This document shows positions 1-64,000 of a stretch of 64,000 nt of DNA, one piece after another (position 1 is the stretch's first letter; each line of letters starts with the position of its first letter). Source of the stretch: Candidatus Levyibacteriota bacterium (GTDB lineage Bacteria > Patescibacteriota > Microgenomatia > Levybacterales > UBA12049). The stretch spans positions 22,654-86,653 of the forward strand of contig JACPAR010000005.1 of NCBI GenBank assembly GCA_016180725.1, read 5' to 3'. The translations under genes were made by a program, and so were the position numbers. The notes below the pieces were generated by a model. That model was not told the DNA's origin. It did not search any database and was given only the letters and a program-made list of their open reading frames with translations.

Positions 1-753
1 CCCACACCCTTACCAACCCTTATACCTACAAAACCTCCATCAACAAATAATGTGCCACCTGCCGCAGGCTACAGCAGACAAACTGTACAAACTGATACCG
101 GCGCATTTATAGTTGATATTATTTCTGCTGATTTAAACTCTACCCGCGTAATTGTAGACACAGCATCCGATTCTGACTGTTTAAATAACTGCCCAACGCT
201 TTCTCTTTCTACATACGCAGGCAGAAACAGTGCGTTCGCCGGTATAAATGGCTCTTTCTTCTGCCCGACCGAATATCCTGATTGCGCCGGTAAAACAAAT
301 TCTTTTGACACTCTTCTTATGAATAAAAATAAAGTCTATTTCAATTCTGCAAACAATGTTTACAGCACAGTGCCGGCAGCAATTTTTAAAGATAATTGGG
401 CCCGTTTTGTTGAAAAATCTCTTGAATGGGGAAGAGACACAAGCGTAGATAGCGTTATTGCAATGCAACCGCTGCTTGTTTTTAATAACCAAATAGTTTA
501 CAACGGAGGCGACAATGGGAAATTTAACAGTAAAGGCCTTCGCAGCTTTATAGGCGCTACGGGAAACACTGTTTATATTGGCATTATATCCAATGCAACC
601 ATGAATGATTCTGCCCGAGTCCTACATGCGCTAAGCATAACTAATGCGCTTAATCTTGATGAAGGCGGATCAACAGCTTTGTGGTATGGCGGAAATTATA
701 TCTTTGGACCAGGAAGAAATATTCCAAACGCCGTACTTTTTGTCAGAAAATAA
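1..753 (+). CDS. phosphodiester glycosidase family protein (NAGPA-like), 5' end outside window
   Basis: The frame stays open back to position 1 through a PT-rich linker. The C-terminus carries an LDEGGSTAL motif typical of the DUF2233/phosphodiester glycosidase family. ORF track 52..753. Confidence 0.5.
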   Translation, partial: PTPLPTLIPTKPPSTNNVPPAAGYSRQTVQTDTGAFIVDIISADLNSTRVIVDTASDSDCLNNCPTLSLSTYAGRNSAFAGINGSFFCPTEYPDCAGKTNSFDTLLMNKNKVYFNSANNVYSTVPAAIFKDNWARFVEKSLEWGRDTSVDSVIAMQPLLVFNNQIVYNGGDNGKFNSKGLRSFIGATGNTVYIGIISNATMNDSARVLHALSITNALNLDEGGSTALWYGGNYIFGPGRNIPNAVLFVRK

Positions 754-773
754 AAGAAGGAGGTGAATAAATT

Positions 774-851
774 ATGGTAAAAGAATTTGTTCGCAAAATT
801 CTAGAAATATTCGGAGTAAAAAAACCAACCTACGCAAAAGTAAGAGCATAA
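774..851 (+). CDS. small basic ORF (25 aa, MVKEFVRKILEIFGVKKPTYAKVRA) with near-perfect RBS
   Basis: AAGGAGGTG at 757-765 lies 8 nt upstream of the ATG at 774. An inverted-repeat hairpin with a T-run follows the ORF. Confidence 0.3.
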   Translation: MVKEFVRKILEIFGVKKPTYAKVRA

Positions 852-866
852 TTAAAGTAATTGATA

Positions 867-897
867 ATGTAAGAAACCTCTGTCTTACATATTTTTA
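867..897 (+). terminator. hairpin ATGTAAGA-N8-TCTTACAT followed by ATTTTT
   Basis: An 8-bp perfect inverted repeat is followed by a T-tract, downstream of the small ORF and the upstream gene. Confidence 0.35.
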
Positions 898-947
898 GCA
901 TCAATCTTACACTGTATAGCTTAAATCTACTTTACAATTAAGCTCTT

Positions 948-3251
948 ATGTCAATGTTCTTACATATTCTAATAAAAAACAAAAAGGAGCTTATACTTGC
1001 CTCTTTTGCAATGTTCCTTTTTTTGCTTTTTATTCCGGTATTTACTTATGCCTACTTTGCAAAAGACTTAACAACTAAAGATATTATTATGAACAGAAAT
1101 GATACAGGTGTAACTATATTGGATCAAAATGACCGACCATTTTTTACTTTTTATCAAGCAAAAAATAAAGAGTTTGTTCCGCTTAATGATATTCCAAAAT
1201 ACACGCAAGAAACAGTGATCTCAACTGAAGATCGCGATTTTTATTTTCACCCCGGCTTTTCTATTAGAGGAATAATCCGTTCATTTATTGAAAACATAAG
1301 ACAAAGAAGTATTGTGTATGGAGGATCAACAATAACACAACAATTAGTAAAAAATGTTTTACTTAATCCCAGCAAGAGCTTTTTAAGAAAATATCAAGAA
1401 ATTGTTCTTGCCCAAGAAATTGAACGCCGCTATAAAAAAAATGAAATCTTAGAAATGTATTTAAACTCCGTATACTTTGGAGAAGGAGCTTTTGGGATAG
1501 AAGACGCAGCTCAAGTTTATTTTGGAAAAAAAGCAAAAGATTTAACGCTTGCGCAGTCCAGCCTTCTTGCCGGTTTACTTCCGGCTCCCTCATATTTATC
1601 TCCTTTGTCTGGAAATAGAGCAGAAGCAATAAACAGACAAAAAATTGTTTTGGAAAAAATGCTTGAACAAAAATATATAACAAAAGATCAAAAATATAAG
1701 GCAGAAAACGAAAAATTAGTTTTTCGCTCACCAAAAGAAGGAATTAATGAATTTGCTCCCCATTTTGCCCTAATGGTTAAAGACGAACTCGTAAATAAAT
1801 TCGGTGAGGAATATATTTCCAGATCCGGTTTTAGGATAAAAACAAGTCTCAATCTAGACTGGCAGGAATATGCAGAAAAAGTGGTAAGTGATCAAGTAGA
1901 TAAACTTGCGCCTAACAGAGTAACAAATGGAGCAGCTGTTGTAATGGATCCAAAAACAGGAGAAATTAAAGCACTTGTTGGGAGTAAAAACTGGCATGAC
2001 AGTAAATTTGGTAAAGTTAACATAGCAATATCTTTAAGACAACCTGGGTCCGCATTTAAACCTATTGTCTATGCTTCGGCATTCGAAAGACATCTTATTA
2101 CTCCCGCAACCATTCTAAAAGATCAACCTATAACCTATCCGGGAAATTACAGCCCAAAAAACTTTGACCGAAAATTCAGGGGACAAGTTACCGTAAGACG
2201 TGCCCTTGCAAACTCTTTAAACGTTCCGTCTGTTCAGATCATGTCAAAAGTTGACATACCAGACGCTATAGAAATGGCTACAAGATTAGGCATTACAACT
2301 TTAGATGACCCATCCAATTATGGCTTATCACTTGTTTTAGGAGCAGCCGAAGTAAAACCTTTAGAACTAACTAATGTTTACGGCACGTTTGCAAATCAAG
2401 GCATAAAAAATACGCCAACTGCAATACTAGAAATACAAGATAAGCGTGGCCAGATTGTGTATAAATATCATCCTCAGAATAAAGAGGTCCTGGACCCAAA
2501 ATATTCATTTTTAATATCTTCAATTCTTTCTGATAACAAAGCAAGAGCTGAGGAATTTGGAAATCTCCTGGACATATCAAAACCGGCTGCAGTTAAAACA
2601 GGAACTAGCGAAGATTTTAGAGATTCATGGACCGTTGGCTATACTCCATCTTTAGTAATTGGTGCTTGGGTTGGAAATAACGATAATTCCCCTATGGATA
2701 ATATCGCTGGCTCCCTAGGCGCTGCTCCAATTTGGAAAGATTTGATGGAAAGATTTTTATCCGATAAACCAATTGAAAATTTTGTGAAACCTCCTGGTAT
2801 AATTGCTATCCCGTATGTGTGTGTACCTTTTAAAATATCAACACCGTCTTCATCTATGGAGTTTTTTGTAAAAGGGACTGAGCCTAATAAAGACTGTACT
2901 TTGCAAAGCCCAACTATTGTTCGACCAACCACATCAACTAATCCTGTATCGGCTACACCTCTACCCACTGTGTCACCAATTCCATCCTCGCCTACTGTTG
3001 CACCTTCTCTGTCCCCAACCCACCCTATTCCAACTCATACGTTCGTCCCGTCGAATACACATATTCGCAGCAATACTCACAGAAACAAACGCAGCTTTAA
3101 ATTAGATTCTTTTCTTACGGAATTCTTACCATTTTTTAAAGTTACTCTTACAGCTCAAGAACACAATGATTATAAGAATTATATGGAAAAAATATTAACA
3201 TCGACTAATATTTATGAATCAATTAAAAAAAGCTCTAATCTACAGATATAA
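948..3251 (+). CDS. class A penicillin-binding protein (bifunctional GT51 transglycosylase / transpeptidase, PBP1A-like)
   Basis: Has an N-terminal TM segment and the GT51 motifs GGSTITQQLVKN and RKxxEIxLAxExE. Transpeptidase motifs SAFKP, SLN and KTGT are present. A C-terminal PT-rich tail follows. Confidence 0.9.
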   Translation: MSMFLHILIKNKKELILASFAMFLFLLFIPVFTYAYFAKDLTTKDIIMNRNDTGVTILDQNDRPFFTFYQAKNKEFVPLNDIPKYTQETVISTEDRDFYFHPGFSIRGIIRSFIENIRQRSIVYGGSTITQQLVKNVLLNPSKSFLRKYQEIVLAQEIERRYKKNEILEMYLNSVYFGEGAFGIEDAAQVYFGKKAKDLTLAQSSLLAGLLPAPSYLSPLSGNRAEAINRQKIVLEKMLEQKYITKDQKYKAENEKLVFRSPKEGINEFAPHFALMVKDELVNKFGEEYISRSGFRIKTSLNLDWQEYAEKVVSDQVDKLAPNRVTNGAAVVMDPKTGEIKALVGSKNWHDSKFGKVNIAISLRQPGSAFKPIVYASAFERHLITPATILKDQPITYPGNYSPKNFDRKFRGQVTVRRALANSLNVPSVQIMSKVDIPDAIEMATRLGITTLDDPSNYGLSLVLGAAEVKPLELTNVYGTFANQGIKNTPTAILEIQDKRGQIVYKYHPQNKEVLDPKYSFLISSILSDNKARAEEFGNLLDISKPAAVKTGTSEDFRDSWTVGYTPSLVIGAWVGNNDNSPMDNIAGSLGAAPIWKDLMERFLSDKPIENFVKPPGIIAIPYVCVPFKISTPSSSMEFFVKGTEPNKDCTLQSPTIVRPTTSTNPVSATPLPTVSPIPSSPTVAPSLSPTHPIPTHTFVPSNTHIRSNTHRNKRSFKLDSFLTEFLPFFKVTLTAQEHNDYKNYMEKILTSTNIYESIKKSSNLQI

Positions 3252-4833
3252 CCCAATAAATAAAAATCCTAAAAGATCACCCCAAAACAACGGTTACCAT
3301 AAACACAAAGATAAATTAAACCACGACAACCTAGAAAACCTAAAAAAAGAAGTTAAAAAGTTAAAAAAAACCGTTAGATCTCTTGAAGATAGCCAAAGAA
3401 ACTACAAAAAAATTTTTGAAAATAGCCCAACGGGTGTTTACAGAACTTCACCTGATGGAAAAATCCTTATGGCAAATACCGCTATTATTAAAATGTTTGG
3501 ATATCTGCCATCCAAAAAATTATCAGATTATAACTTAGAAGAAAATTGGCATAGTTCTTTTCCACGCAGCAAATTTAAAAAAATCATTGCTGAAAAAGAT
3601 GAAATAAAAGGTCTTGAATATGCATGGGAAAAACAGGACAACACTATAATTTTTTTGCGCGAGAATGCAAGAACGGCAAGAGATAAAAACGGAAATATTC
3701 TATATTATGAAGGGACAATTGAAGATATTACAAAACAAAAACTCGCAGAAGAACAATTAGAAAAAAGCGAAAAACGTTTTCGCGCACTTATCGAAAAAAC
3801 TTCAGACGCAATTACGCTCATAGATGCAAAGGGAAAAAATTTATACGCTAGTCCGTCAACCAGCCGTATTTTAGGATACACTCCAGAAGAGTTTCTTAGG
3901 CAAAAACCTTTTTCTCTAGTCCATCCTGACAATCAAAAATTTATAGACAATTTATTATCGGAATTGATAAAAACTCCAAACAAAAGCATGTCCGGACAAT
4001 ACCGCCTAAAGCATAAAAATGGCTCGTGGCGATGGGTGGAATTTGTTGCAACTAATTTATTGGGGGAACCAAGCGTAAAAGCAATTGTAATCAATTACTA
4101 CGACATTACAGAACGCAAAAATTTAGAAAAAAGGAAAGATGAATTCTTAAGCATTGCAAGTCATGAATTAAAAACCCCCTTAACAAGCATAAAAGCTTTT
4201 GCTCAAGTCTTACAAAAACATTTTGAAAAACTTGGAGATAAAAAATCTGCTCAATATCTTGTTAAAATGGACGCGCAACTTACTAAGCTTACAGAGCTTA
4301 TCCATGACTTACTAGATGTTAGTAGAATTCAAGACGGAAAGTTAATTTTTAAAATAATCAATTTCAACTTAGATGAGTTAATAAACGAAATAATAGAAGA
4401 AATGCAACGTACAACAATTCAACATCATATAATTAAAAAAGGGAAAATAACAAAAAATATTTTTGCAGACAGGGAACGCGTAGGACAGGTAATTATAAAT
4501 TTATTATCAAATGCAATAAAGTATTCTCCTAACTCAGCTACTATTATTGTTAATATCTCTGAGGATAAACAAAACGTTACCATAAGTGTACAGGATTTTG
4601 GAATAGGTATTTCTAAAGAAAATCAAAAAAAAGTTTTTGAAAGATTCTTTAGAGTAGAGACCCCATACGGAGAAATGTTTCCAGGTCTTGGAGTTGGCTT
4701 ATATATTTCAGCTCAAATAATTAAACGGCACAAAGGAAAAATTTGGGTAAAAAGTAAAAAAAGAAAAGGTTCCACCTTTTATTTTAAATTACCAATTTCA
4801 TTAAAAAATGATAATATAGATAATAATGAATAA
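3214..4833 (+). CDS. cytoplasmic sensor histidine kinase (PAS-PAS-HisKA-HATPase_c)
   Basis: Contains the H-box HELKTPLTSI and N/G boxes (NAIKYS, DFGIGI, GLGVGL). PAS-like repeats lie upstream. It overlaps the next gene. Confidence 0.85.
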   Translation: MNQLKKALIYRYNPINKNPKRSPQNNGYHKHKDKLNHDNLENLKKEVKKLKKTVRSLEDSQRNYKKIFENSPTGVYRTSPDGKILMANTAIIKMFGYLPSKKLSDYNLEENWHSSFPRSKFKKIIAEKDEIKGLEYAWEKQDNTIIFLRENARTARDKNGNILYYEGTIEDITKQKLAEEQLEKSEKRFRALIEKTSDAITLIDAKGKNLYASPSTSRILGYTPEEFLRQKPFSLVHPDNQKFIDNLLSELIKTPNKSMSGQYRLKHKNGSWRWVEFVATNLLGEPSVKAIVINYYDITERKNLEKRKDEFLSIASHELKTPLTSIKAFAQVLQKHFEKLGDKKSAQYLVKMDAQLTKLTELIHDLLDVSRIQDGKLIFKIINFNLDELINEIIEEMQRTTIQHHIIKKGKITKNIFADRERVGQVIINLLSNAIKYSPNSATIIVNISEDKQNVTISVQDFGIGISKENQKKVFERFFRVETPYGEMFPGLGVGLYISAQIIKRHKGKIWVKSKKRKGSTFYFKLPISLKNDNIDNNE

Positions 4834-5185
4834 AAAAATACTAGTTGTTGATGATGATCTTGCTATATTAGAGGTTATTAAACTTATATTAGAAGAACAG
4901 GGTTATAAAGTTATCGTTACCAGTGATGGAGGAAAAGTTCAGCAGAAAATAAACGAAGATTTCCCCGATTTAATTCTACTTGATTTTTGGTTATCCGGAC
5001 AAGACGGACGTAAGATTGCAAAATATCTAAAGACCCAAGAAACTACCAGAAATATTCCTATCGTTATGATATCGGCAAATCATGAACCGGAAAAAATAGC
5101 AAGAGACGTCGACGCGAATGATTTTTTAGCAAAACCTTTTGATATTGATGATTTAGTAATGATAGTAAAAAAATATACGGAATAA
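4826..5185 (+). CDS. single-domain response regulator (CheY-like receiver)
   Basis: VVDDD acidic pocket, a conserved D in LILLDFWL, and K in the KPF motif. The 8-nt overlap with the kinase suggests translational coupling. Confidence 0.85.
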   Translation: MNKKILVVDDDLAILEVIKLILEEQGYKVIVTSDGGKVQQKINEDFPDLILLDFWLSGQDGRKIAKYLKTQETTRNIPIVMISANHEPEKIARDVDANDFLAKPFDIDDLVMIVKKYTE

Positions 5186-5216
5186 ATTCAGCCTTTTTTA
5201 ACCTACGCACCCAGAG

Positions 5217-5585
5217 CTACCCAAAAAACTTTACAATATAGGGAATAAAAACAAGAACACCGACAATTACTGATCCTATTACTGTTAATAATACCATTCC
5301 TGCTGCCACATCCTTAGCAATCTTTGCTTGTTTTCTATGATCAATTGAGATTAGATCAACCATTTGCTCAATAGCGCTATTGATCATTTCTGCACAAATT
5401 ACTAAAAGTATTACTACACCAAGAATTCCTTTTTCAAAAGAACTAACACGAAAAATAATACTTGCAATCATAACAATAACCGCAACTGCAGTATGTATAC
5501 GAAGATTTTGATCATGGGTATAAACATATATAACTCCTTCTATGGCAAAACTAAAAGACTGAATTAATCTTTGAATATTTACCAT
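5217..5585 (-). CDS. dgkA: diacylglycerol/undecaprenol kinase (DgkA family)
   Basis: AEMINSAIE motif and three TM segments. The start is an internal ATG at 5583-5585 (MVNIQRL...), giving about 122 aa and sitting 2 nt after the stop of the PAP2 gene. Confidence 0.7.
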   Translation of the reverse strand: MVNIQRLIQSFSFAIEGVIYVYTHDQNLRIHTAVAVIVMIASIIFRVSSFEKGILGVVILLVICAEMINSAIEQMVDLISIDHRKQAKIAKDVAAGMVLLTVIGSVIVGVLVFIPYIVKFFG

Positions 5586-5587
5586 AC

Positions 5588-6181
5588 TTATTTTATTAAT
5601 AACATTTTTACTCCTATTAAAAAGGTTGATAACGTAATAATTATACCAAGTAACCCTCCGCACACAACCTCTGAAATTGTATGTTTTTTTAAATATAATC
5701 TTGCCCAAGAAATAAGTATAATTAACCAAAGCAATAAAAACATTTCTCGTCCGTATAAAATGTTCATAGAGATTACAAATGCAGAAGACACGGCAACATG
5801 AACACTCGCCTTAATATAACGGTTAACTCCCGCAAAAACTATAATACCAAAAATTATGCCAAGTGAAATAATAGACAGAGGAAAAAATACCCCTTTAAGC
5901 ATTAGAGACGCTATTAAATATGTAATTGTTAAAGCAAACAAAATGATATAAAACTTAAGTCTTTGTTCTTTTTTTGTTATATCAAAATCAGAAAAATCTC
6001 CTTCTATTGTTTCAAATAAAATTATCATTACCCCAAAAATTATAAAGACAGATGAAAACAACACCCATTTCATTGCATATAAACTACTATCCGTTTGTTT
6101 GTATATAACAAAAAAAGGCATTATGAGAAAAAACAAAACAGGATGGAAAAGAAATGAAAAAAATCTTGCAAATAATTTCAT
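5588..6181 (-). CDS. PAP2-family membrane phosphatase (putative undecaprenyl-diphosphate / lipid phosphatase)
   Basis: Polytopic membrane protein. KASVHVA and SWARLYLKKHTISEV resemble PAP2 motifs 2 and 3. Directly coupled to dgkA. Confidence 0.5.
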   Translation of the reverse strand: MKLFARFFSFLFHPVLFFLIMPFFVIYKQTDSSLYAMKWVLFSSVFIIFGVMIILFETIEGDFSDFDITKKEQRLKFYIILFALTITYLIASLMLKGVFFPLSIISLGIIFGIIVFAGVNRYIKASVHVAVSSAFVISMNILYGREMFLLLWLIILISWARLYLKKHTISEVVCGGLLGIIITLSTFLIGVKMLLIK

Positions 6182-6185
6182 GCGT

Positions 6186-7415
6186 TTAATTTTTAAGCCT
6201 TTCCAATGTTTTTTCTTTTCCTAATATCTCTAATGTTTGCGGCAATGGTAAACCGCTGGTTTTACCGGTAAATATTTTATAAAAAATAGACATTTTTACT
6301 TTTTCACTTCCCATAAATTTTTTAAATACCGAAAATATTGCTTCGTTACTCCACTTATCTAGAATCGATAACTCTCGATAAAGTCTCTCTGCAATTTCTT
6401 TTTCTTCTTTGGTAAGACTAATATGCTGATCCTCCAAAAATGGAAAAGCAAGATCATAAAAGTCATTTAGGGTTGTTATTCTTGTTTGAGCAAGTGGTAC
6501 TAATTTTTGTATTAACGACTCATCAAGATAATTTTTTTTAATATTTAATATTTGATATTTGATATTTGATATTAATTCATCAGGCTTAGCTTGACGAATA
6601 TATACTCCATTCATCCATTCTAACTTTTTAACATCAAAAATTGGGCTTGCAGTATTTACATCTTTAAGATCAAATAATTTTATCATTTCTTCAATTGATA
6701 TAATTTCTCTATTCCCCCCCGGATTCCATCCCAAAAGTACCATAAAGTTAAGCAACGCTTCCTTAAGATAACCTTCATCTCTATAATCAAGCACCGATTT
6801 TGCACCGTGTCTTTTTGATAATTTTGTCTTATCCGGACCTAAAATAACAGGAAGATGAACAAATGTGGGAAGTTGCCAACCGAACGCGTTGTAAAGTTGA
6901 ATATGTTTTGGAGTTGAAGAAATAAATTCTTCTCCTCTTATCGCGTGGGAAATTTGCATAAGGTGATCATCTATAACATTTGCAAAATTGTAAGTTGGAT
7001 AACCATCAGATTTAATAATAACGAAATCTTCCTGCATACTATTGTCAAAAATAATTTCCTTTTTACCAATTTCATCAACCCAAGCAGTCCTACCTATCTT
7101 TGGCATTCTAAATCTAAATGCGCCCGAATCTTCGTAAGCAAAATTTTTATCGACCAGCTCACGCAGGTGTTTTTTATAAATTTCTAAACGATCTGACTGT
7201 TTATATTCTTCATCCCAATTAAGACCAAGCCATCTTAATATCTCATATATGGCCTTCTCGCTTTCCGGCACTAATCTTACTCTGTCGGTATCTTCTATAC
7301 GAAGAATAAATTTCCCGCTGTTTGCTTTTGCAAAAAGGAAATTATAAAGAGCAGTTCTTGTATTGCCTATGTGCGGAATTCCTGTTGGGCTTGGCGCAAT
7401 TCTTACTCTAACCAT
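6186..7415 (-). CDS. gltX: glutamyl-tRNA synthetase (short form)
   Basis: HIGH motif PHIGNTRTA and KMSKS-like KLSKRHG. The likely start is MVRVRIAPSPTG (ATG 7413-7415) rather than the first in-frame Met. Confidence 0.85.
   Translation of the reverse strand: MVRVRIAPSPTGIPHIGNTRTALYNFLFAKANSGKFILRIEDTDRVRLVPESEKAIYEILRWLGLNWDEEYKQSDRLEIYKKHLRELVDKNFAYEDSGAFRFRMPKIGRTAWVDEIGKKEIIFDNSMQEDFVIIKSDGYPTYNFANVIDDHLMQISHAIRGEEFISSTPKHIQLYNAFGWQLPTFVHLPVILGPDKTKLSKRHGAKSVLDYRDEGYLKEALLNFMVLLGWNPGGNREIISIEEMIKLFDLKDVNTASPIFDVKKLEWMNGVYIRQAKPDELISNIKYQILNIKKNYLDESLIQKLVPLAQTRITTLNDFYDLAFPFLEDQHISLTKEEKEIAERLYRELSILDKWSNEAIFSVFKKFMGSEKVKMSIFYKIFTGKTSGLPLPQTLEILGKEKTLERLKN
6541..6575. repeat. period-7 tandem repeat (ATATTTG)x5 inside gltX
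   Basis: Direct reading of the sequence. It translates in-frame as [13 protein letters not shown]. Confidence 0.75.
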
Positions 7416-7456
7416 ACTCCTTGCATTGTACCCCAAACTTTTTCTATACTCAAGAC

Positions 7457-8503
7457 ATGCCAACTCTTCATAAAGTAAAAGAGGGTATAAAAACGTCTTT
7501 AAAATTTGGCGTATATTCTTTAATAATTCTTTCTATTTTTCTGGTATTGATTAATATTGGCAAAAATCTTAAAGAACGTTTTTTCCCCACGCCTCCCCCA
7601 CTGCCAACTGTCTCTTTTGGAAAAATTCCTCCAAATAATTTTCCTAAAAACGCAACAGATAAAAATTTAACTTATACATTAAACACAGTTTCCGGAACAC
7701 TACCAACTTTTTCTGATAAAGCAAAGGTTTATAAGATTTTCCAACCGGAACCCACTCTTCTATCGCTTAAAAGGGCTCAGGAAAGTGTAGGAAAAATTAG
7801 TTTTACTTCACAACCTATAGCTCTTTCAGAAAGTATCTACCAATGGACAAATAATGATAATCTCTCTAGAAAAATTATCTTCAACATTACTTCTTTAAAT
7901 TTTAATTTATCTACAAATTTTCTTTTAACTAATCAAAATCTTTTAACTAATAAATATTTGGACGGAGCTGGTGCAAAAGATAAAGCGCAATCTTTTTTTT
8001 CCACCATGGATTCTTTTCCTGATGATATTGACTTAGCACAAACAAGAACATCTTTATTTGCGGTTGAAAACGGCGAACTTGTACCCGCCACGAGTTTATC
8101 CAATGCGACAATAGTCCGTGTTGATTTTTTTCAAAAAGATTTAGACAACATTCCCATTTTTTATCCCAACCCCTCTTTCTCTCTAATTCATGCTCTTCTA
8201 ACCGGATCTGAACCGCAAGGACAAATTATAGAGGCGAGTTTTTTTCATCATAACATAAGCAATAAAACAGCAACTTATCCTATAAAAACAGCAAATGAAG
8301 CTTTTTCGCAATTAAAAAAAGGCAATGCCTACATTGCTTCCTATAATGGCCCATCTAATGAAGCGGTAATTAAAAATGTTTTCTTGGGTTACTACTTAAA
8401 CGATAAGGAACAAGATTATTTAACACCGATTATCATTTTTCGAGGAGATTATAATTTTTTTGCTTATGTTGAGGCAATAAAAGATGATTGGATAGCTAAA
8501 TAA
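7457..8503 (+). CDS. hypothetical membrane-anchored/secreted protein
   Basis: N-terminal TM or signal segment and no recognisable domain. The ATG at 7457 is preferred over the TTG at 7421. Confidence 0.45.
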   Translation: MPTLHKVKEGIKTSLKFGVYSLIILSIFLVLINIGKNLKERFFPTPPPLPTVSFGKIPPNNFPKNATDKNLTYTLNTVSGTLPTFSDKAKVYKIFQPEPTLLSLKRAQESVGKISFTSQPIALSESIYQWTNNDNLSRKIIFNITSLNFNLSTNFLLTNQNLLTNKYLDGAGAKDKAQSFFSTMDSFPDDIDLAQTRTSLFAVENGELVPATSLSNATIVRVDFFQKDLDNIPIFYPNPSFSLIHALLTGSEPQGQIIEASFFHHNISNKTATYPIKTANEAFSQLKKGNAYIASYNGPSNEAVIKNVFLGYYLNDKEQDYLTPIIIFRGDYNFFAYVEAIKDDWIAK

Positions 8504-8506
8504 AAC

Positions 8507-9565
8507 TTATTTTGCTTGATTAGAAAATAAAGAACTTGCATTTACATAAGTTATTTTACCGCTAATAAGAGATAATAATTTTTCTGTATCATCAAACCTA
8601 TCCTGACTTTTCATAACAACGATAATAAACAAGTGGCCATTTTCCATTTTTGCCGTTGTCAAAACTCCACCGGCTTCATCTGTAAATCCTGTTTTTATGC
8701 CTCTTACTCCGTCTATTCCTAATAGTTTATTTAAATTGTGAATTTCATATAGTTTTGTACCTTCTATATTAGAAATTACCGCTCGTTGAGTTGCGACAAC
8801 CTTAGCTAATACCAGGTTTTTCATTACAATTGAAGAAAGTCTTGCTAAATCAAGTACTGTTGTGTAGTCTCCTTCATCTTCCAGTCCCGCAGAATCGGAA
8901 AAATGAGTATGAATTAAATTAAAAGCCTGTGCTTTATCATTCATCTTTTCAATAAATGCAGATTCTCCTCCTGGGTAATTTTGCGCTATAGCAATTGCAG
9001 CATCATTGCCGGAAGGCAAAAGCATTGCGTATAGTAAATCTTTAAATGAAAGCTTTTCTCCTTTTTTAAATCCTACAACAGCACCTTTAACGTTACCAGT
9101 CTTAATTGTTAAAATGTCATTCATGTTATAAAAATCTAGCGCTGTTAAAGCTGTCATAATTTTTGTTGTCGAAGCCATAGAAAAACGAAGGTATGCATTT
9201 TTTGAAAATAAAACAACTTTCGACTGATCGTCCATAATAACTGCTGCTTTAGCAGAAATATCCGGTTCTGATTTGCTTATTGAAAAATTGTTTGAACTCT
9301 TTACTCCAAGAACATCCCCCGATTTTACAGGATATGGAGCAAATACCAAATTAGTAAAAGAGGGGTTAGATAACTTATTATTTTCTATTTGCTTTTTTAA
9401 GGTTGTGTTTACTAAAATGAGATTAGCCAACAAGAAAAACAACGCTAATGGGGGTAGATAAAGATAATACTTTTTAAAATCTCTGGCATGAAAATCATTT
9501 AAAAATTTTTTGCACAGTAAGAAATTTTTCTTAAGCTTTTTTATTAAGAGTAGATAATCTTTCAT
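8507..9565 (-). CDS. dacA: D-alanyl-D-alanine carboxypeptidase (peptidase S11, PBP5/6-like)
   Basis: Motifs SxxK (ASTTK), SGN (PSGND) and KTG (KTGFT). Has an N-terminal TM segment. The ATG at 9565 has a GGAG RBS. Confidence 0.85.
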   Translation of the reverse strand: MKDYLLLIKKLKKNFLLCKKFLNDFHARDFKKYYLYLPPLALFFLLANLILVNTTLKKQIENNKLSNPSFTNLVFAPYPVKSGDVLGVKSSNNFSISKSEPDISAKAAVIMDDQSKVVLFSKNAYLRFSMASTTKIMTALTALDFYNMNDILTIKTGNVKGAVVGFKKGEKLSFKDLLYAMLLPSGNDAAIAIAQNYPGGESAFIEKMNDKAQAFNLIHTHFSDSAGLEDEGDYTTVLDLARLSSIVMKNLVLAKVVATQRAVISNIEGTKLYEIHNLNKLLGIDGVRGIKTGFTDEAGGVLTTAKMENGHLFIIVVMKSQDRFDDTEKLLSLISGKITYVNASSLFSNQAK

Positions 9566-10803
9566 CGACTCGCTCCATATCTCTTGGAAACAACGAAGCT
9601 TCACGAATATTAGGCAGATCCAAAATATGCATTGTTATACGCTCCAGTCCGAAAGAAAAACCTCCTTCAGGCGGCATACCATATTTAAACGCCATTAAAT
9701 ACATGGCAAAATCTTTAGGGTTCATGCCCCTGTCTCTTATCGCCTCGACTAACTGATTATAATCATTTATTCTCTGACTGCCACTTAAAATCTCAACGCC
9801 CCTGAATAATAAATCGTAACTTAAAGAATATTCCGGATTTTTTGGATCAGGCATTGTATAAAACGCGCGTTTTTTTGTGGGAAAATGGGTAATTGTTACA
9901 AAATCTGTATTATGCTTTTCTTTTGCCCATTTACAAATATCAATTTCATCCTGAGGCATTAAGTCTTTTTCTTTTCGGTTATCTCTACCAAACTGCTTAT
10001 AAATAATTTCTTGCGCTTCGCGTAAAGCTAACCTTGGGATTTTTCCAGAAGCTACTTTTTCTAATTTAAATTCAGAAAATATATCAGCGCATTCTTTTTC
10101 TACATGTTTAAGCATATCAACAGCTACTTTTTCTAGCAAATCTAACAACTCCCCAAAACCAACAAAGCCAAATTCACAATCCAGTTGCGTTGTCTCGGAT
10201 TTGTTTGTAAAGCTGCGGGCTTTGGGTTAAAAAAGCTTTGTAGTCATAATAATCAACTCTAAATACTTCGCTTCCTCCCTCTGTAGAAGATGCTGCAATG
10301 GTAGGTACAAAAATTTCTGTGCAATCTAAGCTCTTTGCAGCTTTTCTAAATCCTTCTAAAACTTCTGCCTGAACTTTAAAAATTGCTTTTATTTTAGGAT
10401 GGCGAAGAGTTAAAGATCTGTAATCAAGAAGCGTTGGCAATTGTAACTCCAAATCTTTTCCTCCCATATCAAAAGGCAGCGCTTCTGCTTTTGAAAGTAC
10501 ATTTACACTGGTTGCCTCAATTTCGATAGTGCCAGTTACGTTTGAAGGATTAATGTATCGTTCTTCCCTTTTTTTAACTTTTCCGCTAACTTCTACCACG
10601 TCTTGTTGTCCTAAAGCAGCAATGGTACTTGCTAATGCCTCTGTTGTTCCGACTACTTGAATAAACTCCAGACGGTCTCTTAAATCAAAAAAAGCTATCT
10701 TACCGTGGCTGCGCACAGTCTGTATCCATCCATAAAGTTTTACCTCTTGACTAACCTTTTGCAAACACTCAACAGTAAGGGTTCTTTTTGAAAATTCGTC
10801 CAT
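9531..10803 (-). pseudogene. aspS: aspartyl-tRNA synthetase, archaeal/eukaryotic type, split by a frameshift plus an internal deletion that removes class II motif 2
   Basis: The N-part (10174..10803) has the OB anticodon domain through FLTQSPQLYKQ and then stops after IRDNATGL. The C-part (9531..10148, TTG start) carries SGSQRINDY, FKYGMPPEGGFSFGLERI and LFPRD. The two frames differ by 1 nt, and the roughly 21 aa spanning FRAE...RHL are absent. Confidence 0.55.
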
Positions 10804-10847
10804 ATATCTGGTAAAATATCTTTATACATAATACATTGATTTTACTG

Positions 10848-10876
10848 TCTTGACAAGCACTTCTTTGGGTGTTATA
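10848..10876 (+). promoter_or_regulatory. consensus sigma70-like promoter TTGACA-17-TATAGT
   Basis: TTGACA at 10848-10853, an exact 17-nt spacer, and TATAGT at 10871-10876. It is oriented toward ORF 11063. Confidence 0.5.
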
Positions 10877-10923
10877 GTCAAGCTGAAATGAATTTAGCGC
10901 TTATTATTAAAATGCACGTTATT

Positions 10924-11055
10924 TTCCTCCCCTTTACCTAAGGAGGGAGATTTTGTGCTGTTTTAAGAATACCAAATCTCCCCCAATAAAGGGGGATTTT
11001 AAGTGCGAAATAAACGTTCTTAATCTCCCAACAATTTTTGAAGGGAGATTTTTAA
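10924..11055 (+). promoter_or_regulatory. three tandem stem-loops (CCTCC..GGAGG / TCCCCC..GGGGGA / AATCTCCC..GGGAGATT), each followed by ATTTT, in the 5' leader
   Basis: Inverted repeats at 10926-10949, 10975-10999 and 11022-11050. The third is a perfect 8-bp stem. All share CTCCC...GGGAG(A)TTTT. Confidence 0.45.
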
Positions 11056-11062
11056 TGAAAAT

Positions 11063-11443
11063 ATGAGAGAGTATCCAATTCCACCAGGATTATCAAGAGA
11101 ACACAGAAGAGCACTTAGAACTTGTATCAAGACACAACGAATTTTTGATGAGCTGGTTGACGCTGCTCAAAATAGCGCACCAGGAACACTTATAAAGTAT
11201 TCTAATGGACACGAATCTATTGTTACTGTCGATAAAGATGGTGTTCCTGGTTTACTAGATGATTATATAGCAGGCTTAGTACATTCAGGTGTAAACCGAA
11301 GAAATGCCAGAAGAGAAGCAAATTCTTTAGAAAAAAGATTTTTTAGCGGGACACCTGATGAACAACAGGTAGTTTTTGTAACATTAAGAGGCGCTGTAGA
11401 TGGACTAAATGGGATACCTGATCCAATTAGACGAAAGACGTAA
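11063..11443 (+). CDS. hypothetical 126-aa Arg-rich protein, GC-elevated, no recognised domain
   Basis: ORF-track ORF whose GC is about 40% against about 33% for the window. It is preceded by the strong promoter and the hairpin leader. Confidence 0.4.
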   Translation: MREYPIPPGLSREHRRALRTCIKTQRIFDELVDAAQNSAPGTLIKYSNGHESIVTVDKDGVPGLLDDYIAGLVHSGVNRRNARREANSLEKRFFSGTPDEQQVVFVTLRGAVDGLNGIPDPIRRKT

Positions 11444-11498
11444 TCCCTACATGTATAAGAAATAAGCAATACACCTGGGAAGTGGATTAGCTTGACAC

Positions 11499-13325
11499 CT
11501 AGGGTTTTATGTCTCTTATCTTTAGCTGCAATTTTTGACTTCCATTCCATTTATTTAAGTCAATTGTATAAGCAATATCAACGCTATCGCCAACATGAAA
11601 CTCGCTTGCCCTGTCACCCATCCCAAATGCAATCGCCTCAATTCTGAATTCTGAGTTCTTAATTTTGAATTTTAATTTTAGGTGTTTGTTTTCTCTCCCA
11701 ACAAATCTCATGTCTTCTATAACTACATTTCTGCTTACAAATGTTGGCTCCGGATTTGCCATACCAAATGGCGCCAGTTTTTGAACTGTATTATAAAGCT
11801 CTGTATCAACATAAAATAAAGGGATTTCCATATCTATTCGCAACAATCGGGTAAGCATATTCTCATCTATCAATTTATGGGCTTTTTTCTCAAGCATCTC
11901 TTTAAGAAGTATTAATTTTACGGTTTCTACTGTAAAACCTGCAGCCATTGGATGACCGCCTGCATCAACTAGCAACTCCGATGCTCCTCTTATAAATTCG
12001 ATCATATTAAAACCAGAAACCGATCTTGCCGATGCTTTACTGTATTTTTCGCCTATCGATAAAACTATTGCCGGTCTGTAAAACTCTTCCACTAACTTTC
12101 CTGCAACCAGCCCAATTACTCCCTGCTGATAACTTTCGTGCGCCACAAAAAGTAATTTTTTAATTTTTTCTTTCTGATTTTTTATTCCGTCTATTGCGTG
12201 AGAAACAGTTTCTCCTGTTACCCTTTGCCTTTCTTTATTAGTAGAACCAAGTTTGGAAGCAAGATTGCGGGCCCTGTCGGCGTTTTTTGTACATAAAAGC
12301 CGTAAGCTATCCATTGCATATTCAAGTCTCCCCATCGCATTAAGCCTGGGCGCAATAATATGACCGATTTCGTATGTTCTTATTTCCTTTAGGTTTATAA
12401 CCGCTTCTTTAAAAAGTTCCAAAAGCCCAACCCTTTTTGTTTTTTGCAACTTTTCCAAACCAAATTTTACAAGCGTTCTGTTGGCTCCGATTAAAGGAAC
12501 CAAATCGGCAACAGTAGCAAGCGCCACTAATTCTAAATGTGTGTCTCCCTTTTCCATTTTTAACTTTTCACTTTGAACTTTGAACTCTTGCGATAACAAG
12601 TATGCTACTCCCGTGCCGCATAACTTTGTCGTATGAACAATTGCATATGCGTTTGGCATTTTTTTTGACGGAACGTGATGGTCGGTAATTATTACATCAA
12701 TATTATTTTTGTTAGCAAAATCAACTGCCTCATTTGCCACAATTCCATTGTCTACAGTAATTATTAGTGCAATTTTTGCTATTTGATTTTTGATATTTGA
12801 TATCCCTGTCAATGAAAGACCGTATCCTTCATCAATTCTGTGAGGAATATAAGGTGTAACTTTTGCGCCCATCGCATGAAGCGTTTCCCACAAAATTGCA
12901 GTTCCGCAAATTCCGTCAACGTCGTAGTCACCAAAAACAACAATTTGTTCTTTATCTTCAATTGCTTTTTTAATTCTCTTAATAGCTTTTTGCAATTGCT
13001 TTTTATTAATACCAACGCTATCGGTAGTTACGTTTTCGAGTTTTGGATTAAGAAACTTATCTATTTCTTTTTTTGTTTTTATCCCCCGATTTTGAAACAA
13101 TAGTCTTACTAGTTCTTCAACTTTGAACTTTGAACTCTTGTCTCCTCGAGTCCCTCGGGACTGAGTCCTCGGGACGAACGTCTGAGCGACCGATTCGGCC
13201 TGAGGGCCCTTCGGTCTTGAGCTCAGGGTCGAAAGACTCACGGCCTCGAAGGCCTCGGAGTCGAAGACCTGAGCGGAGCCGAAGGGTTGAACTTTGAACT
13301 TACTTTGTATCTCCCATTTCTTCAT
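11499..13325 (-). CDS. recJ: single-stranded-DNA-specific exonuclease RecJ
   Basis: DHH motifs (VVFGDYDVDG, ITDHH) and the DHHA1 motif GGGHPMAAG. The first ~70 codons of the N-terminus read through a GC-rich inserted element. Confidence 0.85.
   Translation of the reverse strand: MKKWEIQSKFKVQPFGSAQVFDSEAFEAVSLSTLSSRPKGPQAESVAQTFVPRTQSRGTRGDKSSKFKVEELVRLLFQNRGIKTKKEIDKFLNPKLENVTTDSVGINKKQLQKAIKRIKKAIEDKEQIVVFGDYDVDGICGTAILWETLHAMGAKVTPYIPHRIDEGYGLSLTGISNIKNQIAKIALIITVDNGIVANEAVDFANKNNIDVIITDHHVPSKKMPNAYAIVHTTKLCGTGVAYLLSQEFKVQSEKLKMEKGDTHLELVALATVADLVPLIGANRTLVKFGLEKLQKTKRVGLLELFKEAVINLKEIRTYEIGHIIAPRLNAMGRLEYAMDSLRLLCTKNADRARNLASKLGSTNKERQRVTGETVSHAIDGIKNQKEKIKKLLFVAHESYQQGVIGLVAGKLVEEFYRPAIVLSIGEKYSKASARSVSGFNMIEFIRGASELLVDAGGHPMAAGFTVETVKLILLKEMLEKKAHKLIDENMLTRLLRIDMEIPLFYVDTELYNTVQKLAPFGMANPEPTFVSRNVVIEDMRFVGRENKHLKLKFKIKNSEFRIEAIAFGMGDRASEFHVGDSVDIAYTIDLNKWNGSQKLQLKIRDIKP
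11641..11682. repeat. period-7 tandem repeats (ATTCTGA / ATTTTGA / ATTTTAA) inside the recJ 3' region
   Basis: Direct reading of the sequence. It encodes KLKFKIKNSEFRI in frame. Confidence 0.7.
13119..13304. repeat. GC-rich (~65% GC) structured insertion flanked by AACTTTGAACTTTGAACT direct repeats, at the recJ 5' end / recJ-cca divergent region
   Basis: GC composition switches sharply at 13141-13289. Internal hairpins include GTCCCTCGGGAC, GGCCTCGAAGGCC and GACCGA..TCGGTC. The 21-nt flank ACTTTGAACTTTGAACTCTTG also occurs at 12561. The 3' part is about 80% identical to 13755-13795. Confidence 0.6.
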
Positions 13326-13336
13326 ACAAAATTTAT

Positions 13337-14782
13337 TTGCTATACTATAGCAGATCCGATAAGGGTGAACAAGCTGTGCAAAAACTTATTCCGAAAATCA
13401 TTTTAAAAATTTATAAAAAGCTTCAGGAAAACAACTTCGAAGTTTACCTGGTAGGTGGATCTGTTAGAAATCTCATAATGAAATTGCCTGTAAAAGATTG
13501 GGATTTAACAACTAACGCAACCCCAGAAGAAATGCTTAAACTTTTCCCAGATGGGTTTTATGACAATACTTTTGGGACAGTAGGTATTCCAATTGAAAAG
13601 GATGGGAAAAACCAAGTTGTTGAAGTAACAACCTTTCGCACCGAACATGGGTATACCGATCGAAGACGTCCGGATAAGGTTTTATGGGGAAAGACTATAG
13701 AAGAAGATCTCGCCCGCCGTGATTTTACAATCAACGCTATAGCCCTACACCTCGAAGGTGGCCGACTCGCCCTGAGCGAAGCCGAAGGGATGGACTACTT
13801 TGAGGTGAATAAAACTGAACTCATCGATCCATTTAATGGCAAAAAAGATATCGAAAATAAGCTCATCCGTGCAGTTGGCGATCCGGATCAACGATTCAAA
13901 GAAGATGCGCTAAGGCTTTTACGAGCAATACGAATCGCCACAGAGCTTTCTTTTACTATCGAAGAAAAAACCTGGAAGGAACTGGTTACCGACGCACCAC
14001 TTATCACTCAAATATCGGAAGAAAGAATACAAATAGAACTTATGCGGATTTTAGCAAGCAATTACCCATACGATGGAATTATGTTGCTTAGAAATTCCAC
14101 TCTTTTAGAACAAATTATTCCTGAGCTTTTAAAAGGCGTTGGCGTTTCCCAGGTAAGACCGGGCAGACACCACACAACAGATGTTTTTACCCATAACGTT
14201 TTATCGCTTAAATATACTCCGTCCACCGATCCTATTGTTAGATTTGCAGCGCTTTTACATGATGTTGGAAAACCTTACGTTGCCTCAACAGACGAACATG
14301 GTCTTGTAATCTTTCATAATCACGAAATTGTCGGCGCAAAGATGGCAAAAGAAATCTGCGAAAGACTAAAGTTCTCCAAAAAAGAACGGGAAAAAATTGT
14401 TAACCTTATCCGCTGGCATATGTTTACGGTTGATGAAAAAATCACCGACGCAGCGGTTCGAAGATTTATCCGCCGGGTTGGCGTTGAAAATGTAAAAGAT
14501 ATGATGGATCTTCGTATTGGAGATAGATTAGGCGGAGGAACACAAACTGCAGAAAGCTGGAGACTAAAGTTATTTAAAAAAAGAGTGGAAGATCAATTAA
14601 AACCCGCACCTTTTTCCATTAACGATTTAGTCATTGACGGGAATGATGTAATGAAAGAATTGAACATTAAGCCTGGTCCTAAAGTTGGCGAAATACTGCA
14701 AAAACTTTTTGAAGAAGTTGACGAAGACCTTTCAAGGAATAATCGTGAATACCTACTTAAACGCATACACGAATTAGACTAA
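13337..14782 (+). CDS. cca: CCA-adding tRNA nucleotidyltransferase with HD domain
   Basis: Pol-beta NTase head (LVGGSVRNL...DWDL), RDFTINA, and an HD motif HDVGKP. The start is a TTG at 13337 or a GTG at 13376 (VQKLIPK). Confidence 0.85.
   Translation: MLYYSRSDKGEQAVQKLIPKIILKIYKKLQENNFEVYLVGGSVRNLIMKLPVKDWDLTTNATPEEMLKLFPDGFYDNTFGTVGIPIEKDGKNQVVEVTTFRTEHGYTDRRRPDKVLWGKTIEEDLARRDFTINAIALHLEGGRLALSEAEGMDYFEVNKTELIDPFNGKKDIENKLIRAVGDPDQRFKEDALRLLRAIRIATELSFTIEEKTWKELVTDAPLITQISEERIQIELMRILASNYPYDGIMLLRNSTLLEQIIPELLKGVGVSQVRPGRHHTTDVFTHNVLSLKYTPSTDPIVRFAALLHDVGKPYVASTDEHGLVIFHNHEIVGAKMAKEICERLKFSKKEREKIVNLIRWHMFTVDEKITDAAVRRFIRRVGVENVKDMMDLRIGDRLGGGTQTAESWRLKLFKKRVEDQLKPAPFSINDLVIDGNDVMKELNIKPGPKVGEILQKLFEEVDEDLSRNNREYLLKRIHELD
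13755..13795. repeat. GC-rich element copy inserted in-frame in cca (encodes LEGGRLALSEAEG)
   Basis: CCTCGAAGG...GAGCGAAGCCGAAGGG aligns with the 3' part of the 13141-13289 element. Confidence 0.55.
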
Positions 14783-14871
14783 GCTTGTTCATCTTGCGTA
14801 TTGCAGCTTTGTCTTATATTACATAATTGTATATTATGTAATTTGTCTCGTTGACTAGACAACGATACAAT

Positions 14872-15282
14872 ATGAAACGATATAAATTTTTAAACAAAGA
14901 AGATATCCACGAGGCATTAAACAGACTAAGAGACGCATTTCTTGCCGCCAAAGATGGAAACGAAGTAGAAGAAATTATTAACGGTATATTAACATACGAT
15001 GAAAAGCTTAAAATTGGCAGAAGAGTACTCATTGCAGAGTATATCAAAGACGGAGCTGGTTTTGATGAAATAGCAAAATCTCTTAAAGTTGGGAAAAATA
15101 CTATTGTTTCTGTCATAAATAGTCTAGATAAAAACCCTATTTCTTTTGAACTTATTAACAAGCGACGAAAGAAAGTTCAAACAATATATCAAAACAGAAA
15201 ATACCGATTAGTTGGAGGATCTACGCTAGTATTTAAAAGAAAAGAATATACAGGCTTCAAGCGAAAAGACGTAACAAGGTAA
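14872..15282 (+). CDS. TrpR-like YerC/YecD family HTH protein
   Basis: ILTYDEKLKIGRRVLIAEYIKDGAGFDEIAKSLKVGKNTIVSV matches the YerC/YecD pattern. The ATG at 14872 is preferred over the TTG at 14851. Confidence 0.55.
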   Translation: MKRYKFLNKEDIHEALNRLRDAFLAAKDGNEVEEIINGILTYDEKLKIGRRVLIAEYIKDGAGFDEIAKSLKVGKNTIVSVINSLDKNPISFELINKRRKKVQTIYQNRKYRLVGGSTLVFKRKEYTGFKRKDVTR

Positions 15283-15286
15283 TATT

Positions 15287-15317
15287 TTAACAATTGTTCC
15301 GTTGTCTAGTCTATAAT
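15287..15317 (+). promoter_or_regulatory. putative promoter (TTAACA-19-TATAAT) overlapped by palindrome TAATACTAGTATTA
   Basis: -10 TATAAT at 15312-15317. A perfect 14-bp palindrome at 15313-15326 has a CTAG centre. Confidence 0.35.
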
Positions 15318-15442
15318 ACTAGTATTAGTCCTTAAAAATAGTTTTAACTACGTATTGATAACTCACTTTAATACTAATTAAAAATGTTTTCTTAGTTTAC
15401 AAAGTTGCTATTTATTAACTGTTTGCGTATTATTGATTTACA

Positions 15443-16381
15443 ATGAATGATAAAGTACTTGAGGTAAAAAATCTAACTAAAAAATTTGGTTCGCCAGCTG
15501 GCGAATTTACAGCTGTTGATAATATTTCATTCTCGCTTAAGGAAGGGGAGGTGCTCGGATTACTTGGCCCAAACGGAGCGGGAAAAACTACAACTATCCA
15601 AATGCTTTTAGGCGTAATGGAACAAACCAATGGAAATATTGAATATTTTGGTAAACCATTTAAAAAATTTAGAGAAGAAATATTAAAAGACGTTAATTTC
15701 TCCTCAACTTATATAAGTCTTCCATGGCATTTTACTGTTAAAGAAATTTTGGATATTTTCGCATTGCTCTATGAAGTTCCAGACAGAAAAAAACGCATTA
15801 ATAAACTATTACAAGAATTTGAGCTAGGCAATATGGTAAAAAAACAATTTTTTATGTTATCAGCCGGAGAAAAAACAAGATTACTTTTAGTAAAATCTTT
15901 TCTTAATTATCCAAAAATCCTTTTATTGGATGAGCCCACAGCAAGTCTTGACCCAGAAATAGCAGTCAAAATTAGAGAATTTCTTAAAAAAGAAAAAGAA
16001 GAATATAATGTTAGCATGCTATTTACGTCACATAATATGGCAGAGGTTGAAGAGATATGTGATCGAGTCATTATTTTACAGGCTGGTAAGATTATTGCAG
16101 AAGATACACCCGAAGAACTCACAAAGCAAATATCTGATTGCGAAATAGAACTAAAAATAATTGAGGATTACAAAAAAGCTGTTACTTTTTTAGATGAAAA
16201 AGAAATTCCTTATGAAAAAAATAAGTATAATTTTAAGTTAAAAATGGACGAAAAAAATATAGCAGACTTTCTAGCGCTTTTATCTAAAGAAGCAATAGCT
16301 TATGAAGAAATTAGTATTAATAAACCAGACCTGGAAGATTTTTTCTTAGATGTTATTGGAGGGAAGGAAAAGTATGATTAA
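15443..16381 (+). CDS. ABC transporter ATP-binding protein (ABC-2 exporter type)
   Basis: Walker [10 protein letters not shown], signature LSAGEKTRL, Walker B LLLDEPTASLD. Confidence 0.9.
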   Translation: MNDKVLEVKNLTKKFGSPAGEFTAVDNISFSLKEGEVLGLLGPNGAGKTTTIQMLLGVMEQTNGNIEYFGKPFKKFREEILKDVNFSSTYISLPWHFTVKEILDIFALLYEVPDRKKRINKLLQEFELGNMVKKQFFMLSAGEKTRLLLVKSFLNYPKILLLDEPTASLDPEIAVKIREFLKKEKEEYNVSMLFTSHNMAEVEEICDRVIILQAGKIIAEDTPEELTKQISDCEIELKIIEDYKKAVTFLDEKEIPYEKNKYNFKLKMDEKNIADFLALLSKEAIAYEEISINKPDLEDFFLDVIGGKEKYD

Positions 16382-17162
16382 TTTTAATAGAGTTTTTGCC
16401 ATGGTTTATCGTTATGCTATTTATCTTAAACATAATTGGGATAGGTTAAGCGACATGTTTTATTGGCCAGCTTTAGATTTATTTATTTGGGGACTAACTG
16501 GACTTTACTTAGCAACATTAAATGCTAATCATAAAGAATATATATTTATTATTCTTAATGGATTAATTTTTTGGATAATTATCTGGCGGGTACAATATGA
16601 GATAAACGTAAATATTCTTTCAGAAATTTGGGATAAAAATTTGATTAATATTCTAGCCTCTCCGCTCACTGCTTGGGAATGGGTTACATCTCTTGTTTTT
16701 GTAGGCTTTATTAAGATGATTATTAGCCTAACTTTCTCTGCCACATTATCGCTAATTTTTTATCACTACAATATTTTAATCTACGGCTTTTATCTTTTTC
16801 CAATTATTGTAAGTCTTTTGTTGTTTGGTTGGGCTTCTGGATTTTTAGTTGCTGGATTTATTATTAGATTTGGCGCAAAAATTCAAACTCTGGCTTGGAC
16901 AGGAGTTGCATTATTTGCGCCATTTGCAGCACTCTACTACCCCCTCTCTATTTTGCCAGATTGGGCTAAGAAAGTTGCATTATTTGTTCCTCCAAGCTAC
17001 ATTTTTGAGGGAATGAGAACCATGCTTTTCAAGGGCTACTTCCCTATAGATAAACTAGTTATTGGTTTTGCATTGAACATACCATATTTGCTATTATCTT
17101 TATGGTTTTTCGTTTTTATGTTTAATAAAAGTAAAAAACTAGGACTAGGAAGACTCATTTAG
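16374..17162 (+). CDS. ABC-2 family transporter permease
   Basis: Six predicted TM segments. Its start overlaps the ATPase gene by 8 nt. Confidence 0.7.
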   Translation: MINFNRVFAMVYRYAIYLKHNWDRLSDMFYWPALDLFIWGLTGLYLATLNANHKEYIFIILNGLIFWIIIWRVQYEINVNILSEIWDKNLINILASPLTAWEWVTSLVFVGFIKMIISLTFSATLSLIFYHYNILIYGFYLFPIIVSLLLFGWASGFLVAGFIIRFGAKIQTLAWTGVALFAPFAALYYPLSILPDWAKKVALFVPPSYIFEGMRTMLFKGYFPIDKLVIGFALNIPYLLLSLWFFVFMFNKSKKLGLGRLI

Positions 17163-17174
17163 GAAATTTTGATT

Positions 17175-17202
17175 AGTGCAGATATACTAGTATATCTGCA
17201 CT
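17175..17202. promoter_or_regulatory. perfect 28-bp palindrome AGTGCAGATATACTAGTATATCTGCACT
   Basis: Exact 14+14 inverted repeat centred on CTAG. It shares the 10-bp core ATACTAGTAT with the palindrome at 15315-15324. Confidence 0.4.
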
Positions 17203-17227
17203 AAAATGATTTAAACCATTAAAATAG

Positions 17228-17680
17228 ATGAAAAAACAGCTATTCCAAGAAGAATTAAAAAAGGCAATGCTAGCGCGGGATGGATTAAAAACATCTGTGC
17301 TTCGAATGCTTTTATCTGCAATTAATTATTATGAAATTAATAAGGGCGGCGCAGGATACGAGGCAACAGACGAAGATGTGACGAGTGTGATTGAGAAAGA
17401 AGTTAAACAAAGACGAGATTCTATCGAACAATTTAAAGCAGGGGGAAGACAGGATTTGGTAAATAAAGAGACTGCTGAACTTAAACTTCTTGATACATAC
17501 CTTCCCGAACAGATGAGTAATGAAGAAATTAAGAAATTAGTAATTGAGGCAATAAAAGTTACTTGCGCAACATCTATACAAGATATGGGAAAAGTTATGG
17601 GAGCGCTAATGCCAAAAGTCAAAGGCAAAGCAGATGGAAGTTTAGTTAGTAAAATTGTAAAAGAAGAGCTTACGCCTTAG
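17228..17680 (+). CDS. yqeY: GatB/YqeY domain protein
   Basis: MKxQLxxxLKxAMxxRDxLKTSVLRMLLSAI matches the YqeY family. Confidence 0.7.
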   Translation: MKKQLFQEELKKAMLARDGLKTSVLRMLLSAINYYEINKGGAGYEATDEDVTSVIEKEVKQRRDSIEQFKAGGRQDLVNKETAELKLLDTYLPEQMSNEEIKKLVIEAIKVTCATSIQDMGKVMGALMPKVKGKADGSLVSKIVKEELTP

Positions 17681-18572
17681 CTCTTTTTCTACTCCATTCT
17701 TCCCAAACAACCAAAAGCGGAGCGGCGTTAAAGATGGAGGAGTACGTGCCGCTGGTGATACCTATTAAAAGTGCAACGATAAACCACTTTGTACTTTCGC
17801 CGCCAAAAAGAAGAAGGGTAAATAATACCAGCAAAACAGTAAGTGATGTATTAAGCGATCTACCCAATGTTTGTAGAATTGAATCGTTTACTAACGTAGA
17901 AAATGAAACACCGCTAACTCTTCTTAGATTTTCCCGAATTCTATCAAATACAACAATTGTATCGTGAACAGAAAATCCGATAACTGTTAAAATAGCAGTT
18001 ATAAATAAGCTGTCAACTTCTACTGCAAAAAAATGACCAAGTAAAGAAAAAATTCCTACAACGACTAAAACATCATGAAGCAGCGCAATAATTGCGCAGA
18101 TTCCAAACCTAAAACTACTTGCCGGCTTTGGAACTTTTCGAAATGACCAAGCGATATAAATAACAATAAGAACACATGCTAAAAAAACTGCTTTTGCTGC
18201 ATTAGTTGTTGTTTCGCTACTAATTGTTGGACCTATCGTTTCAAAATCTTCCTGTGTAAACTTACCGGTTTTTTTATTTAGTTTATTTAATAAATCCGCG
18301 TCTTTTTTCTGATCTATTTCGCTGGAGCGAATAAAGACTTGTTTGTCCGATGTTTGAATAGACGAAATTTCTATTTTCTCCTGGTTAAACACATCTTTTA
18401 TTTCCTTTAAAGTTTGTTGATTAACTGTTTTTGGATAAGAAAGAATTAATCTTGAACCGCCGGCAAAATCAATAGATAAACGAAGACCCCACACCATAAG
18501 GGAAATAATTCCAGGAATAATAACAATTAAAGAAATTAGAAAATATAAATATTTTTTTCCAATGATATCCAT
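17670..18572 (-). CDS. secF: protein translocase subunit SecF
   Basis: SecF N-terminal motif DFAGGSRL and six TM segments. Adjacent to secD. Confidence 0.9.
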   Translation of the reverse strand: MDIIGKKYLYFLISLIVIIPGIISLMVWGLRLSIDFAGGSRLILSYPKTVNQQTLKEIKDVFNQEKIEISSIQTSDKQVFIRSSEIDQKKDADLLNKLNKKTGKFTQEDFETIGPTISSETTTNAAKAVFLACVLIVIYIAWSFRKVPKPASSFRFGICAIIALLHDVLVVVGIFSLLGHFFAVEVDSLFITAILTVIGFSVHDTIVVFDRIRENLRRVSGVSFSTLVNDSILQTLGRSLNTSLTVLLVLFTLLLFGGESTKWFIVALLIGITSGTYSSIFNAAPLLVVWEEWSRKRAKA

Positions 18573-18584
18573 AATAATCAGCCT

Positions 18585-19931
18585 TTAAATATTTTTTGTT
18601 CCATAAAACATTCTCAAAAATGTTCTGGTAACAACAATCGCCGAAAACATAGAAACCAATACTCCAATTGCAAGCGTTAATGCAAAACCCCTAACTCCTC
18701 CGCTACCAAAATAGTACAAGATACCACTTGTAATAAGGCTTGAAACATTAGAGTCCCTAATCGATGTCCATGCTCTAGTGAACCCAATTTCTATTGCCAT
18801 TTCCCATGCTCTTCCCCGACGAAGTTCTTCACGCATTCTTTCAAAAATAAGAATATTTGCATCAACAGCCATACCAATCGAAAGAATAAAACCGGCAATA
18901 CCTGCAAGAGTAAGAGTAACCGGAATAGCTTTAAATATCGCCATAACAAATAACGTATATAGAAAAAGTGCAATGCTTGCAATCATTCCAAGCCTTCCAT
19001 ATAAAACAACCATAAATATTACAATAATAATAAATCCTAACACTCCGGCAAATAAGCTTTTTTGCAAAGATGAAGCTCCAAGAGTCGGCCCGATTGTGCG
19101 CTGCTCAAGCACCGAAAGAGGAACAGGCAAAGCTCCTGCATTAAGTTGCAGTGCAAATCTTTTTGCATCTTCTGTTGTAAAATTTCCGGTAATTTGGCCA
19201 TCATCACGAATTGCCGCCTGAACTGTTGGCGCAGAGATAAATTGATTGTCTAAAAATATTGCCATGCGTTTGCCTATTAATCTTTGTGTTGTCTCGTAAA
19301 ACTTTTGCTGACTCTTATCTGCAACCCTAAAAAGAACAACCGGTTGCCCTGTATTACTATCAAAAGAAACCTGCGCTTCCTGCAAATCTGCTCCGCTTAA
19401 CCCCGTAGGCTTTGTGCTTTCTACAGCTGGTATTGTAGTAAGCTCTTTTTCTTGCACCTCGCGAAACTCTAGTTTTGCAGTTTTTCCTACCAAATTAACT
19501 GCTTCATTAAGATCTGTAATTCCGGGAAGCTCAATAACAATACGGTAATCATTTTTAACAGTGGCTGTTTGTACAAGAGGTTCTGAAACACCAAAGAAAT
19601 TAACTCTTCTTTCTATAACGGTTTTTGCACTATCCAACGCTGCGCTTCTTTGCGCCTGAGGAATATCTTTCATGTCCGCTTTAAGAGTAATACTTATTCC
19701 GCCTTCTAAATCAAGACCCTTACGAAATGAGAAAGTTTTTTCTATGCGTATTGGTCCTAAATTCAAACTTGGACCTATACCCTTAAAAGTTTTTTGAATA
19801 GAAATTTTCTTATTTATTATTGGTAATTTTGGTGTTTGAAAGGAAACAGGAATACTTGGAGGTAAGTTAATAAGAATAGATATTATTGTCAATGCAATAA
19901 TTAGCAAAAAGAGAATTCTTAAATTTTTCAT
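18585..19931 (-). CDS. secD: protein translocase subunit SecD
   Basis: SecD periplasmic domain followed by a C-terminal 6-TM bundle. Sits upstream of secF. Confidence 0.9.
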   Translation of the reverse strand: MKNLRILFLLIIALTIISILINLPPSIPVSFQTPKLPIINKKISIQKTFKGIGPSLNLGPIRIEKTFSFRKGLDLEGGISITLKADMKDIPQAQRSAALDSAKTVIERRVNFFGVSEPLVQTATVKNDYRIVIELPGITDLNEAVNLVGKTAKLEFREVQEKELTTIPAVESTKPTGLSGADLQEAQVSFDSNTGQPVVLFRVADKSQQKFYETTQRLIGKRMAIFLDNQFISAPTVQAAIRDDGQITGNFTTEDAKRFALQLNAGALPVPLSVLEQRTIGPTLGASSLQKSLFAGVLGFIIIVIFMVVLYGRLGMIASIALFLYTLFVMAIFKAIPVTLTLAGIAGFILSIGMAVDANILIFERMREELRRGRAWEMAIEIGFTRAWTSIRDSNVSSLITSGILYYFGSGGVRGFALTLAIGVLVSMFSAIVVTRTFLRMFYGTKNI

Positions 19932-19957
19932 TTCTAAAAATGCCTGGAGGTAATTCC

Positions 19958-20533
19958 CTATATCAGCATACTTTCTTCATCGCCTATAAGCATAACTCGA
20001 GAACCGGATAGAATCTCTTCTATAAATGGATCGCTTCTTTTTTTTCTAAAGCTAAATTCTTCCTCTGTCATTACAGTATAATTAATTTCCCTACCAAGTC
20101 TTCTTTCTTCATTTTTAACAAGAAGCGCTAACTCTGGTAAAACAATTGTCCCAACAACTAGAAAATCAATTGTATCCCGCTCTTTTTTTAATCTTCTAAC
20201 AAATCCCCCAGAAAACATCGCATATTTTATTCTTCCCAGTTTTGCTTTGTTACGTAATACTTCTGCACCCAGCCCTATTATCTTTGCACCAATTTGTAAA
20301 AGGTCATAATAAAAAGGGTAATTTTTGGAGAGAAAATAATATACTCTGTTTGCTCGCGGCTCTCTAACCAATATGCCATTTTTTTCCAAAAACGCAAGTT
20401 CTCTTCTAACGGCATTTATTTCATCGTTTGTCCGCCGAACCAATTCCCGAACATGAAACATTTCGGAAGGTGATGCTAAAAATACGTTTAGTAATTTTAC
20501 TCTTGATTTTGATGTAACTAAATCTGACAACAT
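19958..20533 (-). CDS. winged-helix DNA-binding protein fused to a minimal nucleotidyltransferase (MNT-like) domain
   Basis: N-terminal wHTH, and a C-terminal GG...DxD motif (FSGGFVRR...DTIDFLVVG). Confidence 0.45.
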   Translation of the reverse strand: MLSDLVTSKSRVKLLNVFLASPSEMFHVRELVRRTNDEINAVRRELAFLEKNGILVREPRANRVYYFLSKNYPFYYDLLQIGAKIIGLGAEVLRNKAKLGRIKYAMFSGGFVRRLKKERDTIDFLVVGTIVLPELALLVKNEERRLGREINYTVMTEEEFSFRKKRSDPFIEEILSGSRVMLIGDEESMLI

Positions 20534-20592
20534 AAGCCTGCCCTCGAGTATTAATTATTTAAACCGCATACTAATTATACTCAAATTTACTG

Positions 20593-21771
20593 TTATTTTA
20601 CAACTATCTCTCCATCCAAGGGCAGGACTTCAAACCATAAATTTCCCCGATCAAATTTGATCGGATCTCCACTGCTATCAAAAATCAATGTTCTTGAGGT
20701 TCTGGAATCCTTTCTCCATGTCCCATTAATTTTATTTCCATCCATAAATACCTGGGCTTTTCCGCTACCTTTTGTCTTATATAGCAAATGAAGATTATTT
20801 TCATAACCATCATTTGCATTGCTCTCCTTTATTGACAAAACTATTATGTTTTTTGCAGTTAAAGTTTTATTCGTATCTTTATCCATATGCAAAACGCCTC
20901 CATTATTTCGTAAGTAAGTATTCTTTGTCTTGTCATAAACCCATTCAACGGCATACTGCTTATATCCGCTCCAAAACTGTATATTTATAGTTTGTTTTTC
21001 TGGTCTTTGTGAAACTACAACATCATCTTTAAAGGAATATGGCAGAAAACTTTTATCCCATAAAATTCCATCTGAATCAACATTTGTAAGTTTTCTCTGG
21101 TTTTTTGCATATTCCCAAAGTTTAGAAGTAGTTGAGTACATAGTATGTTCTGTAGCCGTTTCTTGTCCAAGTCTATTGTAATCACGCCAAAAAGTTGGAA
21201 AACCTACTGCAAACTGATTGAGATCATTATATCCTCCCCATTCATAATCATTTATTTGAGAAAGCGCATCCGCAGGACCTGGCGTATTTGCTCCGCCAAC
21301 GTGCACATAAAGTGGGTTAGCTCCGTACTCTGATATAAAATCTAAAAAGTATGTCCTTGCTGACCTGACCGGACCAACTTGACCGCCATCCTGACAATAA
21401 AATACCGTCAAAAAGCGCGTAATCCCGCCTTCTGCTACTGCCTCGTATACAACGTCTGCAGCGGAAATACCCGACTGGGGTCTTGCATTCTCGTGGTTTT
21501 CAATCATGATTCCTAATGGCCGGTGTTGTTCCCACCATTGCTTCTGCTTGCTGGAGTACATTACTCCATTTAAGGGGCAAGGTTCTGTTTTAGGAAGATT
21601 TTGGTCAAAAGTGATACGACCAGTTGTATCTTTTGGAGTACTTTGTAAAGGCGAACTTACATTAACTTGTGAGGTAATAGGATTTTTAGAAAATAGAGCA
21701 TAAGAAATACCTGTTGACAAAATATATACGATTATTGTTAAAAAAATAATTGTGATTTTTCTTTTGTCCAT
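20593..21771 (-). CDS. DUF3048-like (YerB-like) secreted/lipoprotein
   Basis: Signal/TM at the N-terminus, and ENHENARPQSG plus flanking similarity to YerB-type DUF3048. Confidence 0.45.
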   Translation of the reverse strand: MDKRKITIIFLTIIVYILSTGISYALFSKNPITSQVNVSSPLQSTPKDTTGRITFDQNLPKTEPCPLNGVMYSSKQKQWWEQHRPLGIMIENHENARPQSGISAADVVYEAVAEGGITRFLTVFYCQDGGQVGPVRSARTYFLDFISEYGANPLYVHVGGANTPGPADALSQINDYEWGGYNDLNQFAVGFPTFWRDYNRLGQETATEHTMYSTTSKLWEYAKNQRKLTNVDSDGILWDKSFLPYSFKDDVVVSQRPEKQTINIQFWSGYKQYAVEWVYDKTKNTYLRNNGGVLHMDKDTNKTLTAKNIIVLSIKESNANDGYENNLHLLYKTKGSGKAQVFMDGNKINGTWRKDSRTSRTLIFDSSGDPIKFDRGNLWFEVLPLDGEIVVK

Positions 21772-21779
21772 ATTATTTA

Positions 21780-22265
21780 TTATTTTTTAAACTTTCTTAT
21801 GTCCGATGCAATTTTAGCTTCTTTTATTGCTTTCTTCTCCTCATCAGACAATTCATGTTCAATACCCTTGCCCTCAACAATTCTTTTTGCATACCATCTG
21901 GTTCCTAATCGGGAGTAAAGACCTGAAATAACAACACCAGTATCGTTAGCGTCAACAAGTACTAATACAAAACTTTGATCTCCTCCTGTATCTTTAAACG
22001 GATTAAAACGTAAAAGTCCGATTTTTTGAATATGCAAAAGTGCTTCTTTTTCAATCTTATCACATTGTACATGTAAAGAGTCAATATCCTTTTGAGCAAC
22101 TTCTACTTCTTTTAAAAAATGATCAAGAATTGATTTAAGTGTTCTATTGCTTATGCCTTTTGTTAAATTATTATAGTGAGAAAATAATTGCCAAAAACTA
22201 AAAGTTAAAATGATGAGCCAAATAAGAAAAATGCCTAAAATTATAAATTCAAAATTGACTACCAT
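21780..22265 (-). CDS. DUF4446-like membrane-anchored protein
   Basis: LLRFNPFKDTGGDQSFVLVLVD...GVVISGLYSR pattern. Confidence 0.45.
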   Translation of the reverse strand: MVVNFEFIILGIFLIWLIILTFSFWQLFSHYNNLTKGISNRTLKSILDHFLKEVEVAQKDIDSLHVQCDKIEKEALLHIQKIGLLRFNPFKDTGGDQSFVLVLVDANDTGVVISGLYSRLGTRWYAKRIVEGKGIEHELSDEEKKAIKEAKIASDIRKFKK

Positions 22266-22285
22266 GCATAGGATATATTAGCCTC

Positions 22286-22314
22286 TTGACAGCTTTGTGT
22301 CAATAGTGTAATCT
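22286..22314 (+). promoter_or_regulatory. putative promoter TTGACA-17-TAATCT (extended TGT)
   Basis: TTGACAgctttgTGTCAA is also a short palindrome. It lies upstream of ORF 22328. Confidence 0.3.
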
Positions 22315-22327
22315 TTCCTTTATTGCA

Positions 22328-22660
22328 ATGAGTAAGCGTAAAAAAACTCGTCAACAAAAAATTATTGCAGACCTTCGCCGTAAACTTCAATCGACAAGCC
22401 ATCCTTCTTCTACCTCTCAAGCGATAGATAATAAAAGTATTGTGCAAAATACATTACCTAACCAAGAAAAACAAACAAATACAAATAAATTTATTTCTAC
22501 ATATATAACTAATAAAGTTGTTTCTGCTGGAGTTTATTCTTATCTTCCTTATGATCTTCAAAAAACTTTTTTCCTAACAACAAGCATTGTTGCAGTTGAA
22601 TTATTACTCTTTTTTCTTTTAAGAAACCACGTAATTGTATTACCAAATTTAAATTTTTGA
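22328..22660 (+). CDS. hypothetical protein with C-terminal TM segment
   Basis: ORF-track ORF with no recognisable homology. Confidence 0.35.
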   Translation: MSKRKKTRQQKIIADLRRKLQSTSHPSSTSQAIDNKSIVQNTLPNQEKQTNTNKFISTYITNKVVSAGVYSYLPYDLQKTFFLTTSIVAVELLLFFLLRNHVIVLPNLNF

Positions 22661-22718
22661 TAACTAAGTATACGTGGCTAAGTTGCGTCGTCGCAATGAG
22701 AGGAGGTGATTACATAGT

Positions 22719-22862
22719 ATGGCAACAATGTATTGTGTAAAATGTCGAGCAAAGAAAGAAGATGCAAACGCAGAAAAGGTTACCATGAAAAATGGTAAAC
22801 CAGCTCTTAAAGGAAAATGCCCAGACTGCGGAACAGGTATGTACAGAATAGGCACAGCTTAA
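22719..22862 (+). CDS. small zinc-ribbon protein (47 aa, CxxC...CxxC)
   Basis: GAGGAGGTG RBS 9 nt upstream. MATMYCVKCRAKKEDANAEKVTMKNGKPALKGKCPDCGTGMYRIGTA. Followed by two hairpins. Confidence 0.6.
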   Translation: MATMYCVKCRAKKEDANAEKVTMKNGKPALKGKCPDCGTGMYRIGTA

Positions 22863-22945
22863 TTTGTATATGTTTCACGGATTAGTTTGATATCAAACTA
22901 CATTGGGCTTCTTGAAGGTAATCATCGTATCTTCAAGAAACAAAT

Positions 22946-22978
22946 AAAAAACCCTCGCATTTGACGCGAGGGTTTTTT
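22946..22978. terminator. bidirectional rho-independent terminator (AAAAAA-CCCTCGC-loop-GCGAGGG-TTTTTT)
   Basis: A 7-bp GC stem flanked by an A-run and a T-run, lying between convergent genes. Confidence 0.6.
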
Positions 22979-23001
22979 AATAAATAATCAAATCTGAAAA
23001 A

Positions 23002-23892
23002 TTATTTAAGTTCTTCAAGAATTGGATTTATGTCGATCTCTTCTACTGACTGTTTTACAAGTGGAGCTTGAGCTATTTGCAAAATACCATCACCCCAAGT
23101 TAAACGTTCTTCTTTGTATATTATTCCCGTTGGAATACTCTCTTTTTCTCCTTCCTTTAGGGGTAAACGGAGAGGCCATTGCTCAGCTAATGCAAACGCT
23201 TTTGCTTTATCTTTTGGATTATGTCCTTTTTCTTCGACTTTATAAACTCTTTCATAAAACCAAGTATAGGTGTTTTTATGGTTAAATGTTACGCATGGTT
23301 GCATGCTGTCTATAATAGAAAACCCTTTGTGTTTTACGCCTTCAACGATTAAGTCTGTTTCCCTTTTATGATCTCCGGCAAAACCCCGAGCTACGAAAGT
23401 TGCTCCTGCCGATATAGCAAGAGATAATGGATTTACAGGTGCTTCAACCGTAGGAGTTGGGGTTGCCTTATTTTTTTCTCCAATGTCAGTTGTTGGAGAA
23501 TATTGACCGGTTGTCAAACCGTATATTTGGTTATTATGAACAATTAAAGTTAGATCTATATTTCTTCTTGCTGCATGAATAAGATGATTTGTGCCCTCGC
23601 CATACTGATCACCGTCTCCTCCAATAACAATAACCGTTAAGCCGCTATTTGCAAGCTTAATTCCTTCTGCAACAGGCATTGGTCTTCCGTGCAATCCATT
23701 AAAACCGTAAGTTTTAACCCAATAAGGCAGTTTGCTGGAACACCCGATTCCGGAAACCAAAACCACTTCCCACGGATTAAGATTAAGTGCAACAATTGCA
23801 TTTTTTAAAGAAACCCAAATAGCCCAGTCACCACATCCCGGACACCAGTTTGGCTTATCGTACGTAATTTCTAAATCTTTAAGTTCTGACAT
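23002..23892 (-). CDS. korB: 2-oxoacid:ferredoxin oxidoreductase beta subunit (TPP-binding)
   Basis: CPGCGDWAIW and the TPP motif IVIGGDGD. Confidence 0.85.
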   Translation of the reverse strand: MSELKDLEITYDKPNWCPGCGDWAIWVSLKNAIVALNLNPWEVVLVSGIGCSSKLPYWVKTYGFNGLHGRPMPVAEGIKLANSGLTVIVIGGDGDQYGEGTNHLIHAARRNIDLTLIVHNNQIYGLTTGQYSPTTDIGEKNKATPTPTVEAPVNPLSLAISAGATFVARGFAGDHKRETDLIVEGVKHKGFSIIDSMQPCVTFNHKNTYTWFYERVYKVEEKGHNPKDKAKAFALAEQWPLRLPLKEGEKESIPTGIIYKEERLTWGDGILQIAQAPLVKQSVEEIDINPILEELK

Positions 23893-25628
23893 AAAATTTC
23901 CTTTACTTTTGCAACAATTTCTTCCGGGTAAAACGGCCGGCCATCATATTTTCTAAAATTATGATCAACAACTAATCCTGTATGTTCGCGAATAAGTCCT
24001 TCAAATTGTCCGGTCTTATTACCTTCAACTACAAGAGTTTTTTTGGCAGATTTTATTATCCTTTCTACTGCAGCGCCTGGAAATGGAGCAAGGTAAGACA
24101 CTTGCAACAAATTCGCATCAATACCTTCTTTTTCTAACCACTTCATTGCCTGCATAATTGGCATTTTTGACGAACCAAAAGCAATAATAGTTAATGGAGC
24201 ATCCTTTTTACCATACAATACCGGAGCTGGAAATTCTCGTATGGCAAATTCTAATTTTTTGAATCTCTTGTCCATCATTTTAATTCTGTTATCTGCTTCT
24301 TCATTATATAAACCTCTTTCATCATGTTCGTCAGAACCGGAAAAACCAATTCCTCCTTTTTGACCTGGAATTGAACGCGGAGAAATACCATCGTCTGTTA
24401 ATTCGTATCTTTCATAATCAACCATACCTTCTGTTTCCTGATCTGACAACATCTTCCCCCGCTCAATTCTATATTTTGAACTTAGAGCTTTAAAATTTTC
24501 AATTGGAGCTGTCGCATGTCCCTCCATTAAATATTTATCAACTAAAACTATTATGGGAAGTTGATATTTATCGGCCAAATTAAATGCATGCAGCGTTTGA
24601 GAAAAAGCTTCTGATACATCTCCGGGGGCAATAATAATTCTTGGAAAATCACCTTGAGCTGCGTGCATAACAAATCTAAGATCACCTTGTTCTGTCCATG
24701 TAGGAAATCCTGTTGCGGGTCCGGGCCGCATCCCTTCAACAATAACAAGAGGAGTTTCTGTTTGCGCAGAAAGACCAAGTGACTCAACCATTAAGGAAAA
24801 TCCTCCTCCGCTTGTTGCAGTCATACTTCTTACTCCGGCAAAAGATGCGCCAATTGCCATACTTATTGCCGATATTTCATCCTCTGGCTCTTTAACAACA
24901 ATACTGTATTTTAAGGCGCTGGAAACAAGAGTCGTAAGAATAGGATTAATTGGCGTCATTGGATAAATTGAAGCAAATTTTAATCCTGCTCTTATTGCGC
25001 CAAACGCTACCGCTTCTGCTCCTCCAATTAGTATATTTTTTTGAGGTTTTTTTTCAAAGCTAACCGAAAATTTTTTGGAGAAATTTTTTAAAACATAATC
25101 AAATCCGGCTTTAGAAGTATTTACATTTAAATAAACAATATTTTCGCCTTTTCTACCAAATGTATCCTCCATAATTCTTCGAAGAATTTCAAAATCTGAA
25201 TAAAAAAGCGCTAGAGATGCGCCAACAGAAACTGTATTAACCATTAATTTATCTGCGCCAACTTGTTTTGTTGATTCTAAAAGGGGAATGGGAACTAGAA
25301 GTACACTTGAAGCAAATTCATTGGGTTCTACCTTAATTGTATCTGGGTCATAAATTACAGCCGCATTTTCAAAAAGTTCGTGCTTGTGCTTATCGATTGT
25401 TTCACGATTTAAAGCTACTAAAATATCAACAGTTCGTTTTTGACAATATATCTCTTCATCACTTGCTCTAACATAATAGGCGTTATGCCCACCTCTAATT
25501 AAAGAAGGATATTCAACATAATCAAAAACAGAAAGACCAAGCCGGGTAAAAATTTTTGACATCATAATACCAGTTGTCATGATGCCGTAACCTGCTTCAC
25601 CACCAATTAACCATTGAATATCGTTCAT
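23871..25628 (-). CDS. korA: 2-oxoacid:ferredoxin oxidoreductase alpha subunit
   Basis: Gamma-like N-domain plus the alpha core. Overlaps korB. Confidence 0.85.
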   Translation of the reverse strand: MNDIQWLIGGEAGYGIMTTGIMMSKIFTRLGLSVFDYVEYPSLIRGGHNAYYVRASDEEIYCQKRTVDILVALNRETIDKHKHELFENAAVIYDPDTIKVEPNEFASSVLLVPIPLLESTKQVGADKLMVNTVSVGASLALFYSDFEILRRIMEDTFGRKGENIVYLNVNTSKAGFDYVLKNFSKKFSVSFEKKPQKNILIGGAEAVAFGAIRAGLKFASIYPMTPINPILTTLVSSALKYSIVVKEPEDEISAISMAIGASFAGVRSMTATSGGGFSLMVESLGLSAQTETPLVIVEGMRPGPATGFPTWTEQGDLRFVMHAAQGDFPRIIIAPGDVSEAFSQTLHAFNLADKYQLPIIVLVDKYLMEGHATAPIENFKALSSKYRIERGKMLSDQETEGMVDYERYELTDDGISPRSIPGQKGGIGFSGSDEHDERGLYNEEADNRIKMMDKRFKKLEFAIREFPAPVLYGKKDAPLTIIAFGSSKMPIMQAMKWLEKEGIDANLLQVSYLAPFPGAAVERIIKSAKKTLVVEGNKTGQFEGLIREHTGLVVDHNFRKYDGRPFYPEEIVAKVKEILCQNLKI

Positions 25629-25765
25629 ATTTAATTTGACACTAGAAAGTAGAAAATGGAAGGTAGAATTTGATGTTAGAAAACAGACAATAGATTTTAG
25701 CTAACTTCCAGGTTCTAACTTCAACTATCTATTTTTTATATTCTATCATCTATCGTCGAAGAATT

Positions 25766-26041
25766 CTATGTTTCGGGCCAGATTTGTTTAACTTCATTTC
25801 CCTGATCATCAACTTCTACAATAACAATTGCGTTAACGGGACAAGATTTAGCAGCATTTAAGATATTTTCTTCATTGTCGTTAATATCTGAATAATTAAC
25901 GTATTCAGACGTCATTGAGCCATCTTTTTTCTTGCTAACTGCCTTCGCTTCGCTATCCATCTCAAAAGTATTTGGAGCAACTGCAACACAGCTTGCCGCT
26001 CCTATACAAAGTATTCTATCAACTTTTACTTTTAGTGCCAT
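25766..26041 (-). CDS. small ferredoxin (CIGAASC...CP, 3-Cys cluster type)
   Basis: Cys pattern CxxxxSC...CP, located next to korAB. Confidence 0.5.
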   Translation of the reverse strand: MALKVKVDRILCIGAASCVAVAPNTFEMDSEAKAVSKKKDGSMTSEYVNYSDINDNEENILNAAKSCPVNAIVIVEVDDQGNEVKQIWPET

Positions 26042-26045
26042 AAAA

Positions 26046-26402
26046 TTAAAAACAATCTTTTAAAACCGCTAGCGCTAATAAAGCGCATTTTTTCCGCGTT
26101 TCTGAAACTTCTATTCCCAACAGGGAAAGCATATCTTTTTCAGAAAATTTTGTCAACTCTCCTTTAGTTTTTCCTTTTACATAATCTGTTAATATTGATG
26201 CGCTTGCTATGCTTATTGCACATCCTTTGCCTACAAAACCTATATCTTCAACGGCATTATTTTTGAACCTGACAAAGATTTCCATATCATCGCCGCAAAA
26301 AGGATTGAGCTGCCTTGATGACGTATCAAATTTATCCAGCTTACCAAAATTTAATGGCTCCCTATAATGCTCCAAAATTTCTTCTATATACAAATTATCC
26401 AT
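26046..26402 (-). CDS. sufU: SUF system FeS assembly protein SufU/NifU-like
   Basis: NPFCGD...GKGCAISIAS motifs. Confidence 0.75.
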   Translation of the reverse strand: MDNLYIEEILEHYREPLNFGKLDKFDTSSRQLNPFCGDDMEIFVRFKNNAVEDIGFVGKGCAISIASASILTDYVKGKTKGELTKFSEKDMLSLLGIEVSETRKKCALLALAVLKDCF

Positions 26403-26404
26403 AA

Positions 26405-27628
26405 CTAAATTAAGCTGAAAATATTTTTTACCTCTTTTATTCCTTTAATTAGATAGTCAACATCTTCTTCATCATTGTACAAATAAAAACTGGCGCGGGC
26501 GGAAGCAGGAATACCCAAGCGTTTGTGAAGCGGCATAGCACAATGATGTCCGGCTCTTATACAAATACCCATATTACCTAAAACCTGAGCAATGTCATGT
26601 GGATGTACTCCGTTTATATTAAAAGAAATTACTCCACTACGCCTATCTAAATCTCTTGGTCCATAAATATTTATACCTTCTATTTTCTCCATTTTTTGCA
26701 AAGCATATTTTATAAGTCTATTGTCATGTTTTTGAATATTTTCTATACCTGTACTATTTAAATACTCAATTGCGGCACCTAAGCTTACAATTCCGGCAAT
26801 ATCCGGAGTTCCTGCTTCGTACTTATGTGGAAGGTCGGCAAAAGTTGTATTTTCGATATTTACTTCTCGTATCATTTCTCCACCAAACATGAATGGTTGC
26901 ATATTATTCAAGAGATGCTTTTTTCCATACAATACACCAATACCCGTTCCTGCCATCATTTTGTGTCCCGAAAAAGCAAGAAAATCACAACCTAAATCTT
27001 GTACATCAACTTTTAAATGAGGAACAGATTGGGCTGCGTCAACCAAAACAAGAATATTAGGATTTATTTCTTTGACTTTTTTAATAATATCCTTTATTGG
27101 ATTTATAGTCCCTAATACATTTGAAACATGTGCTACTGCAAATATCTTCGCGCTCTTAATTCTTAATTCATAATTCTTAATTCCAGAATCTAAATCCAGA
27201 AAACCATTTTCATCTATATCAAGAACTAGAAAATCAGCATTTTTTTTAAGGGCAAGTTGCTGCCACGGCACAAAGTTTGAGTGGTGTTCCATAGTGGAAG
27301 TAATAATGCCCTCCTCCCTTTTAATATTGTGCGACACTAAGTAAGCAACTAAATTAATTGCTTCCGTTGTATTTCTGACAAAGATAATTTCCTCTGGATT
27401 TATTGCATTAATAAATTTCGCAACTTCTTGCCTCACTTTCCCTATCTTTTCTGTTGCTTTTTCGGCAATTGGGTATAAACCTCGTTTTACGTTAGCATTG
27501 TAGGTTTTGTAAAATTCCAAAATTGCATCAATAACAACCTGCGGTTTTTGGCTTGTTGCCGCAGAATCCAAATAAATTAATTTTTTGCCGTTAATTTTAT
27601 TTTTAAAAATTGGAAAATCTTTTTTCAT
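26405..27628 (-). CDS. sufS: cysteine desulfurase SufS
   Basis: PLP-Lys in SGHKM, RAGHHCA, and the class V fold pattern. Confidence 0.9.
   Translation of the reverse strand: MKKDFPIFKNKINGKKLIYLDSAATSQKPQVVIDAILEFYKTYNANVKRGLYPIAEKATEKIGKVRQEVAKFINAINPEEIIFVRNTTEAINLVAYLVSHNIKREEGIITSTMEHHSNFVPWQQLALKKNADFLVLDIDENGFLDLDSGIKNYELRIKSAKIFAVAHVSNVLGTINPIKDIIKKVKEINPNILVLVDAAQSVPHLKVDVQDLGCDFLAFSGHKMMAGTGIGVLYGKKHLLNNMQPFMFGGEMIREVNIENTTFADLPHKYEAGTPDIAGIVSLGAAIEYLNSTGIENIQKHDNRLIKYALQKMEKIEGINIYGPRDLDRRSGVISFNINGVHPHDIAQVLGNMGICIRAGHHCAMPLHKRLGIPASARASFYLYNDEEDVDYLIKGIKEVKNIFSLI
27155..27196. repeat. period-7 tandem repeat (TAATTCT-like) inside sufS
   Basis: Direct reading of the sequence. It encodes DSGIKNYELRIKSA in frame. 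Confidence 0.7.
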
Positions 27629-28203
27629 AGTTTATAAAGATTTGTAGAAATTTTTTTTCTTATATTAGATTGCTCATTTATCGTAAAAGCGCTAATGATT
27701 GGCTCAAAAAAACCGGAAACAATAAGATCTTCTGCTTCTTTTTGGGTTAGTCCTCGACTTCTTAGATAGAAAAGCTGCTGCTCATCCGGCCTGCCAACAG
27801 TTGAAGCATGGCCTGCTTTTAATTCGTTTTCATCAATTTCTAAAGAGGGGACACTTCTCCCTTTTGCATCATCAAAAAGTAAAATCTTAGAAGCAAAATA
27901 CCCATCTGACCCTTTAGCACCTTTATTAATTCGTATCATTCCATCGTTATTAAAACTTGAATTGCCTTTAAATACACCTCTTAAATTTGTTAGGCTTTTT
28001 GTCCTTGGGCTTTCATGGGAAACAAAAGTATTAAATTTAACCGACTTATTACCTGTTCCTAAAAATATTCCTAAAATTAACAGATTTGCTCCCTCGCCAA
28101 CTAATCTAGCGTGAACATTAACTTCCGCTTCGTCCCCATTAAGCCAGACAAAAGGTAATATTTTTTCTTCATTTTTTTTAATAACAACGTTTATTTTTTT
28201 CAT
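27625..28203 (-). CDS. sufD: SufD-like FeS assembly protein (short)
   Basis: SufBD C-terminal beta-helix similarity. Sits between sufB and sufS. Confidence 0.65.
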
Positions 28204-29597
28204 CCCACGGCTCCTGTCATCTCAAGCTGTATTAATCGGTTAAGCTCTACTGCATATTCCATTGGTAATTCTTTAACAATTGGCTCAATAAACCCGTTAA
28301 CAATCATTACCTCTGCTTGAGCCGCAGATATACCCCGGCTTTGAAAATAAAAAATCTGATCCTCACCGATTTTGGACACAGATGCTTCGTGTCCAACTGT
28401 TACTCTTTCTTCATCAATTTCCATTGTTGGATAAGTGTCTGATCTACTTTTCGGATCTAAAATAAGCGCATCGCAACGGACTGTTGACTTACTGTCTTTA
28501 GCCCCCTTAATAATCTTTAATAAACCCCTGTAGGAAGTACGACCGCCGTCTTTACTGACTGATTTTGAACTAATAACCGAGCTTGTTTCAGGTGCCAAGT
28601 GTATTGCTTTACCACCGGCATCCTGACGCTGCCCGCTTCCTGCAAAAGCAAGAGATAAGACTTCTCCTCTGGCTTTTCTTCCCATAAGATAAACCGACGG
28701 GTATTTCATCGTTAATTTACTACCTAAGTTGCCGTCTATCCATTCTCCAAATCCTTCCTCTTCAATAAACATTCTTTTTGTCACAAGGTTGTAAACATTT
28801 TTACTCCAATTCTGAATCGTGGTATAACGAACCCTTGCCCCTTTTTTAACAACAATTTCAACCACCGCAGCATGCAAGGAATCCGTTGTAAAAATTGGAG
28901 CAGTGCAACCCTCGACGTAATGAACATAAGATCCCTCATCGGCAATAATAAGTGTTCTTTCAAACTGACCCATATTTTTTGCGTTAATACGAAAATATGC
29001 CTGCAGTGGCAAATCAACGTGAACGCCAGGCGGAACGTAAATAAAAGAACCACCAGACCACACAGCCGTATTTAAAGCGGCAAATTTATTATCTGCAGGT
29101 GGAATTATTTTGCCAAAATATTTTTTAACTATTTCCGGATACTTTTGCAAAGCCGTATCTGTATCAACAAAAATAACTCCTTTTTTCTCAAGCATGTTAG
29201 AAACACTGTGATAAACAACTTCCGAATCATATTGAGCTCCGACTCCCGCTAAAAACTTTCTTTCTGCTTGAGGTATTCCAATTTTTTCAAATGTATTTTT
29301 TATTTCTGCCGGAACATCATCCCAATTTCTTTCTTGTTTTTCTGTTGGCTTTATATAGTAATACATGTTTTTAAAATTTAGTTTCGTTAAGTCTCCGCCC
29401 CACATTGGTAGTTTTTTTGCATAAAAAATCTCCAGTGCCTTAAGCCTAATTTCTTGCATCCATTCCGGTTCTTTTTTCATCCAGGATATTTCTTTTACTA
29501 TTTTTTTCGATAATCCTTTGGGAGTTGAATAAAAAGGTTTTATGTCGTCGTGAAAACCGAATTTATAGTTAGAAGTATTAAATTGCTGCATATCCAT
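28200..29597 (-). CDS. sufB: FeS cluster assembly protein SufB
   Basis: High similarity to SufB throughout. Confidence 0.9.
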
Positions 29598-30318
29598 CCT
29601 TTTCTATTTTTTTAACAAGACTCATGCCACCAGATTTCTTAATTTTTCCATCTATTAAAACATGTACAAAATCTGGCTTTAAATAATGAAGAATTCTTTG
29701 ATAGTGAGTAATTAATAATATTCCTATTGAATATTTTTCTACGGCCTCCTGAATTTTTTCTGCAACAATTTTTAAACTATCTACATCAAGACCTGAATCT
29801 ATTTCATCTAAAATTGCAAATTTTGGGCGTAAAATTAGAAGCTGAACAATTTCCGCCCGTTTTTTTTCTCCGCCTGAAAAACCTTCATTTAAAAAACGGT
29901 ACATAAAACTTTCATCTAGTCCTACATCTTTAAGTGTTTTTTTTAATTCGTTTTTAAATTCAGAAAGCGGAATTTTTTTATCCGGATGAAGGGCTTTATA
30001 AGCAGTGCGTAAAAACGAAAGAAAAGATACTCCTGTTATTTCTACGGGTTGTTGAAAAGAAATAAACAAACCCTGCCTAGCTCTTTCCTCCGGCAATAAT
30101 TTGCTCATATCTTTCCCGTCAATTTGATATTTGATATTTGATATTTGATATTTGATATTGTAATTCGGGTGCCCCATTAAACTTAATGCAAGAGTTGTTT
30201 TTCCTGCCCCGTTTGGCCCCATGATTGCATGAATTTCACCTGGTCCCACAGTTAAATCCACACCTTTTAATATTTCTGAATTATTTATGTCGGCTTTAAA
30301 ATTTTTAATTTGTAACAT
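29578..30318 (-). CDS. sufC: FeS assembly ATPase SufC
   Basis: Walker [10 protein letters not shown] and signature FSGGEKKR. The start is MLQIKNF. A repeat-encoded insertion sits after Walker A. Confidence 0.9.
30120..30161. repeat. period-7 tandem repeat (ATATTTG)x~6 inside sufC
   Basis: Direct reading of the sequence. It encodes [15 protein letters not shown] in frame. Confidence 0.8.
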
Positions 30319-30322
30319 ACAA

Positions 30323-30730
30323 TTATTCTCTAGTAGAAAACTTATCGAGCGTAACACCTGATATTTTTTCTAGAATTGTATTGCTAAGTCTTCTTAAAGA
30401 AAAACCATGCGGACAGGTACTGGCAGCACATTTTCCATCTTTTGTATTTTGGCAACAAGAAAATAATGGATTTTTAGTTAATGCTGTTATTACTTCTCCA
30501 ACTTCAATATTGGAAGGATGTTTACTTAATTTATAGCCGCCGCTTTTTCCCTCTACGGCAACAATAAGACCTGACTTCCTTAAATCAGACGCAATATTTC
30601 TTAAAAATAACAATGGAAGTTTATGCTCTCTTGCAACTTCCGACAAAGGAACAAGCCGTTTTTTATAGTTCTGGACGAGTTTATTTATAAGAATAATTGC
30701 GTAATCTTCCTTTTTTGAAAAGCGTATCAT
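30323..30730 (-). CDS. Rrf2 family transcriptional regulator (IscR/SufR-like, 3 Cys)
   Basis: Rrf2 wHTH at the N-terminus and a Cys cluster CCQNTKDGKCAASTC. Confidence 0.8.
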   Translation of the reverse strand: MIRFSKKEDYAIILINKLVQNYKKRLVPLSEVAREHKLPLLFLRNIASDLRKSGLIVAVEGKSGGYKLSKHPSNIEVGEVITALTKNPLFSCCQNTKDGKCAASTCPHGFSLRRLSNTILEKISGVTLDKFSTRE

Positions 30731-30739
30731 AGAGAAATT

Positions 30740-30762
30740 TAGTATTAATTAAACTAATACTA
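30740..30762. promoter_or_regulatory. inverted repeat TAGTATTA-N7-TAATACTA just upstream of rrf2/suf operon (candidate operator)
   Basis: Perfect 8-bp arms located 10-32 nt upstream of the rrf2 start. Confidence 0.45.
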
Positions 30763-30804
30763 ATTCAGTAGAAGTTTAGCGGATTTATGCGTTTATGTCA
30801 ACTG

Positions 30805-32439
30805 CTACTTACCTTTATAATGCACAAGCTTATATACCTTAACAACCGAAATATCCCAACTCTCCGCAATTTCTGCTCTGCCAAAACCGGCAACTTCCCA
30901 AGTAGGATAACCTAACGGTTCACAAAGACTTTTCTCACAAACAACTAATAACTGGTTAGTAACCGTTTTTCTCTTAGGATCATTTTGAGGATTTTCAATA
31001 ATTATTGGATCATGATTCCAGATTTTAAAAAAGTAGCGATATGCATGATCAGAATTTCCTCCGGTAATTAAAGCAAAATTATAAGGTTTTTGGTCTGTTT
31101 TTTGGTACACGAAACGTGAAATTGTTTCGGCTTGTGCTAATTGCCTATTGGCTGGAAAACGAAATGGAACCCCTGTAAGATTAATCCATGCAAGACTTAC
31201 AAAAATGATAATGCTTAAAATTTTTCCAACGTTTTTGTACGTATATGAATAAGTAATAAGGTTTCCAACCAAAAAAAATGGTAATGGAAACATGAATCCA
31301 AAATAGTAATCATAAATTGGTTTTTTATAAAAACCAAAAATAAAAACACCTAAAAACAACCACAACGCAATTAAACTTAATTGTTGGAATTTATTATCCT
31401 TTGATTTAAATGCTCTTAAATATTGATATAAAAATAAGAGAACACTAGTTAGCATTAAAATAAATGTTAACCAATACCAAATTGTAATAATATTTACATA
31501 AGCGGGTTGAGAAAATTGTTCAGGTGGCGGAAATTTAGTTACAAGTCTTCCAAACAATCTAAAAAATACATCCCAAACTATGGCAAAAAAATTACCTCCT
31601 CCGCTAACATCACTGGAATGAAAGATAAAATTTATAACACTTATTGAATTTGGATAACCGTGACGTACTTCAAAAGCCAAAAATGGCGACCACCCTACAA
31701 TAAATCCAATAAATATTAAAAGATAATCAATTAATATTTTTTTTAATACTAATAATTTTATGTTCTCCCTAAGACTAAGTATTCTTGTGAATAAAATGTA
31801 TGCAATGATTATTGCTCCTACAAAAGTCGCAATATAATGCAACTGCATTAAAATTCCAAATAAAAATCCACTTAAAATAAATAATGCTTTACTATCTTTA
31901 TTTAAAGCTTTATACAAGGCATACAAGGTTAGTAGAGTAAAAAATGGCATGAGGTTCGGATTCCACGAAGATCGTGAGTACGCCACAACAAGTGGAGAAA
32001 TTGCATATAACAATGAAGCTACTATTCCAGTTCTTGTATTAAAAAATTCACTACCAATTTTGTAAACCAAAAAAACTGTTACGATACCAAAAAAAGCGAC
32101 CATTACAGCAGGGCCAACCGGATTATAGTTAAATAACCAAAGAAATGGCGCCATAAAATAGTAATAAATTGGTCCGAGAAAAAATCCCCCAACAGAAGCT
32201 GTAGGGCCAAGAAGAGTAAAATTCCCATGAAGTATATTATATACAACCAATACGTCTCTTCCTTCATCGCCCAAAAACGTCATGTAATCTTGAATTCTAT
32301 AAAAACGTATAAAAGCGGATAAAATAAGAATACCTAAAATAAAAATATTATCTATTCTTCTCAAAAAACTTATTGGGTTTTTCATTGGTTTTATTAAATT
32401 GAAGATAGAAATTATAATTGCTGTGTCTTTTTTCGCCAA
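30805..32439 (-). CDS. GT39/GT83-type membrane glycosyltransferase (ArnT/PMT-like)
   Basis: Polytopic membrane protein with an N-terminal DE motif (FLGDEGRD) typical of family 39/83. Confidence 0.65.
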   Translation of the reverse strand: MAKKDTAIIISIFNLIKPMKNPISFLRRIDNIFILGILILSAFIRFYRIQDYMTFLGDEGRDVLVVYNILHGNFTLLGPTASVGGFFLGPIYYYFMAPFLWLFNYNPVGPAVMVAFFGIVTVFLVYKIGSEFFNTRTGIVASLLYAISPLVVAYSRSSWNPNLMPFFTLLTLYALYKALNKDSKALFILSGFLFGILMQLHYIATFVGAIIIAYILFTRILSLRENIKLLVLKKILIDYLLIFIGFIVGWSPFLAFEVRHGYPNSISVINFIFHSSDVSGGGNFFAIVWDVFFRLFGRLVTKFPPPEQFSQPAYVNIITIWYWLTFILMLTSVLLFLYQYLRAFKSKDNKFQQLSLIALWLFLGVFIFGFYKKPIYDYYFGFMFPLPFFLVGNLITYSYTYKNVGKILSIIIFVSLAWINLTGVPFRFPANRQLAQAETISRFVYQKTDQKPYNFALITGGNSDHAYRYFFKIWNHDPIIIENPQNDPKRKTVTNQLLVVCEKSLCEPLGYPTWEVAGFGRAEIAESWDISVVKVYKLVHYKGK

Positions 32440-33542
32440 ATAACTTTTCTATACATTGTAAAATTCCATATTAGTAAAAAACCCGTACCAACCAAAAAAT
32501 AAATAAAGTAATAAGTTCTACCAATAAGGTGTGTTCCTAAATAAATTGTGCCTGTTTGAATTAAAACGACTCCAATTGAAGAGCTTATATAAAATCCAAC
32601 AAGTTTTGTTAGATATGAAAGTATGCCTTTACTTGTTTCCTCTTTGAATGTCCAAATATTATTAAAATTATAATTTGAGAATATTGCTAAAACAGCACCG
32701 GCAAGATTAGCAGAAGCAGGATGCCAATTGTAAGATTCTACTAATAATCTTAGCGCTATTGCATTAATAACAAACCCTAAACCTCCAACAACTAAGAACT
32801 TTATAAATCTCTTAAGTTCTAATATCCTAGCAATTACTACATATTTTAAAGCGTTATATATGTACTCTACTGCAGGAAATTTTGATTTACCCAATGTTCT
32901 ATCGGTAAAATGGAAAGGAACTTCTCCTATTTTAAAACCATCTTGGACTGCTTTATGTAAAAATGCAATTTGGAATGTATAGCTTGGAAAAGGTCCTAAT
33001 TTAGATTTCTCTTTAAGGAAAACTTCCTTTTTTAAGGCTCTATATCCTCCTGTCCAATCATGTATATTAAACCTCATTAATATTGATCTAACTAAAAGGT
33101 TGCCAAAAACAGAAAATATTTTTCTTTTGATTGGCCAATTGGGAGGTATTGACCCCCCATCGCTATAACGGTTACCAATTACCATATCGTAGCCTTCTTC
33201 TATCTTTTTAAGAAATTCAGGAATTTTTTTGGGATCATGTTGTCCATCAGCATCCATTTCAAATATGATATCCGCTTTCATTTTGTCTATAGCGTATGTT
33301 ATTCCTCTTATATAAGCAGCACCCAACCCTTTTTTCACTCCAATATTTAGATCAATATTTTTATATTTCTTCATGAGCTCCCTGACCTCATCTACAGTAC
33401 CATCAGGAGAACTATCATCAGCAACCAATATGTTCATCTCATGATTTTTTATCATAGGGAATATCTCTTCTTCTAAAATTGGAATAAGTTCCCCTATATT
33501 CCCTTTTTCATTATATGTCGGAAGAATAATAACTATCTTCAT
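32412..33542 (-). CDS. GT2 polyprenol-phosphate sugar synthase (DPM1-like) with C-terminal GtrA-like TM domain
   Basis: ADDSSPDGT and MDADGQHDP motifs, and C-terminal TM helices. Confidence 0.8.
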   Translation of the reverse strand: MKIVIILPTYNEKGNIGELIPILEEEIFPMIKNHEMNILVADDSSPDGTVDEVRELMKKYKNIDLNIGVKKGLGAAYIRGITYAIDKMKADIIFEMDADGQHDPKKIPEFLKKIEEGYDMVIGNRYSDGGSIPPNWPIKRKIFSVFGNLLVRSILMRFNIHDWTGGYRALKKEVFLKEKSKLGPFPSYTFQIAFLHKAVQDGFKIGEVPFHFTDRTLGKSKFPAVEYIYNALKYVVIARILELKRFIKFLVVGGLGFVINAIALRLLVESYNWHPASANLAGAVLAIFSNYNFNNIWTFKEETSKGILSYLTKLVGFYISSSIGVVLIQTGTIYLGTHLIGRTYYFIYFLVGTGFLLIWNFTMYRKVIWRKKTQQL

Positions 33543-34498
33543 ATGCTCTTAAAATAATCAATTGTTTTTGATAAACCTTCTTCTAAAGATACTTCAGGTT
33601 TCCATTGTAATAGTTTTTCTGCTTTAGCAATATCAGGTTTTCTAGTTTTAGGATCATCCTCCGATAGCTCTTCAAAAACAATTTCCGAATAAGAACCTAT
33701 CTTCTTTTTAATCACTTTTGCAAGATCTTCAATAGTTCTCTCGTCTGGATTTCCAAGATTAATCACTTCACCCGTTATTCCGTCTTTAAACATCGCACGT
33801 TTCAATCCTTCCACCATATCTTTGACATAGCAAAAACTTCTTGTTTGTTTTCCTGTACCATAAATAGTCATAGGCTCACCCCTAATTGCTTGATTAATGA
33901 AGTTTGAAACAACTCGCCCATCATCTGCTTGCATTTTTGGCCCATAAGTGTTGAATATCCTAACGATTCTACAATCTAAATCAAATTTTCTTACATAGGC
34001 CATAACCATTGCCTCTCCAAATCTTTTACCCTCGTCGTACACAGAACGTACTCCGTTTGGATTAACATTCCCAAAATAGGACTCTTTTTGAGGAGAGACA
34101 TTGGGATCTCCATAAATCTCTGACGATGAGGCATACAAAAATTTGGCCCTGTTCCTTTTTGCGAACTCCAAAAGTTGATAAGTTCCTTGTGAATTTGCAA
34201 GTAAAGTTTCTATTGGATAATTAATATAACTTCTTGGACTTTTCTTGTTTGGCGACGCAGGGGAAGCAAGATGAAATATGTAATCTATAGATGTCTCACT
34301 AACTATTGCCGACAAATCTTTTACAATGTCATATTCTATAAATTTAAATTGGGCGTCTTCTTGCAAACTTTTTATATTATCTCTATTTCCGGTTATAAAA
34401 TTATCTATGCAAATAACTTTGTATCCACCATCAAGTAATGCCCTACACAAATTTGATCCAATAAATCCCGCTCCTCCGGCCACAAGAATTATCTGCAT
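33539..34498 (-). CDS. NAD-dependent epimerase/dehydratase, UDP-glucuronate decarboxylase (UXS)-like
   Basis: GGAGFIGS and YDEGKR (YxxxK), with a UXS-like length. Confidence 0.7.
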   Translation of the reverse strand: MQIILVAGGAGFIGSNLCRALLDGGYKVICIDNFITGNRDNIKSLQEDAQFKFIEYDIVKDLSAIVSETSIDYIFHLASPASPNKKSPRSYINYPIETLLANSQGTYQLLEFAKRNRAKFLYASSSEIYGDPNVSPQKESYFGNVNPNGVRSVYDEGKRFGEAMVMAYVRKFDLDCRIVRIFNTYGPKMQADDGRVVSNFINQAIRGEPMTIYGTGKQTRSFCYVKDMVEGLKRAMFKDGITGEVINLGNPDERTIEDLAKVIKKKIGSYSEIVFEELSEDDPKTRKPDIAKAEKLLQWKPEVSLEEGLSKTIDYFKSI

Positions 34499-34502
34499 AC
34501 AC

Positions 34503-36444
<1,942 letters not shown>

Positions 36445-36497
36445 CATATTAATAAGAACATCGAAGAAAATATTAAAGGTTAACTCCAATTAATTTC

Positions 36498-37793
36498 CTA
36501 TTTCCTTCCAACTCCTTGATAAACAAACCCTATTTTTTTTACCTCTTCTGGATCGTAAATGTTTCTACCGTCAAGAAGTATTGGTTGTTTCATAATATTT
36601 TTTATTTTTTGTAAATCCAACTGCATAAACTCATTCCATTCTGTTACAACAATTAATATATCCGCATCCGTTGCCACCGAATACGAATCTTTACAAAATT
36701 CTACGTTTTTTATCTTGCTTTGAGCACTCTTCATTGCTATTGGATCGTATGCTTTAACTTTTGCCCCATCCTGTTGAAAAGCATTAACAAGAATAATCGA
36801 AGGCGCATCCCGCATATCATCTGTATCTGGTTTAAAAGATAATCCAAGTATTCCAATACTTTTATTCTTTAAATCCCCTCCTAAAAGTTTTTTTGCTTTC
36901 ATAATAATTCCACTTGTTGCCTGACGGTTAATCTCTTCAACGTCTTTAAGCAAAGCGAAATCATAATTGTATTGCCTGGCAATAGCAATTAACGCTTTTA
37001 CGTCTTTAGGAAAACAGCTGCCCCCATACCCTGCTCCAGGAGACAAAAACGAGCTACCTACTCTTTTATCTAGTCCTATACCTGTCAAAACCTTTATACC
37101 ATCTGCTCCAGTTAACTCTGAGAGCTGAGCAATTGCATTAGCAAAAGAAATTTTTGTTGCTAAAAATGCATTGGCTGCGTACTTAATCATCTCTGCGGTT
37201 TCTATATTTGTCAAAACAAATGTCCCGTCAATTGGCTTATGCAGCTCTACCATAACGTCCCTTGCTTGCCTTGATTCTGTGCCAATTACAATTCTATCCG
37301 GATGCAGGGTGTCGGAAAGCGCTTGTCCTTCACGTAAAAATTCAGGCACCGATGCTACATCAAATGTTGTCTTATCGGATTTTACAGTTTCGATAATCTT
37401 TTTAACTTTTTGATTTGTTCCGGCCGGCACTGTACTTTTAGTCGCAACTACTGTGTATCCATCCAGATGCTTACCAATCTTTTCCGCCACTTCAAAAACA
37501 ACAGACAGATCTGCTTCACCAGTTGCTTTAGGCGGAGTTCCAACAGCAATAAAAACTACTTTTGATGCGGGAATTGCTTGGTCATAATCGAGAGTAAACA
37601 GAAGTCTTTTTGCCTTAACGTTACGCTTAACTAGCTCTTCAAGTCCGGGTTCATAAATTGGGATTACACCCTTCTTTAAATTGTCAATTTTTCCCCGTGT
37701 ATGACCTATTACCCAAACCGTATTGCCCAAATCAGCAAAAATTGCTGCAGTAACAAGCCCCACGTATCCGTGTCCTACAAACGTTATAGTCAT
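36498..37793 (-). CDS. ugd: UDP-glucose 6-dehydrogenase
   Basis: N-terminal GxGxxG and the catalytic GGSCFPKD. Confidence 0.8.
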   Translation of the reverse strand: MTITFVGHGYVGLVTAAIFADLGNTVWVIGHTRGKIDNLKKGVIPIYEPGLEELVKRNVKAKRLLFTLDYDQAIPASKVVFIAVGTPPKATGEADLSVVFEVAEKIGKHLDGYTVVATKSTVPAGTNQKVKKIIETVKSDKTTFDVASVPEFLREGQALSDTLHPDRIVIGTESRQARDVMVELHKPIDGTFVLTNIETAEMIKYAANAFLATKISFANAIAQLSELTGADGIKVLTGIGLDKRVGSSFLSPGAGYGGSCFPKDVKALIAIARQYNYDFALLKDVEEINRQATSGIIMKAKKLLGGDLKNKSIGILGLSFKPDTDDMRDAPSIILVNAFQQDGAKVKAYDPIAMKSAQSKIKNVEFCKDSYSVATDADILIVVTEWNEFMQLDLQKIKNIMKQPILLDGRNIYDPEEVKKIGFVYQGVGRK

Positions 37794-37799
37794 ATTTTA

Positions 37800-38672
37800 T
37801 TAAATATTTATTTTATCTTTTAAGTAATTAAGTCCGTCTTGAAACTTAAACATTTTAACACCTAATTGTTGTATTTTATCATTACTTAAAGATAAATTGA
37901 AGGGTCTTTGAGCTCTTCCTTTAAAATATTCCTGGCGTGTTGTTTTGGTTATTAGATTTTTATCTAAACCAAAGGTATTTGCAATTAGAACGGCTGCATC
38001 ATAAGGATTAACAAATTGACTTCCAACAAGGTGATAAATGCCAATTGAATTAGACTCAATAAGCTTACCAAGACCACAGGCAATATCATCTATAAATGTT
38101 GGCGTCATAATATGATCGGTAATAGATTTAATTGTTGTTCCATCTTTTAATTTACTTAAAATATTTCTTACAAAATCTTTCTTTAAAGCAAATTCTGCTC
38201 TATAAGGATAAGCAATTCTAACAATAATAAACGGTAAACCTGAATTCATTACAACTTTTTCTCCTTCCCGCTTTGTTGCTGCATACCAGTTTATAGGATT
38301 TGGCTCATCTTCCTCTTTATATCCTCCATCCGGAGCATTACCATCAAAAACGAAATCTGTTGAAATATAGATGATTTTTTTATTCGTTTCTCTGCATGCG
38401 GCGACAATATTTTCTGTACCAACTACATTTATTTGCCATGCATCTCCGTTTTTTCCTTTTTCCTTGTCTTTTTCACATCCGTCTACGTCTGCTTTTGCCG
38501 CTAAATGCAAAACAATCTCTGCATCGGATGAAGTAATTACTGATTTTACTACCCTTTCATCTCGAATGTCTATACCTTTTTCCCAACTTATCTCCTCAAA
38601 TTCAAAGGGAAGCAATTCTGTAATTCGAGAACCAACAAGTCCAGATATTCCTGTTCCTAAAATTTTAACCAT
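37800..38672 (-). CDS. rfbD: dTDP-4-dehydrorhamnose reductase
   Basis: Start MVKILGTGISG and overall RmlD similarity. Overlaps rfbB by 8 nt. Confidence 0.7.
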   Translation of the reverse strand: MVKILGTGISGLVGSRITELLPFEFEEISWEKGIDIRDERVVKSVITSSDAEIVLHLAAKADVDGCEKDKEKGKNGDAWQINVVGTENIVAACRETNKKIIYISTDFVFDGNAPDGGYKEEDEPNPINWYAATKREGEKVVMNSGLPFIIVRIAYPYRAEFALKKDFVRNILSKLKDGTTIKSITDHIMTPTFIDDIACGLGKLIESNSIGIYHLVGSQFVNPYDAAVLIANTFGLDKNLITKTTRQEYFKGRAQRPFNLSLSNDKIQQLGVKMFKFQDGLNYLKDKINI

Positions 38673-39672
38673 ATTGTTTTTTATAATAATCCTTATACTC
38701 GCCGCTTTTAACCCTTTTCCACCACTCCTGATTAATCTTATACCAATTGATTGTTTCTTCAAGCCACTTATCAAAATTATGAAGAGGCTGCCAACCTAAT
38801 TCATTTTTTATTTTAGACCAATCTACCGCATAACGCCTGTCGTGGCCTGGACGGTCCTTTACAAACTCTATCATGTCCTCACTTTTTCCTAAAATTCTCA
38901 AAATTTTCTTAGCAACAGTTAGATTATTAATATCTTCTGTTAATCCACCAACACTGTATGTGTTTCCAATTTTTCCCTTTTGAAGCACTAATTCAATAGC
39001 TCTGCAGTGGTCTTCTACATAAAGCCAATCCCGTACGTATAAACCGTCTCCATAGATTGGAATTTTCTGTCCTTCTAAAACATTAGTTATTGCTAAGGGA
39101 ATAATCTTTTCTACAAACTGATACGGACCAAAGTTATTTGAGCAATTAGTAATTGTAATTGGTAAACCGTATGTTATGTTGTACGCTCTTACCAAATGGT
39201 CTGATGCTGCCTTACTGGCTGAATATGGACTTCTGGGGCTATAATTTGTTCGTTCATTAAATTTATTCGGATCATCAAGATTAAGGCTTCCAAATACTTC
39301 ATCTGTAGAAACATGATGGAATCTCTTAACATTATTTTTTAGCGCTGACTCCAATAAGACCTGCGTACCTACTACGTTAGTCATCACAAAAGGTGCTGCC
39401 TGAAGAATTGAACGATCAACATGGGTTTCTGCTGCAAAGTGAACAACGGTGTCAACTTCTTGCATCGCTTTTTCAACAACCTCTGTATCACAAATGTCAC
39501 CATGTATAAATGTATAATTAGGATTATGCTCAACCTCTTTTAAATTTTCTAAATTCCCTGCGTAGGTTAATTTATCCAGGTTAACAATTTTATCGTCTGG
39601 ATGATTTTTCATCCAATAGAGAATAAAATTTGAGCCTATAAACCCAGCTCCACCGGTTACTAATATTTTCAT
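38665..39672 (-). CDS. rfbB: dTDP-glucose 4,6-dehydratase
   Basis: KILVTGGAGFIGSNF and YSASK motifs. Confidence 0.9.
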   Translation of the reverse strand: MKILVTGGAGFIGSNFILYWMKNHPDDKIVNLDKLTYAGNLENLKEVEHNPNYTFIHGDICDTEVVEKAMQEVDTVVHFAAETHVDRSILQAAPFVMTNVVGTQVLLESALKNNVKRFHHVSTDEVFGSLNLDDPNKFNERTNYSPRSPYSASKAASDHLVRAYNITYGLPITITNCSNNFGPYQFVEKIIPLAITNVLEGQKIPIYGDGLYVRDWLYVEDHCRAIELVLQKGKIGNTYSVGGLTEDINNLTVAKKILRILGKSEDMIEFVKDRPGHDRRYAVDWSKIKNELGWQPLHNFDKWLEETINWYKINQEWWKRVKSGEYKDYYKKQYG

Positions 39673-40211
39673 AGTTTTTTCTTTCTCCTTAATCTATCTA
39701 ACATTAATATTCCAATCATACTGGCTGAGTGATTAATCTCCCCTAATATAACCTTTTTAACAGCATCTTCAAGCGACATCTTAATTATTGTTATTTCCTC
39801 TCCTGGCTCAGGATTTGACTCTCCCGGTTCTAAGCCCTTGGCCAGAAAAAGGTGAGCAGTTCCTTTAAATACGCTTGCTGCCAACTCGACTCTTGCTAAT
39901 TCTTCCCAATGCGTTGCAGTTAGTCCTGTTTCTTCTTTTAATTCTCTTTTTGCCGCCTGCAGAGATGTTTCCCCACTGTCTATAAATCCCGCCATTGCTT
40001 CAATTGTTACTTTTTTATGTAAATAACGATACTGCGAAACTAAATAAATGTCATAAGCCTGCGTAAGCGGAAAAACAGTAACTGTCGGATGACGCTTAGC
40101 GTTATGATGAATTCTTTTTTCACCATTTGGTAGTACAATTTCTGTTTCGTAAACATCAAAAAGTTTAGCCTTAAAAATAGTTTTCTCTGAAACTATTTTT
40201 ATATGACTCAT
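39669..40211 (-). CDS. NUDIX hydrolase
   Basis: Nudix box GFIDSGETSLQAAKRELKEETG. Confidence 0.75.
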   Translation of the reverse strand: MSHIKIVSEKTIFKAKLFDVYETEIVLPNGEKRIHHNAKRHPTVTVFPLTQAYDIYLVSQYRYLHKKVTIEAMAGFIDSGETSLQAAKRELKEETGLTATHWEELARVELAASVFKGTAHLFLAKGLEPGESNPEPGEEITIIKMSLEDAVKKVILGEINHSASMIGILMLDRLRRKKKL

Positions 40212-40636
40212 TTTACAACACCTTTTTCTAATTCTTCCTTTGTATACTCTACCTGCTCATCTTTAAGAGTTGGATCGTAGGGAGGATCAGGATAATTTAT
40301 AAGCCAAGCCTCCTCATCTCCCATATTTAACAAACCTGTTGCAACGTTGTTGGGAATAAAAAGTCTCTGTGGATTTAATTCATCAAGAATGTATTCTTCG
40401 GGAATTGTATTTCCGGCTTTATATAAAGTAATTTTCATTTTTCCTTTTATACACACGTAACGAGCAGCTCTCACTCTATGAAGATGATACCCTTTAAACA
40501 TCCCTGCCTTAAGGGTTGTTAGGTATATAACTGTTTTTTCTCCATCTTTATGAATCTCTGTTAACGAACCGTTTTCGTCCCCTTGCAGGTCGAATGTTTT
40601 TACTTTTTTGGCATCTTCAAGTCTTGCAATACTCAT
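40208..40636 (-). CDS. cupin-fold sugar epimerase/isomerase (RfbC/FdtA-like)
   Basis: Small cupin with HLH residues. Sits between rfb genes. Confidence 0.4.
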   Translation of the reverse strand: MSIARLEDAKKVKTFDLQGDENGSLTEIHKDGEKTVIYLTTLKAGMFKGYHLHRVRAARYVCIKGKMKITLYKAGNTIPEEYILDELNPQRLFIPNNVATGLLNMGDEEAWLINYPDPPYDPTLKDEQVEYTKEELEKGVVK

Positions 40637-41373
40637 AATAATTCTCCGCTTTTTACCTTTTCTGCAACTAAATTATTTGCCCTCAATAACTCATCAAATG
40701 ATGTGCCCGCATCAACCCACCAATCTATTATCTCACACTCCATAGAACCTTCTTTAACATATATGTTATTTAAATCCGTAACTTCCAATTCACCTCTTTT
40801 TGAAGGCGCTAATGCTTGTATAAAATCAAATACCCTATGATCGTACATGTAAATTCCCGTTTGAATTATATTTGACTTTGGATTTTCGGGTTTTTCTTCG
40901 ATGGACAAAACTTTTCCATTCTTATCTATTTCTATTACACCATACTGGCTTGGGTCGTTAGGCGCTTCTATCCCAAAGATCATGGCTCCACGATCTTTTG
41001 TTTTAAATTTCTCTACAGTATTTAATAAGTTAAAATTAAAAATATTATCACCTAAAATAACAAGAACTTTTTCGCCCTTTGCAAATTCGTCTGCCAATGC
41101 AATTGCTTCGGCAATTCCACCTTTGGGATTACTTTGTATTGCATAAAATAACTGTAAGCCAAAATCTTCACCTGTTTTAAGCAAGTTTTCAAAATGGCCT
41201 GAATGATCTAATGAACTTGTAATTAATACATCTTTTATACCCGCTCTTACCATTGCTTCCAAAGGGTAATAGATCATCGGCTTATTATAAATTGGCAACA
41301 AATGCTTATTTGTTACCCATGTTAGAGGACGAAGTCTTGTTGCCAATCCTCCCGCTAAAATTATTCCTTTCAT
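40633..41373 (-). CDS. rfbA: sugar-phosphate nucleotidyltransferase (glucose-1-phosphate thymidylyltransferase-like)
   Basis: GIILAGGLATRLRPLT motif. Confidence 0.8.
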   Translation of the reverse strand: MKGIILAGGLATRLRPLTWVTNKHLLPIYNKPMIYYPLEAMVRAGIKDVLITSSLDHSGHFENLLKTGEDFGLQLFYAIQSNPKGGIAEAIALADEFAKGEKVLVILGDNIFNFNLLNTVEKFKTKDRGAMIFGIEAPNDPSQYGVIEIDKNGKVLSIEEKPENPKSNIIQTGIYMYDHRVFDFIQALAPSKRGELEVTDLNNIYVKEGSMECEIIDWWVDAGTSFDELLRANNLVAEKVKSGELL

Positions 41374-41627
41374 AATCCTTTTAAAAGAAACAAAATTACA
41401 GTTACTCCGAGACTTCCTATAAGAATATATTCTATCACAATTTTTGCAGTTAAGTCATGATGTATGAAATGATGAAGAATTCCAAAACCTACATAAAAAA
41501 TTGATGTAAGCAAAATTATAATCATCTGGAGTTTTCTATCATAAGAAAGCTGCATGGCCAAAAATATTCCGAGTGCCAATATCAATAAAAGAGATAAATA
41601 ATATCCCGTATGTTTTTTTATTATCAT
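41370..41627 (-). CDS. small membrane protein (3 TM), hypothetical
   Basis: ORF-track ORF with hydrophobic helices. Confidence 0.3.
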   Translation of the reverse strand: MIIKKHTGYYLSLLLILALGIFLAMQLSYDRKLQMIIILLTSIFYVGFGILHHFIHHDLTAKIVIEYILIGSLGVTVILFLLKGL

Positions 41628-42499
41628 TGAAGTATAACTCTCGTACTAAACAAAATAACAAATAGCAAAATTGCTCCTAAGAAAGCTAAGTGATCCATAT
41701 TATGGCCAACCAAGCGTGAAATTTTCTTTCTTTCTATTATTATCATATCCGAAAGAAGCGTTACAATAAAGATAACAAGTATTAGTGTGGAAAGATTTTT
41801 AGTCAAGCTGTTAACACTAATTAATGACTGTGCCGAAACTGCAGCAATAGATTGTTGCCCCAACGCGGATTCTAAGGATATAACAGAAGGAACTACAGGC
41901 TGCAAACTGTTTTCCGGCTTTGCAGCAAGCGGACTAAGATTTTTACCCCCAAACATCTCAACTATAAGAGTTGTATCTTCTCCCATTAGTTTTCCTTGAA
42001 CAATTGCAAAACCAACCTCCTGATAATTTTTAGAAAGAACATTCTCTCTATGAGATGTACTTGCCATCCATGCGTCCACAATTGAACCAGAAGATGTAAA
42101 ACCTCTGGCAAGATTTTCTCCCGCATATGTATAGTCGTATCCTACTTTTTTAAAAAATGTCCATGGTGAAGTACCATCTGGAGATGTATGAGCCCAGTAA
42201 TTTTTTGTAAACATATCTTTAGCTTTTAAGGCTGCAGCTTGAGAAAGTTGATCGTTTAAAGTTAAAGACGTGAATCCCTCTGACTGGCGTTTTTGGTTTG
42301 TAATAATAAGAAGCTCTTGAGAAGAAATATCAATTGTTGTTCCCAAAACAGAAGAAAAATTTGTTTTGGCAATATTAATAAAAAGCTGCCCCACAAGAAG
42401 AAAAATAATAACAATAAGTATGCTTTGATGATGAAGGATTTTGGCGCGGTGATTATTTGATTCCCGTGGAACAAATAAATGATGAAAAAAATCTCGCAT
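41624..42499 (-). CDS. CAP/SCP (YkwD-like) domain secreted protein
   Basis: CAP motifs HTSPDG...YAGENLA...HRENVL. Confidence 0.6.
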   Translation of the reverse strand: MRDFFHHLFVPRESNNHRAKILHHQSILIVIIFLLVGQLFINIAKTNFSSVLGTTIDISSQELLIITNQKRQSEGFTSLTLNDQLSQAAALKAKDMFTKNYWAHTSPDGTSPWTFFKKVGYDYTYAGENLARGFTSSGSIVDAWMASTSHRENVLSKNYQEVGFAIVQGKLMGEDTTLIVEMFGGKNLSPLAAKPENSLQPVVPSVISLESALGQQSIAAVSAQSLISVNSLTKNLSTLILVIFIVTLLSDMIIIERKKISRLVGHNMDHLAFLGAILLFVILFSTRVILQ

Positions 42500-42511
42500 A
42501 TTACCAGTATA

Positions 42512-42826
42512 TCATTGGTATAGCGGCTCTACAAATTCACCAATTTTTTTCCCGTTAACAGGAATTTTTAATGCAAAAGAAAAAGCATTTGCAATTGCAA
42601 TTCCTACCCGTAGTCCGGTAAAAGAACCCGGCCCCGCATTTACTTCAATTTTTTCTAAATCATCTAATTTAAGATTATGCTTTTTTAGCAATTGATCTAT
42701 TAAAGGCAATACAACCTGTGCTTTTTGAACACCGATTTCTTGCTCAACCTTATCTTCTTTACCATTTATTTGTAATTTGACAATGATTTTTTTATTACTT
42801 GATGTATCTATATACAACGTACTCAT
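42512..42826 (-). CDS. tsaB: tRNA t6A biosynthesis protein TsaB (short)
   Basis: GPGSFTGLRVGIAIA motif. Confidence 0.65.
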   Translation of the reverse strand: MSTLYIDTSSNKKIIVKLQINGKEDKVEQEIGVQKAQVVLPLIDQLLKKHNLKLDDLEKIEVNAGPGSFTGLRVGIAIANAFSFALKIPVNGKKIGEFVEPLYQ

Positions 42827-42828
42827 AA

Positions 42829-42885
42829 ATTGTCATCCCGAATTTATTTCGGGATCTAGATTCTGAAATGGATTCAGAATGACAC
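42829..42885. repeat. double-hairpin palindromic element (GTCATCCCGAA..TTCGGGAT / ATTCTGAA..TTCAGAAT) at tsaC stop
   Basis: Two adjacent perfect inverted repeats. The second supplies the tsaC stop codon. Confidence 0.45.
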
Positions 42886-43461
42886 GAATAAAGCTCCTCG
42901 CCTAATAATTTTCCAAGGGCTTATTGAACAATCAACTACCGTTGATGGCATTTTTATTGTACATTCTCCAAAAAGAACATAATCTGCTAATTTTGTGAAT
43001 TCTGGATTTAGATCTTCAAACGCATATGGCGTTTTTTCTCCATGGAAATTTGCTGATGGCCCAAGAATAGGAACCCCAACTGATCTGATTACATCCCGGG
43101 CAATCGGATGATTAGGAATTCTTACCCCCAAAGTTGACCCCCCACCCCTAACTAAAGCCGGAACTTTATCTGCTTTACAAAGAAGAATAATAGTAAGAGC
43201 TCCTGGCCAAAATGGTTCAATTAATTTATCAATAACTTCTTTAGGGATTGGCTGTAAATAATCCTTTGCCATTTTAACTGTATCAACCAAAACCGGCGTT
43301 GCCTGTGTCCCCGGCCTTTTGCGGATTTTGAATAATCTTTCAACCGCCTTCTCATTATCAATCCTGCACCCAACCCCAAAGGCTGTGTCGGTTGGAAAAA
43401 TCACAATCCCTCCCTGATTTAGAATATTGATAGCTTTTTCAACTTCTGATAAATTATTCAT
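42874..43461 (-). CDS. tsaC: L-threonylcarbamoyladenylate synthase (YrdC/Sua5 domain)
   Basis: YrdC fold pattern (IVIFPTDTAFGVGC). Confidence 0.8.
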   Translation of the reverse strand: MNNLSEVEKAINILNQGGIVIFPTDTAFGVGCRIDNEKAVERLFKIRKRPGTQATPVLVDTVKMAKDYLQPIPKEVIDKLIEPFWPGALTIILLCKADKVPALVRGGGSTLGVRIPNHPIARDVIRSVGVPILGPSANFHGEKTPYAFEDLNPEFTKLADYVLFGECTIKMPSTVVDCSISPWKIIRRGALFVSF

Positions 43462-43963
43462 AATTAATTATGATCCTTCTTTTACTTTCCGAAATGTAAT
43501 CAAAATAAATATCCACTCTTTTTTTAGGCAACAATTTTCCAAGCTTTTCTGCCCATTCAATTGCAACAATTGAATTTTGATCATTAAGTATTTCTCTTAC
43601 TCCTAATCCCTCAAGGTCTTTTTCGCTTTCAATCCTGTATAAATCTATATGATAGAACATTTTTGATTTTTTATTTGCTCGCCTCGCTGCGAAGCGGGTA
43701 TTTTTGATATTTAATTTTTGATTTTTTATATTAATTTTATATGTTCTAACAATAATAAACGTTGGCGAAATAATTCTTCTTTCTATTCCTAATCCCTTTG
43801 CTAAACCCTGAACAAAGGTTGTTTTTCCAGCCCCTAGCTCTCCATGCAAGGCTATAACTTCTCCACCTTTAAGTTTTTTAGCAAACTCTTCTGCTACTTT
43901 TTGCGTTTCCTCAAAATTATGAGTAATAAATGTCTTTTCCTCTGTCATATTATTGATTGTCAT
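43454..43963 (-). CDS. tsaE: tRNA t6A biosynthesis ATPase TsaE
   Basis: P-loop HGELGAGKTTF and FYHIDLYR. Carries a ~25-aa insertion encoded by a repeat plus a GC-rich core. Confidence 0.75.
   Translation of the reverse strand: MTINNMTEEKTFITHNFEETQKVAEEFAKKLKGGEVIALHGELGAGKTTFVQGLAKGLGIERRIISPTFIIVRTYKINIKNQKLNIKNTRFAARRANKKSKMFYHIDLYRIESEKDLEGLGVREILNDQNSIVAIEWAEKLGKLLPKKRVDIYFDYISESKRRIIINYE
43661..43737. repeat. composite insertion in tsaE: GC-rich core (GCTCGCCTCGCTGCGAAGCGGG) followed by period-7 AT repeats
   Basis: Local GC spike followed by TTTTTGA/TATTTAA heptamers. It encodes KINIKNQKLNIKNTRFAARRANKK. Confidence 0.6.
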
Positions 43964-44008
43964 TGCGAGGAGCTTGCCACGGTCGCCTAAGACGACCTCG
44001 CAATGACA
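43958..44008. repeat. 13-bp perfect inverted repeat TGTCATTGCGAGG-N25-CCTCGCAATGACA (GC-rich loop)
   Basis: Direct reading of the sequence. It overlaps the tsaE start codon and its upstream region. Confidence 0.55.
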
Positions 44009-44030
44009 TAAAGTGCGAAACGATTATTTG

Positions 44031-45026
44031 TTAAATATCTGATGATTCTTCCTGCCTTTCCCTATAAGATTTAAAAGCAAGTATACCACAGGCAATAAGA
44101 AAAATTGAACCTAGCCCAAGTAATATTTTTGAAATATTATTATCTGAGCTGGCAAGTGTTTTTACGATAGGCGTTGGTGACAAATTATCAGTAACCATAG
44201 AGGCTACAGTAGCACTCTCGCCTAATACTGCTGTTGGGTAAGTTTTGTCCACTAAAGAAATTAAAGCCTCTTCATCCGATGTAGGCACCACAGTGTTATT
44301 TGAGTTTGAGGTTGGAGCTTTTGTTGGCGTAGGCGTTACAGTGCGTTTGGAAGTTGGGCTCGGAGTTGGAGTTTTAGTAGGCGTTGGGGTTTTTGTTGGA
44401 GTAGGAACATCTGTTGGCGTGGCAGTTGGCATTGGTGTCGAAGTTAAAGTCGGAACTGGCGATATAGCATTTGCTGTTCCAGGATTTGGTACCGCAGCAA
44501 TAATAGAATTATCTGCTGTTTTTTGCAAAGAGTTTCCGTCTCCATTTGCTCCCTGAGCTGACTGATAAGAAAAATCTCCCCAAAGCGCACCACTTGAACC
44601 GATACGTAGTCCTAAAGAAGCTGAAGTATTATTTAGAGAAATACCAGAACTTTGAATTACTGTTCCAGAATACCCTGAATAATCTGAAAGGAAAGCTGCA
44701 GCATCTTGCGCAATAATTGCAAAACCACCAGAGGGAATAGTCATATTCCCCTGGAAAGCGGTAAGACTAAAGGTATGATTACCTCCATCATAAATTCGCC
44801 ATGATTCTGTACTTGATCCTCCGATTAAAGTAACTTGATCACTTCCTTGATTGTATAACTCAATCCATTCATGATTACTATCACTTCCTGAGAAATCGTA
44901 CATAACCTCATTTATAACAACATCTTGTTCTGCTGCAAAAGCTAAAGAGGAAAAAGAGAAGAAAAGAAGAGTAATAAAAATTACCTCAAACAAAACACTT
45001 CCAAAAACACCTCTAATGGGTGACAT
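44031..45026 (-). CDS. lamin-tail-domain (LTD) surface protein with PT-rich stalk and C-terminal TM anchor
   Basis: Signal peptide. VVINEVMYDFSGSDSNHEWIELYN is LTD-like. Has a TPTPTKTPTP repeat and a C-terminal hydrophobic anchor. Confidence 0.55.
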   Translation of the reverse strand: MSPIRGVFGSVLFEVIFITLLFFSFSSLAFAAEQDVVINEVMYDFSGSDSNHEWIELYNQGSDQVTLIGGSSTESWRIYDGGNHTFSLTAFQGNMTIPSGGFAIIAQDAAAFLSDYSGYSGTVIQSSGISLNNTSASLGLRIGSSGALWGDFSYQSAQGANGDGNSLQKTADNSIIAAVPNPGTANAISPVPTLTSTPMPTATPTDVPTPTKTPTPTKTPTPSPTSKRTVTPTPTKAPTSNSNNTVVPTSDEEALISLVDKTYPTAVLGESATVASMVTDNLSPTPIVKTLASSDNNISKILLGLGSIFLIACGILAFKSYRERQEESSDI

Positions 45027-45043
45027 TTTATTATTTTATACTG

Positions 45044-46339
45044 TTACATGGAAACAGTATCAACTTCTACTATACTTCCTAAAGAATAATGATCGGTAAA
45101 AGGAATATTGTGAGCACTTGGCACAAAAGGATCATTCATGGTGTAATTACCATTTGATCCCCCAGTTAAAACAACAAAATGATCGGCAACCGGTCCTCCG
45201 TCATAACTTACCCCTACAATAATTGGATCTGTAATTGTACCAGGCAGTACACCCCAAGAACTTCCAATTCTTGATCTATTAATTGATACGCCATTAACAT
45301 TAATTGAATATTTAAGCATTGCTGTATTTACAGAAAAATTATCTCCGGAAGAATTAGCAATACTGGAAGGCAATATATCTTTATGACCCTTATGACTTGC
45401 AACCATTGCAACCGATGTAATTAAACAACCTACTCTCGCAACACTACAAGGTCCATCGCAGTCGTTTTGGCCATTTATTAAAATATTACCCCACTGACTG
45501 TCTCTTTGATTGTAATAACATCCCCAACCATCGCAAACTGTTTGATTGCTAAGAATTGATGCTCCACCTTGGCTGCTTACAAATCTTGAAAACCCTGCCA
45601 ATTGCGCTCTGGCTTGTGTAAGTAATTTTTGATAAGTTGCCTCATCTCCCTGAGTTTGAGCAAGTAAAGATTTTTTACTTTCTTTTTCTTGATTTAACTC
45701 GCTTGTGTATGATTCAAGCTGCGCTTTTAAGGTTTCTGTTTTTTTCTTTTTATTTTCAAAGATTTCTTTTTGATTTGCATAATCCATTTTTGCCTGCTGC
45801 GTTTCGTAAATTAATTTTTTATCGTTTACCTGTGCAATTCTTAAATAGCTTAGTCTTGAGAAAAAATCAGAGATCCCATTTGAAGCAAAAATTACCTGAA
45901 ACGGCTGCAAACTACCAACTTCGTATGTTGCAACAATTCTATTTAGCACCACTTTTGTAAGCATATCGAGAGATTTTTCTAAATTGCTTATTTTTTTTGT
46001 CGCTGTATTAATATCCTCAACAAGAGAAGCTATTTGCTGCTTTGTTGTATCAATTCTTAATTGCGTCAACTGTATCTGGCTATCCATAACGCCAATTTGA
46101 GAAGCAAGTGTTTTCTCCTGTCCCTGAAGGTTTGAAATCTTACCTTGTAAATCATTAATCTGATTTTGTAAATCCTGCACTTCTTTTGAGTTGTCAGACG
46201 CGGACGTGGGCGCAGGCGTTGGAGTTAAAGTTAGCGTAGGAGTTTGAGCATATGCATTGAACTTATAAAATATTGCAAAAAGAACTAAAAAAATTAGTAA
46301 GCATATATGTGCTGCATTTTTTAATACCTTTAATTTCAT
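45044..46339 (-). CDS. coiled-coil protein with C-terminal C39-like cysteine peptidase domain (PcsB/CwlO-like murein hydrolase)
   Basis: Long heptad-rich region followed by a Cys...His domain (GCLITSVAMV...DHFVVLTGG). Sits directly downstream of ftsEX. Confidence 0.55.
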   Translation of the reverse strand: MKLKVLKNAAHICLLIFLVLFAIFYKFNAYAQTPTLTLTPTPAPTSASDNSKEVQDLQNQINDLQGKISNLQGQEKTLASQIGVMDSQIQLTQLRIDTTKQQIASLVEDINTATKKISNLEKSLDMLTKVVLNRIVATYEVGSLQPFQVIFASNGISDFFSRLSYLRIAQVNDKKLIYETQQAKMDYANQKEIFENKKKKTETLKAQLESYTSELNQEKESKKSLLAQTQGDEATYQKLLTQARAQLAGFSRFVSSQGGASILSNQTVCDGWGCYYNQRDSQWGNILINGQNDCDGPCSVARVGCLITSVAMVASHKGHKDILPSSIANSSGDNFSVNTAMLKYSINVNGVSINRSRIGSSWGVLPGTITDPIIVGVSYDGGPVADHFVVLTGGSNGNYTMNDPFVPSAHNIPFTDHYSLGSIVEVDTVSM

Positions 46340-46352
46340 ACATATAAACTAA

Positions 46353-47219
46353 TTATTTAAGATATCGAAGTACAGCCAGAGAGCTTGCAAACATTCCAAG
46401 AAATATTGCAAGTAATAATTCTGTTCCTAAAAGCTCTGCCAAAAGCAAAGGTGATGCAAGCGAAAGAGGAATACCGCGCAAAAACGAAGTTATAATTGGC
46501 AATGAATACCATAATAGTCCGACAGAAAATAACCATCCAAAAAATGCGCCAACAACGCCGTACATCATTCCTTCAAAAAGAAAAGGCCAGCGTATATACC
46601 AATTTGTAGCACCCAAAAGCCGCATGATTTCTATTTCTTCTTTCCTTTGTGAAATCTTAATACCTGTAATAATAACCATAATAAAGATTGCATCAAGTGC
46701 CAAAACAACAATCAGAGCCGTGCCAATTTTCCTTAAAGCCCTTGTCCAATCTGTTAAATTTGTAATAACGTCTTTTGGAAAAACCACTTCTTTAACAAGT
46801 GAAGACTTCTGTAGTGCTTCAGATATACTCGACAGATCATCTATTTTTTCTGTTGATATTTGTAAAGAAGAAGGTAAAATATCTGCGGTCACAAATTCCA
46901 AAAGCAGTGGATCGTCTTTAAATTTTTCTTCATATATTTTAAGTGCTTCCTGTTTTGAAACGAAATGGACTTTTGACACTTTACCTGTATCTATAAGCTG
47001 TTCTTTTAAAGCATCTATACTTTCTTGCTTTGCTTCATTTTTGAAAAATGCAATTACCTGCGGCAATGATTCAAAGTAATTTATGATTTTATCGGAACCA
47101 AAAATAACAAAAGTAAAAATGGATACCACAAAAAAAGTTTGCAGCATAATAAATATTGCTGCAAATGCCTGGTATGGAGAACGCCTTACATGATGCCAGG
47201 TAGTTTTAAGAAACGCCAT
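46353..47219 (-). CDS. ftsX: cell-division ABC permease-like FtsX
   Basis: Four-TM FtsX topology, overlapping ftsE. Confidence 0.8.
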   Translation of the reverse strand: MAFLKTTWHHVRRSPYQAFAAIFIMLQTFFVVSIFTFVIFGSDKIINYFESLPQVIAFFKNEAKQESIDALKEQLIDTGKVSKVHFVSKQEALKIYEEKFKDDPLLLEFVTADILPSSLQISTEKIDDLSSISEALQKSSLVKEVVFPKDVITNLTDWTRALRKIGTALIVVLALDAIFIMVIITGIKISQRKEEIEIMRLLGATNWYIRWPFLFEGMMYGVVGAFFGWLFSVGLLWYSLPIITSFLRGIPLSLASPLLLAELLGTELLLAIFLGMFASSLAVLRYLK

Positions 47220-47889
47220 ACTTACCTTTCTTTTCGTCTCTAATTATTTTCCCTTTGTCAAGCGCAACAACTCTTTTTGTAAGCTTATTAACAACATCAA
47301 CATTATGTGTTGCCATTATTACTGTTGTACCTTTTTCATTAATATCTAAAAGGAGTTTAACAATATCTTTACTGGTTTGAGGATCTAAATTCCCGGTAGG
47401 CTCATCTGCCAATAAAATGTCTGGAGAAAGAATAAGAGCTCTTGCAATTGCTGCTCTTTGCAACTCTCCCCCGGAAAGTTGTATAGGAAATTTATTCCTT
47501 TGCTCTATAATTCCAACTTGAAACAACAAATCTTCCACCTTCTTTTTTGCCTCTAAAGTTTTTTCTCCGGAAAGCTCCAGCGGCAAAATAACATTTTCAA
47601 AAATTGTTCTGTCAAAAAGTAACTTTAAATCCTGAAAAACAACGCCAATTTTTTTTCTAAGATGCGAAATTTTTTGATGGGGTAGTTTTACAACGTCAAA
47701 ATCCCCAACCATGATTGTTCCCTTAGAAGGAAGCATATCTCGAATAAGGAGTCTAAATAGAGTTGTTTTACCAGAGCCGGTATGGCCAACTAAAAAAACA
47801 AATTCCCCTTTTTCCACTGCCAGCGTAACATCAAAAAGACCAGAAGCTCCATTACCGAATGCTTTTGAAACGTTATCGAGCTTTATCAT
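47206..47889 (-). CDS. ftsE: cell-division ATP-binding protein FtsE
   Basis: Walker A GHTGSGKTT, signature LSGGELQRAAIARAL, Walker B LLADEPTGNLD. Confidence 0.9.
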   Translation of the reverse strand: MIKLDNVSKAFGNGASGLFDVTLAVEKGEFVFLVGHTGSGKTTLFRLLIRDMLPSKGTIMVGDFDVVKLPHQKISHLRKKIGVVFQDLKLLFDRTIFENVILPLELSGEKTLEAKKKVEDLLFQVGIIEQRNKFPIQLSGGELQRAAIARALILSPDILLADEPTGNLDPQTSKDIVKLLLDINEKGTTVIMATHNVDVVNKLTKRVVALDKGKIIRDEKKGKYGVS

Positions 47890-47907
47890 ATTTCGAATAT
47901 ATTTTAA

Positions 47908-48366
47908 CTATTCCAAAACTTCAACTCTTCCTACATCCATAAGCCAACCAGCCTTTTGAGCTTTTTGCGTCTCTCCCCATACCCTAACTTTTTTTCCAAT
48001 GAATTTTGACAAATCAATTACCGAAGAAACTAAGTATACATTCTGGCTATCTCCGCCCGGTCGGACTAAATGATATTGCCCTTCGTCTTCAATACCACCA
48101 TTTTCTAATTTACCTTCTGCCGAATCTTTAAATGTTTTTGTATCATTAGAACCGACAACCATTCCTTTTTGAGCTGCGTTTTCTCCGCCTGTGCTTAGGT
48201 TAATTTGTCCCACCTTTACGCTATTTTTTGACAAAAGATAACCGCTACCAACTCCCAAAAAAGCAACAACTATTAAAAATAGGATAATTTTACGAGAAAA
48301 TAAAGCAGAATTATTAGCTTGGCTAAAATCATGCATTAACGATGTTTCTTCTTGTTTTTTATCCAT
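47908..48366 (-). CDS. hypothetical membrane-anchored protein
   Basis: One TM segment and no recognisable domain. Confidence 0.4.
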   Translation of the reverse strand: MDKKQEETSLMHDFSQANNSALFSRKIILFLIVVAFLGVGSGYLLSKNSVKVGQINLSTGGENAAQKGMVVGSNDTKTFKDSAEGKLENGGIEDEGQYHLVRPGGDSQNVYLVSSVIDLSKFIGKKVRVWGETQKAQKAGWLMDVGRVEVLE

Positions 48367-48495
48367 TATTTGAAATCACCCCCTTGCCCGCCGACCAAGC
48401 GTTCCGTGAATTCCGATTGAATTGGAATCGAACATTAGAGCTTAGACGGGTCCTTTTATCTAGTTAAGCATAAATTTATCTTTTTATCAACCCCG

Positions 48496-49503
48496 CTAGG
48501 AGAAAAAGCGTAGCTGCGCTTCTATAAACCCATCTAAATCTCCATTTAAAACAGCATCTGTATTGCTTGTTTCGTAATTTGTACGTAAATCTTTTACCAT
48601 ATGGTATGGGTGCAAAACATAAGAGCGGATTTGATTACCCCAACCTGGAGTTTTATAACCACCCTTTAATTGCGTCTCTTGCTTTTTTCTTTCTTCTTCC
48701 TGCAAAAGCCAAAGTTTTGCCCGCAAAATTTTTAAGGCATTTTCCCGATTTTGGCCCTGGTAGCGCTCTGCTTGTGCAGTAACAACTATACCTGTTGGCT
48801 TATGTTTTAACCGAACTGCTGATGAGACCTTCTGAACATTCTGCCCCCCATGAGAACTTGCCCTGTAAAACTCCCAATCTAAATCATCTTCTTTTATTTC
48901 TATTTCTTTATCTTCAGCAATATCCGGCAATACCTCTACCAAAGCAAAAGATGTTTGTCTTAAATTGTCTGCGTTAAAAGGCGACTGCCTAACTAAACGG
49001 TGCACACCTGCTTCTGACTTTAAAAACCCGTATGCATATTTTCCATCAACGGTTATAGTAACGCTTTTAATTCCCGCTTCCTCACCCGGTATCTCCTCTA
49101 CCGTCTCATACGCCCAATTTTTCTTTTCAAAAAACCGCGTATACATTCTGTAAAGCATTTCTGCCCAATCCATTGCTTCAACTCCTCCCTGACCTGAGTG
49201 GATAGATAAAATTGCCCCTCCTTCATCATACTGTCCTGAAAAAAATAAAAGGTTTTCAAGTTTTGCTAAAAGTTTCTCTGCTTTAGCATATTCACCGGTT
49301 GATACAAGTTCCAAAAGTTTTTCTGCCTCTTCTATTTCTTTTTGTAAATCTGCCAAGCTTTTCATCTTTTGCGCTGCAGCCTGGTGATCTTGCCAAAAAG
49401 ATGGACTCGTAGCCTCTACCTCGATAGAGCGTATCTTTTTTCTTTTGTCCTCTATGTTTATTTTATCTAAAAGTTTTACAACTCGATTTTTTAATTCTTC
49501 CAT
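48496..49503 (-). CDS. prfB: peptide chain release factor 2 (no programmed frameshift)
   Basis: SPF tripeptide and a GGQ motif. The reading frame is continuous from Met1. Confidence 0.85.
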   Translation of the reverse strand: MEELKNRVVKLLDKINIEDKRKKIRSIEVEATSPSFWQDHQAAAQKMKSLADLQKEIEEAEKLLELVSTGEYAKAEKLLAKLENLLFFSGQYDEGGAILSIHSGQGGVEAMDWAEMLYRMYTRFFEKKNWAYETVEEIPGEEAGIKSVTITVDGKYAYGFLKSEAGVHRLVRQSPFNADNLRQTSFALVEVLPDIAEDKEIEIKEDDLDWEFYRASSHGGQNVQKVSSAVRLKHKPTGIVVTAQAERYQGQNRENALKILRAKLWLLQEEERKKQETQLKGGYKTPGWGNQIRSYVLHPYHMVKDLRTNYETSNTDAVLNGDLDGFIEAQLRFFS

Positions 49504-49521
49504 ATAAATTTTTTAACTATC

Positions 49522-50778
49522 TCAAAGATTCAACAGAAGGAGAATTCCAGCTACACTCATTAGGAGAGTAACAAAAATTCCCAGAATATTAGAAGTTATC
49601 CCGTTTACTCTTTTTCCCATAACCCCCCTGTTGTTTGCAACTATAAGAATAATTATCAACAAAGGCGGTGCAATTATACCATTAATAACCGCCGTGTAAT
49701 ATAAGGTAGAGATTGGGTTTATGCCTATAAAATTTATAAAAAACCCAATAAGTGTTGCAATAGCAATAACGCCGTAAAAACCGGGTGCTTTAAAAAGCTT
49801 TCTATACAAACCTTCTTTCCAGCCAAACGCTTCAGAAACGGCATAGGATGCAGACCCTGCTAATATCGGAACTGCCAAGAGTCCCGTACCAATAATACCT
49901 AAGGCAAAAAGGACAAATGCAAAATCTCCCGCAAAAGGACGAAGCGCAAGCGCTGCTTGAGAGGCAGAATTTATCGTATGTATACCAGCGGGAAACAAAG
50001 TAGCACCCGTTGTTACAATAATAAACCACATAATGAGGTTTGAAAAAAACATTCCTATAACTGTGTCTATTCTTAAACGTGTTATATCTTTTGGAGTAAC
50101 CTTTGGATTACCTGCTCCCATTTGACGCAATTTATGATGCGCTACTTCTTCCTCAACCTCCTCTGATGCCTGCCAGAAAAAAAGATATGGAGAAATTGTT
50201 GTTCCTAATACAGCCACGATATTTATTAGATATGTATTTGTAAATTGTATATTAGGAATAATTGTTGCCCGCAACACATGCACCCAATCGATTTTTATAA
50301 AAAATGCAGCTAAGATATATGAAAATAAAGCAAATGTTAAATATCTTAAATACCTTGAATAATTCTTATACGAAACGAGTATTTCAAGAGTTAAGGTCAA
50401 AAAAACAGTTACAAATAACCAGAAAAAAAATGGCAAACCAAAAATAAGCTCCGCTGATGCAGCCATAGCGCCTAAATCAGCGCCAATATTAATTGTATTA
50501 GCTACAAACAACAATAATACAGTAGGATAAAGAAGCTTTTTAGAATAATGCTGTCTTATAACCCCTGCCAATCCTCTACCCGTAACAAGCCCTATTCTTC
50601 CGCACATTTCCTGCACTACTACCATAAACGGAAAAGAAAACGGAGCCGTCCATGCCTGCTGGAAACCAAAAAGTGCGCCTGTTTGTGAATAAGTTGCAAT
50701 ACCTGATGGATCATCATCAGATGCCCCGGTAATAAAACCCGGCCCCAATGTTTTAAAAAATTTCTTAATTCTATTCAT
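49522..50778 (-). CDS. mntH: NRAMP family divalent metal transporter
   Basis: GPGFITGASDDDPSGIATYS and an 11-TM pattern. Confidence 0.85.
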   Translation of the reverse strand: MNRIKKFFKTLGPGFITGASDDDPSGIATYSQTGALFGFQQAWTAPFSFPFMVVVQEMCGRIGLVTGRGLAGVIRQHYSKKLLYPTVLLLFVANTINIGADLGAMAASAELIFGLPFFFWLFVTVFLTLTLEILVSYKNYSRYLRYLTFALFSYILAAFFIKIDWVHVLRATIIPNIQFTNTYLINIVAVLGTTISPYLFFWQASEEVEEEVAHHKLRQMGAGNPKVTPKDITRLRIDTVIGMFFSNLIMWFIIVTTGATLFPAGIHTINSASQAALALRPFAGDFAFVLFALGIIGTGLLAVPILAGSASYAVSEAFGWKEGLYRKLFKAPGFYGVIAIATLIGFFINFIGINPISTLYYTAVINGIIAPPLLIIILIVANNRGVMGKRVNGITSNILGIFVTLLMSVAGILLLLNL

Positions 50779-50784
50779 AGGTTG

Positions 50785-51213
50785 CTACAAGCTGCTGCAC
50801 ATTTTCTGGCAAATCTCTTTTGCCTGATCTCTAGGATATTGTTCTAAAGACTGAATGTCTTTAATTACTTTTTGAACCTGCGGAGATGAAGAAGCAATTT
50901 CTACAACGTCAATTTTAGATATTTCCTGCCTTATAAAATCAAGTCTTTTTTGCACCTCGTTTGCCGGAAGAGATAAAACTGATTTTATACCGCTGTTATC
51001 AATTGGGTTTGGCTCTTCTTTCGTACTAGCTCCCTCTACCTGGCTCTTTGGCTGGTTATTGGTAAATTTTAAAGAAACGCTGTTTGCATCTTTACTCAGA
51101 ATAATTTTTTTGGTTGCGTAACCGGCTAATACAATTAAAATAGATGTTACTAGCAGTACTATGAAGATTTTCTTTTTGTCCCAAACTTCTTCACTGGTAT
51201 TTATTTCCTGCAT
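50785..51213 (-). CDS. hypothetical membrane-anchored protein
   Basis: ORF-track ORF with one N-terminal TM segment. Confidence 0.35.
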   Translation of the reverse strand: MQEINTSEEVWDKKKIFIVLLVTSILIVLAGYATKKIILSKDANSVSLKFTNNQPKSQVEGASTKEEPNPIDNSGIKSVLSLPANEVQKRLDFIRQEISKIDVVEIASSSPQVQKVIKDIQSLEQYPRDQAKEICQKMCSSL

Positions 51214-51263
51214 GAGGTTATTGTAGGCAATAACGTAAACTTTTGCAAACTAAAATTAAAAGG

Positions 51264-53177
51264 TTATTTAATTAGTTGTTTCACCTTTTTTACAATACTT
51301 GCGGCATTAATACCAGCATCGGCAAGAAGTTCATCTTTAAGACCTGAACGAGAGATGTGGTCAACTGCCATTTTTTCAACTATTGCGCCGTTTTTTGATA
51401 AAGCAGATAAAACAAAATCCCCTAAGCCTCCATGCTCAAAATGATCCTCAACGGTAATAATGACGTTCTTTTTTGTTTCCGATATGCATTTTATAAGAGT
51501 CTTTTGATCGATAGGTTTAATTGAATAGCAATCAACAACCCGTATCATGATTCCTTTTTCTTTGAGGATATCGTACGCTTTTAATGCTTCGTGAACAGTA
51601 ATTCCTGCCGCAACTACGGTAAGTAAATCAATTTTAGATTTTTTAAGAATTTTTGATCCACCTATAGAAAACGATTCGTCCATATCGTAAAGAACAGGTG
51701 TTTTTGGCCGCAGTGTTCGAAGGTACGATATTCCAACATGCAATACAAGTTGTGGAATAAGTTTTGCAGTCGACACAGCATCCGAAGGATGAAGCACGAT
51801 TGAGTCAGGAAGCGTACCGAACATGGCAATATCTTCTAGTCCCATTTGTGATGGCCCGTCTTCACCAATAGAAACGCCGGCATGTGAACCGACAAATTTA
51901 ATATTAGCTCTTGAAATGGAAGACATTCTTATTTGATCAAAAGCTCTTGTTAGAAAGGCAGCAAATGTTGCAGCGAATGGAATCTTTCCCTGTGTAGACA
52001 AGCCAACCGCTATCCCAACCATATTCTGTTCTGCAATAAAACATTGTATAAATTGATCCGGTAGCTCTTTTTTAAATTTATTCACACCGGTAGAATTGGA
52101 AACATCGGCGTCAAGCGAATAAACACTTTTATTTAATTTTCCAATTGCTGCTAATACATCTCCAAAAGCTTCCCTGGTAGAAACTTCGCTACCTATGTTA
52201 TATGAATTTTTATCTTCAAAAGCTAGTGTTTTTAAATTTCTCTTAGAGTTTATTTTCTTTTGAGGTTTTCTAAGATTAAAAAGTATGGGGCTTTTCTCTA
52301 TTTTTTCATCTACAGGAAGTTCGCTTAAAGCTTTTTCTAACTCTTCTTTACTTAAAGGTTTACCATGTAAATCTTCTCTACCCTCTAAAAACGAAACTCC
52401 TTTGCCCTTAACTGTATTAGCAATTATCATAACCGGTTTTTCTGTTTTATTATTAATAGCATCCTTAAAAGCATCATCAATTTGATAAAAATCATGTCCG
52501 TCAATAACTAGAGTCTTAAAACCTATTGAAGAAAAAATGTTTTGATATTTTTTAACATCATGACCAAACATTGTTTTACCTCTTAGCTCCAATCCATTAA
52601 CGTCTAGAATTGCAATAAGATTATTAAGATTGTAATAAGAAGCAAAGCTAGCAGCTTCGTAAATTTGTCCCTCTTCACATTCCCCATCTCCCAAAAGCAC
52701 ATATACCTTTGGCATATTTGCTATTTGAAATTTGCTATTTGAAATTTGTGCTTTCAGCGCATATGCCATTCCTGCTCCAATCGATAGTCCTTGCCCTAAA
52801 GAACCTGTTGCTGCATCTGCATAAGGAAAATTGGGCGTAGGATGGCCTTCGAGTCTGCTTCCATATTTGCGTAGATTTAATAGTTCCTTTAATGGAAAAG
52901 CGCCGGTTAATGCAAAAAGTGTGTATAGCAAAGGCGCAGCATGACCTTTGGAAAAAATCAATTTATCATTATTGGGATTTTTAGGATATTTAATGTCATA
53001 ATTAAAATACTTTTCAAACAGAATTGTTGTTATCTCTACTGGAGACAAGCAAGAAGTGGGATGTCCGGATCCTACCTCGGTTGTTGATATTAAAGACCAT
53101 TTTCTTATAAGTGCTGCCTTATTCTTTAATTCTTCTATGTTTAGCATTTCAAAAATAATATATTTGTTATAATTCAT
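51264..53177 (-). CDS. tkt: transketolase
   Basis: TPP-binding N-domain (SGHPTS, GDGECEEGQ) and pyrimidine-binding/C-terminal domains. Confidence 0.9.
   Translation of the reverse strand: MNYNKYIIFEMLNIEELKNKAALIRKWSLISTTEVGSGHPTSCLSPVEITTILFEKYFNYDIKYPKNPNNDKLIFSKGHAAPLLYTLFALTGAFPLKELLNLRKYGSRLEGHPTPNFPYADAATGSLGQGLSIGAGMAYALKAQISNSKFQIANMPKVYVLLGDGECEEGQIYEAASFASYYNLNNLIAILDVNGLELRGKTMFGHDVKKYQNIFSSIGFKTLVIDGHDFYQIDDAFKDAINNKTEKPVMIIANTVKGKGVSFLEGREDLHGKPLSKEELEKALSELPVDEKIEKSPILFNLRKPQKKINSKRNLKTLAFEDKNSYNIGSEVSTREAFGDVLAAIGKLNKSVYSLDADVSNSTGVNKFKKELPDQFIQCFIAEQNMVGIAVGLSTQGKIPFAATFAAFLTRAFDQIRMSSISRANIKFVGSHAGVSIGEDGPSQMGLEDIAMFGTLPDSIVLHPSDAVSTAKLIPQLVLHVGISYLRTLRPKTPVLYDMDESFSIGGSKILKKSKIDLLTVVAAGITVHEALKAYDILKEKGIMIRVVDCYSIKPIDQKTLIKCISETKKNVIITVEDHFEHGGLGDFVLSALSKNGAIVEKMAVDHISRSGLKDELLADAGINAASIVKKVKQLIK
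52713..52750. repeat. period-7/14 tandem repeat (ATTTGCTATTTGAA)x2 inside tkt
   Basis: Direct reading of the sequence. It encodes AQISNSKFQIAN in frame. Confidence 0.7.
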
Positions 53178-53179
53178 TT

Positions 53180-53947
53180 ATGGATTATTTTCAAGCGGCA
53201 ATTTTAAGCATTGTTGAAGGAATAACCGAATTTCTCCCAATTTCCTCTACAGGCCATTTAGTTTTAGCCTCAAAACTTTTAAACCTCCCGCAAACAGATT
53301 TTGTAAAAAGCTTTGAAATAATCATTCAGCTTGGCGCAATCTTAGCAGTTATTGTTTTATATTGGAAAATTATTATTAATAAGAATGTTTGGAAAATAGT
53401 TTTCGCTGCTTTTTTACCAACTGCAATCATTGGATTTACTCTATACAAACTGGTAAAAAATATTTTATTAGGAAACTCTCAGATAACACTTCTGGCACTT
53501 TTTATAGGTGGAGTTATACTTATATTTTTAGAATTAATCTATAAAGAAAAAGAGCACCATGTAGATAAAATTGAAAATATAAGCTTAAAGAATGCATTCT
53601 TAATTGGGCTTTTTCAATCAATTTCAATTATTCCCGGCGTTTCCCGTGCTGCTGCGACTATTATAGGAGCATTGTTTATGGGGACAAAACGCAAAACTTC
53701 TGTTGAGTTTTCTTTTCTGCTTGCAATTCCAACTATGCTTGCCGCAACTGGGCTAGATTTAATCAAGAATAATTTTTCTTTTTCAACTTCTGAACTTTCT
53801 TTACTTTTAGTTGGATTTATCGGGTCTTTTGTTGTTGCCATTTTGGCTGTTAAGTTTTTTTTAAAAGTTATTCAAACCCATACGTTTATTCCTTTTGGTA
53901 TTTATAGAATTGCTTTAGCGCTTCTCTTTTGGCTAACCATAAAATAA
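53180..53947 (+). CDS. uppP: undecaprenyl-diphosphatase
   Basis: ILSIVEGITEFLPISSTGHL signature. Confidence 0.9.
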   Translation: MDYFQAAILSIVEGITEFLPISSTGHLVLASKLLNLPQTDFVKSFEIIIQLGAILAVIVLYWKIIINKNVWKIVFAAFLPTAIIGFTLYKLVKNILLGNSQITLLALFIGGVILIFLELIYKEKEHHVDKIENISLKNAFLIGLFQSISIIPGVSRAAATIIGALFMGTKRKTSVEFSFLLAIPTMLAATGLDLIKNNFSFSTSELSLLLVGFIGSFVVAILAVKFFLKVIQTHTFIPFGIYRIALALLFWLTIK

Positions 53948-54240
53948 TGAATACATTTCAAAAAATCTATACTGTTGTCTCAAAAATTCCTAAGGGAAAA
54001 ATAATGACTTATGGACAAGTTGCAAAAATTGCAAAAACAACGCCTCGTGTTGTTGGCTTTGCTCTGCGGGCAAATAAAGATCCGCAACATATTCCTTGCC
54101 ATAGAGTAGTAAGCAGCAAAGGTGAACTCACCGGCTACGCGTTTGGAGGAATAAAAAGAAAAAAAGAAATTTTGGAAAAAGAAGGCGTACAATTTATCAA
54201 CAATCAAACAGTTAATCTTAAAGAAAGCCTTTTAATTTAA
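53929..54240 (+). CDS. ogt: methylated-DNA--protein-cysteine methyltransferase (MGMT DNA-binding/active-site domain only)
   Basis: Active-site PCHRVV motif. At 103 aa, the N-terminal domain is absent. Confidence 0.7.
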   Translation: MANHKIMNTFQKIYTVVSKIPKGKIMTYGQVAKIAKTTPRVVGFALRANKDPQHIPCHRVVSSKGELTGYAFGGIKRKKEILEKEGVQFINNQTVNLKESLLI

Positions 54241-54490
54241 CTTTTTTCCAGAGATTTCCACAAATATCTACAGGCTACTGCGCGGTAAGGTTTCCAGCTA
54301 ATGGAAATTTCTTCTATTTTCTTTTTATCTTTCCTGTCAACGCCGTATAGCTTTGATACAGCAGCACAAAGTCCTAAGTCACCAATTGAATTTTTGAACA
54401 ATTTTTTAAATCGAGTAAATATTGTATCCCCAGCTTTTTTATAACCGGATCTCTACTTAAATATTTTATTGCTTCTTTAGCTATTTCCAT
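54237..54490 (-). pseudogene. remnant of an HhH-GPD DNA glycosylase (AlkA-like): N-terminal 38 aa and C-terminal 45 aa in different frames, core missing
   Basis: The minus strand reads MEIAKEAIKYLSRDPVIKKLG...* and then, after a frameshift, LCAAVSKLYGVDRKDKKKIEEISISWKPYRAVACRYLWKSLEKS* (W.PYR..A..YLW tail). Confidence 0.4.
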
Positions 54491-54606
54491 ACCCTATTAT
54501 AAACTATAACACTTTTTGGCTCTGGTTTTGGCTTTTGAACATTTAAAAAACGCTCCTTTTAATTTCCGGTCTTTAATTTCTAATATCTAATGAAGAAGAG
54601 TATGTG

Positions 54607-55254
54607 CTACATGCTTGCGTTTGGATCACCAAGAAGAACCTGATATTTTCTATTTATCCATAGATATGGCGCTGCATCCTTTTGAGCCGATGTTGCTCTT
54701 GTAGAAATCATATAAGAGAAATTACGAACCATAGACTCTTGTGATTTTCTATAAGCATCTTTGGCTGTATTACCTTTAAGAAAAGACATGGGGATTAGAT
54801 TTGAAGGAGAAATAAATAATTTAGCGATATTATCTTGCAATGGATGAGCTATGCTTGAATCTGAATAACAAATTGTATATTTCTTTTTATACCCAATAAA
54901 AGCGAGTGTATTATTATTTATACATAACTGTCCTAAATTTTCTGCAGCATCACAGCTTCTTGCATAGACAATCTTCTTTTTAAGTAATTTTTCATTTTTA
55001 TTAGCTACCACTAATGGTTCGTTGTTATAGCCTGTTATAACATCTTGGTTTCCGTGTCCATTGAAAAATACTAAAATAGGCTCATTTTTAACCATATAGC
55101 TTGTAAATATTTTTTCATTGGCTCTTTTGCCTAATAAATCCAATACTTTTATATTTTTCCTCTTCGCAAGATTTATTACATATTCACTCCATTGAAATAA
55201 ATATGTAGTTATAAGATCGTGGTCGGGTCGTGTAATAAGAATTGCTTTACTCAT
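54607..55254 (-). CDS. clan CD (caspase/C14-like) cysteine peptidase fold protein, 215 aa
   Basis: KAILITRP beta1, ILVFFNGHG (His-Gly), and 34 residues later KKKIVYARSCDA (hydrophobic strand then Cys). This is the last gene of a 3-gene ATGA-coupled operon. Confidence 0.4.
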   Translation of the reverse strand: MSKAILITRPDHDLITTYLFQWSEYVINLAKRKNIKVLDLLGKRANEKIFTSYMVKNEPILVFFNGHGNQDVITGYNNEPLVVANKNEKLLKKKIVYARSCDAAENLGQLCINNNTLAFIGYKKKYTICYSDSSIAHPLQDNIAKLFISPSNLIPMSFLKGNTAKDAYRKSQESMVRNFSYMISTRATSAQKDAAPYLWINRKYQVLLGDPNASM

Positions 55255-55508
55255 GAGGAAGATTGATAAATTGCTCCTGATGCCATATCTCTAAGATATT
55301 CCATTTGTATTTCCATTATTTCTTTACCAACCTCATTTCCTGCTTTTACATTTTCTATCATTTCCGTTTTTGTATATTCTGTTGATCCAATCGCAATTCT
55401 CAAATCATCAGAGGCAGCCATAATTCGCGCTAAGACAAGTTTTTTAATATCTTCTTGTATTTTGGGATTTGAATTTTTCTCCATTTGTCTATTTTTATTT
55501 TTACTCAT
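55251..55508 (-). CDS. hypothetical 85-aa helical protein (operon partner)
   Basis: Start and stop overlap its neighbours by 4 nt (ATGA). Confidence 0.4.
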   Translation of the reverse strand: MSKNKNRQMEKNSNPKIQEDIKKLVLARIMAASDDLRIAIGSTEYTKTEMIENVKAGNEVGKEIMEIQMEYLRDMASGAIYQSSS

Positions 55509-55690
55509 TTTAGAATTCCTAATTCAACTAATTTTTCTAGAATTTCTTTTCCTTTATTGGTGTTATTTTCAATTTCAATTTTTGCTGCATTCCAGGTTAG
55601 CGGTTCATCATCTACTACTACAACAATTTCCGTTCTTTGCCCAAGAGGTAAATTAGCATATATTTGTAGAAATTTAGTTTGAAGATTCAT
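55505..55690 (-). CDS. hypothetical 61-aa protein (operon partner)
   Basis: First gene of the coupled trio, with no recognisable domain. Confidence 0.35.
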   Translation of the reverse strand: MNLQTKFLQIYANLPLGQRTEIVVVVDDEPLTWNAAKIEIENNTNKGKEILEKLVELGILK

Positions 55691-55900
55691 AGCTTACGGC
55701 TGCTTTCTAACTGAATTATATGTAAGAGATATATAAAATACAATAGGTATTCAGTAAGAATAAAGCAAGCGGAGATTCTTAAGTCATCCCGACATTTCAA
55801 TCTCAATCTCTATTAAACAACCTAAGATATTTTAAGGTATTCTTAAGTCTTCAAGGAAAATATAAACCTTTTAGAATTAAAGGCCAAGAGTGCAATTATA

Positions 55901-56674
55901 TTAAAAATTATCAATCTTTCCATCCCAACTTTTAATTTCTTTTATATCGGTTGGGGTTAACTTGAACCATTCTCCATTAGTATTTTTATCCTTAAGCTTT
56001 TCATGTAAATATTTTTCTATAATTCTTGGATAATGCGTTTTTATACAATGAACAGGTTTTAATTTTTCAGGAGACAAGGTAGCAAGCTGTATACCTCTTT
56101 GGATAGGATTCTCGCTAATTCCAATTTTATATTCAGAACGGCTTCCATTCTTGTAAATATAAACATAACCTAAATCTTTTTTTTCTTCTTTTCGAGAACT
56201 AGTAGTTTCCAATACTGAATTACATATTTTTATAACATCTTCATAGTTTTTTTTCGTATCTATATATTCTAGAATGCTTTCTGCTATTCCTCTTACCAAT
56301 CCAAATTTTTTATAAAAAGTTGCCGATGCTGGAAAACTTGGATCACCATAATGTTTAACATCTAATTCTCCACGAGTTGGCCAACTTTTATCTTTTCTGA
56401 TCATTTTTATAAATTCTTTAAGTAAAAACTCTTTATTATATTTAGTTTTATCGAATTTGTTAGGAGTTAATTTTGCTTTTCTTACAAGATAACCATATGA
56501 AGGAAAACCGAGCTTTTGGAGAGGATATAACTTCATACCACTTTCTTGGTAAAAAACCTTTTCACTAGGAGTTGAACCTAATTTCGTAGCAAGTTTTTGA
56601 ATATAATTAATTGCCTCCTTCTGGGATTTTAAAAGATAAGTCTTCATCATAATCTCCTTCTTTATCACATTCAT
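55901..56674 (-). CDS. T5orf172/MUG113 (GIY-YIG superfamily) domain protein
   Basis: C-terminal GYVYIYKNG...YKIGISENPIQRGIQL...NGEWFKL matches the T5orf172 pattern. Confidence 0.5.
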   Translation of the reverse strand: MNVIKKEIMMKTYLLKSQKEAINYIQKLATKLGSTPSEKVFYQESGMKLYPLQKLGFPSYGYLVRKAKLTPNKFDKTKYNKEFLLKEFIKMIRKDKSWPTRGELDVKHYGDPSFPASATFYKKFGLVRGIAESILEYIDTKKNYEDVIKICNSVLETTSSRKEEKKDLGYVYIYKNGSRSEYKIGISENPIQRGIQLATLSPEKLKPVHCIKTHYPRIIEKYLHEKLKDKNTNGEWFKLTPTDIKEIKSWDGKIDNF

Positions 56675-56742
56675 AACATAATTTTAAACATTTGTCAATA
56701 AAACTTCTAGTAGTCTAATAATTATATTTATTGGGGGGGGGA

Positions 56743-56750
56743 AATAAATA
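56743..56750. repeat. homopolymeric G8 tract ~70 nt upstream of T5orf172 gene
   Basis: GGGGGGGG in a 33% GC genome. Direct reading of the sequence. Confidence 0.7.
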
Positions 56751-56828
56751 ATTTCAAGGGAATTTTATTAATGTCGTACAATGGTTGTGTTTACGAAGGA
56801 GATTTAAGGACTTAGGAAACGAGGGGTT

Positions 56829-57365
56829 TTAGTTTTTGAAATCTTCACGAAGTAAGGGGAGATAAATATTTGGAAATCGAAGACCGGCGGCAGGATGAAA
56901 AGTTAAAAAATATTTCTTATTATCTTTTTTTATTATTTTCCCATGCTCTTTTGTAATTGGAATTTTTTCCTGAAGCACTCCCTGTGCGGCCACACTACCT
57001 AAAAGAACAATAATTTTTGGATTGATGACTAATAGCTGTTTCATGAGATGGATACGACCATGTGCGATGTCAGAGCTTGAAGGAGTACCGCGGTCGGGTA
57101 AATATTTTACAGGACTTGTGATGTACACGTCTTCTTCTTTAAGTCCGCTGTCTTGAATGAGTGAGCGAAGAAGTTTGCCTGATCGTCCAACAAAGGGCCT
57201 TCCCGTTTTTGCTTCTTCTCTCCCTGGGGCCTCACCTATAAAGGCAATATCTGCGTCCGGATTACCTTCGCCCACAACTGCCTTCCCACTCTTTCCTTCT
57301 TTACACACTTCACACTTCTCGATTTCTTTAGCTATAATTTTAAGAACAGATTTTTTGTCGATCAC
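56829..57365 (-). CDS. uracil-DNA glycosylase, family 4
   Basis: [17 protein letters not shown] and 4Fe-4S Cys ligands (CEVCKEGK). Confidence 0.85.
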
Positions 57366-57391
57366 GTTTTAAAGAGGATTATAACAGTATT

Positions 57392-57727
57392 TTATTCTTT
57401 TTTCTCTTTTGCTTCTCTTATGTCTTTATGCAGTTCTTTTTTTAACTCCTCTGCTGATTTTTTAATTTTTTCTTCGATGTTTTCTATCTTTTCATTGAGT
57501 AGCTCCCAGATTTTATCGTGTTGATCGGAATGAAGATGCTGCAGAAACACTAGCTTATCTTCTTCTGAAAGCTCAGAAAGAATTGTGTCCGTAATCACAT
57601 GATGTAATTGTGATTCCGCAAGAGATACAAGCTCCACTCGCTCATCTTGCGATAAATTCATATCGCCTAATTCAAGCGAAATAACCGATGTTTCAACAAG
57701 ATGGCTGTAAAAATGCTTTCTTTTCAT
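57392..57727 (-). CDS. hypothetical acidic coiled-coil protein
   Basis: ORF-track only. Confidence 0.3.
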   Translation of the reverse strand: MKRKHFYSHLVETSVISLELGDMNLSQDERVELVSLAESQLHHVITDTILSELSEEDKLVFLQHLHSDQHDKIWELLNEKIENIEEKIKKSAEELKKELHKDIREAKEKKE

Positions 57728-57730
57728 ATT

Positions 57731-58618
57731 TTATTTCATGCTAATTGGACCCAGCGGGACTTTATCTTCCGGATCATCAATAAAAAAGTATAACACAGCG
57801 CCTTTTATTGATCCATCAAAACGCTCTAAATAATGCATAATTTCCGGTGACCCTCCCAAGTGCTTACCAGTCCAAACTGCAGGTCCGGCGTCGCCAATAA
57901 CTGCAATAATCGCTTTTCCGTTATCGGGATTTACGACAATCATTTTCCTATATTTAAAAAAATCTCTATATTCGGCAAACCTTTTATTAAAGTCTACTGA
58001 AAGAAATGTTTGAACAGCTATATAATATTTTTCCCTAAGCCTATCTTTCTCTGTCATCTCCATGGATGATTGCGTAAAATATCCCCAAGCTCCAAGTCCT
58101 GGAGCCATACCTGACGAATAATATAATTTTGATTCTTCCTCCGAATCAAAATGAGCAGAGATATTATCACCAGGAAAACGCGCTAAATGCTGTTCTGCGC
58201 CAATTAATCCATAACTTCTATTAAGCCTTTTTCCATCAATCTCTGCCTTAACTTTTACCCCAAAGCTTCTGGTTAATATTTCTGTAATAGTTTGCTCTTC
58301 CTTCGAAGTTAAAGATCTTAATTCGAAAGGCAATAATTTAACTAAGTCTGTAATTAAAAAAATATTTTTATCCAATTCTTTTGCAGATGCTTGATTAGCA
58401 ACCAATAAAGAGGGAACTGATGGAAGCTTGTATGCCGTAGGAGAGGTAAGAAGCAAAAATCCGCTTAACGACCCCACTGCCAATTGCCTAGCATTACTAA
58501 AAGCTTCTTCAAGAGAACTTCTATGTTTGCTCCAAAGATTTTCCTGTAAATTCTTTTGACGAACAGTCCATTTACTTTTTAGATGTTCAAACTGTGGCTT
58601 TTTGTTTTGAGATGGCAC
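57731..58618 (-). CDS. protein with C-terminal RlpA-like double-psi beta-barrel (DPBB) domain
   Basis: MIVVNPDNGKAIIAVIGDAGP...GGSPEIMHYL resembles the RlpA/3D DPBB core. Confidence 0.35.
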   Translation of the reverse strand: MPSQNKKPQFEHLKSKWTVRQKNLQENLWSKHRSSLEEAFSNARQLAVGSLSGFLLLTSPTAYKLPSVPSLLVANQASAKELDKNIFLITDLVKLLPFELRSLTSKEEQTITEILTRSFGVKVKAEIDGKRLNRSYGLIGAEQHLARFPGDNISAHFDSEEESKLYYSSGMAPGLGAWGYFTQSSMEMTEKDRLREKYYIAVQTFLSVDFNKRFAEYRDFFKYRKMIVVNPDNGKAIIAVIGDAGPAVWTGKHLGGSPEIMHYLERFDGSIKGAVLYFFIDDPEDKVPLGPISMK

Positions 58619-58723
58619 TCTTTAAGAGTAGTATATTTTTATTTACGCTGTCAAACTTTCCGTTTTTACAATCACTTCCTCTTCTCCTTTAATGTCCATA
58701 TAGTATAATTAAAAACAAACTAT

Positions 58724-60439
58724 ATGAGGCTTGTGTTATTTTTGTCCTCGTTGCTTATTTCTATAATTCTTGGAGAGCTCTTCCTGCGAGTCTTAAATCA
58801 ACCTCCAGAGTTAAGTAGAAAATATAAGGTTAATTATGCTTCATGGATGTTACAGTATGGAAAACTAAATTCCAGCGGATACCGCGACTCAGAACACACT
58901 TTAGAAAAGCCTAAAGACACTTTTAGAATTTACTTTTTAGGAGATTCCTTTACTTACGGACTATTGTTAAATAACCCAAATGATACTCTCCCTAAAAAAA
59001 TTGAAAAATATTTAAGCAACAAATTAACTAAAAAAGTAGAAACCATAAATGCTGCTTTCCCGGGTTTTAACATTAATGACGAGGTAAATAGATTTTTATG
59101 GGAAGGAAAATATTACCATCCAGATTTGGTTGTTTTGGGATTAAATTATGACGAAGCCAATATAAGTAATGTAGGGTTAGAAAATATAGAAGCAAATGTT
59201 CCCCTTTGGATAAAAAGGTCAAGATGGTATCAAATTTTGATAGGAGGATACCTTAGAAATATTGCAGAAACAAATTACAGAAAATATATTCTTTCCATTT
59301 ATGAAGATAAAAATTCAAAAGACTGGAAAAAATTTTCTCAAAAAGTTTTATTGTTAAAAAACGAAGCCGAAAAAATAAATGCTTCGCTTGCTCTTGTTAT
59401 TTTTCCTCAAATATATCCTAAAAAACCAAATCAATCATATAGCTTCTATGCGTATAATAAACGTTTTCGTGAGTTTGGGAGGAAAAACAATATCATTATA
59501 ATTGATTCTTTAGAAAAGACGCTTGCGTATAAAAATAAACAAGATCTGGTTTTTAGTCCCATGGATTCTCACCCGACACCGGAAATGAATAGATTAGCTG
59601 CCGAAAGTTTTTTGGAGCAATTTAATATTCAGGAGTATATAAATAAGCAAATTCCATTTCAGCCGGATGCAAAAACTTTTTCTCTTACTACTACTAACAA
59701 TAACTTGGGAAATTATATTCTTATTAAGAATATTTATTCAAATAATTATTTCCCTTGGTTATATTTTGAGGAAAAAAATATTGATCATCAAGAATTTCCT
59801 ACAAAAAATTTGTCTTCGCAATATAGGTTTCCCGATAAAATAATTACAGGAAAAAACAACGGTAATGGAATAGAATTAATATATCATGTTTATCCACAAA
59901 AACCAGGCATTATTATTCTTCCTCAAAAAATATATGGACTCACCATCACAGGAATAAACAGGATTATACCTGTTTCAGACATAGACAATGGACCATTATA
60001 TGCGGATATTATCTCAATTATTAAAAAAAATAATAATATAATTATAAATTATAAAAATGAGAATTTTTACCGCGCATTTAGATTTAATCTAAGTATTAAT
60101 GCGCATGAGCTTAATATTAAAACTGATGGAAAAATCGATAATATAACAAAAAATATTTTGCTGGAAAAAGTTAATCCAAAAATAAGCAATCAGATTATTT
60201 TTCCTATTACCGATAAAATAACACTTACTCCAAATTATCAAGAATCAACCAGTAAAAATTACCCATATGCATTCATAGATGGCGTTCTTACAGAAATCAA
60301 GAAAATAAAGCAAGATAAAAAAACCGTAAGTTTAATTTTTGAAAAAGATATTAAAGAAGGACAAAAAATAAGCTTTTATTATTTCGGTAATTCTCCGCTT
60401 GATGATAACGATCACTTAACTATTGCGTATGAACAATAG
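58724..60439 (+). CDS. SGNH/GDSL hydrolase-domain protein with N-terminal TM anchor
   Basis: IYFLGDSFTYG (GDS block I). The rest is unassigned. Confidence 0.5.
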   Translation: MRLVLFLSSLLISIILGELFLRVLNQPPELSRKYKVNYASWMLQYGKLNSSGYRDSEHTLEKPKDTFRIYFLGDSFTYGLLLNNPNDTLPKKIEKYLSNKLTKKVETINAAFPGFNINDEVNRFLWEGKYYHPDLVVLGLNYDEANISNVGLENIEANVPLWIKRSRWYQILIGGYLRNIAETNYRKYILSIYEDKNSKDWKKFSQKVLLLKNEAEKINASLALVIFPQIYPKKPNQSYSFYAYNKRFREFGRKNNIIIIDSLEKTLAYKNKQDLVFSPMDSHPTPEMNRLAAESFLEQFNIQEYINKQIPFQPDAKTFSLTTTNNNLGNYILIKNIYSNNYFPWLYFEEKNIDHQEFPTKNLSSQYRFPDKIITGKNNGNGIELIYHVYPQKPGIIILPQKIYGLTITGINRIIPVSDIDNGPLYADIISIIKKNNNIIINYKNENFYRAFRFNLSINAHELNIKTDGKIDNITKNILLEKVNPKISNQIIFPITDKITLTPNYQESTSKNYPYAFIDGVLTEIKKIKQDKKTVSLIFEKDIKEGQKISFYYFGNSPLDDNDHLTIAYEQ

Positions 60440-60441
60440 GC

Positions 60442-61980
60442 TTATTTATGTTTGTATACAAATGCGAGACCTGCGCTATCTGCTTTAACTGTATAAACAA
60501 GATAGTAATCTTTTTGTAATACATTGCTATCAAAACCATTTCTTATTATTGAGTAGTAGTTAACAACTACATAATCATAGGATTTATCCAATTCAAATTT
60601 TAAGAAATTAAGTCCATTAACTGGTTTAAACGTATGCGGCGGATTTAGATTATATCCAACCACAGAACCTTTCGGGGCAATTTTTTCTAAATACAAAGAT
60701 GTCTCGCGCAACCCCTCACCTGATCCATCCATTAGAAAAAGTTTTTTATTGTAAACATTCTTTGCTCCTCCGACTAAGATATTAAAATAATCAAAATAGT
60801 ATGGAGTGATTCTAGCTAAAACAATAACTAAATAGAAAAAAAGTATCAGTAAAGAAAACAACTTAATCTTAATGCTCTGAGTAAATTTTTCTAAAAGAAA
60901 ATTAAACCCTATCCCAACCAAAAGAGAAAAAGGAGCATATGCTTGAATAATATATTTAACTCCTCCTTGACGGGTATTTTGAAAAGATAAAAGAAAAGGC
61001 GTAATAAACCAAACAATTAGAACATACATTAAATATTTATTTTTATAATTACTTTTTAAACCTATAAAAAAAAGTATCAAAAGAAGAAAAGGTGTCATGA
61101 TTAAAAATAAAAAATAGAAATATACAATAGGAGAACCCATCATCCTGCCAAAAAAAACTTCAGGTGTTGGTCCAACTTTTCCTGACAACCATAGATTATA
61201 AGTGGAACCAGTAAATTCTTTAAGATAAAACCAAGGCATAGGCCATAAGATAAAATAAGTTACAAACGCTACCGCAAAAATGTAGATTATTTTTAGCATG
61301 ACTTTTTTTTTATTTGTTATTTTGGATGAGTATTTATTCCAAAAATAATAAATGCTCAAAAATAAAGGAACTAATAAAACATTAGGTTGTTTTACCTCTA
61401 CCGACATTCCTAACATTAATCCAGTTAAAATAAGTGCTTTTATTGATTGCTTCTTCAAAAAATAAACAAATGAATAGACCGACGCCGTAAAGAAAAACAT
61501 AGTAAATGATTCATAAGTAACTCGCTGCGATAGACCTACAAAGTAAGGGATTGAAGATAATACCAATGCCGCTGTCAACCCAACAAATGGAGAAATATAT
61601 TTCCATCCAAAAAGAAACACAAGCATAACCGCCAATGAGGAAACAAAAACAGATATTAATCTTGTATGGTTAAGATCATATGTAAATATAGGTGCTCCCT
61701 TTTTTCCAAGATATTCTGGTATTGCTGAAGGAGAAAATCTTATAAAATCAAAATAGGATGCAATACCATAAAAATAATTAATCAAAGGTGGATGATCATA
61801 TGAATCAACCCAATAGCGATTACTGAAGTCACCTTTCTTGATTAATTCTATTAAATTATACCCTTTTTCTGTAAGCGCACCCTCTTCCCATGTTCTTCCC
61901 ATCTCATTCAGATTCCACAATCTCAAAGCAACTGCAATTAAAAATACAATAATCGCGCAAATAACTTTATATTTTTTCAT
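60442..61980 (-). CDS. GT39/GT83-type membrane glycosyltransferase (PMT_2-like)
   Basis: Polytopic, with an N-terminal YDHPPL motif. Confidence 0.6.
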   Translation of the reverse strand: MKKYKVICAIIVFLIAVALRLWNLNEMGRTWEEGALTEKGYNLIELIKKGDFSNRYWVDSYDHPPLINYFYGIASYFDFIRFSPSAIPEYLGKKGAPIFTYDLNHTRLISVFVSSLAVMLVFLFGWKYISPFVGLTAALVLSSIPYFVGLSQRVTYESFTMFFFTASVYSFVYFLKKQSIKALILTGLMLGMSVEVKQPNVLLVPLFLSIYYFWNKYSSKITNKKKVMLKIIYIFAVAFVTYFILWPMPWFYLKEFTGSTYNLWLSGKVGPTPEVFFGRMMGSPIVYFYFLFLIMTPFLLLILFFIGLKSNYKNKYLMYVLIVWFITPFLLSFQNTRQGGVKYIIQAYAPFSLLVGIGFNFLLEKFTQSIKIKLFSLLILFFYLVIVLARITPYYFDYFNILVGGAKNVYNKKLFLMDGSGEGLRETSLYLEKIAPKGSVVGYNLNPPHTFKPVNGLNFLKFELDKSYDYVVVNYYSIIRNGFDSNVLQKDYYLVYTVKADSAGLAFVYKHK

Positions 61981-62122
61981 ACTTTCTAATCAAAGCCCTC
62001 AGGAATTGAGTATAAATGACAGATTTTAACCAGTGCAATCTTTTCAAATAACATTCAGCTGGTTCCTTAACTTGGAAAATTTTCTCAAATATTTTTTTTG
62101 GTATGAATTTTACTGTACCCAT
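61967..62122 (-). CDS. small ORF (51 aa) with strong RBS GGAGGTGA
   Basis: RBS 8 nt upstream of the ATG at 62122. Its stop overlaps the GT39 start. No homology. Confidence 0.25.
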   Translation of the reverse strand: MGTVKFIPKKIFEKIFQVKEPAECYLKRLHWLKSVIYTQFLRALIRKYEKI

Positions 62123-62161
62123 AAACTCTTCACCTCCTCACTTTCTACCTCTATTTTTATC

Positions 62162-62323
62162 TTAATCGTTGAGTAGAGAATATGTGTCTAGTTTAATGGG
62201 TACCTGCCTTTTAAAAGTTCCGTCTTTGTCCCAATTGCGGAGAGTATTTGGATGTACCTGAAGAAGTTTTACGGCTTCACCAATGGTAATAAGCTTAAGG
62301 GAAGAAATTGCTTTTTTCTTCAT
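62162..62323 (-). CDS. excisionase/MerR-type helix-turn-helix DNA-binding protein (~53 aa)
   Basis: ITIGEAVKLLQVHPNTLRNWDKDG HTH. The start is taken at MKKKAISS. Confidence 0.45.
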   Translation of the reverse strand: MKKKAISSLKLITIGEAVKLLQVHPNTLRNWDKDGTFKRQVPIKLDTYSLLND

Positions 62324-62401
62324 ATATTCCCAAAAGCATATTACAAAATTTAACAATCTATTACAATAGTTAATAATATTAAAAGGGTAACGCGTCGGGA
62401 T

Positions 62402-64000
62402 TTAATTTGGATAGTGGCATTTTTTGTATTTTTTGCCGCTTCCGCACCAACAGGGATCGTTGCGGCCAAGTTTACCTTTAGTACTTAGGGATTTGTTATT
62501 AGAGCTTAGTTGAGAAGAACTCTTATTAACCTCCAACCTCTGATTTACTAATTTACTATTTGACGATTCTGATATGCCTGATTCTGTACCTGCGGCGTGA
62601 GTAACAATATGCTGATGTTGGGGCATTTCCGGAGACTGTTGTACCTGTATTTTGTAAATCCTATGGGCAATCTGATCATCAATACCAACCATTAACTGTT
62701 CAAACATTCTGAACGCCTCGTTTTTGTATTCAACTAAAGGATCGCGCTGACCATAACCTCTTAAACCAATTCCCTGACGAAGATTTTCTACTGCGTCTAA
62801 ATGATCCATCCACAAATTATCCATAACCGAAAGGGTAACGTAGCGCTCAATTTGTCTCATAATGTCTTCTCCTAATTGCTCCTCCCTTTTTTGATAAATA
62901 TCTTCTGCAATTTTGGTTAAAAATTCCTCTCTGGATTCAATTGTATGCAATTGCTGAAGTTGTATTACAAGCTGTTTTTGCGACTGCTCATCAAAAGGAA
63001 TAATTGTAGAAAATTCAGAAGCTATTTTTTCTTCGGCATTTGTTTCTTCATAATCTTGTACGCTGTTTACATTCACAAGTGCAGCAATATTGTTTTTAAT
63101 TTTTTCTAACGTCTCTTCTTTTAAAGAGGTATTTGAATCTGCTGCTTGCGCTTCTAAAACTTTTCTTCTAGAAGAATAGATTATTTCTCTTTGCTTATTT
63201 AAAACATCATCATACTCAACCAAATGTTTTCTAATGTCAAAATTAAATCCTTCTACTTTAATTTGAGCTTGCTCAATTGCACGGGAAACTATTGCATGTT
63301 CAAGCGGCACATCTTCCGGCATGTTAAAACGGGTCATAAGATTTGCAATTGTTTCTCCGCCAAAAAGCCGCATAATTTCATCATCCAGCGCCACAAAAAA
63401 ACGGGATGTACCGGGGTCTCCTTGTCTACCGGAACGTCCTCTTAACTGGTTGTCAATGCGTCTTGCTTCGTGTCTTTCTGTTCCAATAACGTACAATCCA
63501 CCTGCTTTTAGCACATCTTTGTGATTTTTCTCCCACTGCTCCCATTCTTTTGTATTCTGCTTTATAGAGCCGTCTTCGTACTTTGGGCTGTCTCCACCCA
63601 AAATAATATCAACACCCCTTCCCGCCATATTTGTTGCGACAGTAACTGCGCCTTTTTTTCCAGCCATTGCAATTATCTCCGCTTCTCTTTCGTGATTTTT
63701 AGCATTTAATACTTCGTGTTTTATGCCTCTTCTTCTTAAAAGCTCCGAAATAATTTCATTTTTTTCTATTGACGTTGTGCCAACCAATACCGGCTGGCCT
63801 TTTTTATGCGCTTCTTCTATTTCTTTTGCAACTGCCGATAACTTTGCTCTGCCGGTTTTATAAACAGCATCTGCTAAATCTAGCCTAACCATAGGATTAT
63901 TCGTTGGAATAACCACGACATCAAGTTTATAAATTTTATGAAATTCTTCTGATTCAGTTGCTGCTGTCCCTGTCATACCGGCTAGTTTTTCGTACATGCG
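62402..64000 (-). CDS. secA: preprotein translocase ATPase SecA (C-terminal part; 5' end beyond window)
   Basis: SecA helical scaffold/wing regions and a C-terminal zinc finger CWCGSGKKYKKCH. Confidence 0.9.
   Translation of the reverse strand, partial: RMYEKLAGMTGTAATESEEFHKIYKLDVVVIPTNNPMVRLDLADAVYKTGRAKLSAVAKEIEEAHKKGQPVLVGTTSIEKNEIISELLRRRGIKHEVLNAKNHEREAEIIAMAGKKGAVTVATNMAGRGVDIILGGDSPKYEDGSIKQNTKEWEQWEKNHKDVLKAGGLYVIGTERHEARRIDNQLRGRSGRQGDPGTSRFFVALDDEIMRLFGGETIANLMTRFNMPEDVPLEHAIVSRAIEQAQIKVEGFNFDIRKHLVEYDDVLNKQREIIYSSRRKVLEAQAADSNTSLKEETLEKIKNNIAALVNVNSVQDYEETNAEEKIASEFSTIIPFDEQSQKQLVIQLQQLHTIESREEFLTKIAEDIYQKREEQLGEDIMRQIERYVTLSVMDNLWMDHLDAVENLRQGIGLRGYGQRDPLVEYKNEAFRMFEQLMVGIDDQIAHRIYKIQVQQSPEMPQHQHIVTHAAGTESGISESSNSKLVNQRLEVNKSSSQLSSNNKSLSTKGKLGRNDPCWCGSGKKYKKCHYPN

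Follow-up and report, generated by a model that had tools for sequence, protein, structure and literature searches.

A translationally coupled gene trio with a putative minimal caspase-like protease in Patescibacteria, Omnitrophota and DPANN archaea

In this study, we explored a compact set of three genes from a 64,000-nucleotide stretch of Candidatus Levyibacteriota DNA (hereafter the window), in which two small acidic proteins, A and B, are encoded together with C, a putative stand-alone cysteine peptidase of the caspase/gingipain-like clan CD. We favour, with a probability of about 45%, a reading in which A-B-C is a self-contained, translationally coupled and mobile proteolytic module, similar to toxin-antitoxin or abortive-infection systems, and not a housekeeping unit; a housekeeping maturation protease is its main rival. 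The protease clan is a known one, but the family and the three-gene architecture are new. Full-text searches of the literature on clan-CD and caspase-like proteins in CPR, Patescibacteria and DPANN revealed no description of the trio, in agreement with the original prediction that it had not been described as a system.

The three genes lie on the minus strand of the window. Gene A (55505..55690; 61 aa, acidic) opens the operon and is followed by B (55251..55508; 85 aa, acidic) and C (54607..55254; 215 aa, basic), with A/B and B/C junctions that are each a 4-nt ATGA overlap; this chain of three ORFs, on which the original prediction was built, is visible both in the ORF list and in the raw sequence. 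A TATAAT -10-like box, noticed by eye at 55715..55720 on the same strand, stands 25-30 nt 5' of the start of A, and a TATAAT near the A start is likewise visible by eye in the upstream sequence of four relatives (loci L010, L001, L007, and L004); together these suggest that the box is probably the operon's own promoter. A consensus promoter scan of the window left this TATAAT unreported, apparently because of a weak -35, and the window scan gave no terminator-like site. Among the neighbours, Pfam recognises an Ogt DNA-binding domain (53929..54240), a family-4-type UDG (56829..57365), BacA/UppP, and a transketolase; a T5orf172/MUG113 protein (55901..56674) carries an N-terminal homing-endonuclease-associated repeat, and its gene gives a weak PADLOC match to PDC-S57. 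The Ogt, UDG, and T5orf172 genes originally named beside the trio are therefore retained, whereas the 54-aa ORF read as an alkA relic has no Pfam match. No convincing direct or inverted repeats flank the trio as insertion boundaries in the window.

The hallmark motifs of clan CD that had been pointed out in C are all present. Residues 3-7 read KAILI, the segment ILVFFNGHG holds His67 (codon 55054..55056, minus strand; CAC on that strand, gtg on the plus strand), and IVYARSCDA holds Cys101 (codon 54952..54954, minus strand; TGT, or aca on the plus strand), 34 residues past the histidine. In the predicted structure the order of elements by DSSP is β1-α-β2-α-β3-(N-G-H67-G)-hairpin-β4-(R-S-C101)-α-β5-loop-three helices-β6. 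The putative catalytic His67 sits in N65-G66-H67-G68 directly past β3 (DSSP strand 59-64, LVFF), and Cys101, its putative partner, in R99-S100-C101 directly past β4 (DSSP strand 95-98, IVYA); both sites are preceded by hydrophobic strands, as is the rule for the clan. A non-protease fold had been named as an outcome that would speak against the assignment; the model instead has clan-CD topology, an α/β/α sandwich with a caspase-type parallel sheet, superposable on clan members and with the dyad in the places usual for the clan. Its top structural match is the gingipain RgpB (17.6; 171 residues superposed at 2.3 Å), followed by Kgp (16.7) and an activated SAVED-CHAT protease (15.8), by separases, metacaspases, and legumain/AEP (12-13), and by MALT1, GPI transamidase, caspases, and C11 proteases (about 9-11.5); the OaAEP1 ligase is also among the matches, and generic flavodoxin-like folds reach about 8.5 or below. 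From the topology and the superposition on RgpB we infer that His67 and Cys101 are juxtaposed.

Conservation points in the same direction. Among 58 complete trios of bacterial and archaeal origin, with a mean pairwise identity of 0.42 for C, twelve positions are invariant in 58/58 (N65, G66, H67, G68, S100, C101, G75, G108, G121, Y122, P138, and D141), and D13 (56/58), T8, and P10 are nearly so. Such invariance makes an active enzyme more likely than a pseudo-protease and, with the model, argues for C as an active Cys-His endopeptidase of caspase/gingipain (clan CD) fold. In clan CD the S1 pocket is built by the loop past β1 and the segment past β5; Asp141, which is invariant, and Asp13, which nearly is, occupy S1-pocket positions of clan-CD enzymes and suggest that C may prefer a basic residue (Arg or Lys) at P1.

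C nonetheless falls outside the described families of the clan. A profile of C, searched against 1.84 billion representatives, recovered 1803 clusters of relatives (50% identity) at E<=1e-3 and 314 at E<=1e-30; the best 150 of these 1803 are mostly 200-220 aa long and none exceeds 246 aa, which indicates that no further domains have been added to the family. A prodomain, a sensor domain, and a secretion signal are likewise absent from C itself. Pfam, NCBIfam, PADLOC, and PHROG models give no meaningful match to A, B, or C. For the gingipain family C25 (PF01364), the window protein is unmatched and a single homologue in 34 reaches E 0.054; there is no match to Pfam CHAT (PF12770), with no sensor or repeat domain fused, and none to Peptidase_C14. 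Scanned member by member, only 3 of 34 show C13 or C25 matches, all below threshold. When A, B, and C were searched as sequence profiles against the PDB, all matches were at chance level, and C did not retrieve the gingipains. By sequence C belongs to none of C25, CHAT, C13, and C14, and it carries none of their accessory domains; its proper place is a new sequence family within clan CD.

The comparison with individual families makes the distinction clearer. The gingipains RgpB and Kgp (MEROPS C25, clan CD) are closest by structure, yet share about 12% sequence identity with C, which at 215 aa looks cytoplasmic, has no signal peptide or prodomain, and lacks their extra N-terminal subdomain, Ig-like domain, and T9SS C-terminal domain; gingipains, in turn, have no small co-translated partners like A and B. 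CHAT proteases (SAVED-CHAT; TPR-CHAT/Csx29, 'Craspase') are also structurally near, but C carries no SAVED or TPR sensor and matches no Pfam CHAT model, the trio has no CRISPR or cyclic-nucleotide genes nearby, and A and B are unrelated to Csx30, Csx31, and RpoE. Unlike caspases, metacaspases, and orthocaspases (C14), C shows no evident p20/p10 linker and no death-fold or other N-terminal domain.

A-B-C is a real and obligate gene trio, well beyond chance ORFs. Homologues of the same length form 219, 88, and 266 clusters at 90% identity for the three proteins (88 for B), all unnamed or labelled 'hypothetical', from Candidatus Levybacteria, Curtissbacteria, and other Patescibacteria; four contigs encoding C homologues show the same small-small-large arrangement in differing surroundings. 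A scan of one genome per GTDB species gave 64 loci, to which 9 metagenome loci were added, and profile HMMs of A, B, and C were run over the ORFs of the loci: essentially all have A-B-C in this order on one strand, the exceptions being contig ends and one decayed locus (L070). In 68/70 loci, neighbouring genes of the trio share 1-26 nt or leave a gap below 10 nt. A further search of metagenome contigs anchored on A gave 29 full trios and 9 that are trio-consistent and cut by contig ends. Pairwise divergence in one of the three proteins goes with that in the others (r about 0.73), indicating that they evolve as a unit. Had the ORFs arisen by chance, the trio was expected to be missing or scrambled in relatives; order, strand, and coupling are kept instead.

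The distribution is wide within a particular set of lineages. Carriers include many classes of Patescibacteria (Microgenomates lineages, Parcubacteria, Saccharibacteria, and Berkelbacteria), two Omnitrophota in the 64-locus set, and, among DPANN archaea, Woese-, Pace-, Aenigm-, Nano-, and Micrarchaeota; one degenerate copy lies on a Hodarchaeaceae contig. In a neighbour-joining tree of A+B+C, nine DPANN sequences group in a single deep clade, one Aenigmarchaeota copy is nested within bacteria, and the CPR classes are intermixed, the latter indicating horizontal transfer.

Synteny does not extend beyond the three genes. Clustering of 862 flanking ORFs revealed no conserved fourth gene, and Pfam and PADLOC scans of 150 immediate neighbours returned 144 Pfam families without a recurrent partner, the commonest being AbiEii, ribosomal L5, methyltransferases, and MNT-type nucleotidyltransferases, with three occurrences each. 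No CRISPR or CBASS (cyclic-nucleotide) genes are associated with the trio in these flanks. Both a conserved fourth gene and a defence-island context were thus rejected, as neither recurs in the 862 ORFs or the 150 scanned neighbours; the 'defence or toxin-antitoxin island' proposed for the window likewise lacks support, since its neighbours are housekeeping genes and no partner recurs across loci. The window flanks have no counterpart beside any other trio, including the 87%-identical Levybacteria copy (L010). Two MAGs hold two copies each (L031/L038 and L039/L043), tandem trios occur at L099 and L130, and at L001-L003 the trio adjoins a serine recombinase and a block of ORFans. At three other loci (L027, L033, and L056) it lies on the same strand inside a ribosomal-protein operon, between L5 and L6/L18, a position that fits a housekeeping role better than a toxin-antitoxin-like one. 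A typical phage gene was considered and set aside, as IMG/VR contains no relatives of the trio, PHROG gives no matches, and BFVD only two weak ones.

The gene for C is frequently inactivated. It is disrupted in 6/64 genome loci, each time by a single lesion in an otherwise well-conserved gene: three nonsense codons (TGA at codon 48 in L012, TAA at 77 in L065, and TAA at 83 in L039), frameshifts in L068 and L070, and a truncated gene in L069. The metagenome set anchored on A is biased toward loci that retain A, and here, as elsewhere, some lesions may be MAG or assembly errors; in this set C is defective or missing in roughly a third of assessable loci. Internal deletions remove both His67 and Cys101 (L077; L090/L091/L093), C is frameshifted in L095, L121, and L129 and truncated before Cys101 in L114, and in L127 the loss of B and most of C has left an in-frame A-C fusion; A stands alone in L097, L128, and L132, and L133 has A and B with no C. 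Loci with a defective C keep A intact, and usually B too. The deletion alleles, the nonsense substitutions, and their spread over independent samples make a real trend of C loss likely, and with it a C that is dispensable or costly, as expected for the toxins of addiction or abortive-infection modules.

The two small partners show contrasting conservation. A is the most conserved protein of the trio (mean pairwise identity 0.49 in the 58 complete trios), with F7, Y11, R19, W33, and L54 invariant and P15 and E39 kept in 57/58; its model is confident (pLDDT 93) and consists of a helix, a short helix, a β hairpin, and two helices. We found no ribbon-helix-helix, HTH, or AbrB fold in it, and the idea of A as a classical DNA-binding regulator has no support. 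B is the least conserved (0.36), although its R28 is near-invariant; in its alignment a charged and variable N-terminal tail (7-22 residues) precedes a conserved core that ends in ..EYLRDMAxGAIYQ, with a few variable residues past this motif. As predicted, neither has a detectable domain: in the member-by-member Pfam scan A gives recurrent sub-threshold matches to DUF7713 and DUF7161, and B nothing consistent. By eye, no signal peptide is evident in A, B, or C. Both partners are acidic (median pI 5.7 for A and 5.0 for B) and the enzyme is basic (median pI 9.4, net charge +8), a marked charge asymmetry.

These features recall tripartite type II toxin-antitoxin systems such as ω-ε-ζ and paaR-paaA-parE, which are also three short, tightly coupled genes arranged small-small-large; the sizes of ω-ε-ζ are about 71/90/287 aa, those of the trio 61/85/215 aa. 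The operon is compact, its genes overlap, and small acidic partners accompany a basic enzyme; the distribution is patchy, with mobility, multiple copies, orphan small genes in the place of orphan antitoxins, and decayed 'toxin' genes. Yet the presumptive toxin is here a caspase-like protease, and to our knowledge no established toxin-antitoxin family has such a toxin; moreover, A has no recognisable DNA-binding fold and is better conserved than C. An antitoxin more conserved than its enzyme would be atypical, and the absence of PADLOC matches for any component and of a consistent defence-island context also speaks against a toxin-antitoxin-like system.

The mechanism that we propose starts from the absence of a prodomain, sensor domain, and secretion signal, due to which the activity of C must be controlled in trans. 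The acidic A and B, made with C in fixed proportion, would bind the basic protease in a complex. B would serve as inhibitor, pseudosubstrate, or cleavable adaptor of C, the most likely role in view of its disordered charged tail and its standing as the fastest-evolving component; A, being the most conserved, would most likely be an essential cofactor or a released effector. Candidate cleavage sites are the invariant R19 of A, the near-invariant R28 of B, and the N-terminal tail of B. C would presumably be toxic through a cellular target. The cassette itself would be a mobile, dispensable element of ultra-small symbiotic prokaryotes (Patescibacteria, Omnitrophota, and DPANN). A bolder version, which we hold to be possible but rather doubtful, is that the trio represents a new toxin-antitoxin or abortive-infection class, with a minimal caspase-like toxin and two acidic restrainers, spread horizontally in CPR, Omnitrophota, and DPANN; since such a module would work in both domains, its target would need to be universally conserved, unless it acts through released A.

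The main rival makes C a housekeeping maturation protease of ultra-small symbionts, processing for example a translation-related or cell-surface-related protein, with A and B as dedicated chaperone or specificity subunits. Close relatives without synteny, heterogeneous flanks, double and tandem copies, orphan A genes, and the frequency of loci that are intact but for a nonsense codon, frameshift, or deletion in C are difficult to reconcile with it, and we consider it unlikely, even though the very strong sequence conservation (of A especially), a distribution that follows nano-sized, host-dependent lineages, the single deep DPANN clade, the three same-strand trios amid ribosomal-protein genes, and the housekeeping neighbours in the window all plead in its favour. 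A low probability also attaches to an anti-phage or abortive-infection switch of the CalpL-CalpT-CalpS or Craspase-Csx30 kind, where a trigger would lead C to cleave B and so release the effector A. The architecture of a protease with two small co-translated partners is what such a switch would have, the strong conservation of A is that expected of a binder of a conserved target, SAVED-CHAT and Craspase CHAT proteases are within the closest structural matches of C, and loss-of-function alleles and mobility suit a defence gene; however, C has no sensor domain and no associated sensor gene, PADLOC is silent, A is a 61-aa acidic protein without a recognisable effector fold, IMG/VR relatives are absent, and the flanks have no CRISPR/CBASS association. 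In such a switch the released A would act on a conserved cellular machine. This reading overlaps with the toxin-antitoxin-like module that we prefer.

Several clan-CD enzymes are transpeptidases, and the small ORFs directly upstream of the protease could also be its precursors, with C cleaving, cyclising, or ligating A or B in a RiPP-like or transpeptidase/ligase-like maturation for which legumain-type ligases and PorU would be the models. The OaAEP1 ligase and GPI transamidase in the structural matches of C, and the conserved C-terminal motif of B followed by few variable residues, are consistent with this. Nevertheless, A is modelled as a compact globular domain and is conserved over its full length, B is conserved except for its N-terminal tail, and neither contains a hypervariable core peptide; the flanks provide no modifying enzymes, transporters, or immunity genes, and A, B, and C show no evident signal peptide, so that peptide maturation appears quite improbable. 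Less probable still is a non-catalytic C, a caspase-fold scaffold such as Raptor or c-FLIP, in a trio that would then be a structural complex: pseudo-proteases typically lose the catalytic dyad, whereas none of the 58 bacterial and archaeal sequences, which average about 40% identity, departs from His67, Cys101, or the flanking N-G-H-G and S-C motifs. A mobile proteolytic module with toxin-antitoxin-like or abortive-infection-like behaviour stays our preferred reading.

Overall, proteases of the caspase fold have a central part in programmed cell death and immunity, in eukaryotes and increasingly also in prokaryotes, with Craspase, SAVED-CHAT, and the activating proteases of bacterial gasdermins as examples. 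C is one of the smallest clan members and has no sensor, so that its regulation must come wholly from two co-translated mini-proteins. Its family is large, with the 1803 clusters noted above, yet missing from Pfam, NCBIfam, PADLOC, and PHROGs, and the trio is common to CPR bacteria, Omnitrophota, and DPANN archaea, an unusual spread in groups whose accessory biology is almost entirely uncharted. If A-B-C is indeed an addiction or defence module with a protease as toxin, it would bring a new toxin chemistry to toxin-antitoxin biology and offer a three-protein proteolytic switch that is compact and easy to test.

The genomic settings in which the A-B-C trio (two small acidic proteins, A and B, and the clan-CD protease C) is found include a ribosomal-protein operon and possible mobile DNA. 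In three related loci from Nomurabacteria-like Patescibacteria, L027 (4933-8206), L033 and L056, a ribosomal-protein operon of spc type is interrupted by a same-strand trio, with the gene for ribosomal protein L5 upstream and those for L6, L18 and SecY downstream, an unusual site for an accessory cassette. In L001 (1932-9610), and also in L002 and L003, the trio lies at a divergent junction and adjoins a 509-aa serine recombinase and roughly 10 small ORFs that gave no Pfam matches. The region resembles a mobile element that has integrated, or what is left of a prophage. Multiple copies also occur. Some contigs carry tandem trios, C of the first copy being followed by A of the next, as in L099 (2-250 and 2806-3745) and L130 (29-658 and 1150-1311), and a Roizmanbacteria MAG and a Beckwithbacteria MAG each hold two separate copies (L031/L038 and L039/L043), with a nonsense codon in C of one Beckwithbacteria copy.

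Eleven TPA MAG contigs (L018, L019, L021, L026, L034, L037, L042, L048, L057, L066 and L068) bear the titles "uncultured Gammaproteobacteria", "Pseudomonadales" or "Methanosarcinales". The trios of those placed in the NJ tree of A+B+C nest within CPR or DPANN clades; the titles probably reflect mislabelled bins and are not evidence of the trio in the titled taxa. A degenerate trio is present in L069 (5536-6321), a contig assigned to the Asgard archaeon family Hodarchaeaceae, where the matches to A and B are weak and C is truncated past approximately residue 106: either this is a decayed horizontal acquisition or the contig was mis-binned.

In the window, GC content falls to 0.29-0.30 across the trio and the adjoining T5orf172/MUG113 gene (54500-56700), against 0.33-0.38 in the flanks. 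The latter gene (55901-56674), which also bears an N-terminal homing-endonuclease-associated repeat, is absent beside the trio in all other loci. On the other side, the Ogt-like gene (53929-54240), which begins within the last bases of the BacA/UppP gene, encodes 103 aa corresponding only to the C-terminal DNA-binding/active-site domain, with the PCHRV motif present. The 54-aa ORF on the opposite strand (54237-54401), taken for an alkA relic in the original prediction, found no Pfam support. Downstream of UDG, two neighbouring minus-strand ORFs of 111 and 295 aa (57392-58618) had no match in Pfam or PHROG. The region 5' of gene A spans 210 nt and contains a direct repeat, ATTCTTAAGTC(A/T)TC, in copies 64 nt apart (55775-55788 and 55839-55852), and a 12-nt inverted repeat, TTCTAACTGAAT / ATTCAGTAAGAA (55705-55716 and 55749-55760). 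They are candidate operator-like sites, or may have arisen by chance given the AT-richness of the DNA.

Protein A itself may have remote kin: among the 30 homologues of alignment A3, sub-threshold Pfam matches to DUF7713 were obtained for 14 and to DUF7161 for 10 (best E 0.003-0.014). If this kinship is real, it offers a possible lead to the function of A.
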